DNA of 64,000 bases from Eutreptiella sp. 'Long Island Sound 2002' (taxonomy: Eukaryota; Protista; Euglenida). Positions 1-64,000 of this stretch are shown here, one piece after another. Under the pieces are notes generated by a model. That model did not search any database, was not told the origin of the DNA, and saw only the letters and a program-made list of their open reading frames with translations. Where the stretch lies: NCBI GenBank assembly GCA_964036045.1, contig OZ038379.1, forward strand, positions 4,092,001 through 4,156,000. Direction: 5' to 3'. Numbering within the stretch: position 1 is the stretch's first letter; the number at the start of each line of letters is the position of its first letter. Position numbers and translations under genes: made by a program.

Positions 1-137
1 GACATGCTTGTTCTCGCGGACCACCAAAGCGTTCTGCAACATGGCCTCGTCCCACCACCCGGCAGCATAGAGCCGGCCCCCGGGTGCCGACTGGTACCGA
101 TAAGTGCACAGGACAATGCATCACCAATGCGAGGGAG

Positions 138-140
<3 letters not shown>

Positions 141-190
<50 letters not shown>
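141..190. repeat. (CA)n microsatellite
   Basis: Pure AC dinucleotide run of about 25 units. Confidence 0.97.
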
Positions 191-193
<3 letters not shown>

Positions 194-504
194 TGGGAAG
201 TAACTTCAATCTCTGGCTCAAACCAGGTGGCACCGGTTAGTCAGGGATGAGACTGAGGTGTGCTGGCATCTGAAAGCCGCTGGCGGATGCATCTCCTGAA
301 GACCGAACCCGGAGCGGACGCCGTGCCGAATACCACACAACCGATGAGGCCAAATCCAGTCGTCGAGCTTCGGAATTCTCCAAATTAACAAAAAGGAGCA
401 TGTCTATCTTGTGAAGGGCGATATTTGAGTGCACGTGGGACATTCCAATGAAATGAGATGCTGCCACATTGCAACAGCATATGATTCGGGACGATATGAG
501 AATG

Positions 505-566
<62 letters not shown>

Positions 567-592
567 CACACGCACACACACACACACACACA
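505..592. repeat. (CA)n microsatellite (left boundary of a GC-rich inserted block)
   Basis: About 44 CA units with a few CG interruptions. Confidence 0.97.
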
Positions 593-1120
593 GGAGGAGG
601 AGGAGGAGATGCGGTCCCCCGGTAGGGCGCCCCCGCGGCACATCTCCATGGTGCCCGCCGGCCCCCCACGGTCTGGAAAGCGACCGGGAGGGAGGTTTCA
701 CCCCAACCCGTCCGGCTAAGCATCATGGCGGCGGCTCTCCTCTTCGTCTCCTCCCCTTGTCCCCTGGCCCGCGCTACGTGCATGCACCCGCCCTACACGT
801 AGCCGGATCCCCTCCCAGGGGCACGGAATGGGGGGCGAGGCGGAGCGCCGGCTCCACTTCCGGCACGGTCCACCACCCCCCCAAGGGAAGGGGGACGCAG
901 TCTCACGGGTGTGGGCCCTTAGCCGCCAGGTACTACCGACTGGGCGGCGTTTGGCCGGCGGATCACGGGGGCTTGGTCCGTGGCCCGGTCCCCCCCCCTC
1001 CCCCGGCGCACGGCACTTCTGCCGAAGGTGTCCGTGCGCGGGGCCATCCTCTAACCCTCCGGTCGTGTCCCCCCAATCCGCAGTGCCGCACGTCTGCGGA
1101 GGGGACACGCAAACCCCCGC

Positions 1121-2070
1121 CTCGGTGAATCCAAAGCGAAGGAGGCCCCCTCGCCTCAGCGGCGGGGGCCTCGGTGGTCCCAAAGCGAAGGAGGCCCCTT
1201 CGCCTCAGCGGCGGGGGCCTTGGTGATCCCACAGCGAAGGAGGCCCCCTCGCCTCAGCGGCGGGGGCCTCGGTGTCCGAAAGCAAAGGAGGCCCCCTCGC
1301 CTCAGCGGAGGGGGCCCCGGTGGTCCCAAAGCCAAAGAGGCCCCCTTGCCCCAGCGGCGGGGGCCTCGGTGGTCCCAAAGCGAAGGAGGCCCCCTCGCCT
1401 CAGCGGCGGGGGCCTCGGTGGTCCCAAAGCGAAGGAGGCCCCCTCGCCTCAGCGGCGGGGGCCTCGGTGGTCCCAAAGCCAAAGAGGCCCCCTCGCCTCA
1501 GCGGCGGGGGCCTCGATGGTCCCAAAACGAAAGAGGCCCCCTCGCCTCAGCGGCGGGGGCCTTGATGGTCCGAAAGCGAAGGAGGCCCCCTCGCCTCAGC
1601 GGAGGGGACCTCGATGGTCCCAATGCAAAAGAGGCCCCCTCGCCTCAGCGGAGGGGGCCTCGGTGGTCCCAAAGCCAAGGAGGCCCTCTCGCCTCAGCGG
1701 AGGGGGCCTCGATGGTCCCAAAGCCAAAGAGGCCCCCTCGCCTCAGCGGCGGGGGCCTCAGTGGTCCCAAAGCCAAAGAGGCCCCCTCGCCTCAGCGGCG
1801 GGGGCCTCGATGGTCCCAAAACGAAAGAGGCCCCCTCGCCTCAGCGGCGGGGGCCTTGATGGTCCGAAAGCGAAGGAGGCCCCCTCGCCTCAGCGGCGGG
1901 GGCCCCGGTGGTCCCAAAGCCAAAGAGGCCCCCTCGCCTCAGCGGCGGGGGCCTCGGTGGTCCCAAAGCCAAAGAGGCCCCCTCGCCTCAGCGGCGGGGG
2001 CCTCAGTGGTCCCAAAGCGAAGGACGCCCCCTCGCCTCAGCGGCGGGGGCCTCGGTGGTCCGAAAGCCAA
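1121..2070 (+). repeat. 49-bp tandem array (about 19 copies), each unit containing a GC stem-loop
   Basis: Consensus GGTGGTCCCAAAGCGAAGGAGGCCCCCTCGCCTCAGCGGCGGGGGCCTC; the GAGGCCCCC / GGGGGCCTC inverted repeat is present in each unit. Confidence 0.95.
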
Positions 2071-3659
2071 GTGTGGGGGAAGGAAAAATACCTGGCGAAC
2101 CCACGGGGCGTCCCTATCCCTCCGCGGCCCAGGCTGGACCGGAGGGACTCGGGTGTAACCGCCGCTGTGTGGGGGAAGGAAAAATACCTGGCGAACCCAC
2201 GGGGCGTCCCTATCCCCCCGCGGCCCAGGCTGGACCGGAGGGACTCGGGTGTAACCGCCGCTGTGTGGGGGAAGGAAAAATACCTGGCGAACCCAAGGGG
2301 CGTCCCTATCCCCCCGCGGCCCAGGCTGGACCGGAGGGACTCGGGTGTAACCGCCGCTGTGTGGGGGAAGGAAAAATACCTGGCGAACCCACGGGGCGTC
2401 CCTATCCCCCCGCGGCCCAGGCTGGACCGGAGGGACTCGGGTGTAACCGCCGCTGTGTGGGGGAAGGAAAAATACCTGGCGAACCCACGGGGCGTCCCTA
2501 TCCCCCCGCGGCCCAGGCTGGACCGGAGGGACTCGGGTGTAACCGCCGCTGTGTGGGGGAAGGAAAAGTACCTCACGACCCCACGGGGCGTCCCTATCCC
2601 TCCGCGGCCCAGGCTGGACCGGAGGGACTCGGGTGTAACCGCCGCTGTGTGGGGGAAGGAAAAATACCTGACGACCCCACGGGGCGTCCCTATCCCTCCG
2701 CGGCCCAGGCTGGACCGGAGGGACTCGGGTGTAACCGCCGCTGTGTGGGGGAAGGAAAAATACCTGGCGAACCCATGGGGCGTGCCTATCCCCCCGCGGC
2801 CCAGGCTGGACCGGAGGGACTCGGGTGTAACCGCCGCTGTGTGGGGGAAGGAAAAATACCTGGCGAACCCACGGGGCGTCCCTATCCCCCCGCGGCCCAG
2901 GCTGGACCGGAGGGACTCGGGTGTAACCGCCGCTGTGTGGGGGAAGGAAAAATACCTGGCGAACCCACGGGGCGTCCCTATCCCCCCGCGGCCCAGGCTG
3001 GACCGGAGGGACTCGGGTGTAACCGCCGCTGTGTGGGGGAAGGAAAAATACCTGGCGAACCCACGGGGCGTCCCTATCCCCCCGCGGCCCAGGCTGGACC
3101 GGAGGGACTCGGGTGTAACCGCCGCTGTGTGGGGGAAGGAAAAATACCTGGCGAACCCACGGGGCGTCCCTATCCCTCCGCGGCCCAGGCTGGACCGGAG
3201 GGACTCGGGTGTAACCGCCGCTGTGTGGGGGAAGGAAAAATACCTGGCGAACCCACGGGGCGTCCCTATCCCCCCGCGGCCCAGGCTGGACCGGAGGGAC
3301 TCGGGTGTAACCGCCGCTGTGTGGGGGAAGGAAAAATACCTGGCGAACCCACGGGGCGTCCCTATCCCCCCGCGGCCCAGGCTCATCCGGAGGGACTCGG
3401 GTGTAACCGCCGCTGTGTGGGGGAAGGAAAAATACCTGGCAAACCCACGGGGCGTCCCTATCCCCCCGCGGCCCAGGCTGGACCGGAGGGACTCGGGTGT
3501 AACCGCCACTGTGTGGGGGAAGGAAAAATACCTGGCAAACCCACGGGGCGTCCCTATCCCTCCGCGGCCCAGGCTGGACCGGAGGGACTCGGGTGTAACC
3601 GCCACTGTGTGGGGGAAGGAAAAATACCTGACGAACCCACGGGGCGTCCCTATCCCTCC
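2071..3659 (+). repeat. 96-bp tandem array (16.5 copies), highly homogeneous
   Basis: Unit starts GTGTGGGGGAAGGAAAAATACCTGGCGAACCC at 2071, 2167, 2263 ... 3607 (partial); exact 96-bp period. Confidence 0.97.
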
Positions 3660-4354
3660 AGTTGCGCAGCCAGGCCAGGTGCACATTGCCCCATGACCTG
3701 TGACCGGGGGGCCTCCCCTTATTTCAAAGCAATTCATGGGGAGACTGACTGCCGGAGCTGCCGGCAGGTGCCACTGCCCCGGCGTAGTGAGCACCGTAGC
3801 GGCAGGCACTGGCCCTTACCTCCGCCCCGATGCTGGCTCCCCTTTATTCCACCACCTCCCAGCTCCGGTCCAGGCATCCCGCCGGGTGCAGCAGGGCGCG
3901 TGGCTGTGAGGCCTGATGTCACGGTTGCCCCGCATTGCATCGCAGGGCAGGACCGGTAGCCCCCCGTGACATCAGGCCCCTGGCCGGAGGCAATAGTGGT
4001 TGTGCCCCTGGCCCGGACGGGCGTCGGATAGGACGATGTCCCCACCCCACGATGTACCTGTGCAGAACACAAGGTGCAGTGGGTTGGGGCAGGGGAGCGC
4101 ACACGAGCCCTGGAGAGGGCTGGGTCACAGGGGGACCCGGGTTACTCCCGCATACCGCCACCCCCCGGTGGAGCCCGCCCTGTGCCATCGTGGCTTTCCC
4201 ACGGTGGCCGGCGAGGGGTGGGGCGCGCGATCCCGTGCCCTGGCCGCCGCGGCTGGACCAGGGCACCCCCCAGATTGCGTGTTAGCCCGGGGGGGACCCC
4301 CCCCGGTTTCACCCCCACACCACGGTGAGGTCACGCGCCCCTGGGCAGCTGTGG

Positions 4355-4357
<3 letters not shown>

Positions 4358-4431
<74 letters not shown>

Positions 4432-4452
4432 GCACACACACACACACACACA
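4358..4452. repeat. (CA)n microsatellite
   Basis: About 47 CA units. Confidence 0.97.
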
Positions 4453-5133
4453 TCCACCCACCCCCTCGCTCCCTCGCTCATAGCACTGAAGGCAAACAGT
4501 ACCGAGGCCCTCCACCCCCTGCATCTGCAATGGGTGCATCTTTGTTGAAGGATCAACGAAGAGACGGATGGTGGCGTCATGCGACAGATGTGTGCCGAGG
4601 GCTGCTCGCATGGGCCCGATGGTGAAGTGCATGGACCCCCCACCCCCTTCTCCCGGAGCTTCATACCGTTTTGCCGTTGGCTTTCCGTGCTTCCCGTTGT
4701 CAAACGGACAACACCACCGGTCTACCCCACCATCGCCTCCGGGGAGTTGCCCGCCGCCGGCAGCTGCATGCCCCGGTCTTAAAATGCTCACCGCTGTGGG
4801 TCAGGGGCCTTCGTTGATTGGCGGCTAATTGCCCGGGGAGGGGGGGGGGGGGGACTGAAGAGCACCAACCAATACTGCCTCCGGTTGGGTGGTTTCTAGG
4901 CTGGCTGCCGATGGACGGTGGCGGGTAACAGACGGCGGGTTGATGGGTAACCGACCCTGCACAAGATGCGGGGGCGAGAGGGAGGGGGGGGGGTCAGGGT
5001 TCTTCAAGAAAACAAAAGAAGGGCCTTCTACAAGAGCCCCTTGAAACAGGAGCGTCCTGATGGCGAGTCGTCGAGGCCGCCCCCACCGCCCACATCCCTC
5101 GTGCCGTGGACACGACGGACACCGTCCCGTCGC

Positions 5134-5646
5134 TCAGGAGGTGTCGGGTATGCCCGGGTCTGCGCCGAGCGCAACTTCCGGGAGCTGCGAAGCAGGGGCC
5201 AGAGGCACCGGCACGGGCACGGGCACGGGCACGGGTACCGCAGACACTGGCCCTGGAGCGAGCGCGGGGGCCGCGGCCGGGGCCGCTACACTGTCCATCA
5301 CCGTCATTTCCCCCTCCGCCGGGGCAGCGACGGCGGCCACGGGGCTGTGTGCCAGGGCGGTGGGCAGGCTGTGCGCGGGCATGCCCAGCACCACGGGCTC
5401 CCCCACCGCCGCGGCGAGCGGCAGGGCGATGGGGGGCGCCGCGGTGCCCCCCGGGGCCAGGACGCCTGCGGGGCTCGCGGCGGCGTCGCTGGGGGCGGCC
5501 GCAAGCGGCGGATTGGGGGCGGGGCGGCTGCTGGCGCGGAGCTCATCCAGGCGCTGCTCGAGACGCTTCTGAATGGCCAGCAGCGCTTGCTCCTCTTCTT
5601 CGATGGTGTTGTAGGGGGTCTGGTCCTCAAAGCCCCCGGGCTGTAC
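5134..5646 (-). CDS. Exon 9: coiled-coil plus Ala/Pro-rich tail
   Basis: Acceptor ctgcag|GTACAG; EEEEQALLAIQKRLEQRLDELRA; TGA at 5134-5136. Confidence 0.7.
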   Translation of the reverse strand, partial: VQPGGFEDQTPYNTIEEEEQALLAIQKRLEQRLDELRASSRPAPNPPLAAAPSDAAASPAGVLAPGGTAAPPIALPLAAAVGEPVVLGMPAHSLPTALAHSPVAAVAAPAEGEMTVMDSVAAPAAAPALAPGPVSAVPVPVPVPVPVPLAPASQLPEVALGADPGIPDTS

Positions 5647-8600
5647 CTGCAGTTGTGTAACATGGGGGCGGCAACAGTGGGACGTGCCAATGGGCGAGCG
5701 AGCGAGCGAGCGAGTGGGTGGGTGGGTGCTCTGTGAAGTCTGACGTCGTGAGGTTTGGCATACCATCGGCCCATTCCAAAAAAAAAAAAAGGTGAAGGAG
5801 GTTTGCCCCGTTTTGTGGCAGATTTGTTGTTTCGCTGACTGACCACTCTGCGGCACTTCAGACGTAAACACGTGGACAGTAGTTCTCCAGTTCATGGTCT
5901 TGCCAATGCCATCGCTGGCGAATCGCTGGTGCTCCTGACAGGCCTGAGAGGCCTGCTGCACCGTCGTTCCCGGCTTCAGAGAGCCCAACGACGTGAGTTT
6001 TGATTTCGCTTCGTCCATTCGGGAAGCCTCAGGGTGTTGTTTGCTGGTCGCCGCTGCACGTCCCAGGCCACTGCGTGCCCTGTGCCCCGTGGGGCCCCCT
6101 GGGGTGCCCATTCCCATTCTCAGACCGAAGTTTGGAGGACTACATCAGACACGAATGCTGCGGGGAGCTGTGACACAGGGCCAAAGGGTTCCGGGTCACC
6201 AAGAGGCACAGCTCACTGGCATGCTGCAGTCTGCGTTGCCGGGCTTTTGCATTTTGCCCGCTGCATTGCTACGCTGGAGCTTGCTTCGTGTGTCTGTGTG
6301 TGTGTGTGTGTGTGTTGGGCGGGCACGAGGGCTGAGGAGAAGGCTGAGTGAGGAGTAATGGGAAACAGCGCAGATGGTGGCCAGCAGTGCTCCGCTTGAG
6401 GGGGAGGGAGGCAGACGGGTGGTTTCAAGAGGGGCTGCAGGAGCGGTCACTGGAGGTTGGGAAACGGTTTCAGCAGCCGTGCTGGCGATTGCAAACCGGT
6501 TGGAGGGCCATGGGGGGTGGACAGAAGCGGTTGGGGCGGAACTGCCAGCCATCCTCCGAAAGGGGGGCGCGCGTACAATCCCCCCTTCAAGCGTGGGCCT
6601 GGGGGCACGGGCTGCACCTGCGACAGCTTGCAGTTCTTCTTGTTAGGAGGGGCCTTCAGGCCTCCCTCCTTGAGGACGCAGCGCTGCCCTCCCTCCTCGG
6701 CCTCAAGAATCGCCGCTTGCAGAGCACTGACCCCGTTGGCCATGGGCACGCGCCATTCCCAGGGTAGCACAACCTGCGAGAGATGGGATTGGGGGGGGGG
6801 GGGGCAGTACGAGTGGGACTCCACGGGAAGCCAATGAGGTCCCCGAATGGGCGGACCTCGAAGGAACCCCTCCTACTTGAAGCACCGATCGTAGCCCCCA
6901 GTTGTCAGTCAAACTCACCACAAAATCCAACAGTGGCAGCCCCATGCTTCACAACATGTCGCCTGGAGCACTATGACCCTGCACCACAGCTCCGACTCCC
7001 TGTAGCACGGGCGGCCCCATAGTTGCGCACAAACATGGCTGTGTGCGCGTACAACAGGAAAGCGACACGCTGGGACGGGCTTTGCATGCGGCATTTTGGA
7101 CAACATGCAGGGCCATGCTCTTGCTAATTGACTGCACAAACACGTCACAGACAGGGGCAACAAGAGGGACGAGCACCTGCGCATTCTCTGAGCGGCACCC
7201 GTACCACTCATGAGTCCCGTAGAAGCGGACCAGAGTGTCATTCGTGCTGCCAAGGAATTCGTTGAGCACGTCGTCCGGAACCACCCGCAACTCCTGCTCC
7301 AAGACTGTCTGCGCTGGCCACCAGGGGCAATTGGGGACCTTGACCCAGACTTTATCCCCTGCGCACGAAATGCATCGGGTCGGTTCTGTGTGACTGAATG
7401 ATGCGCGGGAGAAGATCCTGATGGACATGGGGCCCAGTCCCACGACTCATGCATGAAACCCACGTCAAATGGCAAGAGGATGACATCTGTTGTCAAACCG
7501 ATCAAACAACCAACAGACGCTTCCCTGAGAATAACAGATCTGATCGAGCCACGTCGGGGTCAGGGTCAGATTCAAAATCATGGTCAGCGTCATCGCCAAT
7601 CTCAGGCCACAAACGTTGATTCAGGTTGCCCAGGGATTGAGGCCAGTAATACACAACCGCATCACACACGGCACAATGCACAGCCGCATTGCACAAGGGC
7701 ACGCCGCAGAACCACATCACACTCAGGCAAAACGCATAACCCCGCCACACTGGGCACAATACACAACCACCTCACACAAAGCACAGGCACAACCACGTCA
7801 CACAGGCACAATGCAAAACACAATGTGGCTTCGTGGGTTGGGCATTGGCCCGGGTGCTGGTTGTGTCTCCTGCGGGGGATCCATAGCGAGCATGATGCCC
7901 TCCCTGTCCCGATTGCACAAGGGCAACAGTTGATTGGGAAGGGGCTTTGTGTGGCACGAGGTATTGCCCCGGACCTGGCATAGCCCAAGCAGGAATGGTG
8001 TCATGTTGCCCATCCCTTCGAAGTTGCAGGGTGGCCGAGGTACTGGTGGACCGGTCCACACAGGCCCCGTGCCGAACACCTGGTTCTCTGTTTCCAAAGT
8101 TGTGTGGCACCACGGGAGCATCAACATTATGGGCTCTTGTGGCACTCCACACCAACGGCTTACCCCCCTACTAGTCCAGAGAAGGGCCTGTCCCATTTGA
8201 TTTGCAGATGGGCTTCTTCCGACCATCGCTCCAAAAGCTAGACACTGGGTCTCTGTGCTGTCTGCAAACCCGATGATCAGCGGATGGCCATGGCGGTCAT
8301 GGTGTTGAGTCTATCCTTTGTCCACGGCAAACACTCCCTGTGTGTGGCCGCCACTGCCGAGAGAAAGGTGCCCATATGTCTTTGTACCAGTGCTCTCACG
8401 GGTGGTTTGGACACGTCCAGTGCACGTGGAAGCGACGGTCGTAGATCCGGTCAGGGTGGGGCCAACCCACTTCCCCACACCACCCGTGCATGAGGCTGCA
8501 GATCCAGCCTTCCCCCTTGGGGCCACACGTGCCCACGTCTGTGACAAGGTCCCCGAGGTGCACGCGTGGGACCCCGCGTATGAGACCCATGTGTGGCCCT

Positions 8601-11600
8601 GTGTGGCCACGGGGCATCATCAGGTGTGACCCAGCGACCGGGGGTGACCATGTGCGACCCGTCATGCGATGACGCGGGGGCGGGGAGCACCCGTGAACGT
8701 GAACAGCTTCGCGCTGGGGTCCTGTTCCAGCATCTCTTCAATGGTCTTCTTGCGCTTCTTGCGGCGGTCGTCATGGGCGGCACCCGACCCGCGGCCCGAG
8801 GCGCGGGCCGGCTCCTCCTCCTCATGCTCCTCCCCCTTGACGTGTTCTCTCGGGGGCTGCTCCACGGCGGCCTCGTCCTTGGCGGTGTCGTCCTTGCCCC
8901 CCTTCGGGTCACGGTCCCGGAACAGTTTCAGCCGCTCCTCGAGCGACCGATATCTGGGGCAGAGGCGGCAGTGAGAGGTCGACTGCTCCGTATCCACATC
9001 CACCGCCGAGCACAAAAGCCCGCAGAAAAAGCAACGACGACGACAATGACAACGATCAGGTTTGACTTGGTCTTCTTATTGGGTCATATCTGACTGTGAA
9101 CCGGGGGTGGGGGGGGCAGTCCTGAAAGCGAAGAATGCGAAGACAAGACCGTACTCCACGCTCAAGGGGCTGCACACCTTTTGCCGAAGAAGTGTGCATT
9201 CTCGAAGTCCAGGAGATGCGTCTCATAAATGATCTGTGGACAGGAGCGCGGACAGCAACACATCAGTCGTCGGTTCCCACGGCCCAAAACCAGACCCATA
9301 GCCCCCTTCAGCCTTTGAAAAAGACCAACAGAGCAGCGGGAGTGGAAGTGTTCGATAGGGGCCGTACAGGCGGTGCACCAAGGCCTGGAGGTTTGTACAA
9401 CGCGCTTTTGGTTGTCAAGGGCAGTTCTGGGGGAGTGGGATCTGCATGTGACGGAGGGAACTTGTGGGCGGCGCGCGGGGGGTTGTGGGTGAGGGTGGAA
9501 TCCCTGTGCTGCTGCTCAATTGCAGCCCTTCTGCCCCCGTGGCGTCCCCTCCCTTGCCAGCGCTGCTGGAGGCTTCTCATGCAGTCATTCCCGTGTTCAG
9601 ACGGTGCTCGCCACCACAACTTCAAGTAGGAAAGGCAACACAGCGCCCAGGGGGTCCCGGCTCCCCAAGTGGTACGGAGGGTTTGTCCTTCGGGTTTAGG
9701 GTGGAGGACGAGGTCCACTCTGATACGGAAGATGAACAGACGAGCCGCCCCACGGGCCGCACAATTTTGGGAGAATTGACAGGGCACACATGACCGCAGC
9801 CCTTGCAGAATGTCTCTCAGGGTGTGCGTGTTCAGAGCCCAGGGAGAGCGCCTTCCCCATTCTCAGTGTTGCTGGTGGAGTGCCCACCCTGTGTCAGAGG
9901 CCAGGCGGGTCCCCCACAAATCCACACTCCTGCTGAGGACCCTGGGGGCCCAGTGCGCGGGGGGCTGAGGGGCAATGCGAGGCCACCTGGCCACAGGGTT
10001 AGTGCACTGGCCAGCGGGCCATGGCACAGCCACAGGGAGGGCGATGCTGAAATGAGTGAGATCCAGCCCCGCTGCCGCGCCTGCCGCAGATTCCTATTTT
10101 TGTAAGACCAGGGGGTACGCCCCAAAGGCAGTCGTATGCCCGGCACGCAGCAAAGGAACATGCGGAGGGGGGGTGGGGAACACAGGATGCCAAGCATTGA
10201 CACCTTCAGGGCTGTTGAGGGAAGGGCAGTGGCATGTCTTTTGCTGGCCTGCCTGTGTTGAGGGAGGTCATTGGTGGCGATGGGGGGAAACGGGGCGCAA
10301 GAGTGGAAGACCATATCCCACTGCTCACAACTGCAGCCACCTGCCTCCATGGCGACCACTCCCCTGCCAGCGCTGGCAAAGGCTTCTCATTCAGTCATCC
10401 CCAGACCGTGAAGTTTGAACGGTGCTTTGAGGGCTGGGGGGTACTTGTCGGACGTGTTGCAGCCATGAGCACCTGTTGTTACTTCGTGCTTAGCATAGTG
10501 CAGAGGGTCCGTGGGGTTTGTTGGCCAGCGTGCCTGTGTGGACTTTGTGAGAGACCCTGATCTCCCGAGTCGGAAGCTGCAAGGGCGAGGGTATGGGAGG
10601 TTGCAACCTCCAGGTCTGCCCTCCATTATTGCAGTCACATGCCATCACATCTGCCCTGCCTCCGTGCTTCCTCACTGCCCTAGGCTGCGGGATATGGCGC
10701 AGGTCAGAGAATATGGTTCGAGCCTGCAGGTCTCTCACTGATGCCATGCTACACAAACGGTACCTTGATGCGGTTTGCGATGGACGTCGACGTCCAGTTC
10801 ATCTCTTCGTAGATGAGCGGCAGCCAGCCATTCAATTTGACGGTCTCCCAACCCCCCATTTGCACCACAAAGTTGTACAAATACCTGAGGCGTGAAGCAG
10901 GGGCAGGGGCATGGTCGCACGTAGTCACACATGGTCATGCATGGTCAATCATGGTCGAACACAGATACGCATGGTCACACAGAGTCATACATGGTCCTTA
11001 CATGTCATACAAATGGTCATACATGGTCATACATGGTGACACATGGCATACAAGGTGATTAAGTGGTCATGCATGGTCACACATGGTCAAACACAGCCAC
11101 ACGTGGGCAAAATTGGTCACACAGAGTCATACATGGTCATACATGGTCATGCACGGTGGTACATGGTGGTGCACCGTGGTGCACGGTGGTGCACGGTGGT
11201 GCGCGGTGGTGCATGGTCCCACACGTCCACCTCGGACACAAAGTCACAGCGCATCGTCATGTGTGACTCCAAACGGCCAGGTAGGTCACGACACCAGCAC
11301 ACCGCAATGGGGCTGTCCTTAACTTCCGCTACCCCACCGCCATCCGTTCGCTGCGACCTGTCACCTGCCACTTAGATGACTGGTTTCGTCCGATGGTGCA
11401 GCAGATCACACCCTGGGGCCCTGGGACACTGGGGCAGGGGACCCGATGGATAGTGGAGGCCAAAGGGGATGAGCACGGAGCGGTGGAGGGGAGTGGGTGG
11501 CTGAGGGGGCTGAGTACTCGGGCTGAGAGCAATGAGGAGGGGGAGGGAGCTGAGGCCGGTGGTGCAGGCGTCGGGGGGATTCTTTTTTTCGTGGCTATGG

Positions 11601-13874
11601 ATCTTTGCCTCAAATGCAGGCACGGCCGCTGCCAGTGCAAGTGCCATGGCATGCATGGCTGTGTAGTTGGTGTTTGCATGTTGAGTTGGGGTTGTGGTGT
11701 CGGTTGGCGTAGCCTGCGACAACAGCTGAGGTGCCCCATCCAAAGCAAAACAAGGGAACGGGTGACAAAGGCGGGGACACACCAGAAATTGACAGGCTCG
11801 CCGTTGATTGTGGGCACGCGCAGGTCCTTCTGGCCGCGCTTCTGCATGAAGTCCTCGTAGCAGCGGTTCCAGTCCTCCTCGTGCCAGCAGACGGCCATGT
11901 TGGGGTTCCACGTGTTCATATCGCAGGTGAAGTTCTCGTCCTCCTGGAAACGAGCGCATGCAGCTCGGCCTGTGCACTGCTGGAAGGGGGGCTTGGGGCC
12001 GATGACGACTGATGAGACTGGTAATGGCACACCAGCCGTTTGTAACCGCTAGGCCTTGACCCCAGATTGCTTTTCCAACAACTAATGAGTGCTTCGACAA
12101 CCACGATGAGGACAACATTTATCGAGGCGTTCCACGCATTCACTGCCCGGGATAAAAAAGCTCTGCTTCATTGCAGCCCTGAACCTAACGCCTGTGCTGT
12201 GTAGGAGCGTTATTTGCACCACGCAGCCAGGTACTTGAAAGGGAGCCAAAACTGCCTCCGGTGTTCGTGGTATCATAACTGGCTGCCAATGGTGGCAGTT
12301 GGCGGTTATTTCGGAGCAATAGACGCCGGTGTGGCAGGCCTTGTGCTTACCTCCCCTGCAGCACACTCGCAAGCGGGGGCAGCTATAACTTCTCCGGTAG
12401 CGTGACTGAAAAGGCTGATTTTAACCATGAAAGCCCCATATCTCAGCACCATTATATGGAAACCGCCGTTGGGCTGTGTACATGCGGTCAGCTCGGTATG
12501 CCCATTTGATTGAGGGGTCACAATGGCACCGCCTGAGAAGTCTGAATGAGCGTCCTGAAATGCCTGAAACGGAGGCTGAAGAGGCTGACTTGCAACACGA
12601 AAACGCTCAGATCTGCGCACCTTTGCAGGACACAGGCAGGACACAGGCAGAGCAGCACATACACTCGCCAATTGGTGCGGAAGTTCAACGGAAGAGGACT
12701 GCCCACAGTTATCGCAGATGTTCCAGACAACCCCTGAGAGACAAATCCCGCGCAGGTGTAGTCGGCTTTTGCATGGCCATGAAAAGGGTGGTGTCTAGAC
12801 AGGGGAGGTGTGACCCGAGTGCCTCTGAGTGGCGGAGAAGTCACAGAAGTAAGTGGGGACAGCAAAGAGACACAGAACGGCGCGAAGGTACTGTAGGTTG
12901 CCGTTGTTGTTTGCGTTGGTGACAGTTCCCCATCACCTGGGGGACGGCATGGGCCGGGAGGTGACTTTGGGGGGAGCGGGGGGCGATGTTTATTCCAACT
13001 CCACCAGCGTTCTTCATGCCGTACCATATCTTAGCAAGGGCATGTAGGTGACCAGCAAGAAGAAAATTGATGGGGGAGGGGGAGCACGGATACATGAGTC
13101 AAAACTATCCCCATGACCCACTGATCATGTTGAGCTATGTATCATGGGGGAAACACTTTGTGAAAGGCATGACTAATAGACCCGCTATACCATACCACTG
13201 CATAAGTACACATTGCGCAACTACAATGCGCACAGTACTGCTGGTGATATAGGTGCACCGCATTCCATGTGTGGAGCCGCTTGCTACCAGTGTCCAATTT
13301 GGTGTGGGAGTGCCCGGCAGGGTGTAATGTGCCAAGCGCAATTCTACAACCAGTGAAGATTTGATTTTGTGGTCTGTGAGGGCCCTCGGAACCCAATCCC
13401 TAAATGGCCTGATTTCCAGCCACTGCTGGTCCTCACACAGGCTAAAACGAAGGCCCGGATGGCACAGAGGCCCATTTCCCCAACCCCCGCCCCCATCCTC
13501 CTTCGCCGGACCTCCGTGCCCCCCTCCCCCCTCCCGCAGAGCACTTTTCCAGTTGCCTTTCCCTGAATGCGTCCACCACCTTTACCGCGGAGCTCGTTCT
13601 TCAAGGAATGTGCATCAGGCTTGCCATGGTCCTCATCCCAGTAAATCTTCTTGGGGTTGCCGGCCGGCTCCGGAGGCACGATCGGTCTTGCCGCAGGACT
13701 GGTGGCTGTTGAAGCCCCGGCGTCACCAGCACCCGTGGTTCCTGCGTCATGCACTGGCTCCTTCCGGCCGTCACTGGCCTCATGAACCCCGTCGATGAGC
13801 GGCTTGGCCCCGTCGCTTCCCTCAGCGTCACTTCGCGGTGCCGCAGACGGGGATTCATTGGACTGCACCTCCAT
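5134..13874 (-). CDS. Chromatin reader with zf-CW-like, ARID/BRIGHT and PWWP domains (9 exons, about 603 aa)
   Basis: Hand-spliced exons (minus): 13874-13586, 12733-12663, 11943-11783, 10884-10764, 9233-9178, 8953-8691, 7358-7177, 6773-6618, 5646-5134. All introns GT-AG with matching phases; total 1812 nt = 604 codons. Motifs: WNICDNC...FTCDMNTWNPNMAVC (CW-like); FMQKRG..LRVPTINGEPVNFWYLYNFVVQMGGWETV...IIYETHLLDFE (ARID); GDKVWVKVPNCPWWPAQ...LVRFYGTHEW (PWWP). Confidence 0.88.
6618..7358 (-). CDS. Exons 7-8 (7358-7177, 6773-6618): PWWP domain
   Basis: GDKVWVKVPNCPWWPAQTV...DTLVRFYGTHEWYGCRSENAQ|VVLPWEW...ALQAAILEAEE. Confidence 0.9.
8691..8953 (-). CDS. Exon 6: charged linker with a basic NLS-like stretch
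   Basis: RYRSLEERLKLFRD...DDRRKKRKKTIEEMLEQDPSAKLFTFT; phase 2 in, phase 1 out. Confidence 0.85.
9178..10884 (-). CDS. Exons 4-5 (10884-10764, 9233-9178): ARID domain core
   Basis: WYLYNFVVQMGGWETVKLNGWLPLIYEEMNWTSTSIANRIK|IIYETHLLDFENAHFFGK; canonical splice sites. Confidence 0.9.
9465..10402. repeat. Two diverged copies (9465-9592, 10275-10402) of an intronic segment, possibly a LINE-RT relic
   Basis: Shared tail cc(c/a)tgccagcgctg..gaggcttctcat(g/t)cagtcat; the minus strand loosely resembles the K-A-x-G-x-DG RT motif. Confidence 0.4.
10910..11220 (+). repeat. 10-bp minisatellite (CATGGTCACA / CATGGTCATA / CACGGTGGTG) in intron 3
   Basis: About 30 degenerate decamers. Confidence 0.9.
11783..12733 (-). 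CDS. Exons 2-3 (12733-12663, 11943-11783): zf-CW-like domain and start of ARID
   Basis: GVVWNICDNCGQSSSVELPHQLAS|EDENFTCDMNTWNPNMAVCWHEEDWNRCYEDFMQKRG. Confidence 0.85.
13586..13874 (-). CDS. Exon 1 of CW-ARID-PWWP gene (low-complexity N-terminus)
   Basis: ATG at 13874; donor G|GTAAAG; phase 1 joins the exon at 12733. Confidence 0.7.
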
Positions 13875-13890
13875 AGTGTTCGTATCGCGT

Positions 13891-13910
13891 CTGGAAGATG
13901 CAGGAATGCG
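13891..13910 (-). promoter_or_regulatory. Probable trans-splice (or 5'-UTR) acceptor
   Basis: Minus strand cgcattcctgcatcttccAG, 16 nt upstream of the ATG. Confidence 0.5.
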
Positions 13911-14197
13911 GGACTTCCAGGGGTGATAAATATGGGAAAATCCAGACCCCCCCTTATGAAAGGTTTCGGGTTGACTTGCACATGTGTCATATGATGCAAA
14001 ATCACTGCATCACTAACACATGGCCAACCTAAAAATCAGAAAAAAATCCAAGGGTATCAAATCATCCAAACATGGTTGCCATGGCATGCATATCTCCCCT
14101 TGCTGCATCAATTGCAGGCATAACAGCGGACAGTCGGCACATTTCATGCCGAAAGGCGTACCTACTAGACAATCAGTAGTGCTTCTTTTTTGCTTCC

Positions 14198-14613
14198 AAG
14201 GGGGAATCTTTGCGCTGCGAGTGCACTGCGCACTACTTTTAGAATAGATTTCCCCCCGAAGAGCCCCCAGGCACACCCCTTCCAAACGCCCTTAAAATTA
14301 GGCGACCCCAACTACCCTAGCCTTGGGGTTGCAAAGTAGCTGAGGGGTATAGAAATTGCAATCTGACATGGAAATTTTTTCGCTTTTTTTCACTGAAAAA
14401 TGTTGCATCCAAATTTGATGGGGTTTACTCAACTGAAACTTGTTTGTGCTGGAATTCATTGTACCTGAACATTGTGTACTGACACAATATCACACAATCA
14501 TGTCAGACATCTAACATCAACATCGCGCGTAAGATGCCCAGAGCATCACAAAGTATGGTTTCTAGTACAACCATATGCCCAAATAGTCGCATTGCGCGTG
14601 CACTGCGCTTAAG
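14198..14613 (+). mobile_element. Solo copy of the TIR-less GGGGGAAT...GCGCTTAAG element family
   Basis: Starts AAGGGGGAATC, ends TGCACTGCGCTTAAG, AAG at both ends. 5' about 110 bp matches 28361 and 30156; 3' about 60 bp matches 25497, 29217 and 30806. Confidence 0.75.
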
Positions 14614-16029
14614 CCCCCCCACCATACGCTTTAGTTGAGACTGTGTGTTTTGCCATTGTTGTTGAGGGTGTAAATTGGATATTTACATCTTGGGAGCAGA
14701 ATAGGCATTTCCGTCATTGCATTGAACCAGAGCTGAGTGGTGCCTTGAGTTCAGCCATCGAGTTATCAAATGTCTCTTGGGCTGGATCCGGGTAGAATGA
14801 GGGCAAGGACGGATCCCTTACTTCTGGCTCCACTTGCTATGGTCGCTGTTGGTCACTGTCACTGTCATTGTCACTCAATGGCGATCCTAGTCCGCTGACC
14901 CAGCCACTGTTGGCCTTCACCCCTGAGCACTCCGACCACCCACTCATGTCCTTATTAGTCATTTTCTCAAGCAACTGGGCCCAGACATCTGCATTCTGGC
15001 GCTCAGTTAGCACAGCTCAATGAGAATGCACTGTCGTACACACTGCTCTGGCATCCGCTCCTTCATTACCTTCCACTGTCACTGAGCAGTTGCTCCTTTT
15101 TTTTTTATGAGTTCCAGCCCCACACGAGTTTGTCACTGTGCCACTGGTCCTGAGGCTGACCCACACATCAACATGGGCCACAGGGCCTGTCGGCCCCATC
15201 CACCCTGTCGTTGCCACTTGGTGCATTTACGTAATCCAACTGTTACTCCCTGTTGGGGGGGCCAAAACAGCTGAATTTACACACAGCAACTCCAGAGCGT
15301 GCACACAGCACACCGTGCACTACCCCAGTGGCATGGGCAACCTGATTTCCTAGCGCCTGAAAATCCAGTCCATCTGTAATGGTTTCTCAGTGGCGTGGCT
15401 CTGTTGGTTCACAGCAGCCACAGCCTAGTTGCCTTGGAATTTGCTCATATCTGCCTCCTGTTGTGGCCTTGACAGCACTCCATAGCCAAGGACGCTGCCC
15501 AGGAGGGATGTTTTTGAGCTCAGCAAAACTGAACACTCAGTGGAACAGCCGAATTGCGTTCTAAATACTCATTATGGGTTCTTTCAAAACCCTGCCTTGG
15601 CATGGAGCATCAGGAGCTCCTCCCCCGCCTGGCACAGTATGGCAGCTGTGCATTGAAGCAACTTTGCCTAGTGGCCCAGACCGCCGCACTGAGGTCCAGC
15701 AGCCCATACAGCATGAGAACAAACAGATGGGGAATGTGCACATGATTGTCTTCTTTGGTCCTCTCCAGAGGAGGTGTTTATGATTGCCTGAGTATCCCCA
15801 CCCCCTGCCCCCGGCTGAAGCCACAGCCCACCCACTTGATTGCCTCCTTTGGTCTTCAGTCCTGTCATTCAGTTGGGAGTTTCCCACAGCCTATGCATGC
15901 ACCAGAACCAACCCTAAAACCACCAAATGACTCAACACAACACATGCAAGGGCCGAAAGCTTGAATAATAGAAATCACACCGTGAGACAGGTCATCTGTG
16001 TCAAGGTGGTGGGGCACAACGGAGCGGCT

Positions 16030-16250
16030 CACCACAACTTCCCCCTACCCTAGGCAGGGTCCAATTGGGGGAGGGGGACGACAATCGCCCCCTCCCTATG
16101 CCAACATACTCCCCTCATATAGCTAGCCCATGGCTGGTTACGCCCGTTCCCTCCCTCCTGTAGGGCTGAGAAGTGGGGAGCACATGGGGACTCTGCAGCG
16201 GGCGCAAGAGCTAGCAGCGCTGGAGAGGGTTGGATGGAGGGCACCCGGGC
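16030..16250 (+). mobile_element. Degenerate retroelement relic (RNase H-like QRAQELAAL), with an inverted homolog at about 23310-23510
   Basis: gagcacatggggact..gcaagagct.gcag..ggagagggttggatggagggcacccgg occurs here and as reverse complement at 23312-23392. Confidence 0.4.
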
Positions 16251-16825
16251 ACAACAAAAGAGGGGACATGAACGCTGACGTTGTAGCGCCACATACCCCG
16301 GGGAGCAATCGCCAGGAGAGGGTGCCCGGGGCTAACTCGGATACACCCTAGCCTAGGACCCCACGTCGGGGTAGCCGTGCCCTCGGGGCCGGTGAGGATG
16401 CAGGGAGAGGAGGGTGGCAGTTGATGGCCTATGGGCCCACCGCCGTGACGCCTTTGAGGGGGGATCAGGTGGTGGGTGCTGAGCCTAGACCGGGCGGTCG
16501 CAGGTGGACGATACCCAAGTCCACCTACGAGAACCAAGTGGGTACTCTGCCCATGAGGGTAGGGAGTGGGTGCTGCGGAGGTGGGGTCGCGCACAGCGCG
16601 GTGCGCCCTCTAGGGGCCCATCGCGAGTGCAACAACTTTTTATACTTTCCCGCAAGTGTGCACTGACCTGCCCCTGCCCATCTATGTCTGGTGGGCCTTC
16701 TTCCACCCCACCAATGCCACGAAACTTGTGCTTGCCCTCCATCGCCGATCGGTGGTGCACACTGACAGTGCCCGATCCATGTCTGTTTGCACAAGCAGAG
16801 CACAAGAAAACTGCACAGGACTTGG

Positions 16826-17950
16826 GTAATCAAGCAAAAGGCATAGCAACAGAAGCAACCCCCCCCCCCCCCCACGACAACCAGGGGCCCCGCCACCGTG
16901 CACTGCTGACCCGCATCTTCCCGAGACACGGCGCCGCGCTCAATGGCAGAGGCCAGAGGCTGAAGTGGAGGGAGGGCAGGAATCGTGTCGGGCACCGGGC
17001 CCATATCAGCAGCGCCACCCCCGGCGGACTCCTCCAGCGGCCACGCCGCCATGGACAGTCACCACAGTGGACAGACACAGGTGGTCACGACGGTCGCCGT
17101 GCCCCACGTACAAATAAGGCGGGTAAATCGCACCAACCGGCCGTCAGCCCCAGCCGGACGCGGAGTGAGGCAGGCCCAAAAAGGTCTCCGCCGTATCCAG
17201 GTATCCACCACAGGGTCCACAACCTAATCCCAGCCCCAGAGGGATGTGCACCGAGGTAGCAATCAAGCAAAAAGGCAGAACAAACAGCAGCACCCCCCCG
17301 CCCCCCCCCCCACGACAACCAGAGGACCCGCCACCGTGCACTGCTGACCCGCATCTTCCCGAGACACGGCGCCGCGCTCAATGGCAGTCCCCAGAGGCCG
17401 AAGTGGAGGGAAGGCAGGAACCGTGTTGGGCACCAAGCTTACATCAGCAGCGCCACGTCCGGCGGACTCCTCCGGCGGCCATGCCGCCCCGGACAGCCAC
17501 CACAGCGGGCAGATACAGGCAATCACGACGGTCGCCGTGCCCTGCGGACAAAGAGGCGGGCAAATCGCACCAACCGGCCGTCAGTCCCAGCTGGATGCGG
17601 AGTGAGGCTAGCCCAAAAAGGTGAATAAATAAAGCACCCAGCGGCCGTGCCGCCAACCAAGTAAAAAGACAACAAAACAGGCGCACCCAGCGGCCACGCC
17701 GTCAGAGTCACCCTCTGCAGAGGGCAGATACAGGCGAACACGACTGTCACCGAGTCTCACTGATGGTAAAAGGCGGTCAGTCCCAGCACCCGGCCGTCAG
17801 CTCCAGCGGAACGCGGACCGACGCAGCCCAAAAATACAAAACCAAATCAGCACCCAGCGGCCAAGCCGTCAGGGACACCCACTGCATGGGCAGGCACAGA
17901 CGACGACGACAGTCGTCAAATCTCACGGGTTGAAGAGGCGGGCAAATTGC
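16826..17950 (-). repeat. 3' repetitive region of the YR element: two about 436-bp units plus degenerate subunits
   Basis: 16873-17016 and 17311-17454 each match 21001-21145 inside the YR ORF at roughly 85-90% by eye. Confidence 0.85.
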
Positions 17951-18432
17951 AACACCAGCCCATACCGGGCTTGGATCCATATATAGGGTACAGCAACCCT
18001 GCGTCCCTGGTTCCAGTCCGTTAGGGAGACCACAGCGACTCCCTCCGGCAGCCTTACCTCCCAGACCTGGCAGCAGGCATGCCGCCCTGGGGGTTTGACG
18101 CTGCGGCCGTCGGGGGTCGTGCGGCGGTGCGGCGTGCCTCCCACGCGTGCGGCCACGTCCCGGACCGCCCGTTCCAAAAACCCCTCCCTGTCGTCAGGGA
18201 GGGGGCACTGGGGGCACAGGCGCACCCCGTTGCCGAGCAGCACCCGGCGGATGGGCAGGCGCGCCAGCCTGCCGCGAAGGCGGGTGCGGAGCACGCTGCT
18301 CCACTTCGCCGCCCGGCGCTGCTGGGCGTCTGCGGAACGCCGGTGCCGCTGTCCGCCATGGCGACCCTTCCGGCGGGCTCCACGGGAACCCCGTCGCTTG
18401 TGGGCCCCACGCGAGCCCCGACGCTTGGTCAT
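17923..18432 (-). CDS. Extra 3' ORF (169 aa), Arg-rich N-terminus followed by a putative folded domain; unknown function
   Basis: ATG at 18432, about 80 nt after the RNase H stop. MTKRRGSRGAHKRRGSRGARRKGR...; alternating hydrophobic beta-like C-terminus (VWEVRLPEGVAVVSLTDW...VAVPYIWIQ). Confidence 0.5.
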   Translation of the reverse strand: MTKRRGSRGAHKRRGSRGARRKGRHGGQRHRRSADAQQRRAAKWSSVLRTRLRGRLARLPIRRVLLGNGVRLCPQCPLPDDREGFLERAVRDVAARVGGTPHRRTTPDGRSVKPPGRHACCQVWEVRLPEGVAVVSLTDWNQGRRVAVPYIWIQARYGLVLQFARLFNP

Positions 18433-18510
18433 AGGTGCGGATAGCAAAAAAGGTTGCTACATGGAGGGCGCATACACTGCCGCCGCTGGTCTGCTGGGGG
18501 GGGGGGGGGG

Positions 18511-19317
18511 CTAGCATCCCCGGAGACACACCACCCCCCTCACCCGAGCCTCGCCCAGATTTTCCAGCAATGCATCCCACGTGCACCAAGCCTCGACTTC
18601 CGCTCTAGCCTCTGAGCCTCCGAACACTGACGTCACCCTGGACATAGGGTCTCCCGGCTGAAGCGCCGAGGGCACCCACACGAGGCGGAGCACGATCCCT
18701 GATACCCACAGGACCCTAGCCAACGACCAAAGGACCGTTTGGTGGTGGGTCAGGTGGCTAGTCGCGCGCAGTCTGAGGACCTGAGCAATGGCCGCCTCAC
18801 TGTCGCTACACACCGTAACAGATCGGTGTCCTGTCCTAACTGCAAACCTGACAGCCCACGCCACTCCCCTCAGTTCCGTGGTTTGCTGGCTGGCAAAGCG
18901 GGCAGGAGGTGTCACATGCGTACGCACACCCACTCCCGGCACGAGCGCCCCCACCCTCCAGCACCCCGCATCGCGCGCTCCATCGACACAGATGACGACG
19001 CCCCCGCACCACAGAGAGGATCGCGAAAGCCTGTCCTCAGTCCCAAACTGGAGGGCCCTCAATTGCCGCCAGGCCTCCCCGCCCGGCGCCTGCCAGGGCT
19101 CGGCCGCCACCGCCACCAATGTTGCGAGGCTGCCCAGCATTTTCAGGGGGAAGCCCTGGGCCGGCTGTTTGACCCCCCCCACCGTCCTACCCCAGCGCAA
19201 CCAGCAGTAGGCGCCCTCCGCGAAAGGGCAACCCAATCCCCTCGGACGCACATGCCAATTCAGCAAACCCAGGAGTCTTTGGAGGTGCCGGTCGTTGCCT
19301 GCGCCAACCGCCAGCCC
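18511..19317 (-). CDS. RT connection plus RNase H (separated from RT by a 1-nt frameshift near 19315-19317)
   Basis: LQRLLGLLNW; RNase H tetrad CVDGA / TTELRG / CSDSE / PGDPMSR; LVWVPS. Confidence 0.9.
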   Translation of the reverse strand, partial: GLAVGAGNDRHLQRLLGLLNWHVRPRGLGCPFAEGAYCWLRWGRTVGGVKQPAQGFPLKMLGSLATLVAVAAEPWQAPGGEAWRQLRALQFGTEDRLSRSSLWCGGVVICVDGARDAGCWRVGALVPGVGVRTHVTPPARFASQQTTELRGVAWAVRFAVRTGHRSVTVCSDSEAAIAQVLRLRATSHLTHHQTVLWSLARVLWVSGIVLRLVWVPSALQPGDPMSRVTSVFGGSEARAEVEAWCTWDALLENLGEARVRGVVCLRGC

Positions 19318-20494
19318 ACAACTGGAGCAGTGCTTGTTCATGGCTCCTGATCTGCCTAGCCTGCAAGTCGAGCTCCTTCCCCAGGAATGACGCCACAGGC
19401 ACCGGGTCCAGGACACTCTTAGGACTTATGAGGAACCCAGCCCAGATCAGGGCACGCACTGCCACTCGCCCCGCCTCCCTGAGCACCTCCCTATCAGTGA
19501 AGACGAGCAAAAAGTCATCGAGGTAGTGCACAAGGAGTATCTCGGGGGGCAGTACCCCCTGGAGAATGCGAGCCAAACTCATTTGGCACAGATAGGGGCT
19601 GTATTTCCAGCCAAATGGCAGGCGCGACAGCGCCACAGGCGGAGCCCCGGGGGCGGGCCGGAAGCGAAAAACCTGGCGCGCACCCTGGGGCAAGCAAAAG
19701 CTCCAGAACGCATTTTTGAGGTCAATGTGGAGGCCGTAGAGGTCCACATCAGGCGGGAATGCCGACAAGGACCTAGCCAAATCCTCCCAGGAATCCAATC
19801 TAAAAGTGGGGGGCTTGCCCCCGTCACTCTTATTGATCTTGACGCAACTCAAGATCAAGGATACCTTCTCGGAGGATTTGGGGATGACGAAGGGGTAACA
19901 CGTGGGGGGGGGGGGGGGGTCAGCCGTCTCCTCGTAGACCCCCGCCCCCCTCAACGCCTGCACTATCCTCTGGACCTGCTGCGACACCCATCTGGTGGCC
20001 CCTCGGACCACCCTATCCCCGTCCTGCCACTCCCGCTCGACGTCAAAATCCTGGAGCCCTCCGCGGTAGAAGGGCGGTACGACAGCGTCCCACAGATCAT
20101 CAGGGAGCTGGTGGGAGCCTATCGGCCCCAATCCCCGGTCCAAAATGGCATCCTCGACCCCCGCCATGAACCGCGGAATGGGGGAGGTGTTGATATGGAG
20201 GCATGCCTCCCAGGCATCCGGGTGGAGCTTGCGCAAGGCGCCCAGGAGAGCGGGTAAAGCCCCCTGCAAGCGGAAATCCTCGGCTGTATCGAATACTCTA
20301 TTCAACCACAAATCCACCCTCTTCGCAACCATCCACAAGCCACAACGTTCCCGCTCGGCTATCCAGTGAAAATGGGGGGTGAGTGCCTGCATGAACTCCA
20401 GGAAGAGGGGGGGCTGTTCCTGCACCCTCCCACCCCTGTCGGGACCCTTACAGAGGGGGGGGGGGGCGACGCCACTGGGCTCGCCCGCCCCCAA
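19315..20494 (-). CDS. Reverse transcriptase
   Basis: YPFVIPKS, HIDLKNAFWSF, LPFGWKYSP, HYLDDFLLV (19514-19525), SFLGKELD. First ATG at 20392; the frame is open from about 20512. Confidence 0.95.
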
Positions 20495-22167
20495 GCCTTG
20501 GCCTTGAGACGCTCAGCTGCAGCCACGAAGGCACCCTCCACCGGGCCTTGCGCCTCCGGCGTCCGGACATGCCCGCCCTGCCCGAGCTTGATGCGCTTGG
20601 GCTTCGGCGTTCCGATCTGCTGGGCCAAACGAGGTCCCCCAGCTTGACGGCGTGCGGGGGCTCGGGATCGCACGGCCTGCGTACCACCCAGGACCACCTT
20701 AGCGCGACGCGGCCCCGTGTATGTTCGGTGGACACGGCCCACCACTCCAGCTTTCGAGCCCGCTGCGGGTCCTCTTCTGACAGGGCCAACGGCTGCCCTG
20801 GAGGACCACGGCTTACGCTCCCGCCCAACGAACTTGGCAACTCCGGCCTGTCGACGCCCGGGGGAGCCCCTGGCGCTGCCGACTACGAATTCGCCAGAGG
20901 GCTCGCTTCCGGAATCCTCGCTGTGGTCGTCGGTGTCCACGTCGGAATCGACATTGATGGGCCCGGCTGCCGTCCCCGGCCCGCACGCCCCCCCCCCCCC
21001 CACGGCAACCAAAGGCCCCGCCACCGTGCACAGCTGACCCGCATCTTCCCGAGACACGGCGCCGCGCTCAATGGCAGAGGCCAAAGGCGGAAGTGGAGGG
21101 AGGGTAGGAGTTGTGTCAGGCCCCGGGCCCATCTCAGCAGAGCCGTCCCCTGGGGATTCCTCCAGCTCGGTCGCGGTTTGGTCTCGGTCGCCTCCTCCCC
21201 CAAGCGTGCCGCTCGCAGTGGATTCCAGCTCCTGACCTCGCGGAAGTCTCGGCTTGCGCTTGGTCGGGGTGTTAAGGGCGCTCGCGATACTGGGGAACAT
21301 CGGGGATCCCCACAGGGCCAGGACGCCCACGCGTTCCGGAGTCGGCAAAGGCCCCTGGTCACGGGACCATGCGGGCAGCACCGTAGGGGCAACGACTCCC
21401 GGGTCTGACCATTTGGTGCCGTATTGCATCGCCACGGCCGTGCTCTGCCATCTGCCCCACCATTTGTAGTAGGCGAGGTCTGGTTTACGGGCCCAAGTTG
21501 CTGCGGCGCCTCCCCTGCGCAGGGCGTGCCACCTGGCTCGGGAGTGGGCGGTGCTCGCCAGGGTTTCGGCCATGCCTGCCTCCAACCCCGCTTCCCCTGA
21601 CTGCCAGACGAGCATGTCTGAGGATCGGCCCAGCGAAACCATGTGGCCATGAAGCCACGCCCGGACGCCGTCCGCATACGTGTACAGGGGGCGGGTGGTG
21701 TACCCCTCCTCCCCTGTCTTGGAGTTCAAGAACTGGACAAAGCCTGGCATAGCCAGGTCAGTAACCCTGATGCCAGCTGCTTCGCCCGCCCGTAGGTAGC
21801 ACACCCAGCTGATGATGGCCAATGCGCTGAACACCGCTCCGTGTCCGGAGTCTCTGGCCTTTTCGACCAGCTGGACCAAGCCTGCTGGGGACAGATAGGG
21901 CTGAGAGCCTGAGGATGCGGCTCCCGCCGCAATCCTTTTGTGCAAGGTGGTGACTGTTGGGGGCAGCCACTGGAAGTCCTCCACGGCCCGGACCGCGGAG
22001 GTAATACCCCGCAGGGCCGACGCTGTAGCGCCGGCTTGCGCCCGCTCTGCCAGGAGGCCTGCCAGTGCCGCGGCTGTATCAGGCGGGCCCGTGCGGTCCG
22101 CGTAAGCCGCCAAGGCCCGGAGTTGGGACGCGTACTGCGAGCGGGTTCTCGGTCTCCAGGACTGCAT
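20359..22167 (-). CDS. Tyrosine recombinase/integrase (602 aa from ATG; in frame with gag) with a long low-complexity C-terminal linker
   Basis: Catalytic set R (CYLRAGE), K (NSKTG), H-x-x-R (WHALRRGG), W (GRWQS), Y (AMQYG). Confidence 0.93.
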   Translation of the reverse strand: MQSWRPRTRSQYASQLRALAAYADRTGPPDTAAALAGLLAERAQAGATASALRGITSAVRAVEDFQWLPPTVTTLHKRIAAGAASSGSQPYLSPAGLVQLVEKARDSGHGAVFSALAIISWVCYLRAGEAAGIRVTDLAMPGFVQFLNSKTGEEGYTTRPLYTYADGVRAWLHGHMVSLGRSSDMLVWQSGEAGLEAGMAETLASTAHSRARWHALRRGGAAATWARKPDLAYYKWWGRWQSTAVAMQYGTKWSDPGVVAPTVLPAWSRDQGPLPTPERVGVLALWGSPMFPSIASALNTPTKRKPRLPRGQELESTASGTLGGGGDRDQTATELEESPGDGSAEMGPGPDTTPTLPPLPPLASAIERGAVSREDAGQLCTVAGPLVAVGGGGACGPGTAAGPINVDSDVDTDDHSEDSGSEPSGEFVVGSARGSPGRRQAGVAKFVGRERKPWSSRAAVGPVRRGPAAGSKAGVVGRVHRTYTGPRRAKVVLGGTQAVRSRAPARRQAGGPRLAQQIGTPKPKRIKLGQGGHVRTPEAQGPVEGAFVAAAERLKAKAWGRASPVASPPPPSVRVPTGVGGCRNSPPSSWSSCRHSPPIFTG

Positions 22168-22302
22168 GGCGCTTTCCTCCGGTGAGCAGGGGTCGTCTGA
22201 CCGGGCTGCTGTCTCCCACCGGCGGGCGAGCGCCAGCAGCTCTGCCGCCGTGTCCGCAACGCCGGAGCCCGGGGCGGCCGGTCCGGGCTCCAGCCGGTCC
22301 TG

Positions 22303-22935
22303 TCAGGACCAGTGTGGGCATCTAAAGTGCCAGTGGCGTTCGTCGGGGGAGCCCCGCTGCGCGCACCTCTGGCACCCTCCGCTCGGCGGCGAGTCCACAG
22401 GGATCCACTCGCCCTGCCTCGACTGCCATTGCAGTACTCCTCCCACCTCCCTGAATTTCACGTTCCGCCACGTGAACGCCGACCCTTGCTCCTTCCATGC
22501 CTCCTCCAGCGTGGTGTACTGGTTGGACTCGGAGCTGGATTTCCCGTGCGTCCCTGCATACCTGCGGGCATACGCCGCCTGGGACTGGGACACGCAGTCC
22601 CAGACCCTCCACGCCAGCTGCTCTCCTGGGTCGACTGCGGCCTCCGTCGCCTGGCCGCCAAACTCACTTGGTCGGGGGATCTCCCCCACCTCACCAGCTC
22701 TAAGGCGTACGTACGCCTTGATGTTGGACAGCATGAGTCTCATCCACTGTGCCAACTGGGGCTTCTCGAGGGCTCGGTTTACTTCTGGCACGCTCAGTGG
22801 GGGCAGGCGGGGCCCCTCCTTCACTGCCACTCGGGCGAGTTGCTCTCTGAGTTCTTGAATTTCTTTGGCTTGTGCCGCCAGCCGCTCCTCGGCTGACTCT
22901 TGTTGGTTCTGATTAGGCTGCTCAACCCCGTCCAT
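22303..22935 (-). CDS. gag: Gag-like ORF1 (210 aa) with N-terminal coiled coil and C-terminal zinc knuckle
   Basis: EERLAAQAKEIQELREQLAR coiled coil; CQRC-x9-H-x4-C at the C-terminus; first ORF of the element. Confidence 0.7.
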   Translation of the reverse strand: MDGVEQPNQNQQESAEERLAAQAKEIQELREQLARVAVKEGPRLPPLSVPEVNRALEKPQLAQWMRLMLSNIKAYVRLRAGEVGEIPRPSEFGGQATEAAVDPGEQLAWRVWDCVSQSQAAYARRYAGTHGKSSSESNQYTTLEEAWKEQGSAFTWRNVKFREVGGVLQWQSRQGEWIPVDSPPSGGCQRCAQRGSPDERHWHFRCPHWS

Positions 22936-25047
22936 GGGTTAACAAAAACAAAGACAGGAAAACTGCCTAAACATTGGAGACGCAAACAAAAGTTGAGACG
23001 AGGCACAACTAGTGATTACCTGCACGCCTGGACCACCACATGCGGCAACAAGTGGCACAATAGTGATCAGCCTCCCCAAGAAACCATCCCTAGCCCCAAA
23101 TCACAGAAAACTTAGTGTTCAGGGACAACTAGCAAAAGGAACTGCCATAAACAAAGGTTAGCCTATTTAGTTCCTGCACGCTGTGCGTACAGGACTTGGA
23201 GGTGCCGGCGTGCCACCTCCTTATGCCTCCCCCTTAATGTACATGGTGTGAGAGAAGGACCCACGCCAGTGGCTCAAGTCACTTCGCTGGACACCCTCCT
23301 GTGCACCCATCCGGGTGCCCTCCATCCAACCCTCTCCAACCCTGCCAGCTCTTGCACCCGCTAGGAGTCCCCATGTGCTCCACACTTCTTACGGTTGGCG
23401 TTGCAGGAGAAGGAACAAATCCTACCAACCCCTGGGGCCGGCCACAAGCCAAGGCTGTGCGGCTTGTCTCCCTGTGACGAGGGCGGGGGGATGTTGTGAT
23501 GCCATTCAATCTGCAGTGCTACACCCTGGGCGGGCACAGCGGTAGCAGAACACAATACAACAGTCGCAGCCCCTCCAACCCCTCCGGCGGCGCTGGCGGC
23601 CCATGCATCAATCAAAAGGCCACTCGAACCACGCATGAGTTGCCACATCCGCCTGCAGCTGCCGCAAGGATGCCGCCCCCGCAGTGGGAATGGCACGCAC
23701 AGCCAGTTGCAGCGGCAGCATTATCATTGTTAGGATCTCCCACCGCATCCTCGACCTTGGTGCCCTTGGTAGCTTGGTCATCCAAGGCCCTTGCTTCTTC
23801 ATCGGCGGCCGCATCACTAGCGGCTGCCGCTGCGCAACCTCATTGCTTGTGTTGGTGTTGAGCGTAGGTTGCTCGGCTGGCATGCTAGAGGGAGTGGGCA
23901 AGGCCACTCCTCACATTGCTCCTCGGCCTTGGGGCACCCAAGGCACTCGTCCGTCTTGTTTGTCTGTAGACGATCTCCTTGGCCCTGGTCATGGAGCGGC
24001 GGGGCAAGAACGGGGGCCCCATTCAACGTCTAGCAGACTCCCTCGCTAAGCGCTTCCCGCCATTGTTGCCGCAACTCATGTACCTCCCTCTCATGTCGAC
24101 ATGCCGCCAAGAGGGCTCTTGTCTCTTGCATAGAGGCTTCTGTTTCACCAGCACACCACGATGGCAAGGCCTAAGTGTCCCTGTAATGTTCAGCACTGTC
24201 TTGGGCATAACCAATGACTTCCTCTGAGGATCCCCGCCCAGAATGTGGGAGGTAACGCGGTTGGGATGCTAGCCTTGTGTATACGCTGCTTCAGCCGCCT
24301 TGCAACCTTCACAGGCCTAATGTCGCTGAAGCCTGCCAAATCCACGACCCGGGGCGCCCAGAAGATGCCACCCGCATCGCATGCGGCACCCCCCCCCCCT
24401 CATCATCATCATCCATGTTTGGGGTATCAGTCAAAAGCAGTGACACCACGGGCAGGGCCCCAAAAAATCGCCTCCAAAAGTTGTGGAACAACACCTTGTG
24501 TTAGTTTGACACGGGTGCTGTCCTCGCATCATGGGGGGGGGGGGGGTTGCTTGAAGCAGCAGAGTAAAACCAAGGCATGCAAATAATCCCCCCTCCAAAA
24601 CCACTCGCCTAGACCTCCGTTCCGGGCCCCAAAGACACCTTCCTTTTGGTTGCTGTGCAGTTGAAGTCATGCGGAAACCCAAAATATCCCTCAATTTTCA
24701 AAACAAAATTCACCCCTTGGTCTGTAGCCAGTACCGTGGTAGCAGAGTAGTGGTCTTGCACTTGAATGTTGTTGATTCAAATCCCACTGCAAAACTGTTG
24801 AATGCAACAACAACAACAACAACCTTCGTAACTAGTTCAGTCTGAGACTGGGCTTGGGTACCACCACCTTTGGATGCTTGCAAAACTCTCAATACTCAAG
24901 TAATTAATCTGTGAGTGGCACGGTTACATACACAGACAGCTACAGTCATTAAAGTGATTACAGCTACACGCGGGGTAGCCAACTCCTCGGTTCTAGATGC
25001 CAACTGCCCCCCAGCCCCCCCCCCCCCCCCCAACTTAGCGTTGGCCG

Positions 25048-25561
25048 AAGGGGGAATGTTTGCCTGGGGCACACCCGGCGCGCTACTTTTCTAGGTACTA
25101 TCCCGACTTCAGCCCCTACATAACCCCTGCATTCTCGGGGGTCCCCAACAAAGGGGACAAATTCAAAAGTGGCTACATAACCCCTGCCTTGGAAAAGTTG
25201 ATTCATGATGAGGCATTGGCAAAAAAAAAAGGAAAGAAACATTTCCAGCCCCATACCACCAATATCACCTGGTCACCCAACGCTGTCAAAATGAGGGATT
25301 CAGCCCGGGATTTTCAACTTGCAGGTGCAGCGCACCACCAACTAGGGTGCTAGCCATCTCTGACAACTGGTGGTCAGAGATGGGATACTAATTTTGTGCT
25401 ACCTGAAAAGTGCCAAATTTCGCCCATTTTTGAATTCTCCTACAAATTCCGACTATATTAATTCTAGACACATGGGGTGAACACACATTTTTTACCCAAA
25501 GTATGGGGTTCTGGGACGGCTAGACGCCCAAATAGTTGCACTGTGCGCGCATTGCGCTTAC
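25048..25561 (+). mobile_element. GGGGGAAT...GCGCTTA family element
   Basis: AAGGGGGAATGTTTGCC start; CCCAAATAGTTGCA...TGCGCTTA end. Confidence 0.75.
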
Positions 25562-25564
25562 TAC

Positions 25565-25775
25565 AACAGACTGTGCGTACCTTGGACTCTGGGATTGCAG
25601 TCCATAGCACAGATAAGCACCAACAAGCATGATTCAGGTCCACCAGTTTTTCGACAAACCAGTTGCACACTCGTCCATAATAGTGCCCATGGCACGTGAA
25701 GTGCTGCCTTGTCATTTCGTCCCGATAATAGTGCATGACAACCAGGAGAAACCCTCGACCCGCGGGTTTACTCGG
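25565..25775. repeat. Dispersed repeat; inverted copy at about 51150-51358
   Basis: About 210-bp reverse-complement match (ccatggcacgtgaagtgctgccttgtcatttcgtcccgataatagtgcatga...). Confidence 0.85.
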
Positions 25776-25884
25776 TGTGACCTGACAGTTCGCACTGCCC
25801 CTTGCCCCACTTCGCAACCTAACCGAAACGTGGGAGTCCATCATCCCAACTCAAGGGCTGAGGGTAGTGGTTCTGGTGCTTTTG

Positions 25885-26015
25885 GACAATTGGGCGCCTT
25901 CGGCGCCCATCGGCTCCTTAGGCCGGTACCTTTGACAACCAATTGTTGCCCGGAGGCCCCTTTGGGGGGGGGGGGGGGGGTAGCTGGCGTCCTAGGACCC
26001 ACGGAGTCACCCCCC
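25885..26015. repeat. Short GC-rich dispersed repeat; inverted copy at about 60305-60430
   Basis: Shared GGGCGC(C/T)GAAGGCGCC and gactcc..gggtc.taggacgcca motifs. Confidence 0.7.
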
Positions 26016-26339
26016 GTGCAGTTACAGCTACAGTTACAGTTACACACACAGAACACACAAGGACTGATGCAACCAGTGCCGTGGCCACTGGGGCTGACTG
26101 GCATCCAGATCCATCAACAACCATGAATGACATAGACAAGCTGAGCAACCCCCCCACCCCTCCCTCCCTGGGTACACATTGCAATCTAACTCCTCCGCTG
26201 TCACACATGCGTTCTGGTCCCTCTGGCGCACCCCTTCAAGGCAAAACTAGAAAAACTAAACTTACTGTGTTCAGTTGACACCACACAATGGCAGGCTGTT
26301 AACGGTGACAGGGCAGGAGCAAAGAGTGGGCCACACAAA

Positions 26340-27005
26340 ATCTCCAACCACTATGTGCACGCAATGGTTTCCTATGGTTGTACTCAGATCCACTGTGAGA
26401 GACTACTTGACAATGCCCAGTGTGAAATGCAGAGCTCTGTAGTCCATCAGATACGCCTGAGCCACTTGCACGCCCTGGCAGACGGCTGCACGGTCAGGCG
26501 CTCAGGGCACCAAGATGGGAATGAGGCTTGTGAGGGTCATCAGGTACCCACAAGCGGAGACAACACTGAACATGTTGAGGACGTATCTGATATCTACAAT
26601 TGCTTGGGCAAACGTGCCAGAATTGCTGCAATGCACAACGCTGGACAGCTTTGAAAAATTTTCATGGCGGGATCCCAGACGCAAAAATGATTGTACCCCC
26701 TGCGTGCGCAACGACCAGGACTGTTCCACTCTGACGACAGGTTGTTTGATAGGCAAGGATTAAGGTAAAAAAGCGCCATTTGGCCAGGGGGTGGGCGTTG
26801 CACAAGGGGGTATACACAAACAGGGGTGCACTGTGGCATGACACATGCGCTGGCAGCAAATCTCCAACCAGTATGCGCACTGTGAGAGACTACTTGACAA
26901 TGCCCAGTGTGAAATGCAGAGCTCTGTAATCCATCTGATACGCCGAGCCACTTGGACCCTGGCAGACGGCCCCAAGGTCAAGGGCTGGGAGTACCAAGAT
27001 GGGAA
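26340..27005. repeat. Local duplication (26340-26525, 26858-27005), probable degenerate retroelement fragment
   Basis: cactgtgagagactacttgacaatgcccagtgtgaaatgcagagctctgta is present twice. Confidence 0.7.
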
Positions 27006-28360
27006 TGATGGAGTCCATGAGATTTTATGGTTGCTTTTGTGTGCAGATTTCTGCTGCATTGTTGCATTCTGCCAGTGCCGCATGACAACGCTGGGCTGAC
27101 GCAGAATCACCTTGCCTCCGAGGTAGAGCGTGCAGTGTGTCCGCCGTGCGAATATTGCGCTACTTCCTAATTGCCAGCATCGCCTGAGGGACCAAAATTG
27201 ACAGTTTCACGGGTAGTGGCGACTGCGCAAGGGGAGGGGATTTTGAACCGGCAAAATAGGACATGGTTCTAAAAATGACGGCAGTGGTGACTGCGCAAGG
27301 CGGTGCCTGCGCAAGAAAGGGGGGTCGGATACGTTTCTCTTTTTTCATGACTGACTTTGGAAGTGTTCGACTGTTTGAATGAAATGGTCCAAAAATCGAA
27401 TACTTGGGAACAACCCTGGGACCATGTGCACATGCAGTATGATACAGCACGTACACCACAGTGCGAATGTGTTGCAGAGAGAGCAGATGCCCTGCCACTC
27501 ACGCCATTCAATGCTGACGCAAGGTGTGCTGCGTTGCAAGGGGTGTTGCGAGCCCCAAGAAGTTACGGATCTTGCTGAGGCCAAGGGCCCCAGCAACCAC
27601 ACCCACCCACATTGTGCTTATGCGAAAGATCAGCCTTGGAGGGGCACAAGGAAATCCAGCCCCTACAATCGAGGCAAACAAGCAATCAACAAGCACGTCC
27701 CGCCACAGCAGGAACCAAGGACCACGATTACAGATCGTGGCAGATGACTCATACGGCATATTCCGGTGGTTTGTGTGACCGCAGTTGTGCAGGCAAGGGT
27801 TTATATAGCGGTTGGCTCGCGAGATATCACCGCCACATCTTTCTACACGGAAAGCAGTATGCACACAACAGTTTTGTGGAATGGAGACAGGTCACATTCG
27901 ATTAGTGCCACAAAGGCGTGGGGACGGTTTATCGGGCAGCAAACCTGCCTGTCATTTGAATGGTTTTCAAGGCCGGGGGGCTGCATGAGTGGTCAGATGG
28001 AAAATCGCTGCTTTCATGTGTCCAGGGGCCCAGTCCAGTCCAAAAAAAAAGAGGTTTGATGAACAGGTTGCCTCCGATGACAAGGGACTTAATTTTTTGG
28101 GAGTCCAAGCTACGGCAAGCTGCCGAAGCCCGCTCACCAGAAGGCATTCGAGAAACCTCTCGGAATCAAGGATCAGATGTCCAGTGCTACGATTGTCCCA
28201 CAAAGCGACGTGGTAGCGGACATAACACGTAGTGAGGATAAGCTGCATCTGATACCAGGAAATGCAGCGGGAACTACCACGCCCGAAGGCATCCCACTGT
28301 GCTACTGGAGCACAAGAAACACTGAAGGCTGAGTAACAACATCAGTGTGCTATGCATAGA

Positions 28361-30880
28361 GAGGGGGAATCCTTGCACTGCGCGCTACTTTTAGACTATG
28401 TTCCCCCCAAAGAGCCCCTAGGCACGCCCCTTGGAAACACCCTTAGAACTAGGCGACCCAAACTGGACTGGAGGGGACCTTGAGGGGGACCTTCCCGGTT
28501 CTTGTGGCAGTGGTGGAGGACCAGGGAGAACTTGACTGTGTGTTGGGCGGCGGAGATGAAGGGCAGGTTGCGAGTCTGAACTTGGGATGGCAAAGGAGAT
28601 GGACTCCATCTTGCATTGCCGATTCACCACTGTCAACCCATCTTGGGGGCAATGTTTGCCCGGCGCGCGCCCGGCGCGCTACCTTTCTATTAACTATCCC
28701 GACTTCAGCCCGAGATTTACCCTCTGATGGAGAAGGCCCCCCAAATAGACCATGATGGACTGCGCACCTTCCCTACAAAGCACGTTGCATAATTAGACAA
28801 TAGCTGTGAATTCAACAACTCCAAATGTCATTTGTATTGTATTAAACAAACGGTACTTTGCCTTCACCTTTCGCATAGATTTCGCTGTGGTAATGAGTCC
28901 CCAGGCCGCAAGCAGTTTCGACGGCGGTTCTGCCTCACGTCACAAGAACGAAGCGCAAACTCAGTATTCGCTACATCACCCCTGCCTTCTCGGGTCCCCA
29001 TGGTGGGGAGAAATCAATATGGCTACATTACCCATGCTTTCTTGGGGTCCCCATGGTGGGGAGAAATCAACCTAGTAAGGAGTGGATGTGGTGGAAACGA
29101 GAAAAAAATGGAAGAAAATTGGTGAAAATGGGTGAGAATCCAAATATACCATATCCCGAATGTGAAAGAAGCATCAAAATACCCGTTGTCAAACAACAAT
29201 AATGCCCATAGTATCACAAAGTATGGGGTTCTAGGATGGCTAGCCGTCCAAATAGTTGCACTGCGCACGCACTGCGCTTAGGGGGAATGTTTGCCCGGCG
29301 CGCGCCCGGCGCGCTACTTTTGTATTAACTATCCCAACTTCAGCCCCAGATTTACCCTCCCATGGAGAAGCCCCCCAAGTAGACCACATTGCACTGCACA
29401 CCTTCCCTACAAAGCACGTTGCAAAATAAAGCAATATCTATGACTTCAACCACTCCAACTGTCATTTGTAGCGTAATTAACAAACAACATTGGTCGGGGC
29501 CCGTTTCAAAGTGCACATGCACCGCATTTCAGGAACTACGCAACAAAACACAACGCAACGCAACGCAAAGCAAAAGCGTAACGATGATTGTCCCGGTTTC
29601 CTCAATAGCACCGGAAGGTTGGGGCCCAAAAGAGGGCGGAAATGCTACGTCACCCCTGCATTCTCGGGGGTCCCCAACAAAGGGAACAAAATCAGAAGTC
29701 AAAACCTACGCCGGGGGTCACCATGATGCACCACGCCACAAAGCGTGGATTCAAAGATTGTCCCGGTTTCCTCAATAGCACCGGAAGGTTGGGGCCCAAA
29801 AGAGGGCAGAAATGCTACGTCACCCCTGCATTCTCGGGGTTCCCCAACAAAGGAGACAAAATCAGAAGTCAAAACCTACGCCGGGGGTCACCATGATGCT
29901 CCTAGTATCTCAAAGTGTGGGTCCCTAGTACAGCCAGGCGCCCAAATAGCTGCACTGTGCTAAGTGCGCCCCCTTAGCGCACCCCCTAAAAGGTCACTGG
30001 TGGGGCACGGGTCCAAAAAGATGCCCGGCGCGCGTCCGGCGCGCTAACGTTCCCCCTTAGTGCACCCCCTAAAAGGTCACCGGTGGGGCACGGGTCAAAA
30101 AAGATGCCCGGCGCGTGCCCGGCGCGCGCCCGGCGCACTAACGTTCCCCCTTGGTAGGGGGAATCCTTGCACTGCGCACGCACTGCGCGCTACTTTTAGA
30201 CTATGTTCCCCCCAAAGAGCCCCTAGGCACGCCCCTTGGAAACACCCTTAGAATTAAGCGACCCAAACTGGACTAGAGGGCACCTTGAGGGGGACCTTCC
30301 CAGTTCTTGTGGCATGGTGAAGGACCAGGGGCCTTTGGGGGGGAACTTGACTGTGTGTTGGGCAGCGGAGATGGAGGGCAATCAGGTGGTGAGTCTGAAC
30401 TTGGGATGGCAAAGGAGATGGACTCCATCTTGCATTGCCAATTCACCACTCTCAACCCATCTTGGTAGTATTCCAAGTGGAGGAGTCCGTCTTTAGCCGT
30501 CCCAACCACCGTGGCAGGAGGTCGGGGGCCATTGGAGCGGGTGTAGAACACCCTATCCCGAATACTGAGATCCATGGAGAAAGTGGGCCTAAGAAATGAG
30601 GCAGGAAGTATGATGTCTTGTAGCAGGCACCCTCAAAGTGTATCACCATATCAATCAACCGAGAAAAAGAGTAGATGTGGTGGAAATGGGCAAAAAATGC
30701 GTGCAAAAAAGTAGAAATGGGTGAAACAGGGTGAACATCCAAAAATGCCATATCCACAATGCATCAAAACCTACTACCAAACAACAATGATGCCCAAAGT
30801 ACCACAAAGTATGGGTTTCTACTACAGCCAGACGCCCAAATAGTTGCAATGCGCGCGCACTTAAGGCTTAAGGCTTAAGG
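28361..30880. mobile_element. Cluster of GGGGGAAT...GCGCTTA(A)G elements: 28361-29281 (composite, inner start 28645), 29281-29964, two about 90-bp mini-units on minus (29973-30058, 30056-30152), and 30156-30866 followed by more CTTAAGG repeats
   Basis: Shared termini; head-to-tail junctions GCGCTTAG|GGGGAATG (29281) and GCACTAAG|GGGGAACG (minus, about 30056); 169-bp internal tandem duplication at 29590-29900. Confidence 0.8.
30273..30575 (-). pseudogene. Tudor/SH3-like barrel fragment carried inside the hairpin-ended element
   Basis: LSIRDRVFYTRSNGPRPPATVVGTAKDGLLHLEYYQDG; the 3' part is duplicated at about 28420-28640. Confidence 0.35.
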
Positions 30881-33800
30881 CCAGAAAGCAGTATCGAAGA
30901 AGGTACCTCCGATGACAAGGGGCTTATTCCACAGGATGCTGAGTATCTCATTGCTGCGTCAGCTTCATCTTCGACTTTATCATCATCTTCTGCTTCTTCC
31001 TCGAACAGTTCAGTCTTTGACTCTGATTTTTTTTTGTCCAGACTAAGATGAGCTGGCGTAGCCTGCTCACTGTACAGTACTCGAGATAGCCTCTCGGAAT
31101 CAAGGGTCAGAGCCGTCCAGTGCTACGGTGATCCCATAATGCTTGTGGTAGCGGATCTGACACATAGTGAGGATCAGCTGAGTCTGAGACCAGTTCAGTC
31201 TTTGACTCTGATTCTCAATAAGTTATATGTTTCACCACACAACATATTCAGCCAAAAAAATCAATAATGTCTGAATGCATAGAGGTTCTCTCAGACCCTG
31301 TTCGCGCCTCCATAATGCTAAACAAATCTGATCAGCAGGCTCAAATTAGGACAAACTGAATCCAGCAGGGTGCGACAAGCGTTTGCAGGGGACAAACCAA
31401 TGTTTACATGATATTTACTTTTTGTCTTTGCAGCTGTTTGGCTCTGTATTGCATGTCTCTTCTGCAACAATTTGCATGCAGGATGACATTCAGTCTTGTG
31501 TGTTTTACCTTGTTTCACTCCCACCTCAGAGCAAAATAGGACGCCTTTGGGACCTGGTGCCCAATTTTGGTGGTCCTGCTATCACCAGGGAATCCGGACA
31601 ACGTGGGTTGAAGATGGAGCTATAGGAGATGGAAACCCCTGTGAAGGTGCATGACGCCAGCCCCGGAAATCAATGACGGCCTAGATGCTGTGCGGAAAGC
31701 ATGTCAAGTCCCCTCGAGGGGTTGACCGAGGAAGGGACTGGGGGAGGTCATGGGGCAGATCACCAGGGTGGTTCAGTACAACGCAGGTGTGCCCCTGCCT
31801 GGCAGAAAGGACAATTGTTGCACAACCAGCGTTATCCTGGCGCGCTTGGGTTCGGGGATCCGCCTCGAAATAAATGCAACAGCCCTCCGTCTCAGCTAAG
31901 TTCTGAACACTGGTTTCATCAATTGGTTAGAGTGTGCCTTCTTGAGGTCTGTTTTTGTTGTTGTTGAGGTCAGCACTGCACCACACAAATGCATGGTTCA
32001 CAATCAAACAAAACAGAATTCTGGAAAATGCTGAAATACCCACAGCGAGAAGAGCCACAGGGGGCTGCCTGACTTCAAACACCGAGGGTTAAACCACAGA
32101 AGCGCTTCCGGTTTCTTTCTTTTTTTTTGGACTCAGACCAAGATGAGCTGGCGCAGCCTGCTCACTTTGAAGTACTCGAGATAACCTTTGGAAATCAAGG
32201 TTCAGAGCCGTCCAGTGCTACGATGATCCCACAGTGGCGGTGGTAGCGGATCTGACACGTAGTGAGGATTAGCTGAGTTTGAAACCAGGTAATGCAGTGG
32301 GAGACTGCCACGCCCACAGAGCGCTGCTGGTTTCACGCACTTGGGAATGTCGTTCCTCTGCATGCATATTTGGTAAGATCCACCGGATATGCAGTTTATC
32401 GTGTTCTGGTCTGCTGCAAACCCTGACTCTCGAGAGAAACTCGGAAATCACGCTCTGGGTGTGCCCGGACACGGTATTCACCAGATCCACCATATATACA
32501 TCATCCCCATCCGGAACAAACTTATGACATGACAGATGGCAATCAAGGACCAATGCTACCGTTGTCCCACTAAGCAAAGTGGTGGGCAATGTGACATATC
32601 GTGAGGATGAGCTGCATTTGATGCCAGGAAATGCAGCGGGAACTGCCACACTCGGATCTGATGCATGGGATCGCAGTAGAATCTGCCACCCCATACATAC
32701 AACGGTGTCCCCCACCCCACGTGGGGGCTATGCGCTTGGATCCAAACCTGACCCTTCCACTACAACTGCATCCTAATTGGATGGCACCTTCGGTGCCATG
32801 GACTTGTGGAGCAAGTGACGTTGCACGTGAACTGCTCTTCCCCTCCCCCTTGCACAAGCATGGCCCAACTCAGTGAGAACCATGGACACCCGTGCTGGCA
32901 AACCCGTGCTTACGCGCGATCCGTGAGGGCAAGCGTCGGGTGTGGGTCCCCATCCACAAAAATGCTGCAGCCTCAAGCAGAACGTTGTTCTCAGAACACA
33001 CCGTTCTGCACAGGCGAGACCGAGCCCCTCTTCCAACGGGTGACACACATGTCGGCTTTGCACCCTTGACCACAACAATTACTGCCAGAAAAACGACGGT
33101 CCAGGGGTCGCCGCGCTTGCGCAAGGAGGGGGGGTCGTCCGGGCTGATCCAGACCATTGCGGTAAAACCCAATGAAGGTGAGAGCAAAGGTGTAGGTGGA
33201 ACCTTTGGTAGACGTACAGCTGGATTGCAACCACCCAACGGCCCATAACTTCACAAGAAGAGTAGGAAGGACAGAGGGGTTCACTTTGGCGCCCTGGCAG
33301 ACCGTAGCTGATGTGTCACCCACACCAGTGAACTTCTCCTCGGTGGGGAACGAAATTTTCCAAAGCAGTCGGCCCTGTAACCCCCCCACCGACACACCCC
33401 CACGGGCCCCGAAACCTCCCCCCCTTAGCCAGTGGGACAAAGCTTAAGCAAAGGTCTGCGCTGGTTGGCATCCAATGGATGAACAGTTGGCGGCTGCAAT
33501 TGCGGCTTCCGTTGGTTATCCAATTCGAAAACGAGTGAAAATAAACGGAGAGTTGACACGCGTGCATGCATTGCACGCAACTGGTGTTTTCGGAAAGAGA
33601 CGGGTGAATGGGCCATGTTCTATTGGGTATGCGGGTTATGTGAAGTGCCTTGGAACTCGGTCACAAGGCAGATTCAAGAAGCTTATACTGTTTGCTGTGT
33701 GGCTGCCGCGGGTTTATATGTTCTCATATCGTCACCAAATGGTCATCCAGACCTGTCCCAAGCCCCTTCCCAGGTCGCCTTGTCCGTCGCAGGACCTCTT

Positions 33801-34582
33801 TGCGCGTCGCCGTAAGTTGCGACTATCCGGCGACCGGCTTGAGAACAGACAAGGGAGGGGAGGGGAGAGGAGGGTATCGGCCACCTGACCTGGGCCATAC
33901 CGTTGGTTGGGGCGTCCAGATGCAAGAAAGGGGCTCGGACTCGGGGTCTGGGGACCGTGGCTGCCATTGGTAAACAAAACCGTGTCCACTCCAGGATGAC
34001 CGGCCACAACGTGTCCTCATTTCGTCCCCCAAGCCCTCCCAGGGGTCGCCGGGTTGCCCCGGCATCACCGGGAGATGGGACCTGGGACCCCGCCCTCCAC
34101 ACAAGGTGTGTGGGTATTGTAGTGGGGCCCATGGAGGGAGTGGAAAGCATTGCGTCCACAGTGTCGCACGAGCCACTGGATACCTACCCTTTGCGGATCA
34201 ACATTCCGTCCAGACACACGGCAACGCGCTTGCCCTTTTGTTGGCATCCAGGGACTGAGAATGCAGGAGTATTACAGCTCCCATTAGTACTCTCACCCGT
34301 GCTTGCAAGTTGGCATGCAGTATCAGTTGAGATTTAACTGAGGCAGCAACCACGGGGTCTCAGGGAATACTGCGTAGCCCTGTGTTTGCACAATGGCAGC
34401 CACGCCTTGCAGCAGCCAGCCCTCCGGGAGGCTGCTGCTGGAGGCCACGTCCAAAGCGCAAGCGGCATGGGCGGCTGCAGATCGCTTGAAGAGCCTCGAA
34501 ATCTACCGTACGGTCTTGGGGACCACCAAGCGTCCACTCCTTCCTCGTGAAGGTCATCCAAGGGGTGAGGTGGTGGAGCTCA

Positions 34583-36151
34583 CCGGAATAAACCGTACCT
34601 GGGGTTCGGCGTACCTATCGGCTTGGCGTACTTATCGGCTCGGCGTACTTTCGGCCGGCCGATCGGCCGGCCGAAAGTACGGTTTAATCCGTCACCCCCC
34701 CCTTGTTTTGGCCGAAAAAATGGCCGGAGGTACGGCCGTACCTTCGGCCAGCCGGCTCGGCCGGCCGAAAGTCCAGCCGTACCTTCGGCCGGCCGATCGG
34801 CCGGCCGAAAGTACGGTTTAATCCGTCACCCCCCCCCTTGTTTTGGCCGAAAAAATGGCCGGAGGTACGGCCGTACCTGCGGCCGGCCGAAGGTACGGTT
34901 TAATCCGTCACCCCCCCTTGTAGTAATACCCCCATATACTAACAACCCCCCCCCCTGTATATTAATAACATGACTCCTGCGGTGGCCACAGACCGCCTTT
35001 TGTGTGTTCCGCCTTGTGTGTGCACCGCTTTGCCTGTGGCCCCTTTAATAACATGACTCCTGCGGTGGCCACAGACCGCCTTTTGTGTGTTCCGCCTTGT
35101 GTGTGCACCGCCTTCTGTGTGTACCGCCTTGCCTGTGGCCCCTTTAATAACATGACTCTTGCGGTGGCCACAGACCGCCTTTTGTGTGTTCCGCCTTGTG
35201 TGTGCACCGCTTTGCTTGTGGCCCCTTTAATAACATGACTCCTGCGGTGGCCACAGACCGCCTTTTGTGTGTTCCGCCTTGTGTGTGCACCGCCTTCTGT
35301 GTGTACCGCCTTGCCTGTGGCCCCTTTAATAACATGACTCCTGCGGTGGCCACAAACCGCCTTTTGTGTGTTCCGCCTTGTGTGTGCACCGCCTTCTGTG
35401 TGTACCGCTTTGCTTGTGGCCCCTTTAATAACATGACTCCCGCGGTGGCCACAGACCGCCTTTTGTGTGTTCCGCCTTGTGTGTGCACCGCTTTGCTTGT
35501 GGCCCCTTTAATAACATGACTCCCGCGGTGGCCACAGACCGCCTTTTGTGTGTTCCGCCTTGTGTGTGCACCGCCTTCTGTGTGTACCGCTTTGCCTGTG
35601 GCCCCTTTAATAACATGAGGCCTGCGGTGGCCACAAACCGCCTTTTGTGTGTTCCGCCTTGTGTGTGCACCGCCTTCTGTGTGTACCGCCTTGCCTGTGG
35701 CCCCTTTAATAACATGACTCTTGCGGTGGCCACAGACCGCCTTTTGTGTGTTCCGCCTTGTGTGTGCACCGCTTTGCTTGTGGCCCCTTTAATAACATGA
35801 CTCCTGCGGTGGCCACAGACCGCCTTTTGTGTGTTCCGCCTTGTGTGTGCACCGCCTTCTGTGTGTACCGCTTTGCTTGTGGCCCCTTTAATAACATGAC
35901 TCCCGCGGTGGCCACAAACCGCCTTTTGTGTGTTCCGCCTTGTGTGTGCACCGCCTTCTGTGTGTACCGCCTTGCCTGTGGCCCTAGTACAAGGGGGGGT
36001 GACGGATTAAACCGTACCTTCGGCCGGCCGAGTCGGCGGGCCGAAGGTATGGCCGGACTTTCGGCCGGCCGAACGGCTGGCCGAAAGTACGCCGAGCCGA
36101 TAAGTACGCCGAGCCGATAGGTACGCCGAACCCAGGTACGGTTAAATCCGG
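34583..36151. mobile_element. Foldback-like element: long modular inverted arms around a tandem array
   Basis: Left arm (34583-34924) starts CCGGAATAAACCGTACCTGGGGTTCGGCGTACCTATCGG; right arm (35984-36151) ends CCGATAGGTACGCCGAACCCAGGTACGGTTAAATCCGG. Inner ends are also inverted (GTACGGTTTAATCCGTCACCCCCCTTGTA / TACAAGGGGGGGTGACGGATTAAACCGTAC). Confidence 0.88.
34963..35983 (+). repeat. Tandem array of 11 units (83 or 99 bp) with a 281-bp higher-order period
   Basis: TAATAACATGAC starts at 34963, 35046, 35145, 35228, 35327, 35426, 35509, 35608, 35707, 35790, 35889. Pattern S-L, then (S-L-L)x3; long units carry an extra CTTCTGTGTGTACCGC. Confidence 0.95.
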
Positions 36152-38266
36152 CGGGCCAGGTGGTGGCGGCAGGACAAGCACTTCAGGACCAACGGGCCGC
36201 TTCACGTCCCTTGTGGCACTCTGCTCCCTTGCCTGCAAGGAGCCTCAGCATATCTATCACTCTCCTCTTCCAACACCATCCAGGCTGCCCTGGAGAAAGT
36301 CACTGAACGGTGGTCTGAGCGCCAAGCACTTGCTCAACTACCATCAGTGTGCCTGGGGATGACAGGGACCCTAAACTCCCAGAAGATGCCCCTTCGGCCA
36401 CTGAAAGGTTGTGCAGGGTCGTTGATGGTCACGAAGAATTCAAGGGAATATGGGTCTCAAATGGTTTACGAGGATTCGAGGCTGAACATAGAGGGCCCGG
36501 ACGGTAAAGACCAAATCAGGAATTCAGAGGGGAGAGGATGGAGACAGCAAAGGAAAAAGCGAGCCCCCGTGCATGAGCAGTGCAACACAGCTTGGGTATC
36601 AGGGCCAGTAGCACCTGCTCGTAAACGACCCTGCTGCGACCATACCGGCCCAGCAAAACGAGGCCTAAATGGCTGAGTTTCGACTGACACAATGCCACTG
36701 CAGTGGATGAATAGCGACAGTGCCAACGACTTTCTGATTGATGGGCGCGGGGAATCCATGCGACTTGCCCCCGACCCCAAGGAGGCAGTGACTGACACGT
36801 CGTGTACGGCGCCCCTGTCGCAAAGCTTACTGATAAACCTGCGGCAGCTCCCATTCGGTCCAAAGCGGGTCTACCCACCCAGATCCCCTTTCTCCTATTA
36901 ATATACAGGAGGGGAGGTTTGCCGTAAAGGCTGAACAAGTGTGCCGGTGGCAATTCCGCGGGTGTACGCACGGGTTTGAGTTTTTAGAACACATTGGTGT
37001 GCATTTGCTTGTTACAAGCCACTCGGGAAGAGCATTTTTGATGCGTGAGAGTGAGACCGTACTCACAGGTGCTACTTCTGCCCCTTGGTGTGCCTCCCAG
37101 GCCAGGCCAGCGCTGGCATGCATCACACTCGGACTGCTTACCCACCTAATAAAGAAGAGTACTCGCTGAAAATGGGGTCTTGAGCAATAAGCAACAAAAA
37201 TGCTTTGAGGAGCTCAAGGAGAAGGTCACCGATGCGAAGTGCCCTTGGGTTTCCCGACCAAGAGGTTGTGGCGATTCCCGACGCAGCCCGCGCCGATTCC
37301 CGATTCCAGGCACGGCGATTCCCGACTTCGCGCGCGCTGATTGCCGATCCCCGCCGCGGCGATTGCCGACCCCGCGCGTGGCACTGCAACCATCACAGAG
37401 GCCGTCTCTTGAGCCGCATGACGCACTTCCTGATTCAAGTCATCTCCACACACCAGGGCTGCTCCCAAATCTTTTCTAATGACCTTCCCTATTGCAATGG
37501 CTGTGGGGCAGGTTGCGCTAAGGTCTACGCTGGGGTACTAGAGGCTACAATATACACGAAGCAGCACCCAAGCCCCGGATGGTATCTCTATCGTAGGTCC
37601 CTACACATCTAGGGAAGCAACATTACACCATCCACTGCAACTCAAGCACCACCGCAGCCCGCGACTGCAAAATACACACCAGCACAGCGGCCACTCCTGC
37701 AAAGACCATAAAGACCAAAGGGAAAACAGGACCGAACATGCTGCAAATGGAACACAGCAGGTTGACCACTTGGAGCCGTCACCAACCTCACAGTGGTGCT
37801 TGCAAACAAGAGCTGGGGTACCCCCACCAAGGGCAGCAGGGGAGGGGCGCCCGAGATTGTCAACCCACTCATCCAGAGCTTAGAACCCTGCCAGTCCCCC
37901 TTCCCCCCCACGCAACAAACTCCAAACCAACAGGGCCCGGCTGGGCCATAGGTAGAAGGGTGGAAAGGCTGACCTTCACCATGAACTATTGGAAAATTTG
38001 GACAGGTGACTGTCCATCAACGAGCAGGCAGGCTACTGCTGGCACCCCGTCGGGTGGCATCGCGGCACGACCACAGCCCGGAGTATTCCAGGCGGTCCTG
38101 GGCTAGACGCTTCGCGCCAGACCCAACCGCGAGTCTGTCGTGTGCCGAGTGTTTTGTGACGTGTGCTGAGTGAGTGTGCAGTGTGCACGAAGTACAGTGT
38201 ACAGTCTGCAGCGTGTGGCTGCGCAGAGGGCCCTTCTCCACCATCCCGAGCTCGGGATGGCTCACT

Positions 38267-38361
38267 GGAAGGGGTCGGAAGGGGTCGGAAGGGGTCAGGA
38301 AGGGGTCAGGAAGGGGTCAGGAAGGGGTCCGGAAGGGGTCAGGAAGGGGTCAGGAAGGGGG
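38267..38361 (+). repeat. (A)GGAAGGGGTC 10-11-bp tandem repeat, G-quadruplex-prone
   Basis: Nine GGGG tracts at 10-11 nt spacing. Confidence 0.9.
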
Positions 38362-38739
38362 CAGTCGGGGTCGCAATTTGACTATTCCAAAGATAGGCCG
38401 GGGTGCCCCCCTTTGCGGCTCGGATGCAGCCAGCGGGCTTCGCGACACACAGCGGCAGGGGCTGTGGCGGCCTCCAGAGGCCCAGCGCCCTTCCATCACG
38501 GGCTTCCTCAAGGAGAAACGAGGGGGCTCAGAGGACAGGAAATGCAGGTTGAGCCACAACGCGGCCGTCCTCCGGTGTTTGAGGTCAGAAATCGCACTTT
38601 GAGGGAACGTTGCAGACTGTAAGGCTGCCGCCGATGCTGTCGCCGAAGCGAGACCCGTGCTTCACAGAGCCCTGCCACAAGCCAGACCTGTGCCTGACAG
38701 CGGTCGCGGGGATTGCACGCGCGACTGTCACAGGTAGCC

Positions 38740-40723
38740 TCACAGGTAGTTCATCAGAAACGCGGTCTCCATCCGGTGCTCGCGCTTGGCCTCCATCTCA
38801 AAAGCATTCTCGGGAAACTCCCGTTCTTGAACGGCCGGCGGCTGCGTCGGCGCGGACGTCGCGGAGGGGCTCGAGGCCCCGGACTTCGACAGCCCAAACA
38901 TGAAGCAGTCCACCTCGCCGACCTCCTCTTCGTCAAGGACGACCTCCGGGATGTTCAGCATCTGCCCGACAACGCTCTGGTACGGCGTGCCCAGTGCGAG
39001 CGCTGATCTCGACAGCTCGGGCACCCTGAACTTCAGGGGCGGTGGGGGGGGCTTTTGGGGTGCCGGTGTGGCGGCCGGGGCAGGCTGCACGTGGCAATGC
39101 CCATGGTGGAAGTTCAGGACGGAGGGCGCATGCCCGATGGACGGGATCGCCGGGCGAGAGACGGCCCGACCCTCGAACTCCTCTTTGATCTTCTTGGGGT
39201 ACCTGTCGAAAATTTGGATCGGGCGGTAGGTGGCTGCTCCGGGGGGCTATGCAAGGAATCGCGCAAGGGGAACGGGCTGTGCAGAGGCGGTCCGAAAAGC
39301 TGTTGAGCAGCAAGGCGACAAGAGGCGCCTTTTCCCTTTGGCAAGCGCCCAACGCCATTGCATTCCCAATAGAAAAAAACAAACCCTTAGACACACGACT
39401 CCAATAGCTTTTCCCCATCAACAGCCTCGTCGCTCAACAACATCGCGGAAGCCATCGCTGCATGGGAGTGAAGGAGCCCACGTTTTAGCTGCTTTCGGAA
39501 GCGCCTAGTTCGCCTTTCTCAAAAATTGTGAACACAATTGACATACCGCATGTGGCGGTGGGGCCGAATTGAGAAGCGACAGGCGGTGGTAGTCCGAACT
39601 TGCTCTATATGGCCGAGGTGATCGTCACAGCCCTGGTTTTCTTGTTTAGCCGTGTCTTTGGCTCTGCAACCATGCCATTTTTATGCACAAACCTCCCACG
39701 GCCAAGCAGGGCCAACGCGCAGACAGTGATATCACACACCACATGGGCTTTCATGGCATAGTTTCATGATGTACAAGAGAGGAGGGAGGGCAAGACAAGT
39801 GTGCATGTGTAGATTGTGAGCTAAACCATGTCCCAAAATCTTTTCAAGGTGACGGGCGGTTGCAGGTGGGTCGTGGGGGGCGAGAACCCCAGAGTGTGCG
39901 CATGGCCAACACAGAAGGATACGAGAGTAGCAAGCAAGTTGCGGTGTCATGGGACAACGGTGATTGAAAGCGTCTCGAGAGTTCGCACCTCGGCTCGGAT
40001 GTATTGTGATGGTTCATGTGATATGGTGTACGAAAAAATTGTGGCCACAAATTTCATTTGACACGTGCTTGAATTGATACTATCCGCAACGTGCACCAAG
40101 AGAGATCCAACACTACGTATCGGGGGACATGAGAATTGCACCCCACGCGACATAAGGTGTTTCCGGCAAATACTCCTGCTAACGTCCTTTGGCGGCGGCG
40201 GTGGTGGTTCATCGCTCGTTCGTGAAAGTGAACGCCGTGAAAGGCCATCTTGTGAGCCATATGACGCACAAGTTTGCGAACCATAAAGGCGACTAAACAA
40301 TTGGGTCTTGTTCAAGACAACAAGAAGGAGTGAAACGTGAGACTACCCGCTATCCACGGTTTCCGTGGTCTTCGTGTATCTCCAATAGAGGTCGCCTTTG
40401 AAGAAGTATATCTTGTCACCTTGTGACTCCTGGTATGCCGCTTGCACCGCGGATGGGATCCCTGGCCAACCATCACAAATCTTTTTGGGATACCCAGTGT
40501 CCAATTTGTCGCCATCGTAGCGCCAATAGATGTCGTCTTTGAAGACGTACGTGCGGCTGTTGGAAGGACAATGAAAAGCGGTGTCGTACCAGCATAGTCC
40601 CCGTGGAACTATGGCCACCCCACATCCTTCATTGTTCAAGCCCTTGTCGCTCTGCAACGCTTTGTAGCTCCGGTCGGCGGCTGAGTTGCGCCAACCTTCA
40701 TTGGAACCCGACCATGGCAACAT
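38740..40723 (-). CDS. Hemopexin-repeat protein (2 exons: 40723-40347 and 39202-38740; about 279 aa) with Pro-rich tail
   Basis: YDTAF...RTYVFKDDIYWRYDGDKLDTGYPKKICDGWPGIPSAVQAAY...KIYFFKGDLYWRY...VDSG; the phase-2 splice GG|GTAG...ACAG|G restores GYPKKIKEEFEG. Start codon uncertain. Confidence 0.78.
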
Positions 40724-41689
40724 GTGCAATAAAATCCTTCCCGAACAAAGCAACACAAGAATTGGAATGTTCAGTAAAACTATCCAACCCCCTCAACACA
40801 CGAGAAGATACAACGAAAAGGGGATGGCTGCAACACTGTGACTCCATGCAACACGAAGCTAGCTCATGCCGGTGGGGGCTTGCCCACCATGCCTTTAGAG
40901 AAAGCTATCCAGCCTCCGGGTGTTTCAAATTTCACATTTGCCACGACACAAGTACTCGTTTGCGTTTCGACTATGAAGAAAATTCAGCGAAGTGCCAACG
41001 TGCGTGCTCCGAAATAAAGCGATTCACGGGATTTACCAAGCACGCGATTTCTTCGTTTTTTGTGGAGACACGGGTTCATAAGCCGTGACACATCAGGTAT
41101 CTTAGAAAGATTTGTTGGGGGATCAATAGAAAGATTTGTTGGGGGATCAACAACTCATCATCAAGGTTGGCACACGTCTCTTCCCTTGTTTTGTCCGTCA
41201 TTACGACGTACAAAGTTTTTTCTCCGGCCCTCGGAATGGCTAAAATGGGCGTTTCGTCAAAAGAGAAACTTGTTGAATTTTTAGGCACCTCCGTATTTGA
41301 CGACATTAAAAATAGTGACTACGGAATGGCACCGCCGCCGTCAACCGCCGTTGACCGAATCCCAAGTGTTCGTGAGGAAGAAACTAACGGCAAATGGCTC
41401 GAATTTACGGAGTGCTAAGGGGGCGGAAATCATGAAAAATTCATAAAGGATAACGGAGGACTCACCCCACTAGGGACGACTAAGAAATGGAGGATTGGGC
41501 ACTTATTGGGAAGTAATTAGGAACTAAAAATTGTAGAGTTGAATGTGAAATGGGTGGGATTTGAACCACGATTTCCATTGAGTGAGGCATGAAACGGATC
41601 TGCGGCTTCTGATTGCCGGGTACTCACTTCACTATGAAGGCAAAGAAGCACAAAATAGTAGGCCACCAAAAGAGTGTATTTAATCTAGG

Positions 41690-41694
<5 letters not shown>

Positions 41695-41747
<53 letters not shown>
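41695..41747. repeat. (CT)n microsatellite
   Basis: About 26 CT units. Confidence 0.95.
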
Positions 41748-41751
<4 letters not shown>

Positions 41752-41823
41752 TCGGAAGGGGACTTGTAACAAGACCACTGCGTCCTTGGGCTCAAGGACC
41801 CTTGTCCGACTCTCCGGCACTAG

Positions 41824-41898
41824 TAGCCCCACCGAGGTGGCAACACTCAAGCAACAATGTTAGCCCCACCGAGGTGGCAACACTCAAGCAACAATGTT
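41824..41898 (+). repeat. 37-bp tandem duplication
   Basis: TAGCCCCACCGAGGTGGCAACACTCAAGCAACAATGT occurs twice. Confidence 0.9.
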
Positions 41899-42433
41899 GC
41901 CCCATGTGGCCATTTGGGTGAAGACGCCCTTCAAAAGGACCTTGCGGTGAGAACGAGCCCTCAAAGTTTGGCTCCGATGTCGTATCGGACGACGCCATCG
42001 CGCGCAACCCCCATGGGGAGATGGAGATTGCAAAGAAAAGCAATTTGCGCCAAATGTGGATCAACTTCACGCACAAGTGCACCCTACCTCCAACAAGAGC
42101 GGGCTCGGAGAACGGGCGCGTTCTGCTCCGTCGGAGCTATCCATCCCTATGTGAAGAGTCTACCCGTGGAAACACTAGAGACACACGGCCTTTCAGCCAG
42201 ACATACAGCCCTGTTTCTTGTGCCCGCCTCTTGCTATTGAGGAGTGTCCAACATTGCCACTTTTGCAACAACGAGAAAGAATCTCTCCATGGATCCTCCA
42301 TGAGCGGCCCACTCAGTCCTCCGTGCAGCAAACCTAGTTCAAGATTGTTTTCCATTACTCGTGAACAGTGAACCACCGGATTTACTTGCTGAACCATCCA
42401 AGTGGTCGATTCACCAGAATTCGTAAAGCATTA

Positions 42434-42944
42434 CTGTGAAAATAAAGTTAAAACAGTATATTAATGGTTTCCCAAAAGGCTTTACTGGGAACTTATTACT
42501 TTTTTTCTCCAATTCATCCACACACGTCCTTACTTATTACTTATTTTTCAACGGTCCCATTGTCCCTTACTTAATATAACACATACGAGCACAAATATAC
42601 GAGCACAACAAAACATGGTCCCATGTGATTGCCGAATCGATGTGCCGAAGAGTGCTAAGTGTACTTAGTTGGGACCTTTTTCTGCCCCTCCCCCCCCCCG
42701 AGTGGTGTAGGTGTTGATATGGAAGCATTCAGCCATCTGATCCGGGACTTGAGTGTCATACCCACCGTCCTGCTGTTCCGTTCCGTGCCGCTGCGCCAAA
42801 TTCCGCTGCTCTGTTGCCGTTACTGAATTACGATTACTGAAGTTTTAATGGCCATAGACGACCATTACTTAATTTATTTTACTGAATTTTACTGATTCCG
42901 CTCGGGGTCGGATTACTGTTACTGAATTATCTTTATTTTCACAG
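42434..42944. mobile_element. MITE, Tc1/mariner-type (14-bp TIR, TA target duplication)
   Basis: TA|CTGTGAAAATAAAG ... CTTTATTTTCACAG|TA; AT-rich non-coding interior. Confidence 0.8.
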
Positions 42945-43405
42945 TATGCAGAGCACGTCAATCAGCCGTGTCTTGCAGCCCGTAACCGTGGAAGGTCAAA
43001 GACAACGACGCATACTTCCTGGGAATGCTTGGCCATTTGCGACTGTTGAGTCATGACTTGTCGAACTGTTGAAAAAAAATTTTCGAGTTGCTCGGAAACA
43101 CCCCGACATGCCCGGCGCCAACCCCAGAAACTGCCGTTTGTCAACATTTTTGAGTTTGTTCGCTGCAAAATGCCACGACGCGGCTTTTGGTAGATAAAAC
43201 GATCCGATGGTGGAGGTCATTTTTTCCCCTAAGACCATCTACTCAGGGTTTTATTTGTATGATGATGATTCTACTGGTTTCTTGGTTAGGTTGGAGTAGG
43301 CTAGTTTTATGTACCTGGATTGCACCACATCCCATTCCGGCTTCCGGGCCAAGTACGCTGTTAGTTTGGTGTAAAATAGTGGTGTTGAGGTGCGCAAACA
43401 GCCTA

Positions 43406-44359
43406 AGGTAAAAAACCCCTATCGAGGGCCACTTTTGGTCCGGCAAAATCTGGCCGATTTCTGCAGACCTGGAGGGCCAGTTTTTTTCAGGTTACAGATG
43501 CCGGCTAACAGAACCGTTTTTGGTCGCAGGACCGTGGAGAACAATTTAAATAGAAATCGCCCTTTTTTAGGCGCTCCAGACCCCCCTGCTCCTATCGAGG
43601 CCACCCTGCATCGTGGAATTTTTACCAGCGCTTTTAATTTCTTGCAGATTTCTTTCCATATCCTACATTGTTGGGGTAAAACATTGCCCCAAATCACAAG
43701 ACATCCATAAAAACATACAAAACTTTCAGGCACTTTTTAATTGTTGGATCATGGATGTAGTGGCATGCGGAACACCAAAGAAAACGGTATAGGGTCCCAC
43801 GGATCCCCAACAAAGCCTGGTCTTTTTTCTTATTCTTTAAACAAGGATGCTATGAATATGGAAAGGGTGTTTTGGCGATGGTTTTTTGCAAACGAGTGAG
43901 ATGAGGGTGGCAAAGGCGTTGGGAGGTGTTGTCAAATCGGAGGGAGATGTCGTCAAATGCATTGAGGTTGGGTGCAATAGTAACAAGCAATGGCTTCTCC
44001 ACCGCATCACTTGATCTGAACAATAAACAAAAGGAAAAGGGGGAGAAACAACAACACAAGAAGGTGATGGAAGAAGAAGATTAAAGAGAAGATACAAGAT
44101 CCCCCAAATGGTGTTTTTTTACTCCACAACATGAATTTCATGTGGCATGTTTGAGTTTGGTGGTTTTTCAAATGAATGATGTGCCTCACTTCCGAGTCGT
44201 TTCCTTGCCTTTGATCGACGTGTTGCCTTGCTAGGAGGGACAATTGGGACATTGCTAGGGCCATTGGTAGCGAGTTTCAAAGGGTTTTGCACAAAAAGAC
44301 AACCTAAGACCAAAGTGGCCCTCGATTAGAGCAGCGGCCTCGATTAGGGCGTTTTACCT
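43406..44359. mobile_element. Non-autonomous Tc1/mariner/pogo-type element (imperfect TIR, TA target duplication)
   Basis: TA|AGGTAAAA..CCCTATCGAGGGCCACTTTTGGTC ... GACCAAAGTGGCCCTCGATTAG...GTTTTACCT|TA. Confidence 0.72.
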
Positions 44360-44748
44360 TACACGGGATGTAGAAATTCGGGAAAATTGCAACATCTTCC
44401 CATCAACAATGTACTTCGCAGGCTTAGGTGCTTAGATATTTCGGGTGAATTGCGGCAAAAAGTATGTGGACCTCGGATTCGAATTCCCGGATTGCGGCAA
44501 AAAGTATGTGGAGTTCCGATTCGAATTCCGGGAAACGAATTGAAAGAGACCGATCCCGTGTTCCCCGGTAGCTCAAGGCCATGAACTCAAGGAGAGCTAC
44601 TTTGTCAACCGTCCCCTACAAACTCTTGTTCGGGCATCTGTACACGCGCGCGAGATTCAAGACGCCGGGGCACCAAATTAAGGATCGGCAACGCCCAACG
44701 AACCTCCTGAATTCACACGTCGACCTCAATGGCCCATCAGTGCTACTT

Positions 44749-44908
44749 TAGTACACTTTTGCCCCAATTTTTGTGCACTTTTGCCCCCGTTTCAATGCAC
44801 TTTTGCCCCCGTTTTAGTGCGCTTTCCCCCCTATTTTAATGCACTTTTGCGCTCATTTTAGTGCACTTTTGCCCCCATTGTAGTGCACTTTTGCCCCCGT
44901 TTTAGTGC
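44749..44908 (+). repeat. About 23-bp tandem repeat (TAGTGCACTTTTGCCCCCGTTT), 7 copies
   Basis: Degenerate tandem units about 100 bp upstream of the secreted-protein ATG. Confidence 0.85.
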
Positions 44909-45005
44909 TACAAACAAACTCGTATAACAAAGCTACTTTCCTTGGCGAAGCCACATTAGCTCGTGCTGAGTAGACATTGTTCCACACCTGTACAGACACC
45001 ACAGC

Positions 45006-45078
45006 ATGCGAGTCCGTTGGGTTTTCGTCTTGCTTGCCTATTTGACGTTGAAGGCCGTTGAAGGAGGCAATGCTCCAG
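45006..45078 (+). CDS. Exon 1: signal peptide
   Basis: MRVRWVFVLLAYLTLKAVEGGNAP; acceptor CACAG 1 nt before the ATG; donor G|GTAGCA. Confidence 0.75.
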
Positions 45079-46134
45079 GTAGCAGTTTGCTTTTTGGTAG
45101 TGGTGAGTGAGTGTGACTTGTCGCCGCCTCAAAACAAGTGTTGCCATCAGGCCTCGTAAAGGAACCCGCAAAACAATCGGCTAATCGCGAGATGAAACTG
45201 GGTGGGGGCTTTAGTGAGTAGTATCCAAAGATGCTATGCTTCTTGCACCTCACGGCGGTGTTCGTCACCATCGAGAGAAGAAGCAAACGACACACTTGTA
45301 GAACGTGCTCCATGGCTCTAGTGGTGCTTACCGGCGTGGTGTATTGCATTGCTCATGGCCTTTGTCCCGTTACAGTGGATCTACAAGAGTTGCAAAATCT
45401 TGGTGTCCTCAAACTGAACCAAAACAACGATGTTGTGCAAGACTTTAAATGTATGCACGTTTCCTCTGCCTTCAACACCTATTGTCTTGGTTGCACGTGA
45501 CATAAGATTACGTAGAAAGGGTCGTACCAACTTGCGTCGGTACAACATCCCGCTAAACGGTGCTTCTTTTTCACTTTCGCCACATTCGTAACTTGAAGCC
45601 AGTTGTGTTGGTTGTACACAGGCAACTTTCACGGAAATGGTAAGAGAGAAAATGATGAAGTGCTGTTCCAATGGGTGGACAACATCAAATCCCTCCCAAA
45701 GATGTCCGACCGACCAAACCACCTGCAAACGCCCATCACTGTCACGGGCCCGGGCGGTTTCATCAACCTTACAATGCAAAATCTCGGGCCTGGCGTCGAG
45801 AAGTTTGCGCTCGCGATCACGAAAGCAATCTTTGCCCACAAGTACACGGCAGAGATGGGGTATCACTCCACAAACAAAAAAGGTGGCAAACATCACATCT
45901 TCGCAATCACAAGATGCTTGGCCGACGGCAACGAGATGATCGAGATGCACGAAGGTGCGTGCTCCTCTGTCCATCTATTCACCGCAAAATTGACGCCAGC
46001 AATGTGCACCACCCTTTGCTGCTTCAAGCAATGCCCCTCAGAACCAACTTATCACAAACACACACACACACATACACAAGCAATCCCCTTCCCCCGCGTA
46101 ATCCCAAGTTGTTCTGCATGATTCCACGGACACA

Positions 46135-46176
<42 letters not shown>

Positions 46177-49100
46177 ACCTTATCCCAGGCAATGGCCCCT
46201 ACCTCTTGTGTCCCGTCAAGAAAGAAGGCTGGACACTGCACTGGGGAATCGCGAGAATGCGCCCTGGTTTGGGGTGGATTGCGACTTCCACGGACTACTT
46301 GTGTAGCCAATTGAGTTGTGCGTTCCGTCTCGTATTGGCACTGCAACACAAAAGGGTTTGCTTGGGCCGTAGTGTAAGTATGAGCAGCCTCAGTGCGCGA
46401 GATGTCAGTGGTATTCGGAACAAGTTGGTTTCGCATCGCAGTCACCCAGGCTTGACACGCTTGCGTAGTGGCAGCCCAGAACCCCAGAGGCCTCAATCTT
46501 TGTTGTAAAAAAAGTTGACGGCCGCTTTATATTGTTTGTGGCACGGTGAGATTGTAAGGGCGTTGGAGTAGGCCAGTGATTAAAATAGCACATTCGCGTC
46601 CGAGAGTTCCCGGGTTCGGATCCCGGAAGCCCCGACAATGCACAAGTGTACCATAGAACGCACTGAATGTCCGCGGACAGCAGTTGCCCGGTGGCACTGT
46701 GGTGCCACTGGCCTAGCCCACTACTTTTTGAAGACACTGAGTGCATGCATGCACTATTGCGATTATGTGGTTACACCACTCGATGTAGGCAGGCGTATCA
46801 TTGCACACTGCCTCATTGCCGCATGCAGCCGGCAGCGCACCCACCCTCGAACCACCGCGTCCTGCGCTGCTCCTGCGCTGTCCAGGCTCTGCTCAATGGC
46901 TTGCTTTAGGTGCGAAGGTGGTTGAAAATGTCGTTCCGTGCGTCCTGCGGCTTCTGCGGGTTGCTTCACGAAGCACCGCCTACGTGCTAAAAAAGCCGCG
47001 GGCACCTGCTGTATTCCTGCGTATGCTTTCACCGCTGCCTGCCTCAGGTGAGATCGTGTTCGAGTTGTGTGGAGTGCAGAGCACTCCAACATTTTATCAT
47101 TTTCCTGTTCGTGGTCAACCCCCGAAGCTCTTCCTGCGGTCCCATCCCAAGAATCGCCTGGACCCACCAGTGATTTCGGTCGGCCAGGTCGGGTGCATAC
47201 AAGTTACTTCATACCAGACGTCGTCTTTTGCTGCTGAGCCACTTGGCCCGCCCGCTGGCCCCCAAGGTGTGCAGTTGGATGGTTCACCCCCAGCCCGTGC
47301 TGAGAGAGGAGCTGTAGACAGAGACCTGAGCACACAGAACCCTCATCACTGGCTGTGTCTGGCTATTCAAACCACTCTCTGTGCAGGGCTTCCCCACCGA
47401 GAGTGGCTTGGTTACTATCTGGGACTTTCCGCCAAACTTACCATTGCTTTTTAATGATCTCTGCTTGCCCAAGAATAGTTACGATCGTCCCTGCTTGTCC
47501 TGAAAAAGGTGACGCTTGGCCCCGCTTGTCCCGCCAAGCACTAGCTCCAAGTCTGGCTGTTACCTCCAACGTGTACTTCCCGACTTCTGTTGCAGCATGT
47601 GATGCAGACTGGGCCTCTCATGGAGGACATTGCTACAAATATTTCCCGGTCCAGCTCAACTACCACGAAGCTGAAAGCAAGTGCGCCGAGGAAGGTGCCT
47701 CGGCGGTCCACATCGCCAACGCGGATGAAAACGCATTCGTGGGAACGTTACTGCCCCAGGCAGAGAAATCTTGGGTGTGGACGTCCAATCCAGTAGACGT
47801 TGACAAATATCACAATTATTGGCCAGGCCGCCGTGAGTGTATTCGATTCTTCTCGTGGGTTTGGTTTACGAATGAAGATGCTTCGGATGAAGGCTTCTTC
47901 AAGAACACGCCCGACTCGAGCCAGCAAGCCAGTTACGTCTGCGAAAAGGAGGCACCTACAGGTACACGGATAGGATGAGTAAGGATCTATGACACAACTT
48001 CGTTTTTGTGGAAACGATTATTGAGCTACGTGTGCGCCAAGGTAAAGAAGCTTCAGTGGACATCCATAGCATTGCAAAGTAGTGAAAGCACGCTGTGTCT
48101 TCTGATTTTGCCTCAAAATGCCGTGAATGTATCCCTGTACCTCACCAATTGGTCGAACTCTCTTTGGTCGAGATCACCACAAACGTTTTCATGGAGATAT
48201 CGTCGGATAGCAGCCCTGCATTTAGTATCATTCCAGCTTCATGGTGTGAAACCGTAAGAGGCGGCATGACACGACTGGTAATGGGCTACAAACACAGGCA
48301 TGACAAGCTTGACACGCGACACCGACACCACACCTTGAAAGACACACCATGTCTCCCACGATGAATTCTGGGTGGTGGTTGATTATTTCGCAACGGTTGC
48401 GAACACCCTTCTGATTTTCCTGGTCACAGATTTCTGCGACTACCCCCTGATACTCATTGTTGGTGTGCCACATGACGACGCTGGATACACGGCGTCCATC
48501 TTCTCCGACATCAGAAAGTATTTGAAGGCCCGAGTCAAGACGCATTTGAAGTGCAATCCCAATGGCTGGATTGGGATTGAGAAATTTGCCAATGCTCAAT
48601 GGTTGGCATGCCCCATGAGCAGTGATGCTGATGAACTCCTGAACTGCATTGACGGCATCCCCTCGGCCCGAATGCACAGTCTTCCACACGCGGGATTCAG
48701 TATGCCTCATGACACCAAGGAAAACAGCATCGGATTGATGCCGGCTGTCGCGCATGCACTTACAGCCGTAGAGCATTGGTATTTTTATGAGCTGGATCGT
48801 ATCCGGTTTCCAGACGTACTCGATCTATGGGTTATGGAAGGTGTGCGTCAACCTCTTCCCCACGAGCAAACTAGAGGGGGAATGGTCTGGGTGCGTTTCG
48901 CCATCTAGACTATTCTGCCCACACCCTGAGCCTTTTCTGCCACTGTCACTGTTATCCGCTGAAACACGTCCAGAATTGCCACTTGCAGTAACAAGTGAGG
49001 ACGAGAACGGAACCTTTGCCTGAGACCGTGATGTGGTGTGGGTGCAAGGGACTCCCATATCAGTTGGTCGATGATGATGCATTTACCTTGGGAGAGAGGA

Positions 49101-52100
49101 TACATCTGCTTTGCTTGTGCACCCGACCTCCTCCCCTACCCTCTTGTGCCCACCACTTCGGCAGCCTCCTTCCTCCGCCTGCACACCCATGCTTGCGCTA
49201 TTCCTGCCGCCGCACCACCCGTGCATTTGATGAGTTACCATCTGTAGTTGTGTGTGTTTCTGTGTGTGTGCGCTGGACGCGCTGTGCCCTGTAGCTCACC
49301 TACCGAAGGGCAGGTAGACGCGGTTTTGGCTCTGTTCCTGCACCCTGAGTCTCTCCCTGGGCCTGCTGTGCGCACCCGATTGATCTTCCAATATCCAAAA
49401 AGAGTTGCGGCACATCTCAGAGCAATAGCACGGGCATGTGTTGGCCGCCGAAACGTGAATCTTCACCCAAACCACCCTGCCTTTCCCTCTGAGGCAAAAT
49501 GCCTGGCAATGCTGCGCGCCATTGATGTTACATTTGGGGATGCGGATCCCCCTGGGCCCTGTGTGACAGTTCCCACATCATTTGTGGTGGTGAGCACCCT
49601 CCAATTCTTCAGTGTATTGGGAACGACTGAGTGTGACGCCTGCGTGGGCGTGGGAGTGAACGCCACGGAAGCAGAAGCAGCACCGGTGAGCAGAGGCACA
49701 ACTGCCGTGTAACAACACTCTCGTGTACAAAAATGCGTCCCCCCATTGTCTGGGGACAAACAATGTCAACAATTTCCTCCTGAACCCCCGAAAAAGTGTG
49801 CACACACGGGAATACCAACCAGCACATTTACTGAACCTTTATGCCCCGCTCTTTCTCTGGGCCATATGTAATGGTTTAGTCTGACATGAGATCAGGAGGG
49901 TGCCAGTGCCTTGAAACCCGTCCCCTCTCCCTCCTCTCCTCCACTGGGTGGGTTCTCTTGCTTTGTTGGTGCTCTTCTACACAGTTGTGCTGCCAGGGCC
50001 TTCGAGCAAGCCACCCATGTCAGAAGGCTTTGGCCCAAAGCTTTACGACCCCGTCGACCTCTGGTTCACATACGATATTTATCCCTCAAACTACGGTGTT
50101 ATCGATGGCGGACGTCTTGGGGTAAATGTAGGGCTCGATCCACTTGAGGAGTTCAAAACGACTACGGTCGACGTCAATTTCGGTTCGATGTGGCGCCCAA
50201 TCTGGTTCACGAGCACGTTTGACCCCGTCGATCATTCGTGGCACGTCTCCAATCCGACTGTTCTTGAGCAGTATGGATTCGCTCAGATTCTTACCTGTAT
50301 GTTGTGTGCGCAGACCCTGAGGTAGATGGGAGGCTACTCGTGCAGCCCTGTGGGTAACAGGGCTCTACCCGTGAGGCACGCACAGACCAGGCACATGGCC
50401 TGTGGCAGATAGCACGGCGCTTTGGATTGGAAGGCATGTCTCTCAGGGACGGCCGGTTTTGTGCCAACTTTGTGGGTTTTTGCTGGTCACCGTCATTCTT
50501 GCCTTATTTGTGCTCACTGGGTTTCGAGAGGTAGGGGTATGTGGGGTATATTCAGAAAGCCCTTGAAAAGGGCTATTTGGAACACGGGTCTGCATGCTGT
50601 ACTGACGACATGTTTGAGATTTTCGCCCGTTTTGGACGGTGCCTGTGTTGCTTGCTGCCTCTTTTTGTCAACAGGCAGCTACCATGTCTACATACAGTGC
50701 GAATCCTAAAGATTTGCGAAAATATTTAATTCCCGGCACAGGGTCTTGTTGTCCGCAAAAAAAATAAAACACAAAAAAATATTAATTTTTGGCATCATGC
50801 CTTCCGCAAAAATGGGTTCCGCAAAAAAAATCGCAAAAATAAACTATTTTTTGCCCCTACCCCTCCTTTTGCAAGAATTCCAGAATTTCGGGAGGGATGC
50901 TGAGTTTGCCCCGCTGCTTGTTGCCCCCCCCCCCCCCTTTTCCGTGTTTCATGCCCCATTTTGCACCTTGCTTTGCTTTCAGAGAATGATGAATCAGGGA
51001 CCACGAATCAGGGCATCCAGGATTGTCACAATATTAGGTATTTCAATCCAGATGCTGATGTGCCCAAAAGCAGATAAAAGGGCTGGTTCGGGACATTTGA
51101 TTGCCAGTCCATCTGTGATTCGAATTTGGTTGTTGGTTGTTGGTAAAAAGGAGTAAACCCGCGGGTCGAGGGTTTCTCCTGGGTTTTCATGCACTATTAT
51201 CGGGACGAAATGACAAGGCAGCACTTCACGTGCCATGGGCATTATTATGGATGATTTTGCAACTGGTTTGTTAAAACTGGTAGACCTGAATCATGCTTGT
51301 TGGTGCTTATCTGTGCTATGGACTGCAATCCCAGAGTCCAAGGTACACACAGTCTCTTGCAGTAGCAACAAAAGGAATCAACCCCAATCCCCAAACCGCA
51401 AAAAAAACAAAAAATTTTGGTGCAACACCCTACGTAAAAATGGGTTCCGCAAAAGGAATCGAAAAAATAAAATAATTTTTGCCCATTTTGGATGCCGTTG
51501 CAAAAATTTTGCTTATTATTAATTCAAAACACGCAACGCAAAAATTAGGATTCGACGAATCTTTAGGATTCGCACGGTACAAATTCACTCCATGGGCTGT
51601 TGCTTCCCCAGATGCACCACAAAAGCCTTTGGTTCGCAAAAGGGCACGCTCTGGGGGTGAAACCTGGAGGAAGGTGACTCGGGAGCCTGCCAGGCAGGCC
51701 AAGAAGCCTCGTACAGCCGGTTCGCAGCAACCTTCATGCACCCACAAAGAGCACGACATTCTGACGACCGCTGAGGCCACCGCTTTTGCTGCCCAGTTTT
51801 GGGATGGAAAGACACACCCCACCAAGGCTTCGCAACATATGTCCCTGTCCACAAACAGGGGGATGTCTGCCCTAATGGGGTCCCAGCCCTGCCTGAAAAA
51901 GGGAATGCTGACGATGACAGTGATTCAGAATAAAAATGGATGAATGGTGCAGTGCCATGTTTGTGTGCACCGTCCAATGTGTTGTGCTACGCTGAAAAAT
52001 GTGACCCCCCTAACCCCAACCCATACATTTCTGAAATGGCGTTTTCTTGCAGATTTCAAAAAGTATACACATACCCCCCCCCCCCCCCCCTCGGTGGTTT

Positions 52101-55100
52101 GCATTTGTCTGTTTTTTAATTGGGTCACTCCCCCCCTCGGTGACGACACGCTTGCACATGGAAGCAAAACTCGTAGAAAATGCCGAAAAGTGCCAAAACT
52201 CACAAAGTTGGCATATTCTGAATGTCCCCGAGAGATGTGTTTTCGGCCACTGGGCACGCACAGATCACGGCATGCCCCCTAAAACTGGGCACAAAGTTTG
52301 AAATCACAACTGGGCTACAAGTCATGCACAGGCGTGTGGGAGGGGGTATTTGGGCAGGGTTTCGAGTGCATTGCACTGGGGAGGGCCCGGTAGTATCGGA
52401 CAGTGTGGTAAATGGGTGTGTGTAGGTCGCCTTCTTCGGCGTTTTTCCCACGGTGGGGACACCCCGGTAGACACCCCAGACCGGATTTTTAGCGCTGAGC
52501 CCCAGGCAATTTGGGGCTCCGGCTACGGAGTAACGCCAAGTACAAGGCAAATAGTGCAAAGAAGATGGCCCACATGTCTAAAGGTGCAAAAATCCTGACA
52601 ATTCTTCGTAAAATTGTGTCGTCCAAAAATCGCAATACACCCCCCCCCTCCCCGGTTGCACACGATCCTGTTCCATGCGCGGCAACCGCCCGAGGTTGAA
52701 GAGCGAGGCCTGAGGGCAAGGGAAACCAAATCCAAACGCCTCTGCCCTTGGGCAGAGGCAGGTTGGAACAGCATTCAGTCGTCAGCGCAGGGCAGGGAGG
52801 TTTCAGACAAGCCCAATCCCTGAGGCTGAATCATGGCAGGAGGGGTCAGGCATTTGGGAGGGGGGGGGAAGGTTTGCACCTAGGGCCTAGGGGGGGTTCG
52901 TTCGAGCCCCCTGAAGGAGGGGGTTGTGAAAGGGCCTTGCGTGCCTGACAGGACCGTTGTTGCAGCTAGGGGACTTTGGCGCCAAAGGCGCCAGAATTTT
53001 TTTTTTAAAACGGTTCCCCAACATATCTACAACCAAAATGATCAGCCTGACGTGGGGATCACTGTGAGTCACTGTGAGTGTTGGGGTCGCCCCCCCCACC
53101 CCCCAAACCGGACCTAGTGGCCCGAGGTCCCTTCGGGTGGTTGGTACGGTCCCCGTCAACAGAGCCCTTGAAGGGGATGCAGGGGTCTCAGAAAGGGGCT
53201 CCAATGCCCTCCCCCATGCCCAAATCTTTCTTCATCCACCATTTCTTTCACGGACCCACCCTGTGCGAAGCTATGCACTCTCCAGAATGCAGCTCCTGGG
53301 AATGGCACTGCTGCAGTACGAGGCCAAGCGTGGGCCAGTGACCTGAAAATGTCAGTTTCTGTGTGATGTTGGGGTTGAAGGGTGTTGCCGCGTTGTATTT
53401 GTGACGGTGGTATAGCGCAAACGGGTTCACCGTTCCCACGTTTCACCTCACCTCTGTCGATTTGTTTGGCCGCTGCGATGTTTGCATTTCTGATGTGCTT
53501 TGTGGATTACCAGTAGTTCAGAGGTGCAGCACCGCCAAGCGACAGTCGCTATCATTTGGGAACAGGGGAAGCCACCCGACTTAACCATCGGTCAATGGAG
53601 GCGCATATCAGCTTCTCGTACCATTTGCAGGCAGACACCATTGTGATAATGATGATTGCCCTGGCAATGATGTAAAAGGAAAATATGTCACCTTTGTGTG
53701 TCCATATCTATCAACGCTTATGGAGCACTGTTATAAGTGCCATGGTGGCTCATGGGTGACAACGGATGAGTGGCAACCCGATGAAGTGGTGATCTGTGAT
53801 GGATGGACACAAGAGATCATTGAGCGGCAGTGCAGTACTCCACACTACATTGAAGGTGTATGGTGCAGGCGTTTCTTGAATTTTTTTGTGTCAATGCAGA
53901 AGTCCTACTGGTCGCCCCTCACCCCAGCCCACCCTTGCATTTCACTGATGGGATCAGACTCTGTGCGGTCAAGGCAAGTAGCCAGCAGCCCAACACCAAA
54001 ACGTGCGCAGGTGGTGCGGGGCAGATCAGGAGAGTGGCAGCATCCGGAATGAGGATGTTATCTGGGTGGTTGCGGGCGGTTGGGTGATTCGGCCTGGGTG
54101 GGTGGGTCCCTCAGACTAGACTTGCCACTAGCACCGGCCAGCTCAGACATGATCAGATGGAGCAGGGTCCTTTTGAGCCACACACTGGACGCAGCACGTT
54201 TCTACTGAGTTCCGGTGGTGCAGGGGGCAGGTATTACTGAGTGGCCTTTGATACGGGGCCGATTGCTGCTGAGAACCAGTTTCCCTGCCAGACGCTAATG
54301 GCGTGTCTGCTTCAGACCCCCCCCCCCCTCCTCTCATGGTTAAGCACATCCCTGGGTAAGACCCTTTGTGGTTTCCAGATTTGGCAAATTAACAAGCAAC
54401 AAGCCTCAGGCACCTCCTCTCACACATGAGACAGGATTTGGGTGTGCATTTGGACATTTCGCAGAATGACTGTCCACAAAGCACCAAAATTTGGGCGCGC
54501 CGAAACTCTCCCAACGCGAAATTTTCCCCGCCGAAAATGACCCCTCACCAAATCGTCTCTTTACCTGTATTGATGGGCTGGCGCAAACTTGGCGCAAACT
54601 TGTCTCCCTGTCTCATGTTGTCGTCCGTAGATCACCCATGGTCACACAACAATTAATATGTCGGTCCGAACTGACTCCTAATAAAGGCGCAGCAGCACAA
54701 CGGTACCCGCACACTCTCTGTTGGTGGGTTCCCCGGCAGTACCAGTCGGGGGATGAGACAATGCGCTTTTGCTGACTCAGTCAAAAACGACATTTGTGCT
54801 GGTTATCCCACGCCCGGCGGACCTGGGAACACCCATTCCCCTGTGTTCTGGGCATCATTTGGTGTCCCAAGAGTATGACACACACACTATCGGCATCTCA
54901 AGGAGAAGCAGAAATTAGCTGATGGACAGAAGAGATGGCGGATTTCCGAACGGGCTCTGTCATGATTTTCCAAAAAAGAAAGAAAACGTGCCCACGGAAG
55001 GTTCCAGGTGTTGCATGGCAGGTCAACCGTCTCCGGCATGTGCGACCCTCACCATTTGCGCCAAGTTGGGTGGGCAAATCTTTGCAAGCCGAAATGCATA

Positions 55101-55782
55101 TTGCTGATTAGGCGTGTTCTCTACGCCCGGATTACTGGTGAAGCATTCACACGGCTGACAAGCCATGGTAAAGCAGGTTCATATCCGCAGTGGGGCGGCA
55201 GGTGGGTCTACTCTGACCCGAACACAGGGACGGGAGGAAAGTGGAAACGGGCACACCAGTGTTTGATTTGGCATAGTGGTAGGGCAATGGCGCCGAAAGA
55301 ATGTCCTCCCGTCGCAAAAGACTCACCACCGAACAGAGAAAAAAGGAATGACCAAAATTCCACCCCCTTCCCAATCTTCAACCCCCCCCCCCCCCCTCTC
55401 TGGCCATGTTCTGACCCCCACCTGGTCTATCCTGTCGTACTCAGCTGTACCCGTTGCTTTGACCTTATCGACATTTTCATTGTGCCCCCCCAAATGTGAC
55501 TCCTGTCAATGTTAGTGTCAGAGATTCCTGCTGTTGATTCTTTGGCATTCCATTTTGCAGCCTGCTTCAAACATGGCACCACATACAGTATTGCTGGTGT
55601 TGATCCGATCCAAGCCAAGAGTGCATTGGACTGTCAACAACAATGTTTCGCGCAAGACGGATGCAATTATTTCACATATTCAGAGGACGAGGCAAGCCTA
55701 CCAAATGCATGCTGGCTGCTTGAACACATCGGAGGTGTCTCAGAGAAATCCCATTTCATCTCGGGCGATAAGGAGTGCGCAG
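45006..55782 (+). CDS. Large secreted/surface mosaic protein (signal peptide, unknown domain, C-type lectin, VWA-like, unknown, Sushi-like, PAN/Apple); 3' end not resolved
   Basis: Exons 45006-45078, 45376-45450, 45622-45954, 47048-47266, 47596-47961, 48430-48840, 49985-50296, 53631-53855, 55561-55782. All GT-AG, all introns phase 1, joining into one open frame. Extra exons between them cannot be excluded. Confidence 0.7.
45376..45954 (+). CDS. Exons 2-3 (45376-45450, 45622-45954): unidentified N-terminal domain
   Basis: VDLQELQNLGVLKLNQNNDVVQDFK|CNFHGNGKRENDEVLFQWVDNIKSLP...NEMIEMHE; phase 1-1. Confidence 0.65.
47596..47961 (+). CDS. C-type lectin-like domain exon
   Basis: CDADWASHGGHCYKYFPVQLNYHEAESKCAEEGASAVHIANADENAFV...SWVW...YVCEK. 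Confidence 0.9.
48430..48840 (+). CDS. VWA-like domain exon (no DxSxS MIDAS motif)
   Basis: CDYPLILIVG...WIGIEKFANAQWLACPMSSDADELLNCIDGIP. Confidence 0.65.
49985..50296 (+). CDS. Exon, aromatic beta-rich unidentified domain
   Basis: Acceptor ctacacag|, donor T|GTATGT; LWFTYDIYPSNYGVIDGGRLGVNVGLDP...WRPIWFTS. Confidence 0.65.
50740..51560. repeat. AT-rich intronic repeat with CCGCAAAA subterminal motifs (MITE-like, two related blocks)
   Basis: aaaatgggttccgcaaaa...atcg.aaaaataaa..atttttgccc at about 50808 and 51437. Confidence 0.5.
53631..53855 (+). CDS. Cys-rich Sushi/CCP-like exon
   Basis: CDNDDCPGNDVKGKYVTFVCPYLSTLMEHCYKCHGGSWVTT...VICD; phase 1-1, ccatttgcag| acceptor. Confidence 0.6.
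55561..55782 (+). CDS. PAN/Apple domain exon
   Basis: CFKHGTTYS...SALDCQQQCFAQDGCNYFTY...CWLL...FISGDKEC. Confidence 0.88.
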
Positions 55783-58019
55783 GTGTGCAATGTTTTTGGT
55801 GGATCCGCTTGATGATCCCCCGCTCCTGCGGGGGTGGCAGTGTGTATTCCCAGTGGTGGGTGGGATCGTTCACCAAGGATCCACTTAATATTGTGTGCTG
55901 GGGATGGGTCCAATTCAACAACCATGGCCAAGGAGGTGATTTCACGAGGAATTGCATCCTACAAATCCTACAAATCTCTACGCTGTTTTGCAGCAGCGTT
56001 AATACAAGGTGGGGTACACTTGTGCCGGCAAGAAATATGGCAAAAGTTTGTGGGTTGGACTCTCCTGCATTGGGCTGTGACGCTCATTTCTGCATTAGGG
56101 TTGGCCCCTGAAGAGTGCTATTTGCAATCCTGGAGTTTGTGCACGTTGTGCAGGTGGTATTGCTGGGTTGCCGCTGCACGTGTGGGTAAAGGGATGACCC
56201 ATCTGTAACCGCCACCGTGTGCTCTAAAGTGGCGTTCCCCTTGTTGTCTTTGCCCGCAGGTTGCGACCCAGTGTGCGGGCTCCTTGTCTAAGACCCACCG
56301 GATATTGGTGCTCATCAGTGCATTGCGAACTGAAATTCTGCACGAGTGACCAGCACAGGCTATTGCTTAGTGTGGTGGACGCCCTACCTGGGGGGGGGGG
56401 GGTCAAAGGCATTTTTCATTGATTTTGGGACCCCCTCCGGGGGGGGGGGTGCTGGGTTTGCTGTGGTCTGCAACTTGACAAGGAGACCCAAGGCAAAAAG
56501 CGCAAGTGAGCTGCTACCCAGCCTGCACCGTGTTGTCCAGCAATAAGGATTGAAGTGTGGAGATGGATCCTCTTCCAACCCACACTCGGAGTGATTAACT
56601 TCCCCTTCTGTGACAAGCAATCATCATGGGGTTCGGGGCACCACCAGTGTTCCAAAGAGCGTGGCGTCCTTGCTCCGAACTACAGCCAATGGGCCAGCAG
56701 AGCATGGGTTCATCCCCTGCCCCCCCTCAGGGAATGGGAGTGGGTTGGTGGGTTGTGGCTGGGTGGGTGGTGGGTCATCTCCAGCCCCTGAGCCCCCCCC
56801 CCCCTTTCCTGGGGTTACTAAGCGATAGCCTGAACCAGCACCACAAAGCAGGGCTTTTTTTTTGCGTCAAATGCAGAATACTTGCTCCGCAGACAAACCC
56901 GTAGCTGCGCCAGAAAGAGTGGCACCGGTGTTGCTCAAGGATGGGCGGGCCATCAGGTTCCATCCCCTCTAGTGCAGGTAAAATGGTGTGCTGACTCGCT
57001 CACCAACTTGTTGGCCTGGAATTTCGCCGCGTTTTTGGGGGGGGAGGGTTGGACTTTTTGCCATGGTCACGCGTTGGTCATGATTCTTGTTCACTTCCCC
57101 TCCCCTTGCTTTGTTTGCTGGCTCCACTTTTCTATGCAGATGGATCTTCCTTACCGTAATACCATGCAGTTCACCGTGGCCAACAAAATTGCTGCTTTGG
57201 GCCAACTTGCATATGGCTGGCATCATTTTTCATGTGGCACAATGGGGCCACCCCAAAATGTGGGTGCAGTTTCAGGGGTCAGCACAATTTTAGCTGTGTT
57301 GGGCGGGAAAGTGCTGAATGCTTCTGAAGTGCTCAATGGGTTTCTCCACCATGTTTGTGGATACGTCGTTGCCAAGGCCCCCCATCACGCAACCAGCTGT
57401 TCGCAGCAGGTAGTCACAACCTGTTGGCCCTGTTTTTGACAGGAACAACGTGGGATACACCAGCCTTTCTGCTCAGTTGTTATGTTGTCTTGTATCGAAA
57501 ACCATGTGGCAGGTACAAGATGCCCACATGCCACCTCTCTGCTCAGCCTGCTGTACATCGGCATTTGTTTTGAAACTGAACCTATTGTGGTGCTGGGCAT
57601 ACAATCCGCCACAATGTCGTTTATGACCCTGTGATCTGGTGATCTTGTCGAGAGCTGGTGTTCGTGCGAAGCATATTTGCTCTCTTGTAGCAATGTGCCA
57701 TTCTTGTGAGTAGCTTTCCTTCCTGCTGGTGTGCTGATTGACCATTGGCCTTTTGTGTCACCATGATGGCAGGGTTTCCTCAGGGTGCACCCAAGATGAT
57801 TGCGGTGGCCCTGTTGGCGGCTGCTTTGGAGAACAAGGGGAAACAATACCCAATGATACTGAAATTGGTTCCGACCAGAGAGAAACAACACTTTCTGCAC
57901 GACGCTGATGACAATGATCCCAGAAGTGGTTGATTGTCAATTACTTCTCTCTGACCCAGACAGTGCGCATCTACTCTGCAGAGGCGCATGCTGGTGTGAC
58001 CAATCAGACATTCTGGAAT

Positions 58020-59895
58020 GAGTTTCTTTTTTTTTGTGCATTGTAGCAGTACAGTGACCTTCGCGACATCTTCTCTGGTGGTTTGATTTCATTTCGAAGA
58101 TATTAACCGATGGCGTGCATACAGTCGGATTCCTTGGCAATGCACTTTTGGAAAACTATTTCAGCAGCTGGCTGAATTGATCCGAGTGTGCATGTGAGTA
58201 TCCCTGTTTTTTTTCTGCCTGCAATTCCTCAGTTTCTTGGTTTTGTTCAGCCCTGTTTCATGTTTCAAGGGTCTGTGCAGTTTATTTTCTTGACGTCCGC
58301 CCGTTATTGCTCCAGTTTCCACAGTTTGAGTGGTGTGTGAAAGGATCGCCATCCACGCATACAACATACGATGGTGTGACAATCAGATACCCTGGAACGA
58401 GGGTTGTTTTTTCTGGTGCATTGTAGCAATACAGTGCCCTTCGCGACATCTTTTTCGTGCCTCTCATGAGCATTTGGTGGTTTGATTTGATTTCTGCTGC
58501 GAAGATTTTGATTGGGTGTACACAGTTTTCCGGAATGTATTCATTCTGGTGCCCCTTCATTTGTGCGATGAGTGTGTCCAGCCACCACCTTCCTTTGATA
58601 CCCCTCTCCCTTCATACCTCTCTCCTGAATGTGCTTCAGTTGTTGTGCTCTTGTATCCTAGTTAGGTCAGTAGCTCCACAGACAGTCAAAACTAAGCGAT
58701 GACAAACCACACTTTGGAAAACTACTTCAGCGGCTGCATTGATCCGAGTTTGCATCTGATTCTCGCTGTTTTTGGTGCATTCAGTTTGTCGGTTTTTTTG
58801 CATCCCACATTGATGTGCAGTCTTTTGTCCAGTTTTCTTGACGTCCGCGTGCCAATGCTCCAGTTTCCACAGTTTGAGTGGTGTGTGAAAGGATCGCCAT
58901 CCACGCATGCAACCTATGATGGTGTTCCAAATTAGCCACCCTGGAACGGTTTTTTTTTGGTGCATAGTAGCAGTGCAGTGACCTTCGCGACATCTTGTTT
59001 GTTTCTCGTGAGCATTTGGTGGTCTGATTTCATTTTTGCTTGCAAGATTTTGATTGGGTGTGCGCAGTCAGTTTTTTTCACAATGTATTCATTCTGGTGC
59101 CCCTTCGTTTCTGCGACAAGGGCAAGTGCACCTACACAGTGCAGCCAATTTTTCACCTCTCCTTCACGCCCCTCACCTGACTGTGTTTCAGTTGTTGCTC
59201 TCCCGTATCTTTGTGGTTAGAAGTGCATTGCAGCCTCTGTACCGATGCCAAGCAACACCCTGCTGGGGACCTTGTGTGAGGATCCTGAGCATGAGCAGTA
59301 TGTGATACCCTGGGGGTGCTGTCAGAGCCCACCAGGTTGACGCCACTGTCATATGCCGCTGTGCCTCACAAGAAATCAGACAGTACAGGACCCTCACCCG
59401 ATATACCGCCGTGCCTCACAACAAATCAGACAGTACAGGACCCTCACCTACACTGTCTCATGGATACAGCATGGAAGCCCCACCTGGGAAAGGTACGTGT
59501 ACCACAGGTGTCATGGTATACCTACCCACCTATTCGACAGTGAAAGGCATGTGATTCCAAGCTGTAAAAGGTATTACCATTGCACATCCTGCACCGTGCC
59601 CTTTTATCATTGGCATCAATGTCCCCTATCTCCAATCAAATGATGATAGGGTGCCTGCCACCGTCATCTCCGCCTCCAAGTGTGGGCGTACGTGAGCATT
59701 GTTTGTCTCAACACGTTCCGCAGTGCGCGTGCAGTGCAAGTAATCCCCCTTTGTATATTAGTTAGGTCAGTAGTGCCACAGACAGTCGAAAGTAAGTGGT
59801 TTTCCATGACCAACCACATGTTGGAACACTACTCTAGCAGCTGGTGGGCTGCATTGATCCGAGTTTGCATCTGATTGTCGTTGTTTTTGGTGCAA
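58020..59895. repeat. Degenerate tandem segmental duplication (about 550-bp units, 3-4 partial copies), with 44-bp direct repeats at 59356-59448
   Basis: gtgcat(t/a)gtagca.t.cagtg.ccttcgcgacatc at about 58035, 58415 and 58960; ggaa.actac.t.cagc..ctg..ttgatccgagt at about 58150, 58715 and 59820. Confidence 0.75.
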
Positions 59896-60966
59896 TTCAG
59901 AAGTGACAGGGGAAAGGAAAAAGGCAGACATAAGGCACAAGATACAGAGTTAGTTGGGGTTCCTCAGTCAAGAATGAAACATCAAGAACACAGGGCCAAA
60001 GGACACCGGGCAAAGTTGAAGAGGAAGTCGTGGAGGGAAGCCAAATAGAGGATGAGGATGTGAGCGTAACACTTTCTGCATGCATATATTTAGTTGAGTG
60101 GAGATACACAACGTGATTCGAGAATGAGGCATCCGCCCGCTAGAAGGCGTGGCCTGATGGTTGTACGTATCTCTACTGGGAATTTGGGCATTGTTTTGTG
60201 AAGCGCCCAGAAACACCAGCACGTTAAGCCATATGGAGCATGGCGTGGCCATGATTCTGCTCCCCAAATGACCAAATTCAGGATTGCCCCCCCCCCCTGG
60301 GGGGGGGCGGGGGCGACTCCACGGGTCATAGGACGCCAACTCCCCCCCCCCGCCCCCAGGGGTCCTCCGGCCAACAGTTAGTTGCCAAAGGTGCCACGCT
60401 GAGGAGTCCATGGGCGCTGAAGGCGCCTGAAGGAACACTTTGTCCACTTTACAACCCAACACTATCATTCCACCCAACCCTGACCCTCATGCCCCCCCCA
60501 ACCCTCAGCCTAGTGCTAAACCAACACCTACACCCCTAGCCCTAACCCTAGACCTAGGCGGCGCACTTAGCGCAGTGCAAGGACACCCGAGCCGTAGCCC
60601 AATACGTTCTCCTGGGTATGCGTGGTAAACTCTTTCCCCCCTGTGCGGAGGCTGTACCTGAAGACAAACACGAGCTGCTGCACTAGCTCCCAGCTTGGCA
60701 CTCCTCTTTATTGAGGGATATCCACAACAATACATATTTCAGCCCCTCCAGGGAGGGGGGGGGGTGACGACAGGAAACTGTAGCTGCAGGGCGCCATCTT
60801 TTACAGAGAGTGCCTGCCCCACCCCGCACATGGGCACCGGTGTACATGTTGGGTCTCATGAAGATTGCTTAGCCAGCGATGCATATGCAGTCGAACCCCC
60901 CCCCCCCCAAGGCCAGCCCCATGTTGTGGATGGAATGGGTCACGAGGCACAAGCTGCGCTACCTCT

Positions 60967-60989
60967 CTTTCCGAGTGTCTATTTTTTTG
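60967..60989 (+). other. Relic euglenid spliced-leader (SL) exon
   Basis: CTTTCCGAGTGTCTATTTTTTTG versus the euglenid SL core CTTTCTGAGTGTCTATTTTTTTTCG (recalled). 21 of the first 22 nt match. Not followed by the GT of the SL intron. Confidence 0.8.
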
Positions 60990-62400
60990 ATTTATCTGTA
61001 GATCATTTCTGATGTAGGGGTCATGGGCTCGACCCAGCAAAAAAAAATTGCATACAAGTTTCTTGCAACGTCAGTAGACAATGGCGATCTCCATGCTGCA
61101 GCTGCCAATAACTACCCAAAGCGCCAGTGCAATAGGTTTTTACGACAAGTGGGTGCAAGCTGCTTTTCAGCTCACGACTACTTACGTGGCTTGGCAAACG
61201 GTTTTTCAACAAAGTGTGCGCCACGAACTGCAGAGGCAATAGCTGCCGTCAGAAATAACGCAGTTTCTTTGTGCGCTTGCAATTTTGACATTGTTGCAAA
61301 TCTGTCCTCAAGTGAAGCCCACGTGCACCGAGTCTATTTTAGTTGTGTACTTTGCTTCGCGCCCAGACCATGGTTTCCGTTTCCAGATGGTTTATCACGC
61401 CGCCGCTGCAATCAACCGCTTGTTTCACAACCTGATGAAGAACCGGTATTTCATTCACCTCCGGTAGATTCTAAAACGGCCACACATTGGAGGAAACGTT
61501 GTTCCCATGGGGTATTTCTTTAATTTGAGGACTCACCGATTCCGCACCCGCGGACTAGCACATCACCAAAAAGCGCTGAAGAGGTCACCGTTGTCAAGTG
61601 CAAGAAACACTTTTTTGGCCGTGATACAAGCGTATTCCGGTCCCACCATCTCTTCTCGATTCTAGCAAAGAAACCAAACCTAGGTTTCAACACATCAGCT
61701 CTAACAAAAAGATCCCGTGTCACGGCGCGTGTTTACACTTTGTTACGCCGCCGCAAAAACGGCACACCACTGTGCTGGTCAAAACCAGCGAGAGGGCCAA
61801 GAATTCAAGAATGGCGCAGTATACAACCTCCATCTCGCATATGGAGCAGCAGTCCCGCTCGTGCCGAACCTTTTATGGACACCGTGTCCACTTTGGAAGA
61901 CTCGCTAGGGTTGTCATCAAAGAGTGTTTCTGAAGTTTCAAGTACCGCGGAGGCTGTTTTCACTGCGCCGGCTGTTTTCTTGATGCCATCGCGCAACCGG
62001 ACTGTAAAGAGCCCGTGAGGGATGAAGACGAACCGGAAATGAGGTGTGCAACATTTCGTAGCCACTTTCTTACATTGCCGTGTTCCTCGACCTTTTGCGC
62101 ATCGCGGTACGATCTACCGGAGGGCCTGTTTAGGGATTCCTCTAGTGAGACATTGTGCAACCGAAGCGAAATCTCTCCTACAATCTTTTCACAACGGTAT
62201 TGGATGCATGATGGCAACAACACCATGGTCGAGGACGTTCACTGGTTGCAAGCCGTACGCGACTCAGACAAGGGAACACAAAAACAAGGGAACACCTCCA
62301 CGGCCCGTTGAGAGATAGAGAAAGTCAATGAGTATAACATCAATGTGCACCGAAATGCGTGGTGCCCGCGCCGCTGCTTCTTCGCATTGACCATTTACTC
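60967..62400 (+). pseudogene. Probable processed retrocopy of an SL-trans-spliced mRNA (frames broken; product unidentified)
   Basis: SL relic 33 nt before the ATG at 61023; protein-like stretches alternate between frames with stops. Right boundary approximate. Confidence 0.5.
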
Positions 62401-62569
62401 CGGTCGCTGCGGACAATGCAAAGGAGTCCCCCAACATGAATGCTCTGTGGTATGTGTCAAGGTAAAATTCCTAGTTTTTGTACAATTTACCAGATGTTGT
62501 ACCACATAGCATGGGCTACAAGAGTTGTACAATAAAGTGCTTAATTTTATGGGCTTTGGGGTTTTAAAG

Positions 62570-64000
62570 TCGCCTCCCATGTATTCTCGTCTCCCAAGAC
62601 GGATACGTACCCAGAACACCAAATCTGTAGATCCCCTAGAGAGTCCTTGTCAGAACTTCGTGGGACAGGTAACATCAAACCCCTTTTTGCGAAGCTTTCG
62701 CGCCATCCGCATTGAAGCGGGAGCGTATACGGGGGTTAGACTCGTCCCCATCTTCGTTGCCACATTCAGCTCCTTGTTCTTGTTGCGCTTGCCCTTGGGA
62801 ACGGGTTGTAGGCCCCGGGTTTTGCTGCCCACCAGAGGGCTCAGGATCGGTCCCCCCTGGCGTAAGGTTGGGGTTTCTCACGGACGTGTCATGGTTCTTG
62901 TCCTGATTCTTCTTGTTAGGGCCTCCGCGTCCTCCACCTTTGCCTTGCTCTTGGCCCTTGCCTCGGCCTGTAGACTTCCCCTTACCCTTGTCACCGTTGC
63001 CTTTGCCTCCTTGACCGCCATTCTGGGCCTCGCTCTTCAGCTTGGCTGACAAGTGCTGCTTGTGGTAGCACTCAGCCTCGTAGTGCTGGCGCTTGCCACA
63101 GGAGGCACATGTGATGGTACACCTGTAGTGGTCGGGCATCTTGGCCTTCCCGCCAGTGTTGGACTACTGCGTTTTGCCCTGCACCACGAAGCACTCGTGC
63201 CTGTCGCAGTCCGGGGCATGCACCAGGCCGCCCCTCTCATGTCTGGCGTCACACCAAAAACGGGTCTTGGACATGGCTCATGTAGCGAGCATTCTTAGAA
63301 GTAGACCCCTGTACAGGTCGAGGTCCTTGATACCCACGGCCACGCTTCCCAGAGTTGCCTCATCAAGGGCGGTAGGCGTTGAGATGCCGGTCACTCTCCT
63401 TTTCCAGCGCCAGCTCCAATAGACGTACTGAAAAGTCCCCATTGGTAAGGGTTCTTGCCTTGCGCTCCGCCGTAGCCCGATACTCATCCCATACGTCTCG
63501 TGGGATCTTGGCCAGCAACCTGACAAGCAACTCGTTGCTGCCGTACGATCCGGGCGTTAGGTCTCCACCGAATGGTCCAAGTCGGCCAGTACTTCAGAGA
63601 TACGCGCAGCTTTGGGGTTGTTGGGCAACATGGCCAGATTTTGGATCTTGGTCTAGACGGATAGGTCGGTCTCATAGGAGGGGTACCGCCTGTCAAGGGC
63701 AATCAACGCATCAACGAATGTGGCGGACTTCGCCACAATTTGCTTCGCTTGCTTCTCTAGGTACTTGGTCTTGCAACATTGCAAGAGCAGGTCGCACTTC
63801 ACCCGCCCACTAGCGTTGGTCTGGCCGGTCATCCCCAGGAACCGACCAAAACTCTCCGCGAACTTGCTGAGGTCGTTCTCCGTGAACTCAGGAAGGTTCA
63901 CCACAATCTTCGAGGTGGCGATAGCCTTGGCCTCCTTGGAGCGGCACCTCTCGTGGCGACTGCTCTTCCTTTTCTTCTCCTTCTTTTTGTCACTGGTGTT
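62570..64000 (-). mobile_element. gag: Degenerate LTR-retrotransposon gag (with CCHC knuckle) and possible start of protease; truncated, runs off the window
   Basis: NLPEFTENDLSKFAESFGRFL...KYLEKQAKQIV...; CASCGKRQHYEAEC (C-x2-C-x4-H-x4-C); Gly/Lys-rich tail; then FWVRIRLG. Several stops and frameshifts. Confidence 0.7.

Follow-up and report, generated by a model that had tools for sequence, protein, structure and literature searches.

At the gag-pol junction of MuLV, a single in-frame stop lies between the structural and the enzymatic ORF and is followed by a spacer of approximately 8 nt and an H-type pseudoknot, and a minority fusion protein results. UGA sites of the alphavirus/coltivirus type have a long stem-loop about 8 nt downstream and no pseudoknot, and at those sites the structure is conserved while the sequence is not. 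The Ty1/copia LTR element Tca2 of Candida albicans carries gag and pol in one frame, separated by UGA and followed by a predicted 3' pseudoknot; bypass of this stop was inferred from genetics, but yeast reporter assays gave no readthrough and the junction contained a cryptic promoter (PMC2194720). Tca2 is a warning that architecture alone does not prove a readthrough mechanism. In the kinetoplastid element VIPER, the consensus places ORF1 at 169-1509 and the tyrosine recombinase (YR) gene at 1510-2517 (PMC5146736; PMC6681497); by arithmetic on these published coordinates alone, the two genes are contiguous and in one frame, with only the ORF1 stop between them. Readthrough is not mentioned for VIPER or TATE in either of these two papers, and no published description of such readthrough in DIRS-order elements was found.

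The window analyzed here, a 64,000-nt stretch of contig OZ038379.1 from the euglenid Eutreptiella sp. 'Long Island Sound 2002', contains a retrotransposon of the tyrosine-recombinase type, whose genes are arranged ORF1 (gag-like), YR, RT, RNase H (Table 1). Past the ORF1 stop, the recombinase frame is open for 647 codons, including the 45 that precede its first ATG, and it ends in a C-terminal tail whose length and stop codon differ among copies. The RT ORF lies in the -1 frame with respect to that of the recombinase, with the open RT frame overlapping the recombinase-frame ORF by 154 nt, and RT is also found downstream of the recombinase in most related loci. Repeats occur within the window at 16847-17114, 17285-17552, and 20975-21242.

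Table 1. Features of the retrotransposon and of its ORF1-recombinase junction (positions are those of the window).
Feature	Position	Strand	Detail
ORF1, gag-like, 210 aa, ending ..HWHFRCPHWS	22306..22935	minus	C-terminal CX2CX9-10HX4C-type knuckle
In-frame UGA between ORF1 and the recombinase frame; proposed recoded (leaky) stop	22303..22305	minus	TGA, next base C
Spacer CAGGACCG, 8 nt, from stop to hairpin	22295..22302	minus	sequence
Hairpin: 12-bp stem (22294-22283 / 22272-22261, one G-U), 10-nt loop (22282-22273)	22261..22294	minus	
GGCGGC, proposed 3' arm of pseudoknot stem 2; functional role not supported	22244..22249	minus	
45 sense codons from the stop to the first ATG (ATG at 22167)	22168..22302	minus	linker and first recombinase helix
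Tyrosine recombinase core, extending to residue ~340 as counted from the stop	21283..22167	minus	R171, K195, H259-x-x-R262, W285, Y294
Low-complexity C-terminal tail of the recombinase-frame ORF, TAG at 20361-20359	20359..21282	minus	
Reverse transcriptase ORF	19187..20494	minus	Pfam RVT_1, E = 6e-13
RNase H-like ORF, in a further frame	18511..19416	minus	weak Pfam RVT_3 match, E = 0.0021, under the curated cut-off

The designation of ORF1 as Gag refers only to its position and its Cys/His knuckle. No Pfam family was found for the protein, and its predicted fold (pLDDT 78.6) has no significant match in the PDB and no match to a capsid. The model comprises a long N-terminal helix, a helical body, and a small beta sheet, and the Cys/His knuckle at its C-terminus has long spacing. 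Homologs of ORF1 form 44 protein clusters in the same assembly, most of which end at the same residue; ORFs that run past the stop occur among these clusters only in decayed copies with a deletion or frameshift.

The sequence-only reading had described ORF1 and YR as one frame interrupted by a single TGA and followed by 45 open codons, and this was confirmed on the minus strand. The stop proved to be invariant among family members, and a private mutation is ruled out: in an ORF1 alignment covering lineages A-G, a TGA occurs at the homologous site, with the same ORF1 end residue, in 14/14 copies from the seven lineages, directly after a ..HW[HF][FI].CP..[SA] knuckle in all 14. These lineages are well diverged (ORF1 identity to the window of 39% in B, 33% in E, 34% in F, and 20% in G), and lineage G is represented by Logan contigs from other runs, that is, from another sample. 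Among the variants listed for approximately 1160 contigs, none with a share of at least 5% falls at the stop (44 weaker variants exist besides), and no fused ORF1-YR ORF is present in 38 recombinase clusters or among the 150 representatives listed of 401 matches.

The recombinase frame is the ORF1 frame, open throughout, in all five lineages with intact copies (A, B, E, F, and G), and the shared frame is kept although the linker varies in length and is unalignable between lineages. This count covers intact copies; the sole copies of lineages C and D are decayed or of uncertain homopolymer length, and in both lineages a +1 shift of the recombinase, beside homopolymer runs, occurs less than 70-90 nt past the stop. 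The stop/shared-frame arrangement is not obligatory for such elements, since in L026, a distant recombinase lineage of this genome, the stop is TAG and the recombinase has an ATG of its own in a different frame.

Within the element, TGA behaves as a genuine stop. No other in-frame TGA occurs in the 857 sense codons of ORF1 and YR, while the other two frames contain 5 and 10, and the recombinase-frame ORFs of the same copies end in a mix of TAG, TAA, and TGA. The comparison of sequences supports the view that the in-frame stop is selected, beyond what chance would produce. That the host reads this UGA as a normal sense codon or as selenocysteine, or that there is no bypass at all, we regard as exceedingly improbable: a sense UGA is difficult to reconcile with the absence of TGA from the sense codons of both ORFs, its frequency out of frame, and its use as the terminator of recombinase-frame ORFs in several copies. 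The absence of any bypass is opposed by the great abundance of the family, which has many near-identical copies, so the recombinase must be expressed.

Recombinase sequence extends upstream of the window's first ATG. In an AlphaFold2 model of the recombinase (mean pLDDT 88.9), residues 1-15 after the stop form a disordered linker, and the N-terminal domain opens with a confidently placed helix of residues 18-33, with a mean pLDDT of about 95 for the block 21-30 inside this helix. Within it, Trp29 (codon 22218-22216) is invariant in nine diverged sequences and its neighboring residues are conserved, while the position of the window's Met46 is occupied by A, I, or V in other lineages; in lineages A and E, no ATG occurs from the stop up to W29. 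As judged from this conservation and the structural model, the stretch before the first ATG is coding. Foldseek matches the model best to Cre, XerH, and lambda integrase, with alignments of about 325 columns. R171, K195, and H259 are nearly invariant, and R262, W285, and Y294, read off alignments, complete the R-K-H-R-[H/W]-Y set. Nothing significant was found for the recombinase in Pfam or in a sequence search of the PDB with the recombinase profile, and a scan of IMG/VR with the recombinase alignment gave no relatives.

Spliced-leader trans-splicing is common in euglenids. The recombinase could be translated from a separate mRNA made via an internal promoter or a spliced-leader trans-splice site near the junction, the shared frame then being historical, and the promoter activity in the Tca2 junction offers a precedent (PMC2194720). 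Starting at the first AUG of such an mRNA would, however, drop the helix with the invariant W29 in lineages A, B, and E, and a separate mRNA leaves unexplained why the TGA is conserved, why the frame is shared, and why a hairpin, described below, recurs. Parts of the element are present in only two thin metatranscriptome runs, and one metatranscriptome contig of 155 nt spans both stop and hairpin; the junction showed no loose ends or joints, but this RNA coverage is far too thin to weigh or to reveal 5' ends or a spliced leader. We consider a separate mRNA quite improbable.

Termination followed by reinitiation, or non-AUG initiation, would also supply a recombinase with its N-terminal helix. 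Here some 40S subunits would resume at a nearby AUG or near-cognate codon and yield free recombinase rather than a fusion. An NTG codon lies within five codons of the stop in 5/5 intact lineages (CUG in A and E, GUG in B, UUG in F, and AUG in G), and the gene caller took these codons as starts. Changes in the linker show little codon-position bias (6, 5, and 8 changes at positions 1, 2, and 3), a pattern that is uninformative by itself but allows for the first linker codons to be untranslated. Several viruses are known to reinitiate downstream of a long ORF (review PMC10275272). Against this, NTG is common in GC-rich coding sequence (we estimate about 0.4 per five codons), and the distance from NTG to hairpin is inconsistent (0-10 nt) whereas that from stop to hairpin clusters at 8-10 nt. 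Reinitiation moreover needs no shared frame, yet the frame is shared in all five intact lineages, and the uniform choice of TGA is left unexplained. On balance, reinitiation appears unlikely, though its probability is not negligible. Were translation to restart immediately past the stop, the shared frame could simply be inherited inertia.

Downstream of the stop, the spacer of 8 nt, the 12-bp stem with one G-U pair, and the 10-nt loop ACCGGCCGCC are all present as first described. Each of the seven lineages has its own hairpin, unalignable between lineages, that starts about 6-14 nt past the stop. In A, D, F, and G, the first helix of at least 7 bp begins 9-11 nt past the stop; in B the helix start is nested or later, and in E the main helix begins about 23-24 nt past the stop. 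The initial proposal of a conserved 8-nt spacer was not supported: its sequence is not conserved, even among related copies (CAGGACCG differs at 2/8 positions from L001 and at 3/8 from L008), and four lineages have a spacer of about 8-10 nt while the others depart from this length. Nor is UGA-C supported as a general context, as the TGA is followed by C, A, or U according to lineage.

These hairpins are stronger than those at the majority of positions in their own elements. When all positions of an element were ranked by the hairpin starting 6-14 nt downstream, the fraction with a hairpin as good was 0.008 in A, 0.16 in B, 0.19 in C, 0.011 in D, 0.05 in E, 0.04 in F, and <0.0004 in G; five of the seven lineages thus fall in about the top 5%, and Fisher combination of the seven ranks gives about 1e-6. 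Within its element, the hairpin of the window ranks among the best 1% of hairpins or 70-nt windows, and its 12-bp stem belongs to the minimum-energy fold of -38.6 kcal/mol. The hairpin region is 80% GC, and the excess shrinks when composition is controlled. Dinucleotide shuffles give z = -1.37 for the window (22/200 as good), and 20% of GC-matched control windows are as stable; across lineages, the shuffle z lies between 0 and -1.5, and the share of GC-matched controls that are as stable is 3-50%. The combined excess of structure over controls is z of about -2.6 to -2.9. The structure evidence is modest because composition-matched shuffles fold almost as well, and the structure signal is largely compositional.

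Divergence among lineage-A copies is informative at a finer scale. A core of 9 bp is kept in all of these copies, with mismatches confined to the stem ends, and the changes within the stem are C-to-U and G-to-A with pairing preserved. Covariation of the stem, which the sequence-only reading had anticipated, is seen only in part: there are single pair-preserving changes and no double compensatory ones among lineage-A copies. The hairpin carries 3/34 and 4/34 changes vs. 11/36 and 13/36 in its flanks (p of about 0.03 each) and has thus evolved about three times more slowly than the immediate flanks. This difference appears only in the split between hairpin and flanks; a 30-nt-window profile has no conservation island at the junction. 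The hairpin itself encodes linker residues 4-15 (LEPGPAAPGSG). Rfam gave nothing at the gathering threshold anywhere in the window, and its matches at the junction were noise. A degenerate DNA pattern built on the C-terminal knuckle of ORF1 gave 13 matches in metagenome contigs, all of them by chance and with stops in the upstream frame.

A MuLV-like H-type pseudoknot had originally been proposed as the stimulator of readthrough, with the 12-bp stem as stem 1 and a second stem between the loop GCCGCC (22278-22273) and the downstream GGCGGC. Both complementary segments exist as reported; the closest copies, L004 and L005, retain them, and in L001 5 nt remain in register. A 6-nt complement between loop and downstream sequence nevertheless arises in 31% of composition-preserving shuffles. 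Among more diverged copies the second stem is shortened or, in L008, lost, and lineages B, D, and F have no above-chance complement that could be its counterpart. The minimum-energy fold places GGCGGC in a local hairpin instead, and the 11-nt loop 3 would need to span the 12-bp stem 1. A pseudoknot of this kind is accordingly very improbable as the stimulator.

Programmed UGA readthrough giving an ORF1-YR fusion is, from the sequence comparisons, the best explanation of the junction and in our judgment a fairly probable one. The conserved stop, the shared frame, the conservation before the first ATG, and the recurrent hairpin fit this part of the sequence-only reading; the support does not extend to the pseudoknot, the C context, or the conserved spacer. 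Under such a mechanism, most ribosomes on the full-length RNA would terminate at the UGA that ends ORF1, while a few would decode it via a near-cognate tRNA and go on in the same frame. Having crossed the short disordered linker, these ribosomes would enter the recombinase, and the product would be an ORF1-YR fusion, analogous to the retroviral Gag-Pol. The GC-rich hairpin, 8-10 nt past the stop and itself linker-coding, probably increases the frequency of readthrough. We infer the occurrence of readthrough, its stimulation by the hairpin, and the ratio of the products. More tentatively, UGA readthrough may be an ancestral, selected strategy of the whole VIPER-like clade, with its own hairpin in each lineage and perhaps including the kinetoplastid VIPER, a proposition that we judge almost, but not quite, as probable as its opposite.

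Control of the ratio of structural protein to enzyme is essentially unstudied in DIRS-order elements, the ORFs of which are usually called separate or overlapping. Programmed readthrough at this junction would, if true, be the first recoding signal described for these elements. With a conserved leaky stop, a minority of the ORF1 protein would carry the recombinase as a fusion, in the way that retroviral Gag carries Pol, and such a fusion would suggest that the recombinase is co-packaged with RNA or cDNA. At least seven unrelated hairpin sequences would then serve the same stop, a set useful for defining what a readthrough stimulator needs. The trypanosomatid annotations of VIPER and TATE would likewise merit re-reading.

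Compared with the systems described at the outset, the junction combines features of several. As in MuLV, a single in-frame stop separates the structural and enzymatic ORFs and is followed, in the window after a spacer of 8 nt, by a predicted stable RNA structure. Unlike in MuLV, the stop is UGA rather than UAG, the spacer sequence is not conserved, and the second stem is at chance level and not conserved; the enzyme is a tyrosine recombinase rather than protease-RT-integrase, with RT further downstream in another frame. The succession of a UGA and a stem-loop, and not a pseudoknot, resembles the alphavirus/coltivirus type. It differs from that type in the varying base after the stop, in its host element, a DNA-integrated protist retrotransposon, and in its stem-loops, which are unalignable between lineages and of modest significance once GC is controlled. 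The in-frame UGA junction is shared with Tca2, although Tca2 is an LTR element and the element here is DIRS-order. By gene order (gag-like, YR, RT/RNase H), the likeness is to VIPER and TATE, while the ORF1 of 210 aa differs from that of VIPER, which has 446 aa.

The reverse transcriptase (RT) ORF and the weakly supported RNase H-like ORF sit downstream of the tyrosine recombinase (YR) frame, so the gene order of the element is ORF1, YR, RT, RNase H. The anatomy described in the sequence-only reading, comprising the spacer, the 12-bp stem with its single G-U pair, the hairpin loop (ACCGGCCGCC) and the downstream GGCGGC, is exact. ORF1 is "Gag" by position only, and neither a Pfam family nor a fold match was found for it. 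The 268-nt repeat, with two copies close to the element's 3' end, might belong to its terminal or internal repeat system.

Features of the element and other repeats in the window
Feature	Position	Strand	Remarks
ORF1	22935-22306	minus	210 aa; C-terminus ..HWHFRCPHWS
TGA ending ORF1	22305-22303	minus	
Spacer	22302-22295	minus	CAGGACCG
Stem	22294-22283 / 22272-22261	minus	12 bp, one G-U pair
GGCGGC	22249-22244	minus	
YR frame	20359-22302	minus	647 codons, same frame as ORF1; earliest ATG at 22167 (codon 46); closes with TAG 20361-20359
RT ORF	19187-20494	minus	-1 frame; RVT_1, E = 6e-13
RNase H-like ORF	18511-19416	minus	weak support
268-nt repeat, pair	16847-17114, 17285-17552		87% identity
268-nt repeat, third copy	20975-21242		inside YR ORF; 70% identity
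Adjoining tandem arrays	981-3810		49-nt units (~20 copies), then 96-nt units (~17 copies, 97-99% identical)
(CA)n microsatellites	~140-600, 4360-4460, 46140		
Inverted repeats, ~185 nt	25559-25743, 51182-51364		93-96% complementary, 25 kb apart
64-nt repeat family	14548, 25497, 29217, 29911, 30805		

The element is highly repeated in the ENA assembly ERZ25074135, where YR proteins form 38 clusters and ORF1 proteins 44, of up to 244 members, and word depth over it reaches tens of thousands (contigs from runs with two organism labels). We compared the window with 13 further copies, giving 14 copies in seven diverged lineages (A to G). In all 14, the last ORF1 residue is the homologous one, past a Cys/His knuckle, and the stop is TGA, while the YR-frame ORFs of the same copies end in a mixture of TAG, TAA and TGA. 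The invariant stop expected in the sequence-only reading was thereby borne out, and its alternative, a mutation private to this copy, was not; the "UGA-C" context holds in lineages A, D and E only. Among the variants listed, none at the TGA has a share of at least 5% (44 weaker ones fall outside that list), and no fused ORF1-YR protein occurs among the YR matches listed (38 clusters; 150 representatives listed out of 401 matches). ORF1-search matches extending beyond the stop come only from copies with a deletion or frameshift. TGA is not a sense codon in this element, since ORF1 and YR together have 857 sense codons and none is TGA, against 5 and 10 occurrences in the other two frames.

Copies compared at the ORF1 stop, and ranks of the downstream structure (fraction of the element's other 70-nt windows that are as stable; fraction of ~3100 other positions per element with a hairpin as good)
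Lineage	Copies	Base after TGA	ORF1 identity to window	Windows as stable	Positions with hairpin as good
A	window, L001, L004 (two copies), L005, L008 (decayed)	C		0.008	0.008
B	L002, L003	A	39%	0.19	0.16
C	L006 (single decayed copy)	A		0.76	0.19
D	L007 (single decayed copy)	C		0.05	0.011
E	L009	C	33%	0.02	0.05
F	L010	T	34%	0.03	0.04
G	L011, L012, Logan contigs of other runs	T	20%	0.000	0/3104

The protein encoded after the stop gave no significant match in Pfam or PDB sequence searches. AlphaFold2, supplied with 24 diverged homologues, gave a model (mean pLDDT 88.9) whose best Foldseek matches are Cre, XerH and lambda integrase, over ~325 columns, and in alignments R171, K195 and H259 are nearly invariant, with R262, W285 and Y294 in place; the protein is a tyrosine recombinase. 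The model leaves residues 1-15 past the stop disordered and places residues 18-33 in a helix (block 21-30, mean pLDDT ~95) whose Trp29 is invariant in 9 of 9 sequences from diverged lineages. Because this helix is conserved, the position of the window's Met46 is occupied by Ala, Ile or Val in other lineages, and no ATG occurs from the stop to Trp29 in lineages A and E, the 45 open codons between the stop and the first ATG are coding sequence. In lineages A, B and E, a recombinase begun at an AUG would lack this conserved part of the structure. This counts against AUG-initiated expression from a separate YR mRNA, produced by an internal promoter or trans-splicing. We regard a separate mRNA as improbable, though RNA over the junction amounts to one thin contig.

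The YR frame is that of ORF1, with no intervening stop, in lineages A, B, E, F and G; the linker varies in length between lineages and is unalignable, yet the frame is kept. Lineages C and D have one copy each, in which YR shifts by +1 at most 70-90 nt past the stop, beside homopolymer runs (C10 and G14 in the lineage D copy, L007), and additional stops are present; these copies were treated as decayed or mis-assembled, and thus as uninformative on frame. The L007 hairpin (L007:3438-3477) consists of the C10 run paired with the G14 run, starting 8 nt past the TGA, and homopolymer lengths in this long-read assembly may be unreliable, which may lie behind the apparent shift.

By contrast, RT has no uniform frame relative to YR: most copies have it at -1, lineages G and D at +1, and some lineage A copies at 0 or +1 (variation noted for the window, L004, L005 and L009), and RT may be expressed via a second recoding event. 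The low-complexity tail of YR differs between copies in length and stop codon. In one lineage G copy (L011:884-3583), the RT frame, +1 relative to YR, is open from 884, 20 nt before the ORF1 stop, and spans the entire YR ORF (overlap 1304 nt), similar to VIPER and DIRS1, for which extensive overlap of YR and RT has been reported, although it may be just a GC-rich open frame. A very distant YR lineage of the same genome (L026, 1991-4704; a 57-member cluster) has a different expression layout: its ORF1 (323 aa, canonical CCHC knuckle) stops at TAG, and its YR has its own ATG 39 nt past that stop, in the -1 frame. The in-frame UGA is thus a trait of clade A-G that elements of this kind do not all share.

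In the window, the 70-nt segment that follows the stop folds to -38.6 kcal/mol. Such junction segments were ranked against the element's remaining 70-nt windows, and the best hairpin with its 5' base 6-14 nt past the stop was ranked against other positions; the seven hairpin ranks give a Fisher combination of ~1e-6. In lineages A, D, F and G, the minimum-energy folds have their first long helix starting 9-11 nt past the stop. Composition is a caveat on this signal: junction GC is 70-81% in most lineages, dinucleotide-shuffled sequences reach almost the same stability (z 0 to -1.5), GC-matched control windows are equally stable in 3-50% of cases, and the excess stability beyond GC content, all lineages combined, is z about -2.6 to -2.9. 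The first 45 nt past the stop in lineage E (L009:2955-2985) are rich in G-tracts (GGGGG, GGG, GGGG, GG, GG, GGG), where an RNA G-quadruplex could replace the proximal hairpin.

In lineage A, a 9-bp hairpin core is kept in every copy; stem changes are C-to-U, giving a G-U pair, and G-to-A, converting U-G to U-A, and mismatches occur at terminal pairs only. Of the stem covariation anticipated earlier, only single pair-preserving changes are seen, with no double compensatory change in this lineage. The hairpin differs at 3/34 positions from L001 (immediate flanks 11/36) and at 4/34 from L008 (flanks 13/36), p ~0.03 in each case, and this slow change is notable because the hairpin encodes disordered linker. 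The MuLV-like H-type pseudoknot that had been proposed, in which the loop's GCCGCC pairs with GGCGGC as a second stem, is not upheld: a 6-nt complement of the loop arises within the next 40 nt in 31% of composition-preserving shuffles, the complement shrinks to 5 nt in L001 and has disappeared from L008, B, D and F have no loop-to-downstream complement above chance, and in the minimum-energy fold GGCGGC instead pairs locally, within a small hairpin.

The explanation that best fits these sequence comparisons, and a probable one, is programmed readthrough of the UGA, which would yield an ORF1-linker-YR fusion as a minority product. It is preferred because an invariant UGA, a shared open frame and conserved coding sequence lacking its own start codon occur together, and because structure recurs at a spacing typical of readthrough stimulators. 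The main rival, which we consider rather unlikely, is termination at the UGA followed by reinitiation at a nearby NTG codon; such a codon lies within 5 codons of the stop in every intact lineage, and the product would be a free recombinase retaining its N-terminal helix, but this route needs neither a shared frame nor a uniform UGA, and the distance from NTG to hairpin is inconsistent. Of the original proposal, the selected leaky stop producing a fusion is well supported by the comparison, if unproven, whereas the pseudoknot and UGA-C context are not supported.

The gag-UGA-pol junction of Tca2, with its predicted pseudoknot, did not drive readthrough in reporters (PMC2194720), and because of this precedent architecture should not be taken as proof of mechanism. 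Full-text literature searches found no description of recoding in DIRS-type, Ngaro or VIPER tyrosine-recombinase elements; UGA recoding here would extend a familiar type of recoding, in variant form, to a retroelement class for which those searches found none described. In the VIPER consensus, a figure legend places ORF1 at 169-1509 and YR at 1510-2517 (PMC5146736). Arithmetic on these coordinates makes the two contiguous and in one frame, parted by the ORF1 stop alone, so that VIPER would have the same ORF1-stop-YR layout as the element described here, a point that the VIPER paper does not discuss.
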